In this document: positions 1 through 64,000 of the stretch, piece by piece
Layout: each line of letters starts with the position of its first letter
Numbering within the stretch: the stretch's first letter is position 1
From: Dehalococcoidia bacterium
GTDB lineage: Bacteria; Chloroflexota; Dehalococcoidia; UBA6926
Reading direction: 5' to 3'
DNA length: 64,000 nt
Assembly: GCA_963666115.2 (NCBI GenBank)
Contig: CAXXET010000008.1
Coordinates: 1 to 64,000, forward strand
Made by a program: the position numbers and the translations under genes
Notes under the pieces: generated by a model
The model's database searches: none
What the model was told of the DNA's origin: nothing
What the model saw: the letters and a program-made list of their open reading frames with translations, nothing else

Positions 1-3000
1 TTCCACGGTTCGCCGTCACGTCGCCCGTCGCGTAGCTGGCCGTGATCGTGTCGCTCGTGTCGTTCAGTCCGACCAGCCCGCCCGCGTAGCCCTCATTCCC
101 GTTGTGCGACGCGACGGTCACGACGGCGCGGGAGTAGGTTGAGCGAATCGTGCCGTCGTTCCAGCCGACAAGCCCGCCCGCGTACGCCGTCTTGTCCGGG
201 CCTGTGCTTGTCACGTTCGCCGTCACCGCGCCCAGCGACCATGATTCGGTGATCGTGCCGCTGTTCTTGCCCGCCAGCGCGCCCGCGTACACCGCGTCGC
301 CCGTCGTGCTGCCGGTCACGGATGCGTCTGTGACCGCCACGTTGCTCACGGTCGCCGTGGAGCCGAGGACGCCAAACAGTCCCGCGTAGGAGGAGCCGCT
401 CGTGGACGACAGGTTCACGTGCAAATTGGTGATGGTGTACGGCCCGCCGTCGCCCGTCGCGTCCGTATCGTTGTTGCCGTCGAAATCGCCCGTATACGCC
501 GTCGTTCCGTCGCCAAGCGTCGTCCAGCCCGCGCCGCTGTTCCAGTACGCGTCGCCGTCGTTGGGCCCGCCGCTGTTGTTGGTATCGAAGTCAAGATTCG
601 CCCGCAGCTCGTAGCCCGTGCAGTCCGCGTTGCCCGTGTCCTGGTGCGTGGACGTGCCGGCGATGCCCTCGTTGCAGCCCATGTTGTCTTCCGCGTTCGG
701 GAACGCCGAGGTGTAATTCGACGAATTGGCAGAGACGGGATCGCCGTCGCCGTCCAGGTCCCACCGGATCGCGTTCAGTTGCGCCAGGCTGTTCACCTCG
801 ATCAGCCCGTCGTTGTCCGCGTCGTAGTCTGTCTTGCTGGTCGTCGTGCTCGCCACGTCCGACGGCGGCGCGTCGATCTCGCCCGTCCTGGTGCTGATGA
901 CGCGCACGTAGTACGTCGTGTTCGCCGTCAGCGCGGGCGTCGGATTGATGGTATAGGTCACCGAGGCGCCGGTCAGGGTCGTCGCCTCCGATGCGCCCGT
1001 CCACGCGGTTGACGACGTGCTGTTCCACTGGACCCTGTACCCCGTCGCGCCCGCCGCCACCGACCAGTCCACCCGGATCGTCGTGCCGTCCACCGTCAGC
1101 CGGACGTCCGCCGCCTTGGCCACGTTGTCGTCGTCGTTGACGGTGATGGTGACCGATGCCGTGGGCGAGAAGACCCTGCTGATGGCGTGCGAGTCGGCGC
1201 TCGTCGCGGCGAGGGAGATGCTGCGGGAATCGGGGCTGGTCTGGTTGACCGTATCGTCCACCGCCGTCAGCGTCACCGTTGCCGGCGATGCCGTCGTGGA
1301 GCCTGCGGCAAAGGTGACCGTCGTCGCGGAGAGCGTATGCGTGGCGCCGCTGCCCGTGACGGGAGTGGGCAGCGTCACCGTCACGTCGTCCTCCCAGGCG
1401 TGGCTGATGGACGGGGTGATGGTGGTCGTGTTGGAGCGGCTCAAACCCGTGTCCGCCCGCTCCCAGATGGAGTTGGCCGAGACCGTGAGGGTCACGGTGT
1501 TGCGCTGCTTGGTCAGCACGTGGCTGCCGTAGTCAAGCACGGGGTACTGGCTCGCCGTGCCGAAGTTCCACGGATCGTCGTTCCCCGCCGCGCCGTCCAC
1601 GTTCGCGTTCCAGTTGGCGTAGATGCTGCTGCCGTACGCCGTCGGCGTCTTCAATTCGCTGGTGGTCTTGCCCTCCGGCGCGTTGCTGTCCACGTCGTCC
1701 GCGATGCTTGAGGTCGTCGCGTCCCAATAGCTGTCCGTTATCGTGGTTCCGGTGGAGTTCGTGTAGCCCACAAGCCCGCCCGTGCGGTCCGTGGCGCCGG
1801 TGCCGCCGATGGCGTTGGCCGTGCCGGTGGAGTAGGAAGCCGTGATGCTTCCGGCCTGCAGGTGGCCGACCAGGCCGCCCGTGGTCAGGATGGCGGACGG
1901 GGATGATGTCTTGGTCTCGGCGGTGGCGTGGGAGTAGGTGGCCGTGACGCTCCCCGCGTTCTGGTAGCCCAGCAGGCCGCCGGCGTAGGGCGTCGGGCTG
2001 GTGGTTGACCTGCTGTCGGCGACGATGGCCCCGGCCGTGTAGGATGCGGCAATCGAGCCGCCGGTGTCCTGGTGGCCTGCGATGCCGCCGGCGTAGGCGG
2101 AGAGGCTGGCCGTCGTGCTCTTCTGCTCCGCCGTCACGTCCGCGCGGGAGTAGCTGCCGATGATGCTGCCCGTGTTCTGTCCCGCCAGGCCGCCCGCGTA
2201 GGCGTGTTTCTCATTGTTGTTGGCCGTGTTCTCGCTCTGGACGGCCTTCACCGCGCCCAGGACGTAGCCGCCCGTGATCGCGCCCGCGCTCGTGCCCGCG
2301 ATGCCGCCCGCGAACACGTCTGCGGGCGTGGACTCCGTGGCGTTGGTCGTCACAGTCACCGACACGCCCTCCAGGCGGAGGTTCTTGACCGCCGCGCCGC
2401 TGCCCAATTGGGCGAACAGTCCGGCATGGGCCACGGTCGTCGAGCCGCTGCGGTTGATATGCAGGTTGGAGATGACGTAGGACGTGCCGGCGCCGGTTCC
2501 GCCGTCGAAATCGCCCGTGTAGGCGCTGCTGGTCGTGCTCCCCGCCGTCGCGCCGATGGGCAGCCAGCCCTGGCCGCTGTTCCAGTACGCGTCTCCGCTG
2601 TTCGGGCCGCCGCTGCTGTTCGTGTCGAAGTCCAGGTCTGCCGCCAGTTCGTACCCGTCGCACGCCAGGTTGCCCGTGCCTGACTGGATCGTCACGACCC
2701 CTTCGTTGCAGCCCATGTTGTCTTCCGCGTTCGGGAACGCAGTGGTGTAATCGCTCGCGTTGCCGGACGCGGGGACGCCGTTCCCGTCCAAATCCCACCG
2801 CATCGCGTTCAACTGCGCCAGCGTCGTGATCTCGATCAGCCCGTCGTTGTCCGCGTCATAGTCCACCGTGTTCGCGCCGTGCGTCGTCGTGGCGACCACG
2901 TCCGATGGCGGCGCGTCGAGTTCGCTCGTCCTGGTGCTGATGACGCGGACGTAGTACTTCGTATTGGCCGTGAGCCCGCTCGTGATCTTGTGCGTGGTTG

Positions 3001-6000
3001 TGCTGCCGCTTGTGATAGTCGCCGTTCCGGTGGGAGTGGCCCAGCCGGCGGTTGTATTGGCAGTGGTCCACTGGACCGTGTAGCCCGTCGCGCCCGTCGC
3101 CGCCGTCCAGTCCACCTGGATATTCGTGCCGTTCACCGAGAGCTTGACGCCGGTGGCCTTTGACACGTTGTCATCATCGTTGATGGTGATGGTGGCGTTG
3201 GTAACCGTTACGGCGATGGCGTGGGAATCAGCCGAGGTTGTAGAGAGGGACACGCTCCGCGAGTCCGGGCTGGTCTGGTTGGTGCTGTCGTCCACCGCCG
3301 TCAGCGTCACCGTTCCGCTTGTTGACCCCGCCGTGATGGAAATAGTCGCGCTCCCCAGGGTGTACAGCCCGGAGACGGCGGCGGGCGGCGTGACGGTCAC
3401 GTCGTCCTCCCAGGCATGGCCGAGGGTGGCGGTGATGGTGGTCGCGTTGACGCGGCTCAGGCCCGTGTCCGCCCTCTCCCAGATGGTGGTCGGCGAGGCG
3501 GTGATGGTGAGAGTGTTGCGCTGCTTGGTCAGCACGTGGCTGCCGTAGTCCAGGACCGGGTACTGGCTCGCCGTGCCGAAGTCCCACGGGTCATCGTTCG
3601 CGCTGGTTCCGCCAACGTCCACGTCCCAGTTGGCGTAGATGCCCGTCTCCGTCGTTGGCGTCTGCAGCTCGCTGGTTGTCTTGCCCTCCGGCGCGGCGTT
3701 GCCGCTGTCGTCGGCGATGCCGGACGTGGCCGTGTCCCAATAGCTGTCCGAGATCGTTCCGGCGTTGCTGCCGGAGAACCCGCCCGTGGTGGCCGTGCCC
3801 GTGCTCTCCGCCGTCGCGGACTGCGCGCCCAGCGAGTAGCCGGCCGTAATGGTCGCGCCGGACGCGTTCTCCGCCACAAGCCCGCCCATGTCCGTGTTCA
3901 GGCCGACCGCCGTGCCGTCGCCGATGGCGTAGGACGCGGTGATGGTTCCCTTGTTGATCGCGGCCAACCCGCCCGTGTGGGAGTCGTTGGCGGCGGTGCC
4001 GGTGGTATCGGTTCCCCGGTTCGCCGTCACGCTGCCCGTCGCGTAGCTGGCCGTGATCGTGTCGCTCGTGTCGTTCAGTCCGACCAGGCCGCCCGCGTAC
4101 CCCTCATTCCCGTTGTGAGACGCGGCGGTCACGGCGGCGCGGGAGTAGGTTGAGCGGATCGTGCCGTCGTTCCAACCGGCCAGCCCGCCCGCGTGCGCCG
4201 TCTTGTCCGGGCCTGTGCTTGTCACGTTCGCCGTCACCGCGCCCAGCGACCACGACTCGGTTATCGTGCCGCTGTTCTTGCCCGCCAGCGCGCCCGCGTA
4301 TACCGCGTCCCCGGTCGTGGCGCCCGTCACGGACACGCCCGTCAACGCCGCGTTGCTCACGCTCGCCCCCGAGCCGAGGACGCCGAACAGTCCCGCGTAG
4401 GAGGAGCCGCTCGTGGACGACAGGTTCACGTGCAGGTTGGCGATGGTGTACGGCCCGCCATCGCCCGTCGAATCGCTGTCGTTATTGCCGTCGAAATCGC
4501 CCGTATACGCCGTCGTGCCGTCGCCGATGGGTGTCCAGCCCGCGCCGCTGTTGTAGTACGTGTCGTCCGTGCGGTCTCCCGCCGTCCCCGTGTCGAAGTC
4601 AAGATTCGCCCGCAGCTCATAGCCGTCGCAGGCGAGGTTGTTGGGGCCTGCCGCGATGCTTGCGACTCCCTCGTTGCAGCCCATGTTGACTTCCGCGTTC
4701 GGGAACGCCGTGGTGTAATCGCTCGCGTTGCCAGACGCGGCGACGCCGTTGCCGTCCAAATCCCACCGCATCGCGTTCAACTGCGCCAGCGTCGTGATCT
4801 CGATCAGCCCGTCGTTGTCCGCGTCATAGTCCACCGTGTTCGCGCCGTGCGTCGTCGTGTCCGCCACGTCCGAGGGCGGGGAATCGTCCACGCTGCTCTT
4901 TGTGGCGATGACGCGGACGTAGTACTGGGTGTTGGTCGTCAGCGCGGTTGTGGGGTTGATGACGTAGGTGACGGGCAGGGGGTTGCCGGAGACGGTTCCC
5001 TGCTGCGCTGCCGGGATGGTGCCCCAGCCGGAGTTCGCGGTGTTCCACTCCACCCGGTAGCCGGTGGGCGTGCCGGTGGTGGGCGCCGTCCAGTCCGCCT
5101 GGATCTTCGTCCCGTCCACGGACAGCTTCAGCCCCGTCGGCTTGCTGAACTCATCGTCGTTGGTGATGGTCAGCGTGGGAGGGCTTGTCCCGCTGCTGAC
5201 CCACGTGTCCGTCGTGGTGGTTGCGCCCACCTTCGCCGGGTGCGTGCTCAGGGACATCGTCTTGGTGTAGTCGGCTGCGATCGCCTTGTTGTTGACTGCC
5301 GTAAGCGTCTGCGTGCCGATCCGCGACCCCTCTGCGATGGTAATGTCGCTCACCGTGTACGCGGCGGTGTCCTGCGGAACTGCCACGGTCAGCGACGTGT
5401 TCCAGTCCGTGGTGGACTGTGCCGCAACCGTGGACGTTGTCGCGCCGCCCACGCTCTCATAGATGGTCGCGGGAGTCAGCGTCAACGATATGACGGGCCG
5501 CTGGGCCACGGGGCTCAGGGGGGAGTAGTCCAGCGCCGGGTATTGGTTGGCTGTGCCGAAGTCCCACGGCTGGTCGCCGCCGGTGGCTGCGTTGTTGTCA
5601 TTGTCCGCGTCATCGATGTCGATGTCCCATGCGGTAAAGATTGCTGTGCCGCTGTTGTTCGTCGTGCTGCTGTACGACGTGGGACCTTGAAGCTGCGACG
5701 TGGTCTTGGCAGTGCCCTCGCCCCTGTCCGTGCGCCCGTCGGTTTCGGAGTTGTAGTAGGACGCGGTGGTCGTGCCGGTGTTCTTGTAGCCGACCAGTCC
5801 GCCCGTGTTGGTCGTGGACTGGGAGACGGCCCCTGTGGCGAAGCTGTATTCGATATTCCCGCGTTGGTACCCAACGAGGCCGCCCTCATAGGCGGTGCCG
5901 GCGGAGGCCGTGACCCCGCCGCGGGCATAGCTGGCCCTGATGGTCGAGTTCGTGCTTGACTCCCCTGCCAGTCCGCCGGCCATGGCAAAGTCGCTGCTGG

Positions 6001-9000
6001 GAGCGGTGGCCGAGACCGCGCCGGCGGCGTAGCTGATGACCACGAGGGTTGCCGACGGGCTCGACGTTTTCTCGCCCACCGCGCCCAACAGCCCGCCCGC
6101 CATGGTCGTGGTGGTCGTGGCGCTCGACTCCTTGGCCACGGCCGTCACGTCCGCCCATGAATAGCTGGCCGCTATCGCGCTCCCTTCGGCGATGCCCGCG
6201 AGCCCGCCCGTGAACAGGTACTTGCTGCCGCCCGCGAACGTGGCGTCGGATGATATATCCCCCCGTCGTGTAGACGCCCGTGATCTCGTGCGTGCCTGCG
6301 ACCCTTGTGCCGCCCGTGTAAATCCTGCCCGCCAGCCCGCCGACGTAGACGTGTCCGCTGCTGGTGGTCGTCAGCGTGATGTCCACGTTCGTGACGCCCA
6401 GGTTTTGGATCGTCGCGTCCCTGGTGTAGCCGAAGAGCCCCGCGTAGCTGCCGGACGTGCGGTTGATGAACAGGTTGTCTATGGTGTATCCCCCGCCGTC
6501 GAATATGGCGGCGTAGAACGATGTGCCGCTCGTCCCGCCGATGGGGTTCCAGCCCAGCCCGCCGTTCCAGATGATGCCGTCCTCGCCGCTGTCCTTCGTG
6601 CCGGTTGCCGTTCAGGTCAACGTAGTCCAGGGCGCTGATCGTTTCGTCGCCGTTGGTATCGAAGTCCAGGTTGTTGGAGAGTTCGTAGCCCTCGCAAACC
6701 CGGTTGGCGGGGAGAGCCTCGTTCTCCTTGCAGCCCATCTTGTCATGAGCCGTCGGGAATGCCGCTTCGTAGTTGGTCCGATCGCCCGAGGCGACCACCC
6801 CGTTGCCGTCCAGGTCCCAGCGGATCGCGTTCAACTGCCTCAGCGTCGTGATCTCGATCAGCCCGTCGTCGTCCGCGTCGTAGTCCTTGCCGGGGCTGAT
6901 CGGGGTGGCGGTGGCCCATGCGCTGTCGTCATAGCCCGCCTTGGTGGCGGCCAGCCGGAAGTCGTACACCAAATTGTGGCTCAGGGAGCTTATCGTCGAG
7001 GGGCTGGTCGTATCGAACGCGGCGGTCCACGTGGTGGCGGTGGAGAGCTTGTATTCCAGCTTGTAGCCCGTGGCGCCGGTCACCGCAGGCCAGGTCACGG
7101 TGATGGACGTGTAGTTGGCCCCCTCGGTGAGGGTCATCACCGGAGTAGCCAGGGTGTCCTCGTCCTTGATGGTCACCGACGCGCTCGTGATCGTCACCCA
7201 GTTCTCCTGGGTCTCGCCTCCCACCGTCACCGCGAGGTCGGACGCGTCCGTCTTGTTGTTCACCGCCGTCAGCGTCGTCGTGCCGGTGGTGGACCCCGCC
7301 GCAATGGTGAGAGACGGCGCGCCCAGCGTGTACACGGCCAGGTCGGCGTCCAGCTCGATGCTCACCGCCACCTCCTGCGCCGGGCTCAGCGTCGCCGTCA
7401 GCGTCGTGGCAGTGCGGTTGTCGCTGCCGCAGGCGTACGTCACGTTGCTGACGCTGCCGTAGCCCTTGGCGCTTTCGCAGATAGTGGCGTGTGCAAACGT
7501 AACCGTCAGCGTCGCCCGCTGGTCGGCGGCCGTCAGCCCATAGTCGATGGCCGGATACTGGCTGGCCGTCCCGAAGTCCCAGGGATCGTCGCCGCCCGCC
7601 ACGCCGTCCAGGTTCAGGTTCCAGTTGGCATAGATGCTGCTGCCCGTGCCGTATGCCGTGGGCGTCTTCAACTCGCTGGTGGTCTTGCCTGTGCCCGTGC
7701 CCGTCGCGGTGATGCCGGATGTCTGCGTGTCCCAGTACGAGTCCGTGACCGTGGTGCCGGTCGCGTTCTTGTGTCCGGCCAGTCCGCCCGTGCGTTCCGT
7801 CGGGCTGCTGCCGCCGGAGAGTATGGCCGTTCCGGTGGAATAGGACGCGGTGATGCTTCCCGCCTGCAGCTCGCCCACCAGCCCGCCCGCGGTCAGCGTG
7901 GCCGTCGTGGCGGTGATCGAGGTCTTGGCCGTGGCGTGGGCGTGCGAGTAGGACGCCTCCACGCTGCCCGCGTTCTGGTAGCCCAGCAGTCCGCCCGCGT
8001 AGGACGTTGCCCCCGTCGCCGACCGGCTGTCGGCAACGATGTCGCCGGTGCTGAATGACGCCGCCATCGAGCCGCCCGTGTCCTGGTGGCCCGCGATGCC
8101 GCCGGCGGACGCCGCCAGGCTGGCCGTCGTGCTCTTCTGCTCCGCCGTCACGTCCGCTCGGGAGTAGTTGCCGGTGATGCCGCCCGCGTTCCAGCCAACA
8201 AGGCCGCCGGCGTAGGCGTTCTTTTCGTTGTTGTTGGCCGTGTTCTCGCTCTGGACGGCCTTCACCGCGCCCAGGACGTAGCTGCCCGTGATGCCGCCCG
8301 CGCTCTTGCCCGCGATGCCGCCTGCGAACACGTCGGCGGGCGTGGCCTGCGTGGCCTGCGTCGTCACCGTCACGGAGACGCCCTCCAGGCTGAGATTCTT
8401 GATCCTGGCCGCGCTGCCCAGCTCGGCGAACAGCCCGGCGTGGGCCACAGTCGTCGAGCCGCTCCGGTTGATGTACAGGCCGGAGATCGTGTAGGTCACG
8501 CCGTCGAACGTGCCGGTGTACGCGCTGCTGGTCGTGCTTCCCGCCGTCGCGCCGATGGGCAGCCAGCCCTGGCCGCCGTTCCAGTATGTGTCTCCGCTGT
8601 TCGGGCCGCCGCTGTTGTTCGTGTCGAAGTCCAGGCTGGCGGAGAGTTCGTACCCGTCGCACGCCAGGTTCCCCGTGCCTGACGAGATGACCGCGAACCC
8701 CTCGTTGCAGCCCATGTTGTCTTCCGCGTTCGGGAAGGCCGCAGTATAGCTCGACGCGTTGCCCGTCGAGGCCACGCCGTTCCCGTCCAAATCCCAGCGG
8801 ATCGCGTTCAACTGCGCCAGCGTGCTGACTTCGATCAGCCCGTCGTTGTCCGCGTCGTAGTCCACCGTGGCGGGGCTGGTGGCGTGCGTCTTCGTGTCCA
8901 CGACGGTCGAGGGCGGCGAGTTGTCGATCTTGGCGTCAGCCTCCGTTGCGATGACGCGGACGTAGTACCGCGTGTTCGCCGACAGCCCGCTTGTGATGCT

Positions 9001-12000
9001 GTGCGTGACCGTTGTGCCGCTTGTGATGGTCGCGGTGGACACGCTGCTCCAGTCCGTGCTTGACGTGCTCTGCCACTCCACGACGTAGCCGTCCGCGTTG
9101 GTCACCGCCGTCCAGTCCACCCGTATCTTCGTCCCGTCTACGGACAGCTTCACCCCCGTCGGCGCGGCCAGGGAATCGTCGTCGTTGATCGTGATGCTGG
9201 CATCCGTGCCCTTGTACGCCCACGCGGTATCCGCGGGGTGGGTCGCCTGCGTCAGCGTCACGGTGTTGTCGGCCGCGTCCACGAAGTTGTTCACCGCCGT
9301 CAGCGTCGCCGTTCCCGTCGTGGACCCGGCGGCGATGGTGATTGTCGTCGCGCTCATGGTGTACGCCGTGTCGGTGGGCAGGGTGACGATGATAGCCTTG
9401 TTCCACTCCCTGTCCAGCGTCGCCGTGACGGTTGAGGCGTTGACGCGCGCCGGGCTGGCGCTGGGAACCGCCCGCTCATAGATGGTGGCCGGGCTGACGC
9501 TCAGCGTCACCTTCAGCCGCTGGTCCGCCGCAACAAGCTCGCCGTGCTTCAGCGTTGGGTACTGGTGCGCCGTGCCGAAGTCCCAGCCGTCTTGCGTCCC
9601 CGATGTCACCGAGTCCAGGTCGATGTCCCAATCCTTGTAGATGTCGTTCGCGCCCGTGCCGTATGCCGTCGGCGTCTGGAGTTCGCTCGTCGTCTTGCCC
9701 GTCGCGCCGGTGGCAGCGCCCACGGCTGCGGCGCCGGTCGTGCCGGACGAGGCCGTGTCCCAGTAGAGGTTGGTAAAGGAGCCGCTGTTCAGCCCGACCA
9801 GTCCGCCCGCTCCCCCGGTCAGGGTTCCGGTCGTCGCCGTCGCCGTCGGCGCGCCGGTGGAGAACGAGGCGGTGATGGTATCGCTGGAAATCAACCCGCC
9901 CAGCAAGCCTCCCACGTAAGCGTTGCCGGTGTTGGAAATGGTTCCGGAAACGTCGCCGCGCGCGTAGCTGGCCTTGACGCCGCCCGTTCCGCCATGTTGT
10001 CCGATCAGCCCGCCCGCATAGACCGTGGGGCTGCTTGAGGCGACGACGCTTGCCGTGACCGCGCCGCCGGCGTAGCTCGCCGTCACCGCGCTCGTTCCCG
10101 CCGTTCCGCCAACCAGCCCCCCGGGCACGGCCCCCGGCCCGCTTGACGAGCTCTTCACGTGGCTTGTCACGTCCGCGAGAGAGTAGCTCGAAATGATCGA
10201 CGACGCGTTCGCGTGGCCCGCGAGCCCGCCCGCGTAGGCATTCTTGTCAGCGGCCGTGAAGGTGACGGGTTGGGTGGCCGATTCTCCGGCCCGCACCCGG
10301 CCCGTCGTGTAGCTGTCCTCGATGGTGACCCCCGAGGAGCCGAGACGCCCCGCCAGCCCGCCGGCGTACACGTCGGTCGCGGTGGAAACGTTCAGCGTCA
10401 CGTCCACGTTGGCCAGCGCCGCGTCCTCGAATGTCTCGCTGCTCCCGTTCAGATAGGCGAACAGTCCCGCGTAATTCCCCGTCGTCCGGTCGATGAACAA
10501 ATTGCTGATCGTGTACGGCCCGCCGTCGCCTGATGCGTCCGTGTCCGCGTTCCCGTCGAAAGCGCCCGTGTACGCCGTGACGCCGTACGGGCTGGCCGTC
10601 GCCATGCCGATGGGATTCCACCCCAGCCCGCCGTTCCAGTACGTGTCGCCGGTGTTGGGCCCGCCGCTGCTGTTCGTATCGAAGTCAAGATTCGCCCGCA
10701 GCTCGTACCCGTCGCACGCAAGGTTGCCGGTCCCTGCCGAGATGGTTGCAAACCCCTCGTTGCACCCCATGTTGTCTTCCGCGTTGGGGAAGGCCGCGGC
10801 ATAGTTCGACGCGTTGCCGGTGGAGGCCACGCCGTCCCCGTCCAAATCCCACCGGATCGCGTTCAACTGCGCCAGCGTCGTGATCTCGATCAGCCCGTCG
10901 TTGTCCGCGTCATAATCCACCGTCGCGTTCACGCCCGTCGCGTGCGTCTTCGCGTCGACCACCGTTGACGGGGCGGAATTGTCCACGCCCGCCGCGCTGG
11001 CCGTGGCGATCACCCGGACGTAGTACCGCGTATTCGCCGTCAGCCCGCTCGTGATGCTGTGCGTCACCGTGTTGCCGCTGCTGATGGTCGCAGAGGACGT
11101 GCTGCTCCAGTCCGTGCTTGACGTGCTGTTCCACTCCACAGTGTAGCCGCCGGCCCCCGTCACCACAGACCAGTCCACCCGGATCTTCGACCCGTCCACG
11201 GACAGCTTCACGCCTGCCGGCTTGAGCAGTGAATCATCGTCGTTGATCGTGATGCTGGCGTCCGTGCCTTTGTGCGCCCACGCGGTGTCCGCGGGGTTGT
11301 TGGCCTGCGTCAGGGCAACGGAGGCGTTCGCCGCGTCCACAAAGTTGTTCACCGCCGTCAGCGTCGCCGTTCCGGTCGTCGATCCCGCCGCGATCGTGAT
11401 GGTGGTCGGGCTCATCGTGTACGCCGCGTTCGTCGGCAGCGTCACAACCACGCTCTCGTTCCACGCCTTGTCCAGCGTCGCCGTCACCGTTGAGGAATTG
11501 ACCCGGCTCGGCGTGCTCAGCGCCCGCTCCCAGATCGTCGACGGGCTGACGCTCAGCGTCACCTTCAAACGCTGGTCTGCCGCGACAAGCTCGCCGTATT
11601 TCAATGTTGGGTACTGGTACGCCGTGCCGAAGTCCCACGGATCATCCCCGCCCGTCACACCGTCCAGGTTCAGGTTCCAGTTGGCGTAGTCGCCGCTGTA
11701 AGCAGTCGGCGTCTGCAGTTCGCTGGTTGTCTTGCCCGTGCCATAGGAGCCGCTGGATATGCCGGACGTCGTCGTGTCCCAATAAGAATCGGTGACTGAG
11801 CCGCTGCTCACGGACACCAGCCCGCCCGCTCCACCAAAAGTGATCGTTCCCGATGTGGCAGTCGCCGCCGGAACTCCCGTGGAATAGGATGCGGTGATGG
11901 TGTCGCTTGTTATGAATCCCACCAGCCCGCCGGCCATGGCAATGCCTGTCGAGGAGATGGTTGCGGAGACGTCGCCCCGGGCATAGCTGGCCATGATTCC

Positions 12001-15000
12001 GCCCGTGCCGCCATGGTTCCCTATCAGCCCTCCCGCATAGACCGTCGGCGAGCTTGAGGCTACGGAGCTTGCTGTCACTGTCCCGCCGGCATAGCTCGCC
12101 CTCACGAAAACGCCGCTGCTGGATCCACCGGTCTCGCCAACCAGGCCTCCGGCCACAGCCTTGGGGGAGCCCGACGAACTCGTCACGTGGCTCGTCACGT
12201 CGGCGAGGGAGTAGCTCGCAATGATCGCCGTCTCGTTCGTGTGGCCCACCAGGCCGCCCACGTAGGCGCCCTCGCTCGCGGCGGTGAAGGTGACGGGTTG
12301 AGAGGCCGATTCCCCGGCCCGCACCCGCCCCGTCGTGTAGCTGTCTATGATGCCTGCGCCCCCGGTGCCAAGGCGGCCCGCCAGCCCCCCGACGTAGACG
12401 CCGCTGCCTGTGGAAACGTTCAGGGTCACGTCCACGTTCACTAGCGCCACGTCCTCAATTGTCTCGCCTGCGCTGTCCGGATAGGCGAACAGCCCCGCGT
12501 AATTCCCCGTCGTCCGGTCGATGAACAGATTGGAGATCGTGTACGGCCCGCCGTCTCCCGTCGAGTCCGTGTCTGAGTTCCCGTCGAAGCTGCCCGTGTA
12601 CGCGCCGCCGCTCACGCCGCCGATGGGCTCCCACCCCGCGCCGCTGTTCCAGTACGTGTCGCCGGAGTCCGCGCCCGTCGGGTTCGCGCTGCTGGCCGTG
12701 CTGCTGTTGGTGTTGAAGTCCAGGTTCGCGCGCAGTTCATAGCCCGTGCAGCCGGCGGACGGGCAGCCCATGCTGTCCAGCGGATTGGGGAACACGGTTG
12801 CGTAGCCCGCGTTCGTTGAAGAGCCGTTGGCGTCCAGGTCCCAGCGCATCGCGTTCAACTGCGCGAGCGACGCGATCTCGATCAGCCCGTCGTCGTCCGT
12901 GTCGTAGTCGTTGCCGACGTTCTGTGAAATCTCCGTGGACGGATCGCCGTCCAGCACGCCCACCCTGGCGGCGATCACCTGAATGTAATAGACCTTGCCG
13001 GCGGCCATGCCGTCCGTGGTGGAGACGGTGAGCGTGGCCGTGCTTTGGCCCGTCGCCACCTTCTGCCGCGTGGGAGAGTAGTCCTGGGTGGACTCCCGCC
13101 ACTGTATCTTGTAGCGGTCCGCCCCCGTCACCGCCGTCCAGTTCACCGTCACGTTCGTGGCCACCGCCCACGAGCCGCTGACCCCGGTCACCTGCGCCAG
13201 CACAAGGCGCTGCGTCGCCGCATTGGCCGGCATCCCCGTGTACTTCAGCACGGGGTATTGGCTCGACGTGCCGAAGTCCCACGGATCGTCCGTTCCGGTG
13301 GACTGGTTGTTGTCATTGTCCGCGTTGTCGATATCGAGGTTCCACGCGGCGTAGATGCTGCTGCCCGTGCCGTACGCCGTCGGCGTCCGGAGCTCGCTGG
13401 TCGTCTTGCCCGTGCCTTGCCCCGTGGCGGTGATGCCGGATGTTGCCGTGTCCCAGTAGCTGTTGGTGGTGGTGCCGGACGTTCGGTTCCCCACCAGGCC
13501 GCCCTTGTTCTCCGTGCCGGAACTGGCGCTGCCCAGGGTGGTCACCGGCGCGCCGGTCGAGTAGGAGGCGGTGATGCTGCCGCCCGCCTGTTGGCCAACA
13601 AGCCCGCCTGCGGTCAGTGTCGGGTTGCTGAAGCTGCTGCTGTTTTCATTGGAAGCGGTGGGGACGGAATAGGAGTAGGACGCCGTGATGCTGCCCGCCT
13701 CGTGGTAGCCCACCAGCCCGCCCGCGTAGGGTTTGCCGCCGATGATAGCCGTGGTGGTGGCCGTCGCGGTGCCCGTGGAGTGTGCCGCCCATATGCTCCC
13801 GCTCTTGTTGTAGCCCACAAGCCCGCCCGCATAGGCAATGGAGTTGGCCTGCGTGTCCATCTGGTTGGCGATGATGTCGGCTGCGGCGGCGTAGGACGCC
13901 GAAATCGTCCCGCCGTCGTGGTAGCCCACAAGCCCGCCGACGGTCGGAGGCTGCGCGCTGCCGGTCGCGTCGGCGGACACGCCCCGGATGATCCCCGTGA
14001 CGGATACGCTCGTGATGGTTCCGGCGCTCCGGCCCGCCAGCCCGCCCGCGTACACGTGCGGCAAGGGATTGCCCGTGCTGGGGCCCTTGAAGTCCACCCA
14101 GACGTTCTCCAGCTTCAGGTTCCTCACCTTCGCCGCGCTGCCAAGGTCGCCGAACAGTCCCGCGTACTCATAGACCCTCTGGAGAACGCTCCCCACGGCG
14201 GCGTCTATCCTGCCCGTGCGGTTGATGTACATGTTGGAGATCGTGTACCCGCCGCCGTCGAACTCCCCCGTGAAGGCCTCGTTGTCGTTCGCGTGGCTCG
14301 TGCCCTCGTGGAAGTCGCCGATGGGCCGCCACCCCTTGCCGCTGTCCCAGTATGTGTCCCCGGAATCCGCCCTCCCGTTGGAGTTCGTGTCCATGTCCAG
14401 GTTCGCCGTCAGCTCGTACCCTTTGCAGCCGGTGGACGGGCAGCCCATGGTTGCCGCCGGCGTCGTAAACACGCCCGTGTAGCTGCTCGTGTGGTCGTAC
14501 TCCCCCGGATCCGTGTAGTCGTTGTCGTTGTTGGAATCGTAGGTGTCGCCCGCGCCGTTCCCGTCCAGGTCCCACCGCATCGCGTTCAGCTTCGCCAGGC
14601 TGTCCACCTCGATCAGCCCGTCGTTGTCCGTGTCGTAGTCCTTGCCCGGGCTTTGCGAAGCCTGCGTCCAGTTCGTGTCGTCGGACCCTGTCTTCTGCGC
14701 TTTCACGCGCACGTTGTAGACGAGGCTGGACGTCAGGCCGCTGATGGTGGTTCCGCCGTAGGCGGGACTGGAGACGTTGGTGACGTCCGCCGCCGTGCTC
14801 CAGGACCCCGTGGACAGCTTGTACTCCAGCACGTAGCCCGTCGACCCTGACACCGCCGGCCACGACGCCTGCAGCGAGGTGAAATTCGTCCGCTTGGCCA
14901 GCGTCAGTGACGTCGGCGCGGTTATGTCGTCATCGTCGCGGATGATCACGCTCGGGGCCGTCACCCCGGCGGAAAAGCGTACGTCGCTCGCGGTGATGCC

Positions 15001-18000
15001 CGATAGCGTGACCGTCTTGTCCGCGGCGTCCGTCTTGTTGTTCACCGCCGTCAGCGTCGACGTCCCCGAAGTCGATCCCGCCGCAATGGTGATCGTCGTG
15101 GAAGAGAGCGTGTGCGTCGCGTTGGCCCCCGTCGCGGGCGTGGGCAGCGTGAACGTGATGCCCTCCGTCCACGCCCCTGACAGCGTCACCGTCAGCGTGG
15201 ACGACGTGGCGCGGGTGGAATCGCCCACGTTCGATTCCCAGATGGTCGTCGGCGACGCGCTCCACGTGACCGTGGGCGGCTGCTGCGCCGCCGGAATCGA
15301 GGCGGTTCCGAACTTCAGCGACGGATACTGCGACGCCGTGCCGAAGTCCCACGGATCGTCGTTGCCCCCCACGCCGTCCACGTTGACGTTCCAGTCCTTG
15401 TAGATATCGTTGGCGCCCGTGCCGTAGTCCGTGGGAGTTTGAAGCTGGCTCGTCGTCTTGCCTGTGCCTTGCCCCGTCGACGAGATGCCGGAGGTGCTCG
15501 TGTCCCAATAGGACGCGGTGGTTGTCCCGCTGCCCCGGCTGCCCACGAGTCCGCCCTTGGTTGAGGCGGCGGCCACGCCGATGGAGTAGCTGTACTTGAT
15601 ATTCGCTTCCTGCCGCCCCACGAGGCCGCCCGCAGTGGGAGAGCCGCCGCCCGCCGAGGATCTGCCCGTGGCGTACGAGGCTTCGACGAGTCCGCCGGAG
15701 CCGTGCAGCCGTCCCACGAGACCGCCGGCGTACACGTTCGCCCCGGAGACGGTGGTGCCCCCGCCGACCGAGCCCGTGGCGTAGGACGCCTTGACCGTGC
15801 CGCCGTTGACCGCGCCGACCAGCCCGCCGATGTTGACGGGCGTGTAGGGGCCGCCGGAGCCGACCGCAGCGGTGGAACTGTTCCCCAACATGCTCCCACC
15901 GCTGGTCAGTTCGCCCACCAAGGCGCCAAGAGCCAGGGAGCCGCTGGCGTTCCCGAGGATGCTATAGAGGCTATTATCCCCATCGCCGCGCACGGAGCCG
16001 GTGACGCGCGAGTAATTGACCGTGCCTGCCGATTCGCCGACGACCGCGCCCACCCTGGCGCTGGCGGCCCCGGACGAAGAATCATGGTCGATATCCACGT
16101 TCTTCAGCGTCAGGTTGCGGATGGTCCCCGCGCTGCCCAGCTTGCCGAACAGCCCGATGTAATAGTTGCCGCCGTTGCCCCCGACGCCCCGGTCGCCGGT
16201 CGTGCCGAGAACGTCGATCCGGAGGTTGGAGATGGCGTAGGGGCCGCCGTCGGCCGCGTCCGTGTCATTGTTGCCGTCGAACGTGCCGGTGAATGCGGTC
16301 GCGGTTACGTGCAGGCCGCGATTGCTGGTGGAATGGTCGTCCATGTAGCCGATGACCCACCAGCCCTCGCGGTACGTGCCGGTCCCCGTCGTCCACTTCG
16401 TCTTGTTGGCCGTGTTCTGGTAGCTGGAGTCCTGGTTGAAGTCCAGGTTCGCCCGCAGCTCATACCCCGTGCAGACCTTGGCGGCGTCGGTAGACTCGTC
16501 CTCGTTGCAGCCCAGCGTGCCCGCGCCCGTGTACCGCACCGCGTTCGTGAACGCCGTCCGGTACTTGGCCTGGTTTGTCCCCGTCACCCGGCCGTTCGCG
16601 TCCAGGTCATAGTGAATCGCCCGCAGCTGCTCCAGCTTCGTGATCTCGATCAGCCCGTCGTCGTCCGAGTCATAGTCGATCGTCGTCGTCGGCGTCGCGC
16701 TGACCTCCGCGGAGACCGGGCCGTGCGGCTCGCCCCACGCGATGGCGAAGACGCGGTACGTGTGCGCGCCCGTCAGTCCCGTGTGCGTGTATGCCTCCTT
16801 GCTCAACGTCCGCTGCCGCGACGCGTTGAAGAACGCGTCCGTGGACGTCTTCCACTGGAGAACATAGCCCTCCGCCCCCGTCACCGCCGTCCAGGCGACC
16901 TTGAGGGCGCTGGCGGCGCCGGTGGAGGCCGTCAGCCCCGTCGCCTGCCCCAGCCGCGTCGCGCGCTGGTCGGCCTTGTCCAGGATGCCAACGTGCAGAA
17001 CGGGGTACTGGCTTGCCGTGCCGAAGTCCCACGGGTTGTCGTCGCCCGTTGTCCCGTCCACGTTGTCGTCCCAGGTGCTGTAGATGCCCGTCTTGGACGT
17101 GGGCGTCTGGAGCGCGCTGGTGGTCTGCTGAGTTCCGCCGTGCCCCGAGCCGGTGGTGGTGATCCCGCTCGTGGTGGAATCCCAGTAGGAGGCGCTCACC
17201 GTGACGCCGCTGGTCTTGACGCAGGCCATGCCGCAGACGTTCACGTTTGAGTTGCCGGTGGGGGCGCCGGTGGAGTAGGAGCGTGACACGGAGCCGTTGT
17301 TGTCGACGTAACCGGCGAGTCCCCCGGCCCTGCTGTTCCCCTGGGTCCCTGAAACGATAGTCACGGACACGTCGCCCGTGGCGTAGGAAGAGATCACTCG
17401 TCCCTCTCCCAGGTAGGACACGAGGCCGCCCGCGTCCATCGTGCCGCTGGCAATCGTCGCCTCGGAGGATACGTCGCCCGTGGCGTAGGAACCCTCGATG
17501 TTGATGTCGTAGGAGCTCGTGCCGGAGGCATAGCCGACGAGGCCGCCGGCGTTGGCATTGGCGCCGGAAACGCGTGAGATGGCCGTGACGTCCACCACGG
17601 CGCCGCTCAGCCGCACCGTTCCGGCCCCGGTGGTGGAGGGGGCCAGGCGCCCCACCAGCCCGCCGGCGGTGGCATTCCGTGAGACGGAGCCGCCCGTGCG
17701 CTGCGCGCCCGCCTGCCCCTGCGCGTAGGAATTGGACGTCACACCGCCGTCCTGTTCTCCGATGAGCGCGCCCGCGATGGCGGCGTTGGCGTTGTTGGTC
17801 GAGGTGGTGCGCGCGTGGACGGAGACGCCGTACAGGGAGACGTTGTGAATGGTCGCGTTCTCCGTCACGCCGAAAAGCCCCGCCCGCGCCTTGATCGTGC
17901 TCGTCTCCACCGTGTCGATGAACAGGTTGTAGAGTCCCCAGGGACCCCCCGTCGCCCGTCGCGTCCACGTCGTTGTTGCCGTCGAACGTGGCGCTGAACG

Positions 18001-20210
18001 CGCCGTTGGTCCGGCTGTCCCCGATGGGCGTGAAAGCCCCGCCCGCTGTTCCAATAGCTGTCGGATGAGTCGGCGTAGCCGTTCCCGTTCGTGTCGAAAT
18101 CCAGGTCCGCCAGCAACTCATAGCCGTCGCACGTGGCGGCGCACCCCAGCGCGGTGGTTCCGGTATAGGTGGTGTTCGGGAAGGCCGCGCGGAAGCTGCT
18201 CTGGTTGCTCCCCGTCACCAGCCCGTCCCCGTTGAGGTCGTAGCGGATCGCGTTCAACTGCGCGAGGGTCAGCACGTCGATCAGGTCGTCGCCGTCAGCG
18301 TCGTAGTCGATGCCCGTCGAAACCGGCGTCGCCGTCACCTCCGTTGAGGTTGCCCCGTTGTCCACGCCGCTCTTCGTCGCGTAGACCCGGAACGTGTACG
18401 CCGTGGAGTTGGTGAGCCCCGTGGCGTTCGTCTGCCTCGTTGTGGCGGACGAAATGACCGTGCGCCGCGTCGTGGTGCTGTATGAATCGCTGCCGGACTT
18501 CCACTGGACCACGTAGCCCGTCGCCCCCGCCACTGGCTGCCACGTCACGAACGCCGACGCGTTGCGCGGATAGACGGCGACCCCGGCCACCTGCGCCAGT
18601 TCGTCGTCGTCCCTGATCCCGAGCGTCGGGTTCGCCGCCGAGACGCTCACCGAGCGGTCGTCCGCCGTCGAGCCTGATAGGTCGATGTTCGCGTCCGATG
18701 CGTCCGTCGTGTTGTTCACCGCCGTCAGCGTCAATGTCCCGCTCGTAAGGCCGTGGGGAATGACGATTTGGCGGTTGGAGGGAGTGGTCGTGTAGGCGGT
18801 GTTGGTGGGCAGCGTGACCGTGACCGACGACGTGCGAACCGCGTTCAGCGTCGCCGTGATGGTGGACGTGGTCGGCCCGCCGACGTTTTCATAGATGACG
18901 ACGGGATTGGCGGTGATGGTGACGGTTGAGCGCTGATCGCTCGTCGGCAGGGACTTGTAATCCACGACCGGGTACTGGCTGGACGTGCCGAAGTCCCAGG
19001 GATCGTCGTTGCCCGGCACCCCGTCCAGGTTCAGGTTCCAGTTCGCGTAGATGCCGCTGTACCCGGTTGGCGATTGCAGCTCGGACGTGGTCTTGGCCGT
19101 GCCGCGCCCCGTGCTGATGCTTCCCATCACCGAGCTGTCGTAGTAGACGTTCGTGACCGTGCCGCCGGAGTCGTTGCCGATGACCCCGCCCGTTTGGCGG
19201 GTGCCCCCGCTGCTGCCGCCGGAGCCGGAGACTTCGCCTGCCGCATAGACGGCCTCCACCGTTCCTGCGCTGAGCACGCCCACCACGCCCGCCGCTGTAC
19301 CGGTTGCTGTTCTGGGGATAGACCTTCGTTTCCACCTTGCCCAGTGAGTAGGATGCCTTGACGGACGAACTGCCGCCCATGGCGCCCGCGATGCCGCCCG
19401 CGCGCGCCTCTTCGTACACGTCAGCCTTCACGTGGCCCGTGAAATACGAGGCGATGACGGAGCCGGAGGTGTATCCCGTGATGCCGCCTGCGTCGCCTTT
19501 CCACGCGGGAGCGGACCCGGTCGATTTGCCCACCGCCTCCACGTAGGCGCTGGAAAAGCCGCGATCGATTGAGCCGTGGCTAACACCGGCGATGCCCCCG
19601 GCCCTGACATAGTAGCTGCTGCGGTTGCCGGAATGGACTCCGCCCAAATATGCCCGGACCCGCCCCGTTACCGAGACGCCCGTTACCGTCCCCCCGCTCT
19701 TCAGCAATCCCGCTACGCCGCCGGCCGTTGCCGGATTCGAGTCGTTTCCCGTCCGTGACGAGCTTCCGTATACGTCCACGTTGTCCAGCGTGAAGTCTTC
19801 GATGCTGGCGCCGCTCTCCAGGCTGGAGAACAGGCCGACGTAGAGATCACTGGCCGCAGTGTGGACGCTGTTGATGTACAGGTTGCTGATCACGTACCCG
19901 TTGCCCTTCAGCGTCGTGCTGAAGCCCCCGATGGGCGTCCAGCCGCTGCCCGTGTTGTACGTGTCGTCCCGCGTGCCGTCCCCGTCCTCGTCGAAGTCCA
20001 GGTGCTGGTTCAACTCGTACCCCTGGCACGTGTTCGGGCACCCCAGCGCCGTCACGCCCGTATACGTCGTGTGCGGGAACGCCGCCCGGAAGTTGCTCTG
20101 GTTGCTCCCGGTCACCAGCCCGTCGCCGTTCGCATCCCACCGCATGGCGTTCAATTGCGTCAGCGAGCTTATCTCGATGAGCCGGTCATTGTCCGAGTCA
20201 TAGTCGTTAT
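1..20210 (-). repeat. Eleven ~1.6-2.0 kb intragenic modules of the giant protein
   Basis: DYDxDxDGLIE(I/V)-type heads at ~20200, 18305, 16670, 14635, 12905, 10912, 8857, 6880, 4825, 2857, 823; (D/N/Q)(P/G)WDFGTxxQYP ends at ~18990, 17025, 15345, 13275, 11630, 9580, 7575, 5560, 3580, 1565. Confidence 0.9.
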
Positions 20211-21390
20211 GGGACGCGCCAACCGCGAGGCCGGCGATCTCCCAGGCGTAGTCCGGATCGCCCGCCGGCGCGGACGCCCCCGCCCCGCTCGCGTTCACCG
20301 CCCGCAGCCGGAAGCGGTACTCGTTGCCGTTCGTCAGATCGATCGCCCCAAACGACGCCGTCCCCGCGCCGCTGTCGGCAATGGCAGTCCACGCGCTCCA
20401 CTCGCCGCCCGCCGTCACGTCGCGCTGCTGGTACTCATACCCCGTGATATCCGCGTCCGCCGCGGCGTCCCATACCAGCGTGATTGCTTTGTCGCCGCCA
20501 AAGAGACGGAAGCCCGTGGGGCGCGGCCGGCACGCCGCCGGATTGCTGCTCGGCCGTTTCCGGCTCCGGCGTGGCCGTCTCCGTGGGCGCGGGCGTCGGC
20601 TCCGTGGTAGGCTCCGGCGTCACCGGCGGCGGAGGCTGCGGCGTCGGCGCAGGCGAGGGAACCGGGGGCTTGCGGCGTGGCGGATACGAACCACGGCTCG
20701 GCGTTCGGCGCCGCGCCGCTTGCGCCCGCCGCGTTTACCGCGCGAACCTTGAAACGGAACTCGGTTCCGTTCGTCAACCCCGTGAACGTGTGAGACGTGG
20801 TTGTAGCGCCGCTGCCCGGAATCGTCGTCCAGGCCCCCCAGCCCGACGCGGGCGGAGCCTCCCGGGACTGGTACTCGTAGTGGGCGATGGTGGAGTTCGA
20901 CGGGTCGTCCCACGTCAGCGTCACGCTCCCGTCCCCCGCCGTCGCGGTCAATCCCGTTGGCGTGTCGGGCGCGGATGGCGCATACGGGTCGATGGGCGCG
21001 GAGTTCAGCCAGCCGCTGCCGCCCCAGGGATTCTTCGCGCGCACGCCCACGATATAGGGTCGCGCTGTTCGTGACGGGGCTGATCGTGATGCTCTCGTCG
21101 CTGCCCCCGCCGGCGGGATGGTCGGCGGCGGCGAGGCCCCAGCTTGTGCCGCTGTCGGAGCTGTACGTGACGTGGTAGCTCGTCGCCCGGAAACCGCAGG
21201 CCACGTCGCGGTGAGCGTGCCGTCCGCCCGCGTCAGTGAAACCGATGCCGGGTCGCCCGGCGGCTGCTGCCCCTGCGCGTCGAACGGAAAAAGGACAAGC
21301 GCCGCCCAAGAGGAACGCCACCAACGCGGCGAACCTCCAGCCCCGCCCGGATTTCGACCGCGCATGCCGGATGGCCAAACCAATCCCCAC
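1..21390 (-). CDS. Giant secreted/surface repeat protein (FN3, Calx-beta/Ig-like and GLUG-type modules), >7,000 aa, 3'-truncated by the window edge and split by several frameshifts
   Basis: ORF pieces 20620-21408, 20415-21524, 20435-20623, 18889-20418, 17865-19286, 6172-18054 and 5886-6386, plus a frame that appears open from ~6250 to the edge (module heads at 4823, 2855 and 821 are in frame), join into one repeat protein. Signal-peptide-like start when two frames are joined (RHARSKSGRGWRFAALVAFLL/AALVLFPFDAQG-QQ); RBS AAGGAG at 21393-21398. Confidence 0.85.
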
Positions 21391-21410
21391 ATCTCCTTCT
21401 TCCCGCAAAG

Positions 21411-21416
21411 ATTATA
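21411..21416 (-). promoter_or_regulatory. Candidate -10 box (TATAAT) for the giant gene
   Basis: Perfect TATAAT on the minus strand 12 nt upstream of the AAGGAG RBS; no clear -35. Confidence 0.45.
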
Positions 21417-21599
21417 TGACATTGGGCAACACATCCGCATTGAAGGAGGCTGTATTGTGATTACCGTCACGTGACACAGGCGGGCGGGCGCCGCCCGAAA
21501 ACCCAACCAGAAAACACGGCGCAAAACGGCCGCTCAAAAGGAAAACCCGGCGGGGAATCCTGGAGGAGTCTCGTGGCGGGACATCCCGGCGGGGAATCA

Positions 21600-21676
21600 T
21601 GGTGGGGCATCCTGGACTCGAACCAGGGACCTCAGTCTTATCAGGACTGCGCTCTAACCACCTGAGCTAATGCCCC
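21600..21676 (-). tRNA. tRNA-Ile (GAT)
   Basis: GGGGCATTAGCTCAGGTGGTTAGAGCG-CAGTC CT GAT AA GACTG-...GGTTCGAGTCC...GCCCCACCA; full cloverleaf with encoded CCA. Confidence 0.97.
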
Positions 21677-21751
21677 AGACAAACCGCGCCCAAAACACAG
21701 GCGCAACTCTCATTGTATCCGGGGATGGGCTGGACGTCACGGTGCGCCCCC

Positions 21752-22189
21752 TCACCCCAAATGCACAATCTCCACCCCGCCCCACCGCCCCTGCAGATAC
21801 TCCGCCACCAGCCGCCGGTGACACCGCTCAGCCGTCTCCTCGCTGCACAGGAGGCAGACATCATCCATGACGTCCCTGATGGGTAGGTCTTCAATGCGCC
21901 GTTCCGCCATCAGCGCGAGGAATCTCTCCTCGTAATCCTCCCACGACATCTGCCCGTCGCGGTACGACTTGAGCAGTTCCTGCGTCGGCGCGAGATCGGG
22001 CGCGTGCTCGTACTCCATGCCGCAGACGTGTTTCAGGAAATAGGCGAGGTCGTCCCGCTTGCTGAACCCGGCGAGCTGGGACACGTTGTTCAGGCGGACG
22101 TCGATCACACGCTGTGCGCCGGAGCCGCGCAGCAACTCGAAGAACGTCTCCGCCGACTTCTTTGTGAAACCGATGGTGTAGACGCGCAC
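21752..22189 (-). CDS. DUF488 family protein (short type)
   Basis: YTIGF...IDVRL...LAPT...CLLCSE...CHR motifs. Confidence 0.85.
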   Translation of the reverse strand: MRVYTIGFTKKSAETFFELLRGSGAQRVIDVRLNNVSQLAGFSKRDDLAYFLKHVCGMEYEHAPDLAPTQELLKSYRDGQMSWEDYEERFLALMAERRIEDLPIRDVMDDVCLLCSEETAERCHRRLVAEYLQGRWGGVEIVHLG

Positions 22190-22197
22190 GACCCGTC

Positions 22198-22827
22198 TCA
22201 GTGCGCCTGCGCGTACGCGCTGCGGCCCTCTGCAACGTACGCGACACGGCCGGCCTGCTCGCGCACGGCGTCCGCGATGACGTCCTCATGGGTGCGGAAC
22301 AAATCGGGCTGCGGCGGCAGCCCAAGCGATTCAAGCAGCCGATCCATCAACTCCTCGTGGCTCTCGATGCCGCCGTCCCACAGGATGTGGCGCACGTCCA
22401 CGCCCTGCTCCGCAAGCGCCCGCGCGACCAGCAGGGCGCGGTGGCACTCAAGCGGGTCCCGCTCCATGCACAGCAGGACGATGCGGCGCTCATCCGCCTG
22501 GCGAATGAGGCTGGCGATTGCGTCGGCAAAGTCGTCGGCCATCGCGGCGCGCTCATAGGAAACGCGCCCCTCGGCATCGTAGGCGGAGCGGTCATTTGGC
22601 CGCCCGCCAAGCTCCTTGCCCATGTAGGCGTAGTCGATTCCCTCCCGTTCAAGCGCGGGCTCAAGGCTGTCCGGGTTGAAGTGCGGAACCCAGCGGCTGT
22701 GGGGGGAGGAGCGGGCGTCCACGACCATGTTCACGCCGTTGTCCGCAAGCAGGGCGAGAAACGCCTCGATGGAGTGATCGGAATGACCGATCGTATAAAC
22801 CGGATGCTCTGTCGTCGTCATCATCAT
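22198..22827 (-). CDS. DUF488 family protein (long type)
   Basis: YTIGHS, VDARSSP, ELGGRP, LLCMERDPLECHR motifs. Confidence 0.88.
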   Translation of the reverse strand: MMMTTTEHPVYTIGHSDHSIEAFLALLADNGVNMVVDARSSPHSRWVPHFNPDSLEPALEREGIDYAYMGKELGGRPNDRSAYDAEGRVSYERAAMADDFADAIASLIRQADERRIVLLCMERDPLECHRALLVARALAEQGVDVRHILWDGGIESHEELMDRLLESLGLPPQPDLFRTHEDVIADAVREQAGRVAYVAEGRSAYAQAH

Positions 22828-22843
22828 GTCGCGTTCCTCTCCC

Positions 22844-23563
22844 CTACGCCTCGATTATGGCGGCAATGAGCTTGTAATGGTACTCAGGCTCGCCCTCGGC
22901 CCGGCTAAACGGTTCGCCGACCGTCACCGTCACATAGGCCTTGCCCAGCGTGTACGCCCCCGCGCCAAGCGCGGCATAGCGCTCCTCATACTCGATATCC
23001 GTGATGCGGAGGATGTACGGGTAGCCCTCGTATTCGAATGCGCCGCGCAGTTGGAAGTTCGTTTGACCGTCATCCTTCTTATGCTCGGACACCCTGATTT
23101 CAAGGGACGGCACACCGATGAACCGCGCCGAATCGGCCAGTGTGCGGTTGGGCTCATGGGGAAAGCGGTCATTCTTGCCGCGCGCGGAATCGGAACCGTT
23201 CTCCCACAGCGGCGCGGGCGGGTCAACCCAGCGGTCGATGTTCGCCTTGTCCGCCCGGCGGTCCCTGCGCCATCGGCCGGGCGCGATCAGCCAGTCCTCC
23301 GGTTGATACGGCAACGGCTTGGGATCGGCCACCGGCACCTCGATCACGTCCAGGAGCGCCGGCATCGAACCGTCCTCGTATTCCATCTCGTCCGGCCAGA
23401 CCTCTCCCCCGTCCGTGGCGCCGACCGGACGCACCCACGCCAGGGTGCGGTCCGGCTGCATCTCCTTGCCGACGATGCACCTGCCGCCGTACTTGCGGGA
23501 GTTGGCGAGGCAGAGGATTTTCTTCGTGGCAACAGCGGGGCCGACAGTAGCAATAGATAACAT
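22844..23563 (-). CDS. Dual OB-fold domain-containing protein
   Basis: N-terminal ILCLANSRKYGGRCIVG...WVRPV, YQPEDW and C-terminal LRITD...HYKLIAAI match my recollection of the dual-OB family; strong RBS AAAGGAG. Confidence 0.7.
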   Translation of the reverse strand: MLSIATVGPAVATKKILCLANSRKYGGRCIVGKEMQPDRTLAWVRPVGATDGGEVWPDEMEYEDGSMPALLDVIEVPVADPKPLPYQPEDWLIAPGRWRRDRRADKANIDRWVDPPAPLWENGSDSARGKNDRFPHEPNRTLADSARFIGVPSLEIRVSEHKKDDGQTNFQLRGAFEYEGYPYILRITDIEYEERYAALGAGAYTLGKAYVTVTVGEPFSRAEGEPEYHYKLIAAIIEA

Positions 23564-23594
23564 GTTCTGCTCCTTTCAGAACAAGTGTATCACA

Positions 23595-24398
23595 CTATTG
23601 CTCCCGCTGTTTCGCCTCCTCCCACAGCCCGTCCATTTGCTCCAGGGACAGGGCGGAGAACTCATCACCGCGTTCGCGGGCGGTGTGTTCCATGTGGCGG
23701 AACCGCGACACAAACCGCCGGTTTGCCTGTCGCAGCGCCGTCTCTGCGTCGATGTCCATCCACCGCGCAAGGTTCACGAGGCTGAACAGCAGATCGCCGA
23801 ACTCCCATTCCAGGGCGGCGCGCGCCTCGTCCGTCTCCCCGCCTTTGGCCGACTCATTCGCCTCGGCGAGTTCCCCGGCCTCCTCCGCGACCTTCGCAAG
23901 GACACCGTCCGCGCTCGGCCAATCGAATCCGACGTTCGCCGCCCGCCCCTGCGCCCGCTGCGCGTAGGTCAGCGCGGGCAGGCTGGCGGGCACGCCCTCC
24001 ATCAGCGACGCCCCCTGCCGCTCCTCGCTCTTGAGAACCTCCCACCGCGCGAGAACCTCCGCCGCCGTGTGCGCCTCCGCATCGCCGAAGACGTGCGGGT
24101 GGCGCCGGATGAGCTTGTTGACCAACCCCTCGATCACGTCGGCAACCGTGAAGTGGCCCTCCTCCGAGGCGATCTCGCTGTGAAGCATGACCTGCAACAG
24201 GACGTCGCCCAGTTCCTCCCGCAGCCCGGGCATGGAGTTCGCGTCGATCTGCTCCACCGCCTCATACGTCTCCTCGATCAGGAACGGCGTCAGGGACTGG
24301 TGCGTCTGCTCGCGGTCCCACGGGCAGCCCCCCGGCGCGCGCAGCCGGGCCACAATATCAACCAACGTCTGGAACTCGCGATGATCCTGCTCCACCAT
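23595..24398 (-). CDS. mazG: Nucleoside triphosphate pyrophosphohydrolase MazG
   Basis: LRAPGGCPWDREQT, EETYE, EELGDVLLQ, KLIRRHPHVF, second EFGDLLF domain; start trimmed to ATG 24398. Confidence 0.95.
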   Translation of the reverse strand: MVEQDHREFQTLVDIVARLRAPGGCPWDREQTHQSLTPFLIEETYEAVEQIDANSMPGLREELGDVLLQVMLHSEIASEEGHFTVADVIEGLVNKLIRRHPHVFGDAEAHTAAEVLARWEVLKSEERQGASLMEGVPASLPALTYAQRAQGRAANVGFDWPSADGVLAKVAEEAGELAEANESAKGGETDEARAALEWEFGDLLFSLVNLARWMDIDAETALRQANRRFVSRFRHMEHTARERGDEFSALSLEQMDGLWEEAKQREQ

Positions 24399-24520
24399 AT
24401 GCCACCCCCTTGCTGCACCGTTCAGCATAGCGCGCCGCGCCGTCGCCATGCCCTTCCTTGCCGCCCAATACCCCCATTGCTAGACTGGAATACAGGCCAA
24501 GCGCGAAAGCGCAGCCGCGT

Positions 24521-24599
24521 GGTGGGTGTGGCCTAGCAGGTTTAAGGCACCAGGTTGTGGCCCTGGAGATCGTGGGTTCGAATCCCATCACCCACCCCA
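24521..24599 (+). tRNA. tRNA-His (GTG)
   Basis: G-1 plus GTGGGTG/CACCCAC acceptor stem, CCAGG TT GTG GC CCTGG anticodon arm, GGTTCGAATCC, C discriminator + CCA. Confidence 0.96.
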
Positions 24600-24641
24600 A
24601 ACACATCATCCCCACCTCTTCTCGCCATTCCCGCCCTGTTT

Positions 24642-24667
24642 CGTCATTCCCGCGAAAGCGGGAATCT
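24642..24667. repeat. ATTCCC-N8-GGGAAT palindromic repeat (REP/dRS3-like), copy 1
   Basis: CGTCATTCCCGCGAAAGCGGGAATCT between convergent tRNA-His and MFS; 25/26 identical to 49227-49252. Confidence 0.75.
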
Positions 24668-24671
24668 CGCC

Positions 24672-26045
24672 TCACCGCTCCACAGCGCTCGCGTAACGCG
24701 GCGCGCGCGGCGGGCGCAGGAACAGGATCAGCACCGCGGACACCGCGAAGAACGCGATGAAGATCAGGAACGCAGGCTGGTACGACCCCAACTGGTCATG
24801 GATGAAATTCATCAGGATGGGCCCCGTCGCGCCGAATCCAAACGTGATCACGAAGCCCATTGACCGCACTGCGCCCAGGCTGAGCCGCCCGAACGAGTTT
24901 GCCCACAACACCTCCTGCGTGACGCCCAGGCTGGTGATGCCGATTCCGTAGACGATGAGCGCCGGAAAGAGAAAATACACCTTGTCCGCGAAGATGAAGA
25001 GGACGCAGCCGATGGTCTGGAGGATGAACGGCAGCGCCCTGACAGGGCCGATGTTCACCCGTTCGGCCACAAGGCCAACGGCCGGCAGCGTCACCGCCAT
25101 CACGATGGCGCGGGTCGTCAGCGCTGCCGCCACAAGCGCCTCCTCATAGCCCAGGTCCTGCACGTAGGGCGCCAGGGAGATATTGATCCCCTGGAACGCG
25201 AGGCTGGAAATCGCGAAGCATCCCGCAATCAGCCAGAACGCCGGCGCTTTCAACGCCTCCGCGCGCGTCCACACCGGCTCCGGCATCGCCTGCCGCGTCT
25301 GCGCGGGAGAGTCTACCTGCCCCTGCTCCGGCGCGATGGCGGTCGGCGGCGCGTCCGGCTCGTCGCCGTCAGGCCGCAGTCCCATGTCCTCCGGCCTGCG
25401 CCTGATGAGGATGATCGAGGGCAGGAGGACGACAACCCACGTGACGATGGCGAATATCCAGAACATCTCTCGCCAGCCGAGCTCCTCGATGACGTAGACG
25501 GCGACCGGAATCATCACGACGTTGCTGATGCTCGCGCCCATGGTGGAGATGCCCAGCGCGCGCCCGCGTCGTCGAATGAACCAGTTGCTGATGACCACGC
25601 TGGTCACGAGGTTGCCCATCAGCGTGAACCCGATGGCGGCGACGAATCCCCGCACGAAGTAGAACTGCCAGAGTGAGTCGATGAGTTGAACGTCGATCAG
25701 GGTCCCGTCAATCATCGTGACGCCGATCAACGCCAGGCCGGCGATGATCGCCCCAACTGGCAGGAGCGTGCGCCCGCCGAAACGATCCACCAGCGGCCCA
25801 ATGAGCGGGGCGGTCGCCGCCTCAACAAAACGCGAGATGGTCTGGACGATTGCGATCTGGGTTCGGGTCCAGCCGAATTCCGCCGTCAGCGGCTTGAAGA
25901 ACAGCCCCAGCGTGGAGGAGAACTGCTCCGCATACGCAAGGTGCGCCATGAACGACGCGGCAACGATATTCCACCCATAGAAATAGCGCCCCCGCCTGCG
26001 CCGACGCTGGCCGCCCCCTTGCTCATCGTCCGCCCCGCGTGTCAA
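24672..26045 (-). CDS. MFS transporter
   Basis: About 12 hydrophobic segments; motif A GPLVDRFGGR; central loop RRRPEDMGLRPDG. Confidence 0.9.
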   Translation of the reverse strand: MTRGADDEQGGGQRRRRRGRYFYGWNIVAASFMAHLAYAEQFSSTLGLFFKPLTAEFGWTRTQIAIVQTISRFVEAATAPLIGPLVDRFGGRTLLPVGAIIAGLALIGVTMIDGTLIDVQLIDSLWQFYFVRGFVAAIGFTLMGNLVTSVVISNWFIRRRGRALGISTMGASISNVVMIPVAVYVIEELGWREMFWIFAIVTWVVVLLPSIILIRRRPEDMGLRPDGDEPDAPPTAIAPEQGQVDSPAQTRQAMPEPVWTRAEALKAPAFWLIAGCFAISSLAFQGINISLAPYVQDLGYEEALVAAALTTRAIVMAVTLPAVGLVAERVNIGPVRALPFILQTIGCVLFIFADKVYFLFPALIVYGIGITSLGVTQEVLWANSFGRLSLGAVRSMGFVITFGFGATGPILMNFIHDQLGSYQPAFLIFIAFFAVSAVLILFLRPPRAPRYASAVER

Positions 26046-27046
26046 CTCTGCCGCCCGTCGCGCGGCCCGTCACGCCGTCGTCCCCGTCTCCGCCGCCGTC
26101 GACGCGGGCGCGGCGTTTCGTCCTCCGGTTCAGCGCCATCCCCTGCGTTTGCGTCGTCTCGGGATTCGCCGTCAGGCTGCGGGAAGATGGTGGCCGTGCG
26201 GCCGTACTCGTCCTCTTCTTCCTCCGTTTCGCTCTCGTAGTCCTCCGGGTGGGTGGGCGGAATCTGCGGGGCGAGGAAGCCGCGCCCGGAGATGAAGCGC
26301 CGCGCCCCCCCGATGGCGAACGAGATCAGCAGGATGAGCAGCGCGATGCGGAACGGGCCCTGCGCAGCCCCGAAGAACGTGGACAAATCCTCCGGCACGT
26401 CGTCGCGTGAACCGGGCACCAGGACGCCCGCCGCGATGCCGGAGACGACCACAACTGCTCCAAGCGCTCCAAGGGCCTCCGCGACTCGGCCTCGATTCCA
26501 CAGGATGATTGAGGCGGCGGTCAGCCCCCCCTGCCCCAGCGCGACCAGCATCCGGGATGTCTCGATGTCCGTTCTCGCGCCGCTTTCGGGCGGCAGCAGG
26601 ATGATTGGCAGCGCCAGGTACGCGCCCGCCAAATAGAGTCCGGCGAAGAACGCGCTGTCTCCCCAACTGCGCGTGGCGATTGCGCCGCCGATGACCGCCG
26701 CGAGGATCGGCCCGCCCAGCGTCGCGATTCCCACTGCTATCGTGAACTCGCCGCCGTCCTCTGGCGCGAGCAGAGCCCACAACAGCGCCTGCGTGCCCAC
26801 GATTCCCATCGCCATCCACGGGTAGCCCCACCGTGGCGCGCCGCGCGTTGCGAGCAGCAGGGCGACGGCCATGGCGATGCCCGTCGTGAACAGGTAGGGC
26901 GGCGACGCGTTGAGCCGCCCGCCGAGCGACATCGTCCAGATGATGCCCGTCAACGCCCCGACGAGGATCAAAATAACGGGCGCGATCTCCCGCAGCATAG
27001 ACTGCGCGGGGGTGCGCGTCGGAGGAGGAACGATTGGACTGCCCAT
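26042..27046 (-). CDS. Hypothetical multi-pass membrane protein with acidic then Arg-rich C-tail
   Basis: 334 aa, ~8 hydrophobic segments; 4-nt overlap with the downstream MFS start. Confidence 0.7.
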   Translation of the reverse strand: MGSPIVPPPTRTPAQSMLREIAPVILILVGALTGIIWTMSLGGRLNASPPYLFTTGIAMAVALLLATRGAPRWGYPWMAMGIVGTQALLWALLAPEDGGEFTIAVGIATLGGPILAAVIGGAIATRSWGDSAFFAGLYLAGAYLALPIILLPPESGARTDIETSRMLVALGQGGLTAASIILWNRGRVAEALGALGAVVVVSGIAAGVLVPGSRDDVPEDLSTFFGAAQGPFRIALLILLISFAIGGARRFISGRGFLAPQIPPTHPEDYESETEEEEDEYGRTATIFPQPDGESRDDANAGDGAEPEDETPRPRRRRRRRGRRRDGPRDGRQS

Positions 27047-27102
27047 CGTCAGTTACAATAGCAGGCAGCGCCACACGCTATCGGCAGGAGTTGCCCCGTA
27101 AC

Positions 27103-28365
27103 GTGCAATCTTCGCGTCTCATTGCGCTCTTGAATCAACAGCGAGCCGTCGTCTACGTCGGCATCGCAACGTTTTTGTTTACGCTTGGGCAGGGAATCGC
27201 CGTTCTCACCGCCGTCCCCCTTTACGGCGATGCGATTGGTCTGACGAGCACCCACATAGGGTTTGCCGTGTTTGCCTTTGCCCTTGCTCGTGTCCTTACC
27301 AATGTGCCCTCGGCAATGGTCTCAGACCGAATCGGCCGGCGCTGGATCCTGATTGCCGGCGCCTTGATCGCCGCGGCCGGGAATGTGCTCTCGGCATTCG
27401 CAGGCTCGCTCGTGGCCTTCATCATTTTCCGTTTTATCGCGGGCATCGGCTCCAGCGCTTTCATCACTGTCGGGATTGCCACCACGGTCGACCTCAGCAC
27501 TCCGGCCAATAGGGCCCGCCTTCTGAGTGTGTTTCAGTGGAGCTTCATTGCCGGCATCACGTTGGGGCCATTGGTTGGCGGCTTTGTTGCCCAATTCTTC
27601 GGAGTTCGCGTGCCATTCTACGTGGTCGGTCTCGTCGCAGTGATGAGTGCCCTGTGGACGATGCGAATGGTGACGGAAACACGTGGCCGCCAGGTGGCGC
27701 AAAGCTCAGTGAATCAGCCTCAGGCTGCGCCCTCGCCTGGGTTGAATCGCTACGCTTTCATGTTGAGCAGAGGCTACATACTGATCATGCTCATCTTCAT
27801 CGCTGCGTTTTTCGTCCGCGGCGGCGGGTATTTCACCCTGTTTCCCCTCATAGCCAAGAATGACCTGGGGTTGTCGGAGGGTTTCGTTGGCATCATGCAA
27901 ACCCTTCCCGCCATCGCATCTCTGGTCATTCTCCCATTCGTGGGAGCGCTATCCGATCGCTACGGTCGCAAGAAAGTCATCGTGCCAGGCATGGCGCTCT
28001 ACGTCATGTGTCTGGTCATCCTCGGCTACAGCGCGTCGGCGCTCCTCATCTCAGCAGCCGTCGTCTTTGGCATCGGCATCTTCGTTTTCGGCATCGCGCA
28101 GGGCATGGAAGGGCCTGTCCCCATCGCGTATGTGGCGGACGTCAGCCCAACGGACAGCCAGGCGACTGCGCAGGGCATGGCCAGGACGGTTGGCGATGTT
28201 GCCCTGATGGTTGGGGGGCCGCTGCTCGGTTTCGTGAGCGATACGTGGGGCAGCACGGAAGCGCTTTATGGGACAGCCGTTGTCGTGGGCGTCTTCATGC
28301 TCATCTTCTGGGTTTTCGCCCGCGAAACGGCAGGACGGCGCGTCCAGCAGGCCAATCGAGCCTGA
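27103..28365 (+). CDS. MFS transporter (DHA1-like)
   Basis: Motif A SDRIGRR and GALSDRYGRK, GITLGPLVGG; start GTG 27103 or TTG 27091 after AGGAG. Confidence 0.88.
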   Translation: MQSSRLIALLNQQRAVVYVGIATFLFTLGQGIAVLTAVPLYGDAIGLTSTHIGFAVFAFALARVLTNVPSAMVSDRIGRRWILIAGALIAAAGNVLSAFAGSLVAFIIFRFIAGIGSSAFITVGIATTVDLSTPANRARLLSVFQWSFIAGITLGPLVGGFVAQFFGVRVPFYVVGLVAVMSALWTMRMVTETRGRQVAQSSVNQPQAAPSPGLNRYAFMLSRGYILIMLIFIAAFFVRGGGYFTLFPLIAKNDLGLSEGFVGIMQTLPAIASLVILPFVGALSDRYGRKKVIVPGMALYVMCLVILGYSASALLISAAVVFGIGIFVFGIAQGMEGPVPIAYVADVSPTDSQATAQGMARTVGDVALMVGGPLLGFVSDTWGSTEALYGTAVVVGVFMLIFWVFARETAGRRVQQANRA

Positions 28366-28383
28366 CGGCGAGCCGCAAAAATC

Positions 28384-28413
28384 TTGTACGCCTGACCGCG
28401 CGTTTGCTATCAT
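28384..28413 (+). promoter_or_regulatory. Candidate sigma70 promoter of the speD-like/speB operon
   Basis: TTGTAC-18 nt-TATCAT with extended -10 TGn. Confidence 0.5.
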
Positions 28414-28416
28414 CGT

Positions 28417-28515
28417 TGTCGGCTATAGCGACATGCTGCGCCCGGGTGGGGATCGGGCGGTAGCCAAACTCACATCCCCCGTGGTCGAAACGACGACCGC
28501 GATTCTTTTTTGTTT
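28417..28515 (+). promoter_or_regulatory. Structured 5' leader: H-type pseudoknot followed by terminator-like hairpin (candidate riboswitch/attenuator)
   Basis: S1 CGCCCG(28439-44)/CGGGCG(28454-59); S2 GGGGAT(28448-53)/ATCCCC(28474-79); 8-bp hairpin 28480-87/28494-501 followed by ATTCTTTTTTGTTT; RBS GGAGG next. Confidence 0.55.
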
Positions 28516-28531
28516 GGAGGAAAACCCGCAG

Positions 28532-28927
28532 ATGCACCTTGTCATGGATGGGTACGGGGCTGACGCCCACAGGCTGCAGGACGAGTCGCTCGTCCGCGAG
28601 CTGCTGGACACCTACCCCGATGCCATCGGGATGACCAAGATCTCCGAGCCGCTGGTGCATCGGTACACGAACGGAAAGATACCCGTGGATTGGGGCGTGT
28701 CCGGCTTTGTCCTCATCGCCGAAAGCCACATCAGCGTGCATACGTTTCCCGACCGGGGCTACCTGAACGTGGACATCTTCTCCTGCAAGGCGTTTGACGC
28801 GGAGTTGGCCGTCGCCGAACTGCGCGGGCGCTTCGGCATCACGGACGTGAGGATGCAGGTGCTGGACCGCGGCCTCGAGGAGTTCCCGGACAAGCAGCCG
28901 GAGCGTGAACTGACCGCCGCGCCCTGA
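28532..28927 (+). CDS. speD: Pyruvoyl-dependent SpeD-family decarboxylase proenzyme (AdoMetDC or arginine decarboxylase)
   Basis: LIAE-SHISVHTFP self-cleavage motif, DIFSC; ATG 28532 after GGAGG. Confidence 0.85.
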   Translation: MHLVMDGYGADAHRLQDESLVRELLDTYPDAIGMTKISEPLVHRYTNGKIPVDWGVSGFVLIAESHISVHTFPDRGYLNVDIFSCKAFDAELAVAELRGRFGITDVRMQVLDRGLEEFPDKQPERELTAAP

Positions 28928-28936
28928 TTGACTCCG

Positions 28937-29845
28937 ATGACCGGCAGTTCCGACGGCGTCGCATTCCCCTGGAGCTTCGCGTCTCTCGACGGGGACGACG
29001 CCGATTTTGACAAGGCGGCGGTCGCCGTTCTTCCCGCGCCGTATGACGGAACCACGTCGTATCGAGCCGGCGCGCGTGACGGCCCCCGCGCCATCATCGA
29101 GGCGTCGCGCTACCTGGAACTCTATGAGCCTGATCTCGGCCTGGAGCCTTCACAGTGGGGCATCGCGACGCTGCCCGCGCTGGAGCCGGACGTGTCCTCC
29201 CCGGAGGCCAACATTGCCCGCGTGCAACAAGCGGTGGGTAATCTCGCCGACGCCGGCAAGCTGCCCGTGATACTGGGCGGCGAACACTCCCTCACACTCG
29301 GAGCGGTCCGCGCCCTCGCCCAACGGCATCCCGGCCTCTCTGTCCTCCAGCTCGATGCCCACGCGGACATGCGTGACAGCTACCAGGGCAGCGCATACAG
29401 CCACGCCTGCGTCATGCGCCGTGTTCGGGAGGAGCTAAGCGCGGGGGGCGGCGCAGTTGTGCAGGCCGGGATTCGCAGCATTAGCCGCGAGGAGATGGAG
29501 CACATTCAGGATGCCGGGGGCGCAGGCGTGCATCTGTACGCGCCCGGCCAATACAACGACCCCGCCGCAATTGACGAACTGCTGGCGGGGCTGGGCGAAA
29601 ACCTCTATGTGACGGTGGACCTCGATGCTCTGGACCCGTCGATCATGCCCGCCGTCGGCACGCCGGAGCCGGGCGGGCTTTCATGGCAGGAAACGCTGAG
29701 CATCCTGCGAACCGCAGCCCAACGCTCGCGCATCATCGGCTGTGACGTCATGGAACTCGCCCCGAATGAGGGGCCCGCCCATGCCTCATTCACCGCCGCG
29801 CGGCTCACGTACAAGCTGATCGGCTACGCGCTAGCGAAACGCTAG
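28937..29845 (+). CDS. speB: Agmatinase (ureohydrolase family)
   Basis: PYDGTTSYRAGARDGP, GGEHS, DAHAD, SHAC, DLDALDP, GTPEPGG, ELAP motifs. Confidence 0.92.
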   Translation: MTGSSDGVAFPWSFASLDGDDADFDKAAVAVLPAPYDGTTSYRAGARDGPRAIIEASRYLELYEPDLGLEPSQWGIATLPALEPDVSSPEANIARVQQAVGNLADAGKLPVILGGEHSLTLGAVRALAQRHPGLSVLQLDAHADMRDSYQGSAYSHACVMRRVREELSAGGGAVVQAGIRSISREEMEHIQDAGGAGVHLYAPGQYNDPAAIDELLAGLGENLYVTVDLDALDPSIMPAVGTPEPGGLSWQETLSILRTAAQRSRIIGCDVMELAPNEGPAHASFTAARLTYKLIGYALAKR

Positions 29846-29862
29846 CGCCGCCGCCCCAAACC

Positions 29863-29884
29863 CCCTCCCCCGTGTGGGGGAGGG
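29863..29884. terminator. GC-rich hairpin between convergent genes
   Basis: CCCTCCCCC-GTGT-GGGGGAGGG perfect 9-bp stem; no U-tract, so may be a REP-like element. Confidence 0.5.
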
Positions 29885-29902
29885 TGGGGTGGGGGGCTCT
29901 GG

Positions 29903-30559
29903 TTACCCGGCGCTCGCCAGCGTAACCAACTCGTCCTCGTTCAGGGACTTCTCCGCTGTGTCCGCGCCGTTGCCGTTGCCGTTCTCATGGCCGTTCGTCC
30001 GGGCGCGGCGCTTCCTGGAGCCGTTGCCGTTGGAGGCCGCGGTGCGCGCGCCGAGGTAGCGCAGGCCGTTCTCGATGGCCCCGCGCAGCTCCATCGCCTC
30101 ACCGTGAAGCTCCTGGATATTCTGCGTGACCTGGTCCAGGTTGTTCAGCAGGCGCTCAAGCGACTGCGCGGCATACACGTCGGAGTCCTTGATGAGGCGC
30201 GCGGCATCGCTCTCGATGCGCTGCTTCATCTTCTCCGCCTCACGCTCGGCCTCCGCGCGAATCTGCTCCGCCGCCTCCTCCGCCTCTTCGACGATGGCGC
30301 TCTGCTGAATCGCCTGGCGGTGGTCTTGCTCCGTCTTGGCCTTCATCTTCTTGGCAAAGACATAGGCCTCGTTGACGATCGATTCGCCGCGCTCGCGGAT
30401 TTCCTCTGCCTCGCGGAACTCGGCCGGAGCCGTCGCGCGCATCCGATCGATCAGCCGCGCCAACTCCTCGCGATCCAACATGACCCGTCCGGTGCCCGGA
30501 ACGCGGCGGGCGTCTTCCGCCATGTCCTCCAGGGCATCGATCATTTCAAGGAACTGCAT
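29903..30559 (-). CDS. Coiled-coil protein of the type commonly found downstream of coaD (DivIVA/SepIVA-like)
   Basis: IDALEDMAEDARRVPGTGRVMLDREE N-terminus, long Ala/Glu helix, rsmD-coaD context. Confidence 0.7.
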   Translation of the reverse strand: MQFLEMIDALEDMAEDARRVPGTGRVMLDREELARLIDRMRATAPAEFREAEEIRERGESIVNEAYVFAKKMKAKTEQDHRQAIQQSAIVEEAEEAAEQIRAEAEREAEKMKQRIESDAARLIKDSDVYAAQSLERLLNNLDQVTQNIQELHGEAMELRGAIENGLRYLGARTAASNGNGSRKRRARTNGHENGNGNGADTAEKSLNEDELVTLASAG

Positions 30560-30659
30560 CAGGTCACCTCCCTGCTTTCGGCGTTCCTTTGCCTCTCTCT
30601 CCCGCGCTTTCCCTATCCGTCGGCTGCCCGCTCCCGCGAACGGGCGGTGTTGTCGTGCA

Positions 30660-31145
30660 TCACGTGTGATATTTCTGCCGCAGGGCCTCCGCCACAGCCG
30701 GTGAAACGAGGCCGCTTATGTCACCGCCGAGTGAGGCGGCCTCCTTCAACAGGCTGGAGCTCACAAATTGGTGCTCTGCCGAGGTCATGATGAACACGCT
30801 CTCAATCTCCGGATCAAGCTCGCGGTTCATCATGGCCAGTTCCATTTCAGAGACGAGATCGCCCCCGTTTCGCAGACCCCGGATCATCGCCGCAGCGCCG
30901 AGCTGCCGGGCGAGATTCACCGTCAGGTCGCGCGCGTACGTCGTCACGCGCGCATTGGAGACGTGGCGTATGGATTCCTCCGCAAGCGCCACCCGCTCCT
31001 CCGTGCTGAACATCAGGCTCTTGGAGACCGGGCTGTCATAGACGCAGACAATCAACTCGTCGAAGAGGCGCGCGGCCCGTTCGGCGATGCCCGCGTGTCC
31101 CATCGTCATTGGATCAAAGCTGCCGGGATAGATCGCTTTGGTCAT
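30660..31145 (-). CDS. coaD: Phosphopantetheine adenylyltransferase
   Basis: AIYPGSFDPMTMGH, IRGLR, VSSSLLKE. Confidence 0.96.
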   Translation of the reverse strand: MTKAIYPGSFDPMTMGHAGIAERAARLFDELIVCVYDSPVSKSLMFSTEERVALAEESIRHVSNARVTTYARDLTVNLARQLGAAAMIRGLRNGGDLVSEMELAMMNRELDPEIESVFIMTSAEHQFVSSSLLKEAASLGGDISGLVSPAVAEALRQKYHT

Positions 31146-31708
31146 GGCGTTCTCTCCCGGGGCGTCAGCAATGAAACGAGGGTATCGCCGTAGCGGCGCG
31201 CCGCGATTTCCTCCAGCGCCGCCGCGTCGAATGCGGCCGGCGAGCGGCTGGGATGCTCGACGACGATGACCGCGTCATCGCTGAGCAGCCCGTCGGCGGC
31301 CAGCAGCGCGTCCAGCGTGGCCGGAATCGCCGCGGAATCATCATATGGCGGGTCCATGAAGACGAGGCCGAACGGCCCGTCGAGAGTAGGAATGGCCCGT
31401 GCGACAGGCATGGCGAGCACCGTGACGGCGTCCGCCGCGCCGGCCCGTTCCGCGTTTTCACGGATGACGGCGCATTCCCGCGCGCCGCGCTCCACGCAAA
31501 CGGCGGACGCCGCGCCGCGGCTCAAAGCCTCAAGACCCAGGGCGCCTGTCCCTGCGTATAGATCCAACACTCGCCGATCCTTCACCGTTTCCCGCGCTTC
31601 CAGCATGGAGAACACCGCTCCACGCACCCTGTCCGTTGTCGGACGGCCACGCCAACCCTGCGGCGCCCGCAGTTCAATCCCTCTCGCGGACCCTGCAACG
31701 ATTCGCAT
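31142..31708 (-). CDS. rsmD: 16S rRNA m2G966 methyltransferase
   Basis: MRIVAGSARG, RPTTDRVR, LDLYAGTGALGLEALSRGA, DPPY. Confidence 0.95.
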   Translation of the reverse strand: MRIVAGSARGIELRAPQGWRGRPTTDRVRGAVFSMLEARETVKDRRVLDLYAGTGALGLEALSRGAASAVCVERGARECAVIRENAERAGAADAVTVLAMPVARAIPTLDGPFGLVFMDPPYDDSAAIPATLDALLAADGLLSDDAVIVVEHPSRSPAAFDAAALEEIAARRYGDTLVSLLTPRERTP

Positions 31709-31861
31709 GGCTTCACATGACCCCAAAGTTTAGTCTGGGTCTAAAACCTGGTCAATGGAATGGATGGTCTACTCCGGATAGAAACGGCGTCCGTTTCGCG
31801 AAATCCTGCGACGCAATCGCTTATGATGGCAGCAGCATCCACAGGCAGGGGAGAGGTTCAC

Positions 31862-32440
31862 GTGTCCCAACGTCGTCGTAGAAACGCGGTAACAACCGGC
31901 GGCGGCAACCGCAGCGGCATCATCATCTTTGCCGCCACCGTTGCCGCAATCCTGGTCATCGGAGGCTTGCTCGTCGCGCAGGAACTCCTGCGTGAAGAGC
32001 CCGGCTACGCCCTGGCAGACCAGGGAAATTACCACCTGGCCGAGCCTGATGAGGCGCACGTGTCGTACAACTCGTCGCCGCCAACCTCCGGCCCTCACAT
32101 GCCGGGTCTTGCCCCGGCCCAGATCTACAATGAGCAAGTCCCGGACGAGTTCCAGGTCCATAATCTGGAGGACGGCTTTGTCAACGTCCAATACGACTGC
32201 CCGGACGGATGCCCCGATCTCGTCGCCCAGCTAACCGACGTCGTGAATGAGTACATTGGCGAACCGGAGGGGCGCATCCTCATGGGGCCCTACGCCGGAA
32301 TCACCGATCCCGTCACCGGTCAGAGCCGCCGCATCGCCCTCACGGCGTGGACGCGGCTGGACGCCTTTGACGAGTTTGACGTAGAGCGCATCCGCGCGTT
32401 CATCGACGCCTACATGGGCATCGATCACCACGTGCCCTGA
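31862..32440 (+). CDS. DUF3105 domain membrane-anchored protein
   Basis: N-terminal TM; YNSSPPTSGPH, VHNLEDG, IALTAW. Confidence 0.85.
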   Translation: MSQRRRRNAVTTGGGNRSGIIIFAATVAAILVIGGLLVAQELLREEPGYALADQGNYHLAEPDEAHVSYNSSPPTSGPHMPGLAPAQIYNEQVPDEFQVHNLEDGFVNVQYDCPDGCPDLVAQLTDVVNEYIGEPEGRILMGPYAGITDPVTGQSRRIALTAWTRLDAFDEFDVERIRAFIDAYMGIDHHVP

Positions 32441-32458
32441 CGACCGGACTATTCGGCG

Positions 32459-33370
32459 CTAGACGAGCCGGTAGCCGCGGAAGCGGCTGTTCACCTCTCG
32501 CAGCGCCCCGCCCAGCTCCGCGACAACCAGGATCACCAACGCCGTGACGTATATCCACGTGAGCAGGATGACGACGGATGCCAGCGAGCCGTACACAGCG
32601 TCAAAGCTCCCGAAGTTCGTCAGGTAGAACAGGAAGAGGTTTTTCACGGTTTCCAGCGAGAGTCCGGCAATGGCCGCCGCCGGGACGCAGTACCGCCACG
32701 GCGTGCGGTCGCTCGGCAGCCAGCGGTAGAGCATCAGCATCGCAAGGAACACGCTGACCAGGGACAAGGCGCCCAGGATAACCCGTTCGCCTGAGTCAAC
32801 AAGGTGCGCGAACTCCCCCAGCCAGCCGCTCGCCGTTATTCCCTCCGCCGCGTGGACGAACGTCGAGCCCGCCAGGGACAACAGCATCAGCCCGCTGACG
32901 CCCACGACCATCGTGAGAGACTTCATCCGCACAAGGTGGAAGGCAAACGGGTTCGCCACGCCCCACGCGCGGTCCATGAACCGCGTCATTGCGCCGAAGA
33001 CGTTGCTGCCGGACCAAGCGAGCGCCAACAGCGAAACGAGGCCGACTGCGCCGCGAGACTGCACGATGGCGTCCACGTTGTCGTCGATGAGTTCCTGTTC
33101 CATCGGCAAATACTGCGAAATGATCGCGTGAACCTCCTTCACCACCGTGTCCGTGTCGAAGACGAAGCTCAGCACGGTGATAGAGAAGAGGAGCAGCGGC
33201 AGGATGGCCAGCACCCCGTAGTAGCCGACGGCTGCCGCCATATCCCCCACGCCGTGCGAGGCGGCATTGCGAATCATGACGACGACGACCGCCGTCGGCT
33301 TGAAGCTTTCGAGGACGACGATGACGCCGTGGCCGATGCGCCCCGCCAGTCTGGTGAGTGACCTAAACAC
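32459..33370 (-). CDS. YihY/BrkB family membrane protein
   Basis: AAAVGYY, YGSLASVVILLTWIY, ~6 TM. Confidence 0.88.
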   Translation of the reverse strand: MFRSLTRLAGRIGHGVIVVLESFKPTAVVVVMIRNAASHGVGDMAAAVGYYGVLAILPLLLFSITVLSFVFDTDTVVKEVHAIISQYLPMEQELIDDNVDAIVQSRGAVGLVSLLALAWSGSNVFGAMTRFMDRAWGVANPFAFHLVRMKSLTMVVGVSGLMLLSLAGSTFVHAAEGITASGWLGEFAHLVDSGERVILGALSLVSVFLAMLMLYRWLPSDRTPWRYCVPAAAIAGLSLETVKNLFLFYLTNFGSFDAVYGSLASVVILLTWIYVTALVILVVAELGGALREVNSRFRGYRLV

Positions 33371-33467
33371 CCCTCCAGCTTATCGGCATTCCGCCGTTCG
33401 CGCCGCCCGGCGCGCCAGCCATGTATCATTGACTGCGAGCAGATGCACAGGAAAAGGGGTGTGGCGC

Positions 33468-34328
33468 ATGTTTGAGACGATTGGCAGGAGTTGGCGGCTC
33501 TTCAAGCTCTGCCTCCATGTCCTGAGCGTTGACAAGGAACTGATCTTCTTCCCGATCTTCTCCACGATCGGCCTGGTCTTCGTCACGCTGACGTTCATCG
33601 GCGTCACGTTTGGCATCGGCTCGTTCGAGAGGATGGAAGCGGGCACGACCAACGCCCTCGATCTCCTGATGATCTTCCTGCTGTACGTCTTCGCCTACTT
33701 CGTCGTCATTTTCTTCAACGCCGCCCTCGTCTTCGCCGCGCATGAGCGGCTGGAGGGCGGAGACCCCAACATTCGCTCCGGCCTCGCCGGCGCATCAAGC
33801 CGTGTCGTCACCATCTTCCTGTGGTCCATCATCGCTGCAACCGTGGGCCTGATCCTCCAGATCCTGTCCAGCCAGGCGCGCGAGCAGGGCGGCATCATGG
33901 GCATCATCGGGCAAATCGTCATTGCGCTCATCGGCGCGGCGTGGTCGCTGATCACGTTCTTCGTCGTCCCGCTCATCGTCATCGAGCACCGCGGATTGGC
34001 GGATTCGTTCAAGACGTCGTTCGCCCTGCTCAAGAGGACGTGGGGCGAGCAGGTCGTCGGAAACTTCGGGCTGGGCCTCCTGCAGCTGGGCGCAACCCTG
34101 CTGGCGCTCCTCGTCGCGTTCATCCTCTTCCTGGCCCTGTCACCGCTCGGCACGGCCGGCATCATCACGGCCGTCGTGATTGGCGCCGTTCTCGTCGCGG
34201 GCGTCTCACTCGTCTTTGCCACGCTGAACGGCATCTACAAGGCCGCCCTGTACAACTACGCTGCGGACGGCCAGGTGCCGTCGCTGTTCACGGACGACAC
34301 CATCCGGGGCGCGTTCCGCCAGCGCTAG
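33468..34328 (+). CDS. Membrane protein, DUF6159-like
   Basis: SWRLFK...DKELIFFP, FFNAAL, TFFVVP, KRTWGE, IYKAALY. Confidence 0.75.
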   Translation: MFETIGRSWRLFKLCLHVLSVDKELIFFPIFSTIGLVFVTLTFIGVTFGIGSFERMEAGTTNALDLLMIFLLYVFAYFVVIFFNAALVFAAHERLEGGDPNIRSGLAGASSRVVTIFLWSIIAATVGLILQILSSQAREQGGIMGIIGQIVIALIGAAWSLITFFVVPLIVIEHRGLADSFKTSFALLKRTWGEQVVGNFGLGLLQLGATLLALLVAFILFLALSPLGTAGIITAVVIGAVLVAGVSLVFATLNGIYKAALYNYAADGQVPSLFTDDTIRGAFRQR

Positions 34329-34354
34329 GACACACGTCGAAAGGGAGTGGGGAG

Positions 34355-35551
34355 ATGGACTTTCGATTCAGCGCAGAGGAAGAGGCTCTTCGCGCCGAGG
34401 CGGCGGAGTTCGTCCGGCAGGAGTGGCGGCACAACAACAAGGACGCCTACAGCATGATCGTCGCCTCGTACGACGTGGATGACGTCGACGAGGAAGAGCG
34501 GATGCACGCCTACGCAAAGAAGCTGGCCGCGAAGGGCTGGTTCACGATGCACTGGCCGAAGGAGTTCGGCGGGTGGGGCGCGCCGCTCAGCACGCAGATG
34601 GCATACCGCGAGGCGATGGCCTATGCGGGCTCGCCGGAGATACTGGGCGGCGGAATGTTCGCGCCCATGCTGATGATGCACGGCGCGGACTGGCAGCGCG
34701 AGTTCTTCCTGCCCCGCATCGCAAGCGGAGAGATTCACCACCTCTCACAGGGCTTCTCCGAACCCAACGCCGGTTCCGACCTCGCCAACGTGCAGACCCG
34801 CGCGATCGAGGACGGCGACGATTTCGTCTTGAACGGACAAAAAATCTGGAACTCGGAGGGGCGCTGGGCGGATTGGGGGCATTACCTTGTCCGAACGGAT
34901 ACGGACGCGCCCAAGCACCGTGGCATCTCCTACTTCATCATCGACATGAACGACCCCGGCGTGACGCTCCGGCCGCTCTACGACGGGCTGGGACGGTGGC
35001 GCTGGAGCGAGGTGTTCCTGGAGGACGTGCGCGTTCCCAAGCGCAACCTGATCGGCGAACTGAACCGCGGCTTCTACACAGCGATGACGACGCTGAGCTT
35101 CGAGCGCTCACAGGTGGAGATTCCGGCGCGCCTGCAGCGTTACATGGAGCAGTTTATCGAGGCCTACGAGGAACGCGGGGAGGCGGGGCTTGACACCGTG
35201 CTGGACGACCCCGTCGCCCGGCACAAGCTGGCGGATTTGCGCGTGCAGATAGAGACGACGCGGATGCTCTGTTACCGCGTCGCGTGGCTCCAGACGCAGG
35301 GGCAGGTGCCGGACAGGGAAGCCTCCATGGTGAAGGTGACCGGCGACGAGGTTGGCTGGAACGTGTACAACGTGCTGGCGCAGCTGGCGGGCGACGACGC
35401 GCTGATTGCGCCGCGCGGCAGCCGGTTCGCGCCGATGAACGGCTTTCTGGGCGCGAACGCGTGGCTCACGCGCGGCCTCGCCATCGGCGGCGGCACCGAC
35501 GAAGTCCAGCGCAACATCATAGCCCAACGCGGCCTGGGGTTGCCGAGATAG
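34355..35551 (+). CDS. Acyl-CoA dehydrogenase family protein
   Basis: QGFSEPNAGSDLA, LNGQKIW, EVFLEDVRVP, IGGGTDEVQRNII; ATG 34355 after GGGAG. Confidence 0.93.
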   Translation: MDFRFSAEEEALRAEAAEFVRQEWRHNNKDAYSMIVASYDVDDVDEEERMHAYAKKLAAKGWFTMHWPKEFGGWGAPLSTQMAYREAMAYAGSPEILGGGMFAPMLMMHGADWQREFFLPRIASGEIHHLSQGFSEPNAGSDLANVQTRAIEDGDDFVLNGQKIWNSEGRWADWGHYLVRTDTDAPKHRGISYFIIDMNDPGVTLRPLYDGLGRWRWSEVFLEDVRVPKRNLIGELNRGFYTAMTTLSFERSQVEIPARLQRYMEQFIEAYEERGEAGLDTVLDDPVARHKLADLRVQIETTRMLCYRVAWLQTQGQVPDREASMVKVTGDEVGWNVYNVLAQLAGDDALIAPRGSRFAPMNGFLGANAWLTRGLAIGGGTDEVQRNIIAQRGLGLPR

Positions 35552-35655
35552 GCACCCAACCAACGCGCCTATAATCAACCATGCTTGGCACCTCGTTTGA
35601 GAACCTCATCACCCCTGATGAAGCGGCCTCAAAGGCAGCAACATAGAAAAGCACC

Positions 35656-37389
35656 ATGAATCGTAGCGCAAAGGTCCTCGGCATATTCGGCATGATTGCG
35701 CTAGTGATCCTGGGCTTCGCACTGGCATTCAATCAATTTTCGCCTCGCCAAGAACCTGTAGTCGCGCCTTCTCCTACAATCACTGCAGAGCCTAAGGTTA
35801 CGCTGACTCCTACACCTGCCGCGACATCCCAAGTCCTTACATCGACTCCCGTGCCGGTTGTGACAACACCGCCCTTCACACCGTCCCCCGCACCGACTGC
35901 TACATCATCATTTGTCCTCACGGCAACACCTGCTCCAACTCCTTCGTCTGAACCAGAATTAGATTTGGTGGCAGCGCGAATTGCAGCGAGGAACTTGAAA
36001 GACCAAATGCAAGCTGTGTATTACATCTGCACGCAATCTTCCTGTGGCACGGCATCCTACGTGAAATTCGCAGAGCCTGGTGGTTCCGTCTCTTACTACA
36101 TCCTCACTGCTGCCCATATATTGTGTGACGACGATGGTGATGCCTGCTCGCATACCGCTGCGGTGCGGAGGGTCTCTATCGGCGAGCCGACCGGTTGGTA
36201 CGAGACACGAGTGGTTCATATCGACTGGGCTAAGGACGTGGCTTTGCTAAATCCCGTTACCGAATTGCGCCAAGTCTATGCTTCACATGGCGTCAGCCTA
36301 GAAAGAGAGTGGTTTGACACTGCTTTGCCGGTGGGAGAGCTCCCATCACGCGGAGCAAGCATGGTCGCCATCGCGTCAAATGGGCTGAAAATCGAAATGA
36401 CAAATGACAGGGAAAGCTATTCTGGCTCTTGTTCAAGACCGGACTACTGTGCACCAGTCTTGGGGCAGGCGTTGAATGGCACATCGGGTAGTCCCGTAAT
36501 TGACGCCCATGGCAGAGTCGTTGGCATTATCACCGGTGGGTGGGAGAGTGACCGTCAGCATATCGTTATTGCTACCGGAGATGGGATCTTGAGGGCTATA
36601 AGGGATGCTCCGACATCCACGACAACTACGCCGCCACCAACACTCTCGGTCCCATGGACACCAGCGCCCGTCCCCACAGCAACACCTATCCTAACGCCAA
36701 CATCTGATCCTGACTCGGACTCCATCATTCGTGAAACGACCTCAGTACCGTTGTTGTTGGGATACAAGATGCATGCTGTGTACCAGATTTGCACCCTGAA
36801 AGCTTGTGGCACAGCGTCCTACGTTAGATTCACAGAGCTTGACGGTTCCGTCTCTTACTTCATCCTCACCGCCGCTCATGTACTTTGCATCGATAATGGC
36901 ACTAGATGCTCACACAACGCTGGGGTGCGAAGGACGGTTGTAGGCGCGACCGGTTGGTATGAGACACAATTGCTTTATGTTGATTGGTCTAAAGATATTG
37001 CGTTGCTAAGTCCAGTCGACGAATTCACATTGCAGTACCGTTATGATTACAGCATAATCACATTCGAATACAAATGGTTTGACGCCGCTTTATCACTAGC
37101 ATTTCTTCCGCCACGTGGGGCGGCATTGACCGCTATCGCATCGAATGCGTTCACTATCGAAATGGTCAATAATAAGGCATCCTATTGGGGCTCTTGTTCA
37201 AGTCTGGACTATTGTGAGCCGGTATTGGGTGAGGCAGTAGATGGCATGGCAGGTAGCCCTGTGGTTGATAGATTTGGCAAAATCGTCGGTATCGTCACCA
37301 GAGGATGGAAGAGCGATCGTCAACATGTTGCGATTGTCACCGGCGACGGAATTTGGCGGGCTATAAGGGACTTTCAAGATAGCCAGTAA
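35656..37389 (+). CDS. Membrane-anchored/secreted protein with two trypsin-like domains
   Basis: N-terminal hydrophobic segment, Pro/Thr linkers; domain 1 LTAAH/KDVALL/GTSGSP, domain 2 LTAAH/KDIALL/GMAGSP; visibly AT-richer than flanks. Confidence 0.85.
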   Translation: MNRSAKVLGIFGMIALVILGFALAFNQFSPRQEPVVAPSPTITAEPKVTLTPTPAATSQVLTSTPVPVVTTPPFTPSPAPTATSSFVLTATPAPTPSSEPELDLVAARIAARNLKDQMQAVYYICTQSSCGTASYVKFAEPGGSVSYYILTAAHILCDDDGDACSHTAAVRRVSIGEPTGWYETRVVHIDWAKDVALLNPVTELRQVYASHGVSLEREWFDTALPVGELPSRGASMVAIASNGLKIEMTNDRESYSGSCSRPDYCAPVLGQALNGTSGSPVIDAHGRVVGIITGGWESDRQHIVIATGDGILRAIRDAPTSTTTTPPPTLSVPWTPAPVPTATPILTPTSDPDSDSIIRETTSVPLLLGYKMHAVYQICTLKACGTASYVRFTELDGSVSYFILTAAHVLCIDNGTRCSHNAGVRRTVVGATGWYETQLLYVDWSKDIALLSPVDEFTLQYRYDYSIITFEYKWFDAALSLAFLPPRGAALTAIASNAFTIEMVNNKASYWGSCSSLDYCEPVLGEAVDGMAGSPVVDRFGKIVGIVTRGWKSDRQHVAIVTGDGIWRAIRDFQDSQ

Positions 37390-37400
37390 GGCACCCTCAA

Positions 37401-37439
37401 TTACATCATGCGGACGTAGTCGGGACCCATGCCGGGCGG
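37401..37439 (-). repeat. Repeat A: copy of the 3' end of the 38102-38665 gene
   Basis: 35/39 nt identical to 38102-38140; encodes PPGMGPDYVRMM* vs PPGMDPDDARMM*. Confidence 0.85.
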
Positions 37440-37546
37440 AGGGCCCAGTTCCGTAATGGGTGGATGCTCATCTGCGAGTCCATCTTTGGCTGCGATGATG
37501 ATGAGCGGGGATTTCGGTGGGGTTCGATGGAATTGGCCTGCGCCTC

Positions 37547-37575
37547 TTGACATCCGTTGCTCATGTCCCTATAAG
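37547..37575 (+). promoter_or_regulatory. Candidate sigma70 promoter of the 63-aa ORF
   Basis: TTGACA-17 nt-TATAAG. Confidence 0.55.
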
Positions 37576-37622
37576 AGAGGGCTATAGAAATTCCCCGTCT
37601 TAGGAAAGGAGGAGCAGACACT

Positions 37623-37814
37623 ATGTCTCAAGCAGACCACCTCCAAGAGCATATGGAGAGTGTACGAGAGGCACTACTCGGGCTAAGGATAGCAATCACC
37701 GACCTAAAAACTCGGCGTTTAAATGGGAGCGATGAGTCATCGCTTGACCGCTTCCTAAATGACGCGCTCAAGGTCTTAGGCAAGGCCATTGACAAAGAGG
37801 GCAACTGGAGATGA
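37623..37814 (+). CDS. Small hypothetical helical protein (63 aa)
   Basis: Strong RBS AAAGGAGG, upstream promoter and downstream terminator. Confidence 0.65.
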   Translation: MSQADHLQEHMESVREALLGLRIAITDLKTRRLNGSDESSLDRFLNDALKVLGKAIDKEGNWR

Positions 37815-37876
37815 GAGGCGGTGTGTAGGAACGTGTTATGCCCCGCCCCTTTGAGCTTCGATAGTATGGTTGCTCC

Positions 37877-37908
37877 TCCCCCGCTCAGGGTGAGCGGGGG
37901 ACTTCTTT
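37877..37908 (+). terminator. Intrinsic terminator
   Basis: TCCCCCGCTCA-GGG-TGAGCGGGGGA 11-bp stem then CTTCTTT. Confidence 0.7.
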
Positions 37909-37920
37909 GAGTGGCGTTAA

Positions 37921-38037
37921 GTCAAGCGGCGCTTACGTCGTCCAGTAGCCGCTGCCCCGCAGCTGCCGCACGCCCGCAATAGTGAGCACGATGGGCAGAA
38001 GCGTATCAACGACCGCCCAGATGCCCCAGGCGCTGTG
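37921..38037 (-). pseudogene. Repeat B: orphan 3' fragment of the 39474-39917 membrane protein gene
   Basis: Encodes HSAWGIWAVVDTLLPIVLTIAGVRQLRGSGYWTT* vs HSAWVIWAVVDTLLPITLGIAGVRQMRSNYWMT*; shared flanking GTCAAGCG; in-frame stop shortly upstream. Confidence 0.85.
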
Positions 38038-38101
38038 CCAGACCGGAACCTTATTCGCGAAGCGGCCACAATCCCATTACAGCCAGTAGGACATCCTCGA
38101 C

Positions 38102-38665
38102 TCACATCATGCGGGCGTCGTCGGGATCCATGCCGGGCGGCTCTTCCATCAGGACTGCTACATGTCCTGCAAACTCAAATGGAATGAACCGATGACTACG
38201 AATACCAGCAGACTCCTTCCTGAGCAATTTCTCGCAAGTCGTGCAGAATCTAGTCGATGAATCGCCATGAGTCTTAATCGGGTCACCCATAGACTTTGGA
38301 ACCAGTGGGCGGACATGGTTAATCTGCGTCAGTGTATTCTTGCAGATGGCCTTGGCAGGCACATCCGGGGGCCGTAGGAGATCATGCTTGCGTATAACGT
38401 GAACTCTTGCTTTATGCCCAGCTTTGTTCGTTACCAGAAACAGGTCGCGCCAACTATCTGTCCGGTTGGATACAACCAGCTTAGTGCGGCTGCCCCTTTG
38501 ATCCGAGATCAAATCCCCCAAGCAATGATCACAGACCATACGCTCGTGCATGTTCGCGGGAAATCCCGCACCGCACCGTAAGCACACCTTGAGAAGAGGG
38601 TACACCACTCTACCTCGTTTTCTCCCTAAGACTCTTAGCTCCGCAACGTTGCATGTCTTCATCAA
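38102..38665 (-). CDS. Hypothetical Cys-rich protein
   Basis: 187-aa ORF with CLRC, CDHC, CTTC; AT-richer; ends in repeat A. Confidence 0.5.
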   Translation of the reverse strand: MMKTCNVAELRVLGRKRGRVVYPLLKVCLRCGAGFPANMHERMVCDHCLGDLISDQRGSRTKLVVSNRTDSWRDLFLVTNKAGHKARVHVIRKHDLLRPPDVPAKAICKNTLTQINHVRPLVPKSMGDPIKTHGDSSTRFCTTCEKLLRKESAGIRSHRFIPFEFAGHVAVLMEEPPGMDPDDARMM

Positions 38666-38749
38666 GGATAGGAGAACAAGGGTGCGTGGTCAAGCTTCAC
38701 ACATCGTTACGTGCGTTTGTGGGCATCTCCTGCGAAACTAGGAGTCGCT

Positions 38750-38785
38750 TTGACTGGTCATTCCGTTAGCCGTATCATTGGCTAA
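38750..38785 (+). promoter_or_regulatory. Promoter with overlapping palindromic operator for the Phd-VapC pair
   Basis: TTGACT-17 nt-TATCAT; TTAGCC...GGCTAA inverted repeat brackets the -10. Confidence 0.7.
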
Positions 38786-38808
38786 GTGACTCCAGAGAGG
38801 GCATACAC

Positions 38809-39054
38809 ATGGTTACCGTCAACGTCCACGAGGCCAAAACCAACCTGTCTCGCCTGCTTGCTCAGGTGGAGGCGGGCGAAGAGGTAGTCATCGCCCGCAA
38901 CGGCACGCCGGTGGCGCGGCTGGAGCGGGTCAAGCCGCGCGTGAAGCGGCAACCGGGCCGTTGGAAGGGCAAGATAAGTATCGACGACAGTTTCTTTGAT
39001 CCGCTTCCGGACGAGGAGCTGGCGCGCTGGGAAGGCAGGGAAATCCCTGATTGA
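38809..39054 (+). CDS. Phd/YefM-family antitoxin
   Basis: VNVHEAKTNLSRLL...GEEVVIARNGTPVARL. Confidence 0.93.
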   Translation: MVTVNVHEAKTNLSRLLAQVEAGEEVVIARNGTPVARLERVKPRVKRQPGRWKGKISIDDSFFDPLPDEELARWEGREIPD

Positions 39055-39440
39055 GACTACTACTCGACACTCACGCCCTGATCTGGTGGCTCGTCGACAA
39101 TAGCCGTCGATTGCCAGAAGCTGTCCGTATCGCCCTCGAGGACGAAACAAACGAAATCCTCGTCAGCGCGATAACGGCATTTGAGATAACGACTAAGTAC
39201 AGGCTGGGAAGATTGGATGCGGTGACTGACTTCGTCGATGATGTCGGAGGGGCTGTCGCTGCCGAAGGATTTGATGAGCTTCCGGTTTCCCTGGCAGATG
39301 CCGCCCGTGCAGGCGCGCTGCCCGGACCAAATCAGGACCCGTTTGACAGGATGCTCATGGCGCAGGCCCTCAACCGCGACCTCACGCTCGTCTCAAACGA
39401 GATTCTCTTCGATCAATACGGCGTCCGCCGCCTCTGGTGA
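39051..39440 (+). CDS. vapC: VapC/PIN-domain toxin
   Basis: LLLDTHALIW, DPFDRMLMAQA; TTGA overlap with the antitoxin stop. Confidence 0.93.
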   Translation: MRLLLDTHALIWWLVDNSRRLPEAVRIALEDETNEILVSAITAFEITTKYRLGRLDAVTDFVDDVGGAVAAEGFDELPVSLADAARAGALPGPNQDPFDRMLMAQALNRDLTLVSNEILFDQYGVRRLW

Positions 39441-39473
39441 AGTATCGCGTCGGTCAAGCGTGCCGTGCCGCCG

Positions 39474-39917
39474 TTACGTCATCCAGTAGTTGCTCCGCAT
39501 CTGCCGCACGCCCGCTATGCCGAGCGTGATGGGCAGGAGCGTATCGACGACGGCCCAGATGACCCAGGCGCTGTGGTTGCCGTCAAGAGAGTCGCTGCCA
39601 TGCGCGAGCAGGCTGAACCAGTTGTGCAGGAACAGGATCGTGACGGCGACGATCCCGTAGAACGTCCCGTTGACGGCAATGTACCGTGAGGAATCACTGT
39701 TGCCCATGGCGCGCTGCCGCCTCTCCTCCTGCTTGTCCGCAAAGCTCACTGCCAGGCCGATGACCAGCGCAATGAGCATGAGGACGTCCAGCACGTACCA
39801 GACGGCCTGGACGTCAAACGTGTCGTTCGCGACGAAGAATGAATTGATGATGAAATACACAACGACGGCGAGGCTCACCGCAATCAGGTAGATGCCTCCG
39901 ATTTGCTTCACGCCCAT
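39474..39917 (-). CDS. Hypothetical 4-TM membrane protein
   Basis: 147 aa, four hydrophobic segments, RBS AGGAGG. Confidence 0.8.
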   Translation of the reverse strand: MGVKQIGGIYLIAVSLAVVVYFIINSFFVANDTFDVQAVWYVLDVLMLIALVIGLAVSFADKQEERRQRAMGNSDSSRYIAVNGTFYGIVAVTILFLHNWFSLLAHGSDSLDGNHSAWVIWAVVDTLLPITLGIAGVRQMRSNYWMT

Positions 39918-39966
39918 GACAACCTCCTGTCACCGGTTTCCGTCCCCGTATCGGCCCCCAGGCCGG

Positions 39967-40479
39967 CTAGCGCGCCGCCTCCTGATCGCTTCCGTGCAGG
40001 TTTACCGAGACCCAGCCGCTCGCCGTTGCTCGACCGGACGCATACGGCCGTCCGTCGCTCACCCTTGTTAGCTCCGAGGCGGGGAACGGAGCGTCCAGCC
40101 GCTCAAGCCCCGCAACCGTCAGGAGGTTGACGCTGGGCCGGCCGATAGCGCCGTGCCCGCTGCCGTAGAGGGTGCTTGCGGCGGGCTGGCGCTGCTGTAT
40201 CTCTTCGTACACCCGATCCCTCTGCTCGTCCGGCATGGACATTGGGTCCGCCCACGCCACGATCTGGCCGGTGTATGCGACGGTGTCCTGCCGCTCGGTC
40301 GTCGATACGTACAGCCGCATCGGATTCTGCGATGTCGGCGGCGATTGGCTGAGCGCGAGGATACGAGTGGACGAGTACGGCTGTAGATAGTGCGCTTCGC
40401 CCGGATGATTCTGCTGAGCCTCGATGATTTCGTCGAGGACGCTCTGAAATATGCCGACAATGAAAAGTGCCTCAGTCAC
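39967..40479 (-). CDS. Hypothetical protein
   Basis: ORF with GTG start after AGGAGG; globular composition; no family recognised. Confidence 0.65.
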   Translation of the reverse strand: MTEALFIVGIFQSVLDEIIEAQQNHPGEAHYLQPYSSTRILALSQSPPTSQNPMRLYVSTTERQDTVAYTGQIVAWADPMSMPDEQRDRVYEEIQQRQPAASTLYGSGHGAIGRPSVNLLTVAGLERLDAPFPASELTRVSDGRPYASGRATASGWVSVNLHGSDQEAAR

Positions 40480-40572
40480 TGGCGAACCTCCTAGTCCTCT
40501 GCCCAACCCCCAAATGATAATGCAGATACCCTGGCATCCGCGACAGTTATCCCGCCCCAGGCCAAACTGAGA

Positions 40573-41634
40573 TTAACCTGCCACGTCCACCGTTGCGCCC
40601 GTTGCATGGGATTCCTGGATCGCGTCCAGCACGCGCTGGCATTGGAGACCGTCGTGGAAGTTCGGCGCGGGCGATTGGCCCGACTCGATGCCGCGCACGA
40701 AGTCCTGGACCTCCAACCGGAACGGCAGCAGTCGATGATCGCGATCATCATCGAATGGGTGCAACTCCTCCGGTATCGGGATGGTCCGGAGCTCGCGGGA
40801 ATCGTCATCAAGCCGCCCGACGCGAACGATGCCCTCCGGCGCGGGATTGGGGCCGGACTGGCTGAGGTGAATGGAGCCCTCCGTGCCGTAGATCTGGATG
40901 GACGCGCCCTGCCCGAGCGGGGCGTTGAGGCTGCACGTCAGATTCCCCCACGCGCCGTTGGCGAAGTCCATGTGAACGCTGAACGCGTTGTTCGTATCGG
41001 CCAGGCTGAACCCCTCCGGCACGTTGCCGTGGAGCGCGCCGCTGACGCGCGATACGTCGCCGAACCAGTGGCGCATCCCGTCGATGAAATGGGAGCCAAG
41101 CGCGCCGAGCATCCCGCCGCTGCCGGCGGACGGCGCAGGCGGCGCCGCGCCGGGCCGACGGGCGAACCGCAAATGCAGCGTGGCGGAGATGTGCCGCGGC
41201 TCGCCGATCTGGCCCTCATCGATAAGCTGCCGCGTATAAGCCCGCTGCGGCGCGAAACGAAACTCGTGTGCAATCATGTGCGTCACACCCCGCTCAGTGG
41301 CCATGGCAAGAAGCTCCTCAGCCTCGGATGCGTTGGTGGTGAACGGCTTCTCGCACATCACGTGCTTGCCCGCCTCCAACGCGGCGCGGGTCATCTCATA
41401 GTGCAGGTTGGGCGCCGTCACGACGCTAACGGCATCGACGTCCGGATGCGCCACAAGCTCCCGGTAATCGGTAACGGCGTGCGGGATGCCAAACTTCTCA
41501 GCCGCGCCCTGCGCCCGTTCCGCCCGGCTCGCGCACACCGCGACGACCTCCACCCCCTCGGACTGAAACCCAGGAATATGAACCGTCGCCCCAAACCCAA
41601 CCCCAATCACCCCAACCCGAACCGCTGCCATCAT
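40573..41634 (-). CDS. Gfo/Idh/MocA family oxidoreductase
   Basis: VGVIGVGFG, AGKHVMCEKP, GGMLGALGSHFID. Confidence 0.93.
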   Translation of the reverse strand: MMAAVRVGVIGVGFGATVHIPGFQSEGVEVVAVCASRAERAQGAAEKFGIPHAVTDYRELVAHPDVDAVSVVTAPNLHYEMTRAALEAGKHVMCEKPFTTNASEAEELLAMATERGVTHMIAHEFRFAPQRAYTRQLIDEGQIGEPRHISATLHLRFARRPGAAPPAPSAGSGGMLGALGSHFIDGMRHWFGDVSRVSGALHGNVPEGFSLADTNNAFSVHMDFANGAWGNLTCSLNAPLGQGASIQIYGTEGSIHLSQSGPNPAPEGIVRVGRLDDDSRELRTIPIPEELHPFDDDRDHRLLPFRLEVQDFVRGIESGQSPAPNFHDGLQCQRVLDAIQESHATGATVDVAG

Positions 41635-41752
41635 CCACCCCTCCCCGCATGCCACGCGCCCACACATCACGCCGCCTCAAACCGCCCCAGCCGCCTGTAC
41701 ACTATGAGTATGGCATGACACTCCTTCAGATGAAGCGCAAGGAGGGGAACAC

Positions 41753-42019
41753 ATGAAACAACTCACCGTTAGAGGATTCGACGACGAACTAAGCGAGTGC
41801 ATCCGCCGAGAAGCCGAGCAGGAGGGAATCTCCCTCAGCAAGGCAGCCCTGCGGTTGCTGCGCCGCGGAGCGGGCCTGCCTCAGCCTACTGTCAAGCCAC
41901 CAGAAATCGGGCGTTCTCTGGATCGATTTGCGGGGGTATGGACGAAGGAGGAGGCCGAAGAGTTCGACCGAATCATCAAGGAGAGCTTTGAGGGCATCGA
42001 TGACGAGGATTGGCAGTGA
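41753..42019 (+). CDS. RHH-type (FitA/VapB-like) antitoxin
   Basis: MKQLTVRGFDDEL...SLSK N-terminus, acidic C-terminus, GTGA overlap with PIN toxin. Confidence 0.85.
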   Translation: MKQLTVRGFDDELSECIRREAEQEGISLSKAALRLLRRGAGLPQPTVKPPEIGRSLDRFAGVWTKEEAEEFDRIIKESFEGIDDEDWQ

Positions 42020-42414
42020 ATGCCCTCCTTGATACGAACGCATACTCAGCGTTCTTCGCGAACAATCCCCAGGTATTGATGCTGATACGGGGTGCAGACC
42101 ATGTCTACATTTCAGCCATTGTTCTTGGTGAGCTGTTGCAGGGTTTCCTAGGCGGGTCACGTTTCGAGCAGAATAACCGGCTCCTGCAGGAGTTCCTCAT
42201 GGACTCAAGAGTGTCGGTCCTGAATGTGACCGCGACGACCGCTGGTTACTACGCTGAAATACGTCAATCTCTCCGCGCCAAGGGCCGCCCCATCCCGACG
42301 AACGATATATGGATTGCCGCCCACGCCATGGAAACCGGCGCGGAACTGATCTCAGCAGACCGCCACTTTGAAGAGGTGGACGGCCTGGCATGGGCGAGGG
42401 TGGGGGCAACGTAG
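42016..42414 (+). CDS. vapC: VapC/PIN-domain toxin
   Basis: LLDTNAYS, IVLGEL, IPTNDIWIAA, SADRHF. Confidence 0.94.
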   Translation: MNALLDTNAYSAFFANNPQVLMLIRGADHVYISAIVLGELLQGFLGGSRFEQNNRLLQEFLMDSRVSVLNVTATTAGYYAEIRQSLRAKGRPIPTNDIWIAAHAMETGAELISADRHFEEVDGLAWARVGAT

Positions 42415-42569
42415 GCGCTTGTGAGCACCCTACTCCCAACCGCCCACGCCGCTAAGAGTATGGAGCGGGAGGGGGTGCAGGGCGGCACAGACGTCACCTT
42501 GACGCTCAAACACGCCACACTGACAATGACTGGCACGACACTCCGGCGCGTGTGGCGCGAGGGGGGCAG

Positions 42570-42899
42570 ATGAAGCAACTGACAGTTAGAGGATTCGACG
42601 ACGAACTGAGCGAACACATCCGCCGGGAGGCTGAGCAGGAGGGCATCTCCCTCAGCAAGGTAGCCCTGAGGCTGCTGCGGCGCGGAGCGGGGCTGCCGTC
42701 GCCAAAGGCACGGAAGGACGAAGCGGGGTTGCGGTTTGACGAGAACTCCGGCCCCTCCGGCGTCGATCCTGGCACGCTACGCAGGCTCGCAAGACTTCCT
42801 GTAGAACAACGCGAGGTGGTTCTGTCGGGCGCATCCGTTCTCGTAGATGCCGAAGAAACTGAGGCATGGGACTCAACCCTGAACGACGGGCTGGACTAG
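42570..42899 (+). CDS. Chimeric antitoxin: same RHH N-terminus as 41753-42019, unrelated C-terminus
   Basis: First 43 aa are 41/43 identical to the upstream antitoxin; C-terminus ...EETEAWDSTLNDGLD. Confidence 0.8.
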   Translation: MKQLTVRGFDDELSEHIRREAEQEGISLSKVALRLLRRGAGLPSPKARKDEAGLRFDENSGPSGVDPGTLRRLARLPVEQREVVLSGASVLVDAEETEAWDSTLNDGLD

Positions 42900-42913
42900 G
42901 GACGGGCCGCGCT

Positions 42914-43273
42914 TTGACTACTAATGCCCCAACACGTGGCGAGGTCTGGCTGGTACGGATGCCCCAGGCCGTAGGGGTTGAATTGCAGCGAGATCGCCCC
43001 GCAGTCGTCATTAGTTCCAGTACATTTGATGAGCAGGATGTCCGTATTGTCGTGCCGCTTTCGAGTTGGCGAGACGGGTTCGCTGGAAGACTCAACAAAG
43101 TTCCGATTCAACCCGATGAGCAGAATGGTCTGAATGCAGTTTCGGCGGCCGATTTCCTACAAGTTCGCAGCATTTCTACCCAGCGGTTCCTAAGGCGCAT
43201 AGGCGAACTAGATGCCACCTTGGTCGAAGAAATCGTCGCCGGTGTGGCCGTCGCCATCGAGTACCAGCCTTAG
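42914..43273 (+). CDS. MazF/PemK-family endoribonuclease toxin
   Basis: RGEVWLV...GVELQRDRPAVVIS...VVPLSS...QVRSIS...RIGEL. Confidence 0.92.
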   Translation: MTTNAPTRGEVWLVRMPQAVGVELQRDRPAVVISSSTFDEQDVRIVVPLSSWRDGFAGRLNKVPIQPDEQNGLNAVSAADFLQVRSISTQRFLRRIGELDATLVEEIVAGVAVAIEYQP

Positions 43274-43294
43274 GACGCTCGACTATTTGTTGAT

Positions 43295-43363
43295 CTCATC
43301 TCACCAGACAGCCATCTCGAGCGGGTGGGTGGCTCCGCGTGGGCGAAGGTGGGGCTAGGATAG
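43295..43363 (+). pseudogene. Remnant 3' end of a vapC gene
   Basis: LISPDSHLERVGGSAWAKVGLG* aligns ungapped (13/22 aa) to LISADRHFEEVDGLAWARVGAT* at 42346-42414. Confidence 0.75.
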
Positions 43364-43381
43364 CCAATCGGGTCACCGACC

Positions 43382-44371
43382 TTACTGAGTCCTAATGAAC
43401 TCTATGCAACTATGACAGAACCGTTCCTCTTCTCCATTCTTAGCAAATCCGGTCGGTTCGTCACAGCGGAGACAATACAGCAGCCGCTCACCATACTCTC
43501 CGCAAAAGGAGCACATATAAATCCTCTCTTCACCACTCTGACCTGGCAAATGGACTATCAAGCCCTCCTCGCATTCCTCACACCAAGGTAGTCCTCCGTT
43601 CTCATCTGACGTCTTCCAATCAATATCAGCGGCGTTATGAATTGCCAGGGTTATGGGATTAGGAACTACCCCACAGAACTTACAATTCGTGTCGTCCGCG
43701 TCAATGACAACGGCATGTTGCCAGCACTCCGAGCATTCCCAAGTTCGGCTACCGATCAAGCCTCCCCGGATATTCTCCAAGCGGGCTTCAACAAACTCCT
43801 TATTCGTGCGCAAGTGGTTTAGTATTTTCGCCCATGTCGCTTCATTGCTGATGTTGCCTGGCAGTGAGTTGCCGTCATCTCGAAAGAAGGAATAGCAGAA
43901 GTCCAAGCACACTGCCAGTAGTGCCCTCACTTGCTCGATTCCCAGATCAGCCTTGTAGTGCCGTAATCGATTTCTAAGGTTTCTAATTTCGTTAAGGCGC
44001 TCTTCGCGTTCTGTACCTATCTGGATTCCCACTATATTCTTGAGTCGTTCAATGGCCATAGGAAGATCGACGGATCGGAAATCACCTTGGCGTAGCTTTG
44101 TTTGGCTAGCCCGATCAGTATCCGCAAAGAGCAGTGTCCAATGCTCTTTCTCCAGTCTCGCCTTAATCAGTAATTCTATGCCATCAACAAGATGTAATGC
44201 AGCATACTTCAAGTCTCGAGGCGTCCCCGCGTCAGCGTGTTCAGCAGCACTCAGTACGAAATCTAATCCGTTTTCCAATAGCCCTAATTGAAACTTCGGT
44301 TCTTGCTCCTCAATGGATGTCCCCTGCCTAGCATGCGAATCTTCGCTGTCACTTGAGTTCGAGTTTGCCAA
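43382..44371 (-). CDS. HEPN-like domain protein with six CxxC motifs
   Basis: Helical N-half with ELLIKARL and RNRLRH (RxxxxH); CSEC, CKFC, CEEC, CSFC, CLRC, CHSC; AT-richer. Start uncertain. Confidence 0.7.
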   Translation of the reverse strand: MANSNSSDSEDSHARQGTSIEEQEPKFQLGLLENGLDFVLSAAEHADAGTPRDLKYAALHLVDGIELLIKARLEKEHWTLLFADTDRASQTKLRQGDFRSVDLPMAIERLKNIVGIQIGTEREERLNEIRNLRNRLRHYKADLGIEQVRALLAVCLDFCYSFFRDDGNSLPGNISNEATWAKILNHLRTNKEFVEARLENIRGGLIGSRTWECSECWQHAVVIDADDTNCKFCGVVPNPITLAIHNAADIDWKTSDENGGLPWCEECEEGLIVHLPGQSGEERIYMCSFCGEYGERLLYCLRCDEPTGFAKNGEEERFCHSCIEFIRTQ

Positions 44372-44429
44372 TTCTGCCCTCTTTCGTACTGTCTCGTCTT
44401 CTGTGCTTCTCGTCTCGCCGCTCCTCTAC

Positions 44430-46682
44430 CTACCCACCCCTCCCCCGCAACCCCTCCAACACCCCCTCCGGGTGAATCGGAATCTCATAAGGCCGCACCC
44501 CCACCGCGTCATACACCGCGTTCGCGATAGCAGCCGCCGTCGTGATGTTCGAATGCTCTCCCACCGCCTTGATGTTGTAGTTGCCCCAGCCGCTCGGCGC
44601 TTCCACCAGGATCGTCTCCAGTTCCGGGATGTCCGGCTGCGTCGGCGCCTTATAGTCCGCCAGCGACGGGTTGGACACGCGCCCGGACTCATCCACCGTC
44701 AGGTCCTCCATCATCGCGTGCCCCAGCGCCTGCACCAGGCCGCCCTCCACCTGCCCGTGGAACCCAATCGGATTCAGCACGCGCCCCACGTCGTGAACCG
44801 CCGTCACCTTCTCCACCGTCACGTTGCCCGTGTCCGGATCGACGCTGACCTCCGCCACCTGCGCCACGAACGACGTCATCGGCGACATCATGTCCGGCCC
44901 GCCCTCCGGCGGCCTGTTGCGCCCTGAGATCGGCTCGCCGCGCCGCCGCGCGATGTCCTCCATCGGCACGCTTTCATCCGTGCGCGTGTTGACCAGAGAA
45001 CCGTTCGCGTACTCGACCACGGACTCGTCCCAACCGTTGAACTCCGCCGCCAGGCGCTTGAGCGTCGTCTTGACCTCCGTCGAGGCATCCGTCGCCGCCA
45101 TCGGGCCGACCCGTGACGCGCGTGAGCCGCCAAAGCCGAGATCAGGGACATCGTCGAAGAATTCGTCTGTGCTGAACGGCACGACGTTGATGCGCTCCAG
45201 TTCGACCTGCATCTCTTCCGCGACCGTCTGCCGGATGAGCGTGTTGACGCCGGTTCCAGGGTCGAAGAACGACGTGCGCGCGGTGAGCGTGCCGTCCTCG
45301 TTGACGATGACGGCGGCCTGCGTGTTCCCGCCGTACTGCGGGCGGTGGCCGTAGGCGATGCCGCGCCCGACGTTCGCGGGGCGCGGCTCCGCCATCTTGC
45401 CGGCGCGCGCCGCCTCCTCGATGATCTTGTCCGCGATGATGCCGGTGAACTGGTGGCCCGTCGGCGTCTCATCGCCCTCCCGCACCACGTTCTTCAGGCG
45501 GAACTCGACCGGGTCCATGCCCAGCTCCTCCGCGATGATGTCCATCATGGACTCGCCCGCGAAGATGCCCTGCACCTCGCCCGGCCCGCGCTGGAAGCCG
45601 CCAGGCACCGTGTTCGTCGCCACCTGCCACGTGTCGATGCGCGTGTTGGGGATGCGGTACGGCCCCGCCACCTCATTCGCCCCGGGCAGGCTGCCGCTCG
45701 GCGAATACGCGCGGTACGCCCCTGCGTTGAAATAGATATCGGACTCCCACGCCGTGATCGTCCCGTCGCGTTTCACGCCCACCTTGACGTTCACCTCGGA
45801 GCGGTGGCGCGGATTCATCGCCATCAACTCCTCCGAGTAGTCCATGGCGAACTTGACCGGGCGCCCCGTCTTCTCGGCCAGCGCATAGCAGATCGGCACG
45901 CCGACGATGTCGCCCTTGCCGCCGAAATCCCCGCCCACGTAGGCGAAATTGATGACGACCTGCGAAACGTCGCGCCCGGTCAGCGCCGCGATTGCCGCGC
46001 GGTTGGACATGGGCGACTTCGTCCCGATCCACGTCTGCACCGTGCCGTCGTCGTCGATGGCGACGACGCAGTTGTGCGGCTCAAGATAGAGTTGGTGCGT
46101 GCGGGACGTCTCGAAATCACGCTCGATGATCAGGTCGGCCTCCGCCATTCCCGCCTCAACATCCCCCTTGCTCCAGTTATTGTGGACGACGAGATTGGAG
46201 GGGCCGTCGAGTGGATCGGTGACGCCGCCGTAGCTGTTGAAATCAGGGTGGAGGATCGGGGCGTCCGGGGCGCGTCCCTCGGCGATAGTGACGACGGCAG
46301 GCAACTCCTCGTACTCCACCTCGATGAGCGTCAGCGCCGTGTCCGCCGTTTCCTCATCGTCCGCTGCAACCGCCGCCACCTTGTCGCCGATGTAGAGCGC
46401 GCGATCCCAGGCGATGATCGGTTCGTCCTGGATCGTCTTGCCCCACCGCTGCCCCTCCACGTCCTTGCCGGTAATGACCGCATGGACGCCGGGCAGCGCA
46501 AGCGCGGCAGACGCATCGATGGACACAATGCGGGCATGGGCATACGGAGAGCGCAGCGCCTTGCACCACAGCGTGCCCGGCGGAAGCACGTCTATAGAGT
46601 ACTTGCCCATGCCGGTCACCTTCTCCGGCCCATCCGCCCGCCCAACAGGCTGCCCAATAACGCGATGCTCTGTCGTTGCCAT
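44430..46682 (-). CDS. Xanthine dehydrogenase-family molybdopterin-binding subunit
   Basis: LRSPYAHARI, YLEPH, VGGDFGGK, QRGPG, GQVEGG, KAVGE. Confidence 0.92.
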   Translation of the reverse strand: MATTEHRVIGQPVGRADGPEKVTGMGKYSIDVLPPGTLWCKALRSPYAHARIVSIDASAALALPGVHAVITGKDVEGQRWGKTIQDEPIIAWDRALYIGDKVAAVAADDEETADTALTLIEVEYEELPAVVTIAEGRAPDAPILHPDFNSYGGVTDPLDGPSNLVVHNNWSKGDVEAGMAEADLIIERDFETSRTHQLYLEPHNCVVAIDDDGTVQTWIGTKSPMSNRAAIAALTGRDVSQVVINFAYVGGDFGGKGDIVGVPICYALAEKTGRPVKFAMDYSEELMAMNPRHRSEVNVKVGVKRDGTITAWESDIYFNAGAYRAYSPSGSLPGANEVAGPYRIPNTRIDTWQVATNTVPGGFQRGPGEVQGIFAGESMMDIIAEELGMDPVEFRLKNVVREGDETPTGHQFTGIIADKIIEEAARAGKMAEPRPANVGRGIAYGHRPQYGGNTQAAVIVNEDGTLTARTSFFDPGTGVNTLIRQTVAEEMQVELERINVVPFSTDEFFDDVPDLGFGGSRASRVGPMAATDASTEVKTTLKRLAAEFNGWDESVVEYANGSLVNTRTDESVPMEDIARRRGEPISGRNRPPEGGPDMMSPMTSFVAQVAEVSVDPDTGNVTVEKVTAVHDVGRVLNPIGFHGQVEGGLVQALGHAMMEDLTVDESGRVSNPSLADYKAPTQPDIPELETILVEAPSGWGNYNIKAVGEHSNITTAAAIANAVYDAVGVRPYEIPIHPEGVLEGLRGRGG

Positions 46683-46789
46683 GAACGTTGTCCCTTTCCT
46701 ACAGGGTTGTCACCCGCTAACTCCAATCTCCGCTGCGCCAATGTCCACCAAGTATAGCCCGCCCACCCGCCTACGATGTGTCCGAAGGG

Positions 46790-47329
46790 CTAGCCCGGCT
46801 TCTGGAACTTGGCATCGATCGCTCGCCGCTCGGCGTGGTCCATGCCCCACCACGTCGGCCAGTCCGTGTCGTCGCTCTCGGCAGGGAGGTCGCCCAGCAG
46901 GGCGGACGCGCGCCTCACGATGGCGGTGACAAGCCCCGAATCGTAGGCCGCGCCAAGACAGCCCTCATCGAGGCGATCCTGACGGATGAGCACGGTAATC
47001 ACGCGACTCAAATCCAACGGGCTTGCGCCCTCGATGGCCGATGCGTCACTCATCAGGCGTTGGCCCTCAGGCGTCCCCTTCCAGTCCACCCACTCAAACC
47101 CCTGCACCCAGCCGTTGTCGTTGCAGTACTCAAAGAAGTCGCGCCCCACGCGGGAGAGGCGGTACCACCTGCCGCGGCCCGGCTGATCCACCCACTCGCC
47201 GAACTCAAAGCCCGGCTGCCCAAAAGGACGCTCATATACCGCAAGCGCGTTCAGCCGCCTGGCGAGCGGCCCCGCGTCCGAAGCCCGCATCGCAATGTCT
47301 TTCCGCATCCGGTCTCGTTCGGTCGCCAT
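46790..47329 (-). CDS. Hypothetical protein, DUF6508-like
   Basis: FEWVDW...IRQDRLDEGCLGAAYDSGLVTAIVRR. Confidence 0.65.
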   Translation of the reverse strand: MATERDRMRKDIAMRASDAGPLARRLNALAVYERPFGQPGFEFGEWVDQPGRGRWYRLSRVGRDFFEYCNDNGWVQGFEWVDWKGTPEGQRLMSDASAIEGASPLDLSRVITVLIRQDRLDEGCLGAAYDSGLVTAIVRRASALLGDLPAESDDTDWPTWWGMDHAERRAIDAKFQKPG

Positions 47330-47444
47330 CCACGCACCCCCAAGTACTGTCTGCCACCCACGTTGAGCCGCACTCCACTACGATACGCCGTTGTGCCGCG
47401 CGAAACACGTTTGGACGCGGGGCGGGAACTGCTACCGTTATTTC

Positions 47445-48203
47445 GTGACTACGCCCGCGCATACGGATAGCAACAACGTCGCCGACGACCTGCCCCTGCT
47501 GCGGCAGTGGGCGGAGCGCGTCGGCGCGCCATTGACTGAGCGGCAACTCGATGCGTTCCGCATCTACCGGGGTGAGTTGCTGAACTGGAACGCCGCACGC
47601 GCCAACCTGACCGCGATTACGGACCCCACTGAGGTTGAATCACGCCTGTTCCTCGAAAGCCTCCTGTGCGCCGCCGCGCTGCCGTCGACAGCCGGCACGC
47701 GACTTATCGACGTCGGCTCCGGCGGCGGCTTCCCCGGCCTGCCCCTCGCGATCGCCTTCCCCGAACTGGACGTCACCCTGCTGGAGGCGACGGGCAAGAA
47801 GGTTGAGTTCCTAGAGCACGTGATTGAGCGTCTCGGGTTGGCGAACGCTCGCGCCGTCCATGCCCGCGCCGAGACCCTGGCACGCGACGATGACCACCGT
47901 GAGCAGTACGATGCCGCCACGGCCCGCGCCCTTGCCCCGCTGCGAACGCTGGCGGAGCTCTGCCTCCCGTTCGTTCGCGTCGGCGGCGCTCTCATCGCGC
48001 CGAAAGGCGCGGACGCGGAGCGAGAAATCCATGAGGCGGCGAACGCGCTGTCGGCGCTTGGCGGCGAGCCGGAGGGCATCATCTCGCCCGATCCGGATAC
48101 GCCCATTCCTCCCGATCATCGCATCGTAATCATCCGCAAGACCGCGCCGACGCCGGACGCATACCCCCGCCGCAACGGCGTGCCCGCGCGCAGGCCGCTG
48201 TAG
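47445..48203 (+). CDS. rsmG: 16S rRNA m7G527 methyltransferase
   Basis: NLTAI, IDVGSGGGFPGLPL, ARAE, TARAL, YPRRNG; start approximate. Confidence 0.94.
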   Translation: MTTPAHTDSNNVADDLPLLRQWAERVGAPLTERQLDAFRIYRGELLNWNAARANLTAITDPTEVESRLFLESLLCAAALPSTAGTRLIDVGSGGGFPGLPLAIAFPELDVTLLEATGKKVEFLEHVIERLGLANARAVHARAETLARDDDHREQYDAATARALAPLRTLAELCLPFVRVGGALIAPKGADAEREIHEAANALSALGGEPEGIISPDPDTPIPPDHRIVIIRKTAPTPDAYPRRNGVPARRPL

Positions 48204-48205
48204 CC

Positions 48206-49210
48206 GTGTCCCAGCCCGACAACATCAACTCCCGGCCCGGCGCGCTCCGCCGCCGCATCCTCCATCCGGCCACGCTCATCTCATTCGCCGTCGCCATCCT
48301 CCTGCTGGTTGCGCTGGCGCGAGGCGTGGACGTCAGTTTCGCGGACATGGCGCGAGCGATTGCCGATGCCAACCCGCTCCTGATCGCCGCCGCCCTTGTC
48401 ACGTACTATGTCAACTTCCCACTGCGCGGAATCCGGTGGCGGCTGATGGCGCTCAACGCGCAGGACGAGCCGAGGCCGCTGCCGTCCGCCGCCGCATTCA
48501 GCGAGACCGTCTTTCTTGGGTGGTTCGTCAACGCCATCTCCTGGTTCCGCATGGGCGACCCGTACCGCGCCTACGTGATCTCCCGCCAGCCGGACGGCGA
48601 GTCCTACCCGCGACTGCTCGGCACGGTCCTGGCCGAGCGGGTGGTGGACGCCGTAACCTTCGCCGGCATCCTGCTGCCCGTCGGCGCCCTCATCTGGGCG
48701 GACGCGGGCGGCGCGACGACGGCCGTCATCGGCCTCGCGGTCGCTCTTGGAGGAGGCGGCATCTTCCTGGTGACCTGGATGGCGCTCTTCGGAGACCGCC
48801 TCACAGGGAGGCTGCCCATCGCAATCCGCGAGTGGGTAGAGCGTCTGCGAATAGGCGCGCTCCTCAGCCTCAACGGCAGGCGATGGCGCATTTCCCTGCT
48901 AAGCATCGGGGCGTGGGCGGCAGAGGTCGGACGGCTATTGCTGGTCAGCTGGGCGCTCGGATTCGATATCCCGTTCCCGGTGATCGCCTTCGTCGCCCTC
49001 GCCCACAACCTGATCACCGCAATCCCCGCCACCCCAGGCGGCCTCGGCATCGCCGAAGCAGGCATGATAGGCCTCCTCCTCCCCTGGATGCCGCCGGAGG
49101 AGGCCGCCATCCTAACAGCCCTGGACCGAGCAATCTCCTGGCTAAGCGTAATCGCCCTAGGCGCCCTGCTAATAGCCTGGCGTGAAGGAGTCCGCCGGGG
49201 AAAGTACTAA
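48206..49210 (+). CDS. Lysylphosphatidylglycerol synthase-like TM (flippase-like) protein
   Basis: RGIRWR, RMGDPYRAY, ERVVD, PATPGGLGIAE. Confidence 0.85.
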   Translation: MSQPDNINSRPGALRRRILHPATLISFAVAILLLVALARGVDVSFADMARAIADANPLLIAAALVTYYVNFPLRGIRWRLMALNAQDEPRPLPSAAAFSETVFLGWFVNAISWFRMGDPYRAYVISRQPDGESYPRLLGTVLAERVVDAVTFAGILLPVGALIWADAGGATTAVIGLAVALGGGGIFLVTWMALFGDRLTGRLPIAIREWVERLRIGALLSLNGRRWRISLLSIGAWAAEVGRLLLVSWALGFDIPFPVIAFVALAHNLITAIPATPGGLGIAEAGMIGLLLPWMPPEEAAILTALDRAISWLSVIALGALLIAWREGVRRGKY

Positions 49211-49226
49211 AATGACCAGACCCATC

Positions 49227-49252
49227 CGTCATTCCCGCGAACGCGGGAATCT
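49227..49252. repeat. ATTCCC-N8-GGGAAT palindromic repeat, copy 2
   Basis: CGTCATTCCCGCGAACGCGGGAATCT between convergent genes. Confidence 0.75.
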
Positions 49253-49439
49253 AACCGCTGAGCCGCAGGACGGCGAACGTGATTGAGGACGCTATCACAG
49301 CCGACGCCAAGGCTGCGCTGAGCGTGACGCCTATCATCCACCCGATGAGGCGTGTTTCTATCCGGGCAAGGTCTTCCCTAGTCGGAAAGTGTTGGAACTC
49401 ACGACGCAGATCCTGCATCGTTATCGACTGATCTGCCAT
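49251..49439 (-). CDS. Small coiled-coil + C-terminal TM protein (DUF1640-like)
   Basis: 62 aa, PTREDLARIETRLIGWMIG; RBS GAGG. Confidence 0.6.
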   Translation of the reverse strand: MADQSITMQDLRREFQHFPTREDLARIETRLIGWMIGVTLSAALASAVIASSITFAVLRLSG

Positions 49440-49559
49440 CAATCTTCCTCGTGAACTCCTTGCCACCCTCATTCTGCCATAGAGGCACCTCGCGGAACTC
49501 TTCGCCGTCGCCCGCCCGTACCCGCTGGTCGCGCCGGTCACGGCAAGCGGCCCCACTCA

Positions 49560-51389
49560 TCAGTGATCAGCACCTACTTCACGCAAGAGGTCTTCCGGAT
49601 TCCAAATCAGGCCCGCCAATTGCTGGTACAACTTGCCCCGTTCCTCCATGTCCATTCGCTTGAACTCGCGGTGCGCCCGGAATGGCATATGATTCCGCTC
49701 AACGAAGTCGAGAAAGCCTGGATTGTTGGTGTACGCCAACTCGTGAAGCGAGCGAGCAAGCAAGTTCTGGGAGTTGTAGTGTGGCAGTTTCTCTTCGTAG
49801 GGCAGATCGCCGTAGCTCGCGTTGAACTGCTTCGGCAGGAGCAGGAGTCCACCCACCCGGTTTCGATACTCAGAGAAGTCTGCGGCGTGAGTGAACTCAT
49901 CTGCGTGGTATTCATGGCGATTAGCCCAGATATGCTCCACTTCATAGCGTGTCCTTCCCGTTGCGACATACTCGTGGTATCGCGAAGGCTGACCCGACTG
50001 TGTCTCAACGAAATCGGTCATGCGAGCCAAGAGGCGATGCAGGGCATAGCGGTTTTGCTGGTGAACCGTTAGCCGATCGTTGGAGACAAACGTTTCCTCC
50101 TCCCGGCCCAGACGTTCATACAAGTACTTGGCCAACTCTCTGGGCTCCAGCCCGCGTATGTCACGCATAACCAGAAACATGGCGTACTGCATGGTCGAAT
50201 AGGCGATCGATCTGAAGTTCCATATGCGCCACGCAATCAGGATATCGACGAAACGGGCAACCAGCCGCAGCTTGGTGCCGACTGTCTCCTCGTTGTCTCC
50301 GGTGCGCAGCGGGGCCAAGAGGAGCATGTCCTGCAAGGTGAACCCTTGTGCAGCGTTGTAATAGACGTGCTCCAGGCCGGAAACTAGTTTTTCCTGTGCC
50401 GCGCGGATCCGCAGGTATTGCTCGCTATAGAAAGCGAAATCGCGGCGGACAAAGTCGAAGAATCCGTCCTGTTGGCCCAGTCCGAGTCGTTCCTTCGTAT
50501 CATCCACCCACCGATGAAATTCAGTGCCGATTCGTTCAAAGTCTTGGGCGGAGGCGCCCTTTCGCCGCTCACGGATCGAGTTCGCAAACTGGCTCCGCAG
50601 CCACGCCTTGAAGAAGTCTGAGCCATGTTCGTCACCTTGCTCGCTCAGCACTTGGACGCGTCGCCGCCACAGTTCGTTCGCCTCCATACGTCGGCCTTGC
50701 TCCATGTTGGCAAGCAGGTAACCCTTCAGCATCTCCGTGGGGTTCAGCGAGAGTCCGCGATCATTCATTGTCTCGAAGATTGTGTACGCCTCTGCGTCGT
50801 CGTTCGCAGTGATCTCGACAAGGTCGACGTTATCGATCAACCAATCGATGAAGAAGGGTAGCGCTTCCTCCCGTAGCTCGTCGGGGAAATGCGATTCAAT
50901 ATCCTGATAGCGGTCATACAGGTTCGTAACCGATTCGTCTTGGTCGCTGGCATCGTAGCTTTCGCCGTCAAACAGCGCCCGCATGCAAGCTTCTCTCTCG
51001 GGAACATCCAAGAAGAAACTCTTTTTACCGAATTGCTCGGAGAAAATCAGGTGGTCGATGGAAACAGCATTATCTCGACCCTTCTGGAGCTTACGCAAGG
51101 CAATGAGAAGCAGTGTCAGAGTCGTTAGCCGCTGTTGCCCATCAACAATGAAGCTGTCGGTTCCTCGCTGGCTGATGATGACGGAACCAAGGAAGTAGCG
51201 GGGGAACTCCTTGACAGTTGTCCGAGGGATGCCGCTCTCATACTCCTCAAGGAACTTTTCGGTCAGATCGTTCAGTAACTCGCGGACCTGCTTCGCTTCC
51301 CAACGGTACTCGCGCTGGTAGTAGTCGATGGCGTATTTCACGCCCAGCAACTCTCGTACGCTCTTCCCTACTGCGCCAATCGGCCTCAT
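49560..51389 (-). CDS. GmrSD-family (DUF262 + DUF1524) type IV modification-dependent restriction nuclease
   Basis: YQREYRW, VDGQQRLTTL, IFETMNDRG, EVEHIW...GGLLLL...N. Confidence 0.9.
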   Translation of the reverse strand: MRPIGAVGKSVRELLGVKYAIDYYQREYRWEAKQVRELLNDLTEKFLEEYESGIPRTTVKEFPRYFLGSVIISQRGTDSFIVDGQQRLTTLTLLLIALRKLQKGRDNAVSIDHLIFSEQFGKKSFFLDVPEREACMRALFDGESYDASDQDESVTNLYDRYQDIESHFPDELREEALPFFIDWLIDNVDLVEITANDDAEAYTIFETMNDRGLSLNPTEMLKGYLLANMEQGRRMEANELWRRRVQVLSEQGDEHGSDFFKAWLRSQFANSIRERRKGASAQDFERIGTEFHRWVDDTKERLGLGQQDGFFDFVRRDFAFYSEQYLRIRAAQEKLVSGLEHVYYNAAQGFTLQDMLLLAPLRTGDNEETVGTKLRLVARFVDILIAWRIWNFRSIAYSTMQYAMFLVMRDIRGLEPRELAKYLYERLGREEETFVSNDRLTVHQQNRYALHRLLARMTDFVETQSGQPSRYHEYVATGRTRYEVEHIWANRHEYHADEFTHAADFSEYRNRVGGLLLLPKQFNASYGDLPYEEKLPHYNSQNLLARSLHELAYTNNPGFLDFVERNHMPFRAHREFKRMDMEERGKLYQQLAGLIWNPEDLLREVGADH

Positions 51390-51452
51390 CGTGACTCCCT
51401 AAAGTCGTGTCAGCAATCTCTCATCGTCCGCCTAGCATACACGCAGCCGCCC

Positions 51453-52220
51453 CTACGCCGTCACCCGCCTATACATGATCGTCGTCGCAGTCAGCGCAAC
51501 AATCGTCATCACGATCAGTATCGAAACCCCCGGCAGGATGTGCTCCCACTCCCAGCCCGTCACGACGACTGCGCGTATCGCCTCCAGCACGTAGTTCACG
51601 GGGTTGAGCGAGACCGCGATTTGGAACCAGCCCGCCATGAGTTCCTTTGGCATGAACGCGGTCGTCACGAAGACCGCCGGGATGAAGAAGATGAACATGG
51701 ATTGCGTGACCTGAACGCTCCGTGTCTTGATCGCGATTATCAGGCCCAAACACGACCACGCCACGCCGAATAGCGTCCCAAGTATCAGTATCGCAAGCAG
51801 GCCGAGCCACCCCGATTCCGACGACGCGCCCATGAGCAAGCCCGTGATGACGATTGTGATCCCCTGGATGAAGCCCCGCGTCGCCGACACGAGCAGAACG
51901 CCCAGCAGGATGGAGATGCGGTAGATCGGCGCGAGCAGCAGCTTGTTGAGGTAGCCGGACAGATCGTCAGTCAGCAGGTTGAAGCCGGCGTCGATCCCGC
52001 TGAAGATCATGGCCTGCACGATGATCATCGGCATCAGGTACGTGACGTAGCTGTCGGTAGGAAACCCCGGCAGCATGGAGACGTTGTCGAACGCCGCCAC
52101 GAAGACGACCATGAAGAGGATGTTGATGGAGACGGCGGGCAGTATCTGGCCCGGCTGCGTAACCCACGCGCGGAAATTGCGCAGGTAGATATACCAGGTC
52201 TGGAGCGTAAGGCTGATCAC
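51453..52220 (-). CDS. ABC-2 type exporter permease
   Basis: About 6 TM, GYLNKLLLAP, LNPVNY. Confidence 0.9.
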   Translation of the reverse strand: MISLTLQTWYIYLRNFRAWVTQPGQILPAVSINILFMVVFVAAFDNVSMLPGFPTDSYVTYLMPMIIVQAMIFSGIDAGFNLLTDDLSGYLNKLLLAPIYRISILLGVLLVSATRGFIQGITIVITGLLMGASSESGWLGLLAILILGTLFGVAWSCLGLIIAIKTRSVQVTQSMFIFFIPAVFVTTAFMPKELMAGWFQIAVSLNPVNYVLEAIRAVVVTGWEWEHILPGVSILIVMTIVALTATTIMYRRVTA

Positions 52221-52226
52221 GTTCGT

Positions 52227-53273
52227 CTAGCCCCCGTCGCTCAGCCCCAGCCAGGGCCGGAACGCGTTGTTCATCTCGTCCCCGCCCGTTTCCTCATCGC
52301 GGATGGTGCGTCCGGTGTGCTGCAGGAAAACGTCGTCGAGCGTCGGGCTTGCCACGGACAGGTTGGCGACGGGCACATTGTTGTTGGCGAGCAGCTGCAT
52401 CAGCCCCGGCACAGCCGCGCCGCCGTTCTGCACGGTCACGGCGATTCCGTCCTGCACGCGGGCCGTTGCGGACACGTAGTCTTGCTGGTCAATCAGTTCC
52501 TGCGCCTTCGCGATGAGCGGCTCGCGCTCTTCCACCGTCTCCGGCCCCGTGATGATGATCGTGACGACGTCGCCGCCCACCTGCTCCTTGAGTTCGCGCG
52601 GCGACCCCTCCGCGACGATCTTGCCGCGGTCGATGATCGCCAGCCGCTCGCACAGCCGGTCAGCCTCGTCCATCATCTGCGTCGTCAGGATGATAGTGAC
52701 GCCTTCCTCCGTGTTGAGGTGGCGCAGGTGATCCCACAGCGTGTTGCGGCTCTGCGGATCGAGGCCGGTCGTCGGCTCATCCAGGAAGAGAACCTTCGGC
52801 TCATGGACAAGGGTCGCGACCAAATCCAGCCGCCGCCTCATCCCGCCGGAGAACGTGCCGATCTTCTTCTGGGCGACGTTTGCCAGCCCGATGAACTCCA
52901 ACAACTCCTTGGAGCGCGCCCGCGCATCCGAGCTGCGCAGGCCGTACAGGCGGCCCTGCAAGGTCAGAAAATCATGCGCTTTCGCCAGGTCGTCCAGGCC
53001 GGCGGTCTGCATGGCGACGCCGACGCTGCGCCGGATTTGCTCCGCCTGCCGATCCACGTCATAGCCCGCGACGCTGACACGCCCGGACGTCTTCTTGAGC
53101 AAGGTCGAAAGAATCTTGAGCGCGGTGCTCTTGCCCGCGCCGTTAGGCCCAAGAAAGCCGAAGAACTCGCCCTCATGCACCGAGAAATCAATCCCGTCAA
53201 CCGCGCGCGTCCCGCCCGGATAGACCATGACAAGGTCCTTAACATCGATGACGGCCTTCCGGCTGTTGGACAC
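52227..53273 (-). CDS. ABC exporter ATP-binding protein (DrrA-like)
   Basis: GPNGAGKS, FSGGMRRRL, LFLDEPTTGLD, PTLDDVFL. Confidence 0.94.
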   Translation of the reverse strand: MSNSRKAVIDVKDLVMVYPGGTRAVDGIDFSVHEGEFFGFLGPNGAGKSTALKILSTLLKKTSGRVSVAGYDVDRQAEQIRRSVGVAMQTAGLDDLAKAHDFLTLQGRLYGLRSSDARARSKELLEFIGLANVAQKKIGTFSGGMRRRLDLVATLVHEPKVLFLDEPTTGLDPQSRNTLWDHLRHLNTEEGVTIILTTQMMDEADRLCERLAIIDRGKIVAEGSPRELKEQVGGDVVTIIITGPETVEEREPLIAKAQELIDQQDYVSATARVQDGIAVTVQNGGAAVPGLMQLLANNNVPVANLSVASPTLDDVFLQHTGRTIRDEETGGDEMNNAFRPWLGLSDGG

Positions 53274-53407
53274 CCCACCTCCCGCGCCACCCGCAGCGGC
53301 AACTCACACATGGTACGGGTGGAGGGGGCGGTGGGGAAGGGGGCAGTTGCAGGACGTACAATTGTTCGCTATCCTGATTGAATCAAGGGGCGCGGGGAGA
53401 CAGCACA

Positions 53408-54706
53408 TTGACGACATTGCACGGGCAGTACGGGGAGATTAGGGACGCCGTCCACGGCTTTGTTCGCCTCGAGCGGGATGAGCGGACCTTGCTCGATTCT
53501 CCCTTTCTCCAGCGTCTACGCGATGTCCATCAGCTTGCCCTGTCGTACCTCGTTTATCCCGGTGCGACCCACAAGCGATTCGAACATAGCCTAGGCGTCA
53601 TGGAGCTTGCGGGGCGGGCATATGACGTGATAACGGACAGGCGGCGGCAGGGAAACCCCAGCATCCTCGAGCGCTATGGACTGGACGATGACGGGTTTAG
53701 GCTCTATTGGCGCAAGGTCGTCAGAATGGCAGGACTTTGCCATGACATTGGTCACCTGCCGTTTTCCCATGCGGCCGAGGATACAGTCTTGCCGCCCGGC
53801 ACCTCACACGAGAACATCACAGCGGCACTTATCCTGAGCGAGGAAATGTCGCCGTTCTGGGAGGGTATGACTCCCCCCTTGCGGCCCCTTGACGTGGCCA
53901 AGGTCGCTGTGGGCAAGAAATTCCTGCCTGATGAAGACTTCAGGCCCCTAGAGCGCATTCTGCATGACATCATCGGCCATGACGGGCTCGGCGCGGATCG
54001 GATGGATTACCTGCTTCGCGACTCGCGCCACGCGGGAGTCGCGTATGGGGTGTTCGATCATTTGCGGCTTCTCGATACGATGCGGATTCTGGCCGGCACT
54101 GCCCCTGACGCGCCTGCGGACGAATTGGGGATTGAGTATGGCGGGCTATACGCGGCGGAAAGTCTCTTCCTTGCGCGGTACTTCATGTTCATGCAGGTGT
54201 ACTACCACCCAGTGCGCAGGGCGTATGACCTCCATCTACAGGACTTTATGGGGTCATGGCTTGGCGAGCTTGAGTGGCCTGTCAAATGGGAAGTGCTGCG
54301 CAGCTTGACGGACAGCGAGGCCCTGCTGGCAATGAGAGAGGCGGAGGGTGTCAAGGATTCTCTCGGCCAGGACCCGGCCCGGCGTATTCTCCACCGCGAT
54401 CACTTCAGGCGCATCGTGACCGTGACGCCCGCCCAAGGGGAGCAGGGTGAAGACAAGTTTGAGAGCGCCAGGCAGGCCCTGGAGGATAGGCTGGAGCCCG
54501 GCGACGTGAAGATTCACCCCGGCTCCCGGCGGGACAGGCCAGTAATCGAGTTTCCGGTGAAGATGGAGGATGGCTCCAGCGAGTCGCCTGCCAACCTCTC
54601 TGAGACGTATAGCCGGCTCCCCATAGCCGATGTCCGTTACATCTTCGTCGACCGACACTACGTCGATGCGGCCTGGCAAATCTTGCGCGACATTGGCGTG
54701 AGCTAG
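53408..54706 (+). CDS. HD-domain phosphohydrolase, SAMHD1-like dNTPase family
   Basis: RDAVHG, QRLR..HQL, HKRFEHSLG, HDIGHLPFSH, DRMDYLLRD, VYYH. Confidence 0.9.
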   Translation: MTTLHGQYGEIRDAVHGFVRLERDERTLLDSPFLQRLRDVHQLALSYLVYPGATHKRFEHSLGVMELAGRAYDVITDRRRQGNPSILERYGLDDDGFRLYWRKVVRMAGLCHDIGHLPFSHAAEDTVLPPGTSHENITAALILSEEMSPFWEGMTPPLRPLDVAKVAVGKKFLPDEDFRPLERILHDIIGHDGLGADRMDYLLRDSRHAGVAYGVFDHLRLLDTMRILAGTAPDAPADELGIEYGGLYAAESLFLARYFMFMQVYYHPVRRAYDLHLQDFMGSWLGELEWPVKWEVLRSLTDSEALLAMREAEGVKDSLGQDPARRILHRDHFRRIVTVTPAQGEQGEDKFESARQALEDRLEPGDVKIHPGSRRDRPVIEFPVKMEDGSSESPANLSETYSRLPIADVRYIFVDRHYVDAAWQILRDIGVS

Positions 54707-54747
54707 AAATGGTGACACACTGAGGCACGTGAGGGGGGGCATAAGAA

Positions 54748-55317
54748 ATGGATGCTGCTGCTGTTGGATCGATCACTGATCGGGAGCGCGACGGCATTGT
54801 CCTGCGGCTGGTCGGCCAGATGGGCGAGTCTGGAAGTTGGGGGGGCGAGACGCATATTCAGAAGTCCGTCTTTTTCCTACAGAGCTTGCTGGGCATCTCG
54901 CTGGGATATCGCTTCGTGCTGCATCTCCACGGCCCCTATTCCTTCGAGTTGCGTGACGACCTCACTCGCTTGCGGGCGCGGAACAAGCTCGCTCTAAAGC
55001 TCAACCCCGGCTACGGTCCGTCATTGCGGCTCGATAGGGACATCGATGTTGCCGGTCTGCCAGGTGAGGAATCCAAGAATACAATCGGTTTCGTGGCGGA
55101 GTACATTTCTACGCGGACTGTGAGGGACCTTGAGCGCGTGGCCACTGCATATTTCCTTCTCCACGTAAAGGAGACTCCCGTCCCGGATACGAGTCTCCCC
55201 GAAGAGTTGCGCCGCCTCAAGCCGCACATCACGGAGGAGGAGTCCGCGTTGGCGCTTGACGAAGTACAGAAGCTCGTGGACGGAGCCAAAGAAGCGGCCT
55301 CCACCCCACGAAGCTAA
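54748..55317 (+). CDS. YwgA/Panacea(DUF4065)-like protein
   Basis: HIQKSVFFLQ...YRFVLHLHGPYSFEL...LERVAT. Confidence 0.65.
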   Translation: MDAAAVGSITDRERDGIVLRLVGQMGESGSWGGETHIQKSVFFLQSLLGISLGYRFVLHLHGPYSFELRDDLTRLRARNKLALKLNPGYGPSLRLDRDIDVAGLPGEESKNTIGFVAEYISTRTVRDLERVATAYFLLHVKETPVPDTSLPEELRRLKPHITEEESALALDEVQKLVDGAKEAASTPRS

Positions 55318-55404
55318 CGCGCTCAGCGGCTACCGGACGGCCCTCCCTTTTCTCCCCCTCATCCTTGCCCGCCCCTTGCCCCCGCCCCTATACTGCTATC
55401 TGTT

Positions 55405-55542
55405 ATGCCCAAGCGAACCTATCAACCCAAGGTGCGCCGCCGCAAGCGCGTCCACGGCTTCCGACACCGCATGAGAGACCCCGGCGGCAGAAATGTTGTT
55501 GCGCGTCGACGCGCCAAGGGGCGTCATCGTCTCAGCGTCTAA
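55405..55542 (+). CDS. rpmH: 50S ribosomal protein L34
   Basis: [45 protein letters not shown] (45 aa; absent from the ORF track). Confidence 0.97.
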
Positions 55543-55552
55543 CTGTGTCGCC

Positions 55553-55891
55553 ATGCCCCGGACGACGGACCACCGGCTGCGGCGGAGTTCCGATTTTGAC
55601 CGCGTTTCCCACGTCGGCGAGGGCCGCGCCAACGATCTCGTCGTCCTCCGCTACGCGCCGAATGACGTCGAGGCCATGCGCGCCGGGTACGCGGTCAGCA
55701 AGCGCGTGGGCGGCGCAGTCACGCGCAACGCGGTCAAGCGGCGGCTCCGGGAGGCGGTTCGCAAGCTCGGCCCGCGCGAATCAGGAGTCGACCTCGTGTT
55801 CATCGCCAGACCAAAGATCGTCCAGGCGGACTACCACGGCATCGAAGATGCGGTCGCCGATGTCCTCAAACGCGCCGGTCTGCAGGATTGA
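55553..55891 (+). CDS. rnpA: RNase P protein component
   Basis: GYAVSKRVGGAVTRNAVKRRLRE. Confidence 0.95.
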   Translation: MPRTTDHRLRRSSDFDRVSHVGEGRANDLVVLRYAPNDVEAMRAGYAVSKRVGGAVTRNAVKRRLREAVRKLGPRESGVDLVFIARPKIVQADYHGIEDAVADVLKRAGLQD

Positions 55892-55900
55892 GTCAAGAAG

Positions 55901-56110
55901 ATGAAATACCTGGCCCTGGGATTCCTGCGACTGTACAAGTTCGTCCTCTCTCCTCTTTTGCCCGCCGCCTGCCGCTATCAGCCCACGTGCTCCGACTACG
56001 CGCGTGAGGCAGTCGAACGGCACGGCGCGCTGCGCGGCACGATCCTGGCGGCGCGGCGGCTGGCGCGGTGCCATCCGCTCCGGGAAGGGGGGTACGACCC
56101 TGTTCCGTAA
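55901..56110 (+). CDS. yidD: Membrane protein insertion efficiency factor
   Basis: [10 protein letters not shown]...RCHP..GGYDPVP. Confidence 0.96.
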
Positions 56111-57224
56111 GCCTTTGTTCCTGCTCATTGCCGTGCTGGCGATGCTCGCGGCGTTTGGCTGCACGCCGGGCGGCCTGTACGACGCGAAGCCGTGGGCCGC
56201 GCCCGTTCTTCTCGGCGATGAGACAGTCGTCATCGGAACGGACACCGGACACGTCGTCGTCGGCAACATCATCACGGGACAGGAGCTGGGACGCTGCGAG
56301 ACGGGCGAGGGACGCAACAGCGTCCGCGCCGTCTTTGGAGCGCCCCTGCTGCATGACGGGCGCATCTATGCGGGGGGCTTCGACGGCATTGTGTACGCCA
56401 TAGACCCCAATTCCCTGCTGCCTGAATCCGACGCGGAGTGCATCCCGTTCTTTGAAGCCGACTCCCCGATCGTCGGCGGGCCGACGCTGACGCCGGAAGG
56501 GGTGCTCTTCGTCGGCACGGAGGGCACGGCGGAGACGCGGCGCGGGAAGCTCTACGCAATCGACATCGAAACTGCGGCCCCGCTGTGGACATTTGAAGCC
56601 GATTCCGGGATTTGGGGCACTCCCGTGATCAGCGATGGGCTGGTGTACGTTGGCACGCTGGGCGGCACGCTGCACGCGGTTCACATGGACGGCAGCCCCG
56701 GCGTCGAGGCGTGGCGGCACCAGGCCGACGCCGGCATTGGCGGCATGACGTTGCACGATGATGTCCTGTACGTGGGCGCGCTCGACAACAACCTCTACGC
56801 GCTGGACGCCGCGACGGGCGCGCCGCACTGGCCCGCGCCGTTCACCGCGAACAACTGGTTCTGGGCCGCTCCGCTTGTCATCGGCGACCGCCTCTTCGCG
56901 CCGTCCCTCGATCACTCACTGTACATCCTGGATAAGGACACGGGCGCGCAGGTGATGGACCCGGTGATGACGGGCGGGGCAATACAGAGCAACCCGGCCC
57001 TGACGGGCAGCCACATCAGCATTGCCAACGAAGAGAAAGAGACCTGGTGGATTGATCCCGTGACCGGCCAGGGCATCGTGGGCGGCAAACTGCCCGATCC
57101 CGTATACGCGCCCATCGTGCCGTTCGGAGAGAGCGATGCGCTGTTCTTTGCCCAGGACGGCGCAATCTACCGCGCGTCGCCCTCATTGAGGCAGCCCGTC
57201 CGCGTATTCCCGGTGGAGAGCTAG
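56004..57224 (+). CDS. PQQ-type (BamB-like) beta-propeller lipoprotein; true start probably near 56100
   Basis: Lipobox LAAFG-C; repeated P...G.lYvG..dg.lyAlD..tG...W blades. Confidence 0.85.
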
Positions 57225-57233
57225 GCAGCGGCC

Positions 57234-58148
57234 ATGTTGGAAGTACTCGGCGACATATTCATCTTCCTGCTCCTGCAGCCGATGCTGAACGGGCTGGTGA
57301 TGCTGTACAGCCTGCTCTTTGACAGCATGGCGCTGGCCATCATCGCCCTCACGGTTGTCGTCCGCGTCGCGTTCTACCCCCTGACTCTCAAGCAGCTGCA
57401 ATCCTCCGCCAAGATGCAGGCGCTCCAGCCGCAGATGCAGGAGATCCGCAACCGCTACAAGAACAACCCCCAGCTCCAGCAGCGCGAGACGATGAAGATG
57501 TATCGAGAGGCTGGTGTCAGTCCGCTCGGCTGCCTGGGGCCGATGGTCGTCCAGTTCCCCATCTGGATCGGGTTGTACTGGGCAATCATCAAGGGCCTCG
57601 GCAACCTGCCCGGCAGCTTCGTCTATCTCTCCCAGCGGCTCTACTCGTGGCTGCCCGTCGGCGGCGAAGTGCTTCCGTTGAACACGGAAATGCCATGGAT
57701 CCTCGGCACGCTGGACCTCTCCGCGCCTGACCCCACGCCGCTGATGCCGCTTCTTGTCGCGGCCTCCACCTGGGCGCAGCAGCGCATCATGCAGCCGCCC
57801 GCCATGACCGACCAGCAGAGGCAGCAGCAGCAGATCATGCTGTTCCTGTTCCCCATCATGCTGGGCTTCCTCGCCTTTACATTCCCGTCGGGCTTAGCCC
57901 TATACTGGTTCGTCTCTAACTTCATAACCATCGGTATGCAGGGGTTCATCTCCGGGTGGGGGAACCTGATTCCCGGCCGCCAACGCGCCGCTGCAAATGT
58001 CATTGCCCCTCAAAATCAACAGGTGGAGACAAGGACAGATCATGAGTCAGAGTCTGGAATGGACGGGGAGGACGGTCGAGGAAGCGATTCGGGAAGGACT
58101 CGACGAGCTCGGTCTCGAACGCGAAGACGTCGACGTCGACGTCCTTAG
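57234..58148 (+). CDS. yidC: Membrane protein insertase YidC
   Basis: KMQALQP, PLGCLGPMVVQFPIW, FPSGLALYWFVSN. Confidence 0.95.
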   Translation: MLEVLGDIFIFLLLQPMLNGLVMLYSLLFDSMALAIIALTVVVRVAFYPLTLKQLQSSAKMQALQPQMQEIRNRYKNNPQLQQRETMKMYREAGVSPLGCLGPMVVQFPIWIGLYWAIIKGLGNLPGSFVYLSQRLYSWLPVGGEVLPLNTEMPWILGTLDLSAPDPTPLMPLLVAASTWAQQRIMQPPAMTDQQRQQQQIMLFLFPIMLGFLAFTFPSGLALYWFVSNFITIGMQGFISGWGNLIPGRQRAAANVIAPQNQQVETRTDHESESGMDGEDGRGSDSGRTRRARSRTRRRRRRRP

Positions 58149-58974
58149 CGAGGGACGCTCCGGCTTGCTGGGACTCCGGTCATCGGAGGAGGCGCGTGTC
58201 CGCCTGCGCGTCCGGCAGGAGGGCGATGAGGACGAGTACGCATCCTTCGCATCCCTCTCCGCGGATGCGGAGACCGCGCAGGAGGTTCTCGCCGAAATGC
58301 TCCGGCACATGGACGTTGACGCCGACATTTCCGTCTACGTTCCCGGCAGCGACCCCACCCGCCCCTTTGAACCCGGAGACCCCATCGTCCTCGACGTTGA
58401 GAGAGAGGACGCCGGCCTGCTGATCGGAAGGCGCGGCCAGACCCTCCGCCACGTGCAGATGCTCCTCAACACCATCGTCTCCCGGTCCGTCGGGCATTAC
58501 GTCCCTCTGCGCATTGACGTGGAGGGCTACCAGCAGCGCCACATCTACCGCCTCCAGCAGATCGCCCTCCGCGCCGCGGACCACGTGAACCGGCGAAGGC
58601 GTCCCATCACCCTCGACCCCATGTCGCCCGCCGACCGCCGCATCATCCACATGACACTCGCAAACAACCCGTCTGTCGTCACGGGCAGCACGGGCCACGG
58701 CGAGAACCGGCGCGTCACCATCCAGCAGGCCCCGCGCGGCGGCGGCGACCAACAAGCCGGCCGTCCAGCCGCCCAGGCGCCCCCACCGCCCGCGCCCCTG
58801 GCGGACGAGGATGACTACGAGGACGACGACTACATCGACGACGATGAAGATTATGACGATGAGTATGACGACGAAGACTACGACGATGATGATGAAGAGT
58901 ACGAGGATGACGAGGACTATGACGATGAGTACGACGACGAGGAGCAGGACGAGGACCCTCCCCCGCCGCGCTGA
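58042..58974 (+). CDS. jag: RNA-binding protein Jag/KhpB (Jag_N-KH-R3H) with acidic tail
   Basis: GRTVEEAI, LIGRRGQTL, PMSPADRRIIH. Confidence 0.93.
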   Translation: MSQSLEWTGRTVEEAIREGLDELGLEREDVDVDVLSEGRSGLLGLRSSEEARVRLRVRQEGDEDEYASFASLSADAETAQEVLAEMLRHMDVDADISVYVPGSDPTRPFEPGDPIVLDVEREDAGLLIGRRGQTLRHVQMLLNTIVSRSVGHYVPLRIDVEGYQQRHIYRLQQIALRAADHVNRRRRPITLDPMSPADRRIIHMTLANNPSVVTGSTGHGENRRVTIQQAPRGGGDQQAGRPAAQAPPPPAPLADEDDYEDDDYIDDDEDYDDEYDDEDYDDDDEEYEDDEDYDDEYDDEEQDEDPPPPR

Positions 58975-58991
58975 GCTCGCCCGCCATCCCC

Positions 58992-59693
58992 ATGACCACC
59001 GCCGCCCCTGATTTCGTGGCCATTGGCGGGCCAAAATCTCCCGCTGCCTTTGGCGCTCTCACCGCCCTGCGGCTCGGCCGCTCCGCCGGGTTATTGACAG
59101 GCGACACGCTGCCCGCCGGCGAACGCGAAACCCTTGTGTCATCCGGCGCGCCCGTCGCGTTCGGCCCCGCGCCCCTGCGGGCGGAGCATATTCCCTGGGC
59201 GTGGCTGGACGCGGAAATTGTGCTCGCCGCGCCGATGGCGGATGAGATCGACCACACGATGCTTGGCAGATTCAGCCGCTCGCTCGTCGGCGTGATGGGC
59301 GCGGCGGCGCTGGGTCTCACGGGTGTCGGCGCCGTATTCGTTGCAGAGCAGGACGTGCCCGCCGGCCCGGTCGCCGCGCCCATCGCGTTGTCTCTCGGCC
59401 CCCGGAACGGCGCGCGGCTGTGGTGGCAGGGCGGTTGGCAGGACGTTCCAGCCGACGCGAGAACCCGGCGCGACGCTGATCCGCCAATCCTGGCGGCTGC
59501 GGCGGCGGCGTTTCTTACGCGCCTCACGGAAACACGCGACGCAACGGCAGCCGCCCGTTTCGCCGCCGCCGCAGCCGCCCTCCTCCCGCCCGCGCCCCGC
59601 TTCACGCTCGAAGACATCCCAACCCGTGAGGCTATCGCTGACGCGGAGGTCGTATCATATGGCGGAGGGACACAAGCGCCAGGGAGGCGGTAG
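58992..59693 (+). CDS. Divergent PfkB/ribokinase-like protein
   Basis: Weak resemblance (AFGALTALRLG, LSLGPRNGA, AARFAAAAA); canonical GAGD motif absent. Confidence 0.4.
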   Translation: MTTAAPDFVAIGGPKSPAAFGALTALRLGRSAGLLTGDTLPAGERETLVSSGAPVAFGPAPLRAEHIPWAWLDAEIVLAAPMADEIDHTMLGRFSRSLVGVMGAAALGLTGVGAVFVAEQDVPAGPVAAPIALSLGPRNGARLWWQGGWQDVPADARTRRDADPPILAAAAAAFLTRLTETRDATAAARFAAAAAALLPPAPRFTLEDIPTREAIADAEVVSYGGGTQAPGRR

Positions 59694-59695
59694 AC

Positions 59696-59917
59696 GTGAG
59701 ACTGGGACTGACATTGCTCTTGGTGGGCGTCGTCATGATCGGCGGCTTTGCGGCCTACACCCTCGTGCGCTTCATCGTGCTAACGGACGAGGTGCCCATC
59801 ATCATGAGAATCGGCCTGCCCACAGTTGTCGTCGGCGCGCTTGTGCTCCTGGTCAAGGCGATATGGGACCGGCTGCGGCAGAGACGCAGCGCCGATGTCC
59901 ACCGATACCATGGTTGA
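59696..59917 (+). CDS. Small 2-TM membrane protein
   Basis: 73 aa, two hydrophobic segments, RBS GGAGG. Confidence 0.65.
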   Translation: MRLGLTLLLVGVVMIGGFAAYTLVRFIVLTDEVPIIMRIGLPTVVVGALVLLVKAIWDRLRQRRSADVHRYHG

Positions 59918-60149
59918 GACCATCTTCTGGCTGACCGCCATCCTGGCCTACGTGGCCGTGCAGATTGCCGTTCAGATTGCGGCAGCGCGCGACCTCGGCA
60001 AGCGCAAGCGCGTCCGCGGCGGCAACCGCTGGCTCTGGGTCGTCGTCATCCTGCTCCTCCTCCCCGGCGCGCTCGCCTACTTCGCCTTTGGCCGCCTCCC
60101 GGATGATGACCCTGCCGCCATGCCGCCGCAAAGCCCCGCAACGTGGTAG
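59910..60149 (+). CDS. PLDc_N-like small membrane protein
   Basis: DL.KR...RWLWVVVIL...GALAYF.FGR. Confidence 0.7.
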   Translation: MVETIFWLTAILAYVAVQIAVQIAAARDLGKRKRVRGGNRWLWVVVILLLLPGALAYFAFGRLPDDDPAAMPPQSPATW

Positions 60150-60210
60150 CGTAGTCAGACAATCACTGACACACGCATAGCCCAGACATCCACAGGTAGG
60201 TAGACCGCAC

Positions 60211-63200
60211 ATGCCTTTTTCGCCCGTATCCAGCAAGGTCTCGTTCCCGGACATGGAACGGGACGTTTTGCAATTCTGGAAGGACAAGGACATCTTCCGC
60301 CGTTCCATCCAGAGGCGGGAGAACGGCCCGATCTTCACGTTCTTCGAGGGGCCGCCCACCGCCAACGGCGCCCCCGGCGTCCACCACGTCCTCGCCCGCG
60401 TCTTCAAGGACGTCATCCCACGCTTCAAGACCATGCAGGGCTACCAGGTGCCCCGCAAGGGCGGCTGGGACACGCACGGCTTGCCGGTTGAACTGGCCGT
60501 CGAGGCTGAACTGAACCTGTCCACCAAGCGCGACATCGAAGCGTACGGCATCGCGAAATTCAACGAGAAGTGCAAGGAGAGTGTCTTCCGCTACGTGCAG
60601 GACTGGGAATCGCTGTCCGAGCGCATCGCTTTCTGGGTGGACATGGATGACCCGTACGTCACCTACTCGAATGAGTACATCGAGTCCGGCTGGTGGATCT
60701 TCAACCAACTCTGGGACAAGGGGCTCATCTACCAGGGCTACCGCGTGACGCCGCACTGCCCCCGCTGCGTCACCTCCCTCAGCTCCCATGAGGTCGCCCT
60801 GGGCTACAAGGACGACGCCGAAGACCCCTCCGTCCACGTCAAGTTCCGCGTCCACGACAGCGCAAAGGCGCGTGAGCTGCTGGGCGAGGGCGGTTCGCCC
60901 GCCTATCTGTTGGCATGGACGACGACGCCCTGGACGCTCCCCGGCAACACCGGCCTCGCGGTCGCCGTCGGCGCGCGCTACGTCGTCGCCGAGGGCCCGT
61001 GGGGCAGGGACGGCGGCAATGAGCGCCTGATCCTCGCCGACGCGCTCACCGATCAGGCGCTCGAGGGCGACTACGAAATCCTCGGCGAGTTCTCCGGAAG
61101 AGAATTGGTCGGCCTCACATATGAGCCGCTCTTTAACTACGCTGTTCCCGACGGCTACGCCGGCAAGGTCGTCGCAGCCGATTTCGTCCTGCTCACCGAG
61201 GGCACCGGCATCGTCCACATCGCGCCCGCCTACGGCGCCGAAGACCTGAGCGTCGGCAACGCCGAGGGCCTGCCTGTCGTCCACACGGTCAACATCGACG
61301 GCGCAATGCTCGATTATGAAAGCGCTCCCTGGTCGGGCAAGTTCTTCAAGGACGCCGATCCGGACATCGCCGCAGACCTGGATGAGCGCGGCCTCCTCCT
61401 GCGCGGCGGCACAATCGAGCACACATACCCCTTCTGCTGGCGCTGCGACGAGCCGCTCCTCTACTACGCGAAGGAGTCCTGGTACATCCGCACGACCGCC
61501 CTCAAGGACAGGCTCATCTCCGCCAACCGCGAGATCGGCTGGGTGCCTGAGCACATCGGCGAAGGCCGGTTCGGGGAGTGGCTCCAGAACAACGTCGATT
61601 GGGCGCTCTCACGCGAACGCTACTGGGGCACGCCCATCCCGCTGTGGCTCTGCGACGGGTGCGGTGACCCGATGGCCATCGGCAGCATCGAGCAGCTCGC
61701 CGCGCAGGAGGGCCTCGAGGGCTACACCCCCGGCATGGACCTCCACCGCCCCTTCATCGACGATGTCACGTTCGCCTGCGGTTCATGCGATGGCCGCTAC
61801 CGCCGCATCCCGGAGGTCATGGACGCGTGGTATGACTCCGGCGCGATGCCCATTGCCCAGTGGCACTACCCGTTTGAGAACGTGGACGTATTCGAGCAGC
61901 AGCAGATGGCCGACTACATCTGCGAGGGCGTGGATCAGACGCGCGGCTGGTTCTACACCCTTCACGCGCTCGCCGTCCTCCTCTTTGACCGCCCCGCCTA
62001 CAAAAACGTCCTCTCCTTGGGCCACATCCTGGACGGCGAGGGCGAAAAAATGTCCAAGTCGCGCGGCAACGTCGTCGAACCCTGGGACATCCTCGAGGCC
62101 CGCGGCGCGGACGCGCTCCGATGGTACATGTACACGGCCTCCACCCCCGGCAACGCCCGCCGCTTCTCCGCCAACCTCGTGGGCGACACCGTCCGCCGCT
62201 TCCTGCTGCCCCTCTGGAACACCTACAGCTTCTTCGTCACCTACGCCAACGTGGACGGTTTCGACCCCGCCTCCACGCCCGCCCCGCCGTTGGCGGACCG
62301 TCCGCTCCTTGACCGCTGGCTCGTTTCCCGCCTGCAGGGGCTGATCGCGTCCGTCACGGACGCCATGGAGCGGTACGAAGTGATGGAGGCCACGCACGCC
62401 ATCGAGTCGTTCGTCGATGAGTTGTCCACGTGGTACGTGCGCCGCAACCGCCGCCGCTTCTGGAAGTCCGACAACGACTCCGACAAGGCCGCGGCTTACC
62501 ACACGCTCTACGAGGCGCTGACGACGCTTTCCCGCCTGCTCGCGCCGTTTACGCCGTTCGTCGCGGAGCACATGCACCGCAACCTGGTCTCCTCTCTCAC
62601 CGAGGATGAGCCGGAGAGCGTCCACCTTGCGGGCTGGCCGGCGGCGGACGACGCGCTGCGTGACACGGCAACGGAGGACGACGTGCGTCTCGCAATGCGC
62701 CTCTCAAGCCTGGGGCGCGCGGTGCGGGGCAGGGCGCAGATCAAGGTGCGCCAGCCGCTGGCGGAGATGTTGGTCATGCTGCCCGGGCGCGCCGAGCGCG
62801 AATCGCTCGCCCGCATAGATGACCAGCTCATTGAAGAACTGAACGTCAAGGCCGTCCGCGCCGTCGAGGACGAATCCGCCTTCCTCTCCGTCCGCGTCCG
62901 CCCCAACCTCCAGAACCTCGGACGCCGCCTTGGCGGCGACCTGCCAAAGCTGACCGCCCACATCGAGAGCCTGTCCGATGCCGAACTCAACGCCGTCGCC
63001 GCCCGTGTCCGCAACGAACAGTCGCAGGACTTGGCCGGTTTCACCCTCTCCCATCAAGACCTGCTCGTCGATACCGAAGACCGCCCGGGCTACCTGAGCG
63101 GCGCAGAGGGCATCCACACCGTCGCCCTGAACACAGAAATCACAACCGAACTCCGGCGCGAAGGCCTGGCCCGCGAACTGGTCCGCCACCTCCAGGAACT

Positions 63201-63420
63201 CCGCCGCACAGCCGCCCTAAACGTCTCAGACCGCATCACAGCCTACGTCTCCGGCAACGGGGCCAACATCCCAGACACGCTGTCCGACTATGGCGACTAC
63301 ATCCGCCAGGAAACCCTGGCCGTGGACATCCTCCAAACCACCCCCGCCGAAGGCGCAGCCACCGAGACCGTCAAACTTGACGACGATACGGTCACAATCG
63401 GCGTAGAAAAGGTGGGCTGA
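60211..63420 (+). CDS. ileS: Isoleucine--tRNA ligase, type 2
   Basis: EGPPTANG, GWDTHGLP, WTTTPWTL, DWALSRERYWGTP, KMSKS; type-2 C-terminus without the IleRS1 zinc finger. Confidence 0.97.
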   Translation: MPFSPVSSKVSFPDMERDVLQFWKDKDIFRRSIQRRENGPIFTFFEGPPTANGAPGVHHVLARVFKDVIPRFKTMQGYQVPRKGGWDTHGLPVELAVEAELNLSTKRDIEAYGIAKFNEKCKESVFRYVQDWESLSERIAFWVDMDDPYVTYSNEYIESGWWIFNQLWDKGLIYQGYRVTPHCPRCVTSLSSHEVALGYKDDAEDPSVHVKFRVHDSAKARELLGEGGSPAYLLAWTTTPWTLPGNTGLAVAVGARYVVAEGPWGRDGGNERLILADALTDQALEGDYEILGEFSGRELVGLTYEPLFNYAVPDGYAGKVVAADFVLLTEGTGIVHIAPAYGAEDLSVGNAEGLPVVHTVNIDGAMLDYESAPWSGKFFKDADPDIAADLDERGLLLRGGTIEHTYPFCWRCDEPLLYYAKESWYIRTTALKDRLISANREIGWVPEHIGEGRFGEWLQNNVDWALSRERYWGTPIPLWLCDGCGDPMAIGSIEQLAAQEGLEGYTPGMDLHRPFIDDVTFACGSCDGRYRRIPEVMDAWYDSGAMPIAQWHYPFENVDVFEQQQMADYICEGVDQTRGWFYTLHALAVLLFDRPAYKNVLSLGHILDGEGEKMSKSRGNVVEPWDILEARGADALRWYMYTASTPGNARRFSANLVGDTVRRFLLPLWNTYSFFVTYANVDGFDPASTPAPPLADRPLLDRWLVSRLQGLIASVTDAMERYEVMEATHAIESFVDELSTWYVRRNRRRFWKSDNDSDKAAAYHTLYEALTTLSRLLAPFTPFVAEHMHRNLVSSLTEDEPESVHLAGWPAADDALRDTATEDDVRLAMRLSSLGRAVRGRAQIKVRQPLAEMLVMLPGRAERESLARIDDQLIEELNVKAVRAVEDESAFLSVRVRPNLQNLGRRLGGDLPKLTAHIESLSDAELNAVAARVRNEQSQDLAGFTLSHQDLLVDTEDRPGYLSGAEGIHTVALNTEITTELRREGLARELVRHLQELRRTAALNVSDRITAYVSGNGANIPDTLSDYGDYIRQETLAVDILQTTPAEGAATETVKLDDDTVTIGVEKVG

Positions 63421-63441
63421 TCAGAGCGCTTTGCCCGTCGC

Positions 63442-64000
63442 TTATTCGGCGACCAGGCGCTTTGCGACTTCTATAAGCGCAGTGACACCGGCGGCATCCA
63501 GCCCATCCACTCCGAGTCCGTGGGCGAGCGCGTTCCTCACCTTCATGGCATCGTTCAGATGGTTGTAGTCCGCTCTATCAATAACGCCTTCGTAGCCAGC
63601 GACCTCAAGCATGTTGTACGACGTGAAAATCCGCAGCGGCTCCCGCTGTGCCTCGGGTATCTTGTTCCGCAGGGCGGCTTCGCAAACAGACCAGGCGAGC
63701 AAGTATGCTGCTTCCGTCAAGCCGCTGGACAGAGCCGTTTCAGCTTGCCGAATCCGCTGAGTCATCCCCGCTTTGTCGATCAGGCTTGTGGCCTCCGGCG
63801 CATCAAGAATGCCGGGCTCACCCACAAGTACCAAGTCGAAGCTCCAATCAGGTTGTGACTCCACCTCAAGGGCTAGTTCTTCCACCTGCGGAAGCGCCTT
63901 GAGGGACGATCTCGTCTTAACCTCCACAACCCTGTGGTCCGTGCCCTTCACAGCGACAATATCGGCAATATAGCCGGGCGCGAACTCCACCGGCGAGTTC
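63442..64000 (-). CDS. PD-(D/E)xK (REase-like) + HEPN-like protein, probably 5'-truncated by the window edge
   Basis: ADIVA...VVEVKT nuclease motif; AYLLAWSVCEAALR and RNALAH (RxxxxH). Confidence 0.7.
   Translation of the reverse strand, partial: NSPVEFAPGYIADIVAVKGTDHRVVEVKTRSSLKALPQVEELALEVESQPDWSFDLVLVGEPGILDAPEATSLIDKAGMTQRIRQAETALSSGLTEAAYLLAWSVCEAALRNKIPEAQREPLRIFTSYNMLEVAGYEGVIDRADYNHLNDAMKVRNALAHGLGVDGLDAAGVTALIEVAKRLVAE

Follow-up and report, generated by a model that had tools for sequence, protein, structure and literature searches.

A structured leader of a speD-like–speB operon in one genus of Dehalococcoidia, tentatively read as an orphan riboswitch

We analyzed a 64,000-nt stretch of Dehalococcoidia DNA (hereafter, the window), in which the DNA between a promoter and the ribosome-binding site of a speD-like–speB gene pair had been described, in an earlier note made from the sequence alone, as an H-type pseudoknot followed by a switchable terminator. 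The locus raises the question of whether this leader is a genuine RNA element and, if so, which fold it takes, how widely it occurs, and what it might sense or control. We address these points through the genes that it precedes, the alignment of its relatives, its distribution among genomes, and its likeness to known regulatory RNAs.

The operon and its promoter

The first gene of the pair (28532–28927, forward strand) encodes a SpeD/SpeH-family pyruvoyl decarboxylase (PF02675, 100.6 bits) that retains the AESHIS self-processing site; its start codon is at 28532 rather than at 28533. It is followed directly by an agmatinase gene, speB (28928–29845, forward strand; TIGR01230, 221 bits), delimited here by its longest frame, the true start of which may lie a few codons later. 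The two genes lie side by side in 106 of the 138 locus rows examined, some of which are duplicates of the same places, and speB directly follows the speD-like gene at all 20 loci carrying the motif described below. A second SpeD paralogue, 34% identical, is found outside the window directly upstream of spermidine synthase (speE), and the two copies differ in their match to TIGR03330, with 135.6 bits for the speE-adjacent paralogue in comparison with 79 bits (cut-off 75.65) for the copy in the window. The sole PF02784 protein of the genome is LysA, and searches of the genome, which is rated 100% complete, gave no homologue of PF01276, PF01862, or deoxyhypusine synthase.

In the parts of their article used here, Li et al. 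(PMC10407285) predict SpeD homologues encoded beside speB to be arginine decarboxylases and show this in one case. Looking for the features that those parts give for such enzymes (SpeDA), we found the SpeD fold with its processing site, clustering with speB, a canonical speD-speE elsewhere, and no canonical arginine or ornithine decarboxylase. The speD-like gene is thus probably a SpeD-derived arginine decarboxylase rather than an AdoMet decarboxylase, and the operon, likely leading from arginine through agmatine to putrescine, most likely makes putrescine by means of arginine decarboxylase and agmatinase. With this assignment, the likely ligands of a sensor at this position shift from SAM and dcSAM to arginine, agmatine, putrescine, and spermidine.

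The neighbors of the operon are an MFS transporter and a coiled-coil protein. At 29903–30559 on the reverse strand, convergent with speB, the window encodes a 218-residue, coiled-coil-like protein rich in Glu, Ala, and Arg, for which no Pfam family was found and which the Scy polar-growth model matches weakly (21.4 bits against a cut-off of 1040). Outside the window, the canonical speD-speE pair of the source genome (G000) is preceded by a unit of ~140 nt (contig C6:545545–545720; L152:600–771). It combines a TTGACA-N17-TAGAGT promoter with complementary pyrimidine-rich and G-rich segments and a strong terminator hairpin of 17 bp. All 22 genomes of the genus have the unit, at 72–92% identity, and it matches no Rfam family. 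In some genomes (e.g., G005, G006, G008, G009, G014, and G021), it lies ~0.3 to 3.8 kb from speD, and it therefore looks like an independent small RNA gene.

Upstream of the operon, 20 genomes, the source genome included, align across the whole leader, the length of which varies between 113 and 133 nt among relatives and argues that the leader is not coding. A promoter had been placed at 28384–28413. Both of its hexamers are kept in the 20 genomes, the −35-like TTGTAC (28384–28389, forward strand) appearing as TCTTGTC or TCTTGTA in relatives and the extended −10 element TGCTATCAT (28405–28413, forward strand) being conserved among the 20 aligned upstream regions, whereas the 18-nt spacer between them varies freely; a consensus promoter scan, on the other hand, called no sites at the locus. 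The form TTTGCTAT(C/T)AT is found in 18 of the 20 aligned leaders, with L017 and L018 as variants. From this promoter, the 5′ end of the transcript is predicted at about 28420–28421, exactly at the first helix of the fold (P1). The Shine–Dalgarno sequence GGAGG lies at 28516–28520 (forward strand), where the ribosome-binding site had been located. In one relative (L018:1873–2005, minus strand), a longer AU-rich insert with a perfect TATAAT replaces the U tract after the terminator-like hairpin P4, and this TATAAT might give the operon a second promoter located downstream of the fold.

A leader peptide starting from the ATG at 28433 was considered and rejected, as relatives have TTG at this position or lack the codon altogether and differ among themselves in frame. 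In the source genome, the ATG shares its frame with the speD-like gene, with no stop codon in between, and automatic annotation could add 33 residues to the speD-like protein across the RNA element (28433–28531).

The fold of the leader and its conservation

Both stems of the pseudoknot proposed in the earlier note were found as it had placed them, S1 pairing CGCCCG (28439–28444) with CGGGCG (28454–28459) and S2 pairing GGGGAU (28448–28453) with AUCCCC (28474–28479), with an L1 of 3 nt and an L2 of zero. Among 3,000 dinucleotide-preserving shuffles of 28417–28531, seven contained such an H-type pair of 6-bp Watson–Crick stems. The segment taken as a free third loop has to be redrawn, since it carries UAGCC (28461–28465), the 3′ strand of an outer helix. 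According to the alignment of relatives, the core is a three-way junction of helices P1, P2, and P3, of which P3 corresponds to S1, with single nucleotides as joints, and S2 adds a pseudoknot between the loop of P3 and a C run 3′ of P1. All these features are on the forward strand. P1 is formed by GGCUA (28421–28425) and UAGCC (columns 8–12 with 48–52 of alignment A1; 95.8% of cells paired), P2 is the hairpin AGC-GACAU-GCU (28427–28437), and P3 (28439–28459; 97.4% of cells paired) encloses the G-rich loop GGUGGGGAU, which contains the 5′ strand of the pseudoknot. The G run and the C run are paired in 96.8% of cells. An A/C-rich linker, AAACUCAC (28466–28473; consensus RRACWCAC), connects P1 to the 3′ strand of the pseudoknot, and the CAU preceding the C run is present in 20 of 20 sequences.

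Downstream of the core come P4, a GC-rich, terminator-like hairpin (28480–28501), and the U-rich tract AUUCUUUUUUGUUU (28502–28515). A further hairpin, predicted by both the RNAalifold consensus and the single-sequence fold, encloses the start codon (28524–28553) and pairs ACCCG (28524–28528) with UGGGU (28549–28553) and the AUG with a CAU; its columns are nearly invariant. The folding energy of the leader as a whole is ordinary (z = –1.40; 19 of 200 shuffles fold as well), and so are those of longer stretches (z = –0.20 and –0.80). Two long-range helices drawn by folding programs were rejected: CUGC(G)/(C)GCAG is contradicted by the covariation of P2 at column 24, and CGGGU/ACCCG just before the start codon has, by eye, a change with compensation in L018 and changes without it in L007, L017, and L020. 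A G-quadruplex is conceivable in the G-rich segment 28444–28461; L019 has two-G tracts only.

We studied covariation in 19 distinct sequences, all of one genus. In these, 95.5% of 494 cells pair, in comparison with 29–54% when the partners are slid. Several pairs vary: U–G, U–A, and C–G occur at pair 11–49 of P1; a change from A–U to G–C at pair 14–24 of P2, shared by six sequences that do not all group together on the operon tree; the series C–G, U–G, and U–A at pair 29–43 of P3; and, in P4, compensatory changes among G–C, G–U, and A–U at pairs 69–88 and 75–82 as well as stepwise variants at 73–84. By eye, L018 has a CUC/GAG hairpin at the position of P2, and the pseudoknot of L019, which aligners place out of register, is changed on both sides, pairing GGGAG with CUCCC. 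Changes on both sides were counted at three pairs (14–24, 69–88, and 75–82), and this more robust measure of covariation is not significant, being reached by 52 of 500 shuffles. Stems S1 and S2 are both kept in 20 genomes, with some compensatory change, and across the 19 sequences the covariation is suggestive of the fold, not proof of it. G–U pairs are frequent, with 17 of the 19 sequences having one at 11–49 and 16 of the 19 at 73–84. As such pairs are mismatches in a DNA palindrome, they indicate a strand-specific structure and point to RNA rather than to a palindrome in the DNA.

As a neutral yardstick, we used the mean pairwise identity of 0.70 at 41 fourfold sites. The RNA core is conserved above this level: identity reaches 0.90–0.97 in P1 (0.97 in its 3′ strand) and 0.96 in the C run that forms the 3′ strand of the pseudoknot; P3 has 0.82 in its 5′ strand, 0.92 in its 3′ strand, and 0.86 in its loop. 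The linker (columns 53–62) has an identity of 0.75, lower values are found in P2 and the P4 loop (both 0.67), the U-rich tail is at the neutral level (0.71), and just after the −10 element identity is 0.59. Conservation of silent positions continues into the gene. The first two 10-codon bins of the speD-like gene (28532–28591, forward strand) have third-position identities of 0.92 and 0.88, in comparison with 0.54–0.81 in its later bins, 0.45–0.77 in all 30 bins of speB, and values near 0.65 overall outside these codons, a pattern that points to RNA-level constraint extending ~60 nt into the coding sequence, to about 28590. The early codons of the speD-like gene hold a small GGGC-UGAC-GCCC hairpin (28557–28568).

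P4 and its U tract lie where the earlier note had seen an 8-bp hairpin and a U-rich stretch, and the terminator scan calls the hairpin too. In the source genome, P4 has the pattern of an intrinsic terminator (8 bp, –12.3 kcal/mol, and a run of six U), and termination is predicted. Such patterns are not enriched locally, with one found against 1.3 expected, and a scan over 60 kb of the window gave 46, where about 37 were expected. Among relatives, P4 reaches –11 to –16 kcal/mol in 13 of 20 leaders and is weak (–1.9 to –2.2 kcal/mol) in L002, L008, L009, and L013, the leaders of which are near-identical in sequence. In the 15 nt that follow the alignment column where P4 ends in the source genome, the source genome has 11 U residues, 17 relatives have 7–10, L018 has 6, and L019 has 4; the U tract is good only in the source genome and missing in L018 and L019.

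P4 does not overlap the junction domain. The complementarity behind the antiterminator suggested earlier does exist, but the best fold containing it has –18.5 kcal/mol against –35.3 kcal/mol with the terminator. The best alternative in relatives, found in L006, joins the P4 3′ strand by 9 bp to the P1 3′ strand and linker and reaches –32.9 against –39.1 kcal/mol; it is unavailable in the source genome. Neither of these alternatives covaries, and the terminator-compatible fold was the most stable in five of five sequences tested, by 6–17 kcal/mol. The consensus fold permits an extension of the pseudoknot by two pairs into the base of P4, which could, on this structural model, give ON logic of a kind found in fluoride riboswitches. 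Hairpins with U tracts also follow the TPP riboswitch (G000 C4:269019–269135; 58.2 bits) and the cobalamin riboswitch (G000 C3:87555–87740; 113 bits) of the source genome, both outside the window, indicating that such terminator platforms before the ribosome-binding site are in use in this organism.

Distribution among Dehalococcoidia

A covariance model built on the 64-nt core found one copy in the source genome and, across the Dehalococcoidia genus to which this genome belongs, strong matches (42–92 bits) in 20 of 22 genomes, each with a single copy. All 20 copies precede the speD-like–speB pair. Each of the 21 other genomes in the genus encodes a close orthologue of the speD-like protein, and the two genomes without the motif, G001 and G009, retain the promoter and the operon with different leaders. 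The model gave no strong match in six genomes of two sister genera, and in a class-wide sample of 151 genomes strong matches were confined to the genus. Matches of 21.6–23.6 bits were recorded in four other genomes of this sample, and the three of these matches that were retrieved lie within long open frames away from the operon. Among 59 further genome loci there were only two strong matches, both in records of the genus, and 28 further loci, 26 of them metagenome contigs, contained one near-identical copy. Weak hits outside the operon were dismissed as chance matches: one of 26 bits (L054) inside an MFS gene on the opposite strand, one of 20 bits (L055) overlapping the stop codon of a gene, and those at L156–L158 and L057–L059, which fall in long open frames and have neither speD nor speB in their neighborhood.

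Single-sequence folding did not recover the same fold in the leaders of G001, G009, or the sister genus g2. In other lineages of Dehalococcoidia, the leaders are unrelated and often much shorter, some being ~25–45 nt long with a homologous promoter. Many of these lineages (L097–L113 and L129–L140) carry AATGATATGCTA, likely an extended −10 element, and 17–19 nt further on the invariant TTGCCAAG, the pair of sites lying about 20–60 nt upstream of the speD-like start. This signature could serve the operon as an operator or as a short RNA element. Among the leaders L022–L025, those of the sister genus g2 retain GUGGGGGAC paired with an upstream GGCCUUCC, and in L025, from another family, a GUGGGGG...CCCCCAC hairpin precedes the gene. 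These pairings suggest that a G-run/C-run pairing near the ribosome-binding site of the operon may be older than the motif itself.

Interpretation and relation to known RNAs

The leader is a real, selected, structured, and strand-specific cis-regulatory element of one genus and one operon. The best single reading of its role, which we hold tentatively and with somewhat less than even confidence, is that of an orphan riboswitch; its transcript start, termination at P4, switching, and ligand are the parts of this reading that we infer. On such a reading, ~28421–28515 would act as a cis-acting structured 5′ leader of the arginine decarboxylase–agmatinase operon. Its sensor domain would be the tight P1–P2–P3 junction, locked by the pseudoknot between the P3 loop and the C run, and its output domain would comprise P4 with the U-rich tract, resembling an intrinsic terminator, and the hairpin burying the start codon. 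A small molecule of the arginine-to-polyamine route would stabilize the junction and pseudoknot, and the stabilized fold would set the share of transcripts passing P4 or the share translated. We lean toward an OFF switch driven by a product, whether putrescine, spermidine, or agmatine; in the other direction, arginine might drive an ON switch in which the pseudoknot is extended by two pairs into the base of P4. We consider doubtful the fuller claim of a new riboswitch class with a fold of its own, the three-way junction plus pseudoknot, that would sense putrescine, agmatine, or arginine, control the recently recognized SpeD-derived arginine decarboxylase route, and act on both termination and start-codon access. 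To our knowledge, no dedicated natural aptamer fold exists for any of these three compounds.

Everything that marks the leader as selected and structured fits equally well with its being read by a factor in trans that would control termination at P4 or the opening of the start-codon hairpin; such a factor might be a regulator that binds RNA, a pathway enzyme with autoregulation, or a small RNA. An outcome decided from outside also suits a leader with no competitive RNA-only alternative fold, and its narrow distribution counts in the same direction, lineage-restricted leaders being common in protein-mediated attenuation. We nevertheless regard such a factor as unlikely. The operon holds no candidate gene for it, its neighbors being the transporter and the coiled-coil protein already described, and a three-way junction and pseudoknot with invariant loop bases are more typical of metabolite aptamers. 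The small-RNA-like unit upstream of speD-speE was rejected as a trans-pairing partner of the leader, since 269 of 300 shuffles pair at least as well.

A leader that does not switch at all could stabilize the 5′ end of the mRNA, attenuate transcription at P4 to a fixed degree, or tune translation initiation. The terminator-compatible fold being always the most stable would agree with this, as would the conservation spanning the start codon region and the predicted start of the transcript exactly at P1, as with protective 5′ stem-loops. Three stems, a junction, and a pseudoknot with conserved unpaired bases are nonetheless elaborate for a stabilizer, it would be wasteful to keep a strong constitutive terminator between a promoter and the single operon behind it, and other lineages run the operon from a homologous promoter with the ~25–45-nt leaders noted above, so that we rate a static leader as distinctly unlikely. 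Conservation could also act on the DNA, through transcription-factor operators at the inverted repeats, or be a functionless by-product of recent common ancestry. The repeats lie just downstream of the promoter, a frequent position for repressors; the carriers are all close relatives; and the perfect TATAAT just after P4 in L018 makes a second start site conceivable. Both ideas are very improbable given that most stems hold G–U pairs, that pairs change with compensation, and that the core is far more conserved than the fourfold sites and the promoter spacer of the same genomes.

If the riboswitch reading is right and the leader binds a ligand, a second and unrelated polyamine-operon fold would show how RNA recognizes small polyamines or their precursors, and uncultured Dehalococcoidia would offer a regulatory handle on polyamine metabolism, with a regulator tied to the SpeD-derived arginine decarboxylase pathway. 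Should the leader turn out not to be a riboswitch, the locus is still a clear case of a genus-specific structured leader with constraint reaching into the coding sequence.

The impression that no known consensus is present agrees with the searches of Rfam 15 by cmscan, which gave no family match for the element. Over the whole window, only two tRNAs match (21603–21676, reverse strand, and 24522–24596, forward strand), and on 28300–28620, with E values up to 10, only ctRNA_pGA1 was reported, at the chance level of 20.6 bits against a threshold of 45. We found no described motif matching the element in literature searches or in two genome-wide motif surveys, their supplementary motif lists aside. 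The preQ1-I, SAM-II, and guanidine-III aptamers are small H-type pseudoknots, and the element resembles them in that a loop pairs with the 3′ tail, L1 is short and L2 zero, and an A/C-rich strand runs along the first stem. It differs from them in that its returning strand forms the outer helix P1 and, together with P2, makes a three-way junction; none of the three families scored in the cmscan of the element.

Closer in function are two leaders of polyamine genes. The spermidine riboswitch of Firmicutes is described, in the parts of Salvail et al. 2023 (PMC10853860) on which we draw, as a four-stem SAM-I variant that terminates polyamine genes as an OFF switch, with a narrow distribution of 13 reported examples; by the same account, it is the only natural polyamine-sensing riboswitch class validated, and it reuses the SAM-I fold. 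Judged by that account, the element shares with it a place in the 5′ leader of polyamine genes, a terminator or terminator-like hairpin downstream, and a narrow distribution, a likeness in function only, and differs in having three stems and another pseudoknot and in occurring in Dehalococcoidia. No SAM-clan family matched the element at E values up to 10. The odc1 motif of alpha-proteobacteria, as presented in the portions of Brewer et al. 2021 (PMC8632094) used here, consists of one long hairpin with a 5′ pseudoknot, has an unknown ligand, and contains a conserved upstream reading frame of 11 codons that starts with UUG and lies beside the main start codon. The element has no upstream frame of this type, indels of 1–2 nt shifting the frame between relatives, and its fold and host phylum are different and a terminator-like hairpin is added. 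As far as those portions go, both are nevertheless pseudoknotted leaders ahead of the first enzyme of putrescine synthesis, with the ribosome-binding site and start region within the conserved structure. The TPP and cobalamin riboswitches of the source genome belong to known families with known ligands, unlike the element, which matches no family, and yet they are built on the same plan: an aptamer or aptamer-like fold is followed by a GC-rich hairpin, a U tract (UUUGUUUUUUU or UGUUUUGUUG), and a ribosome-binding site.
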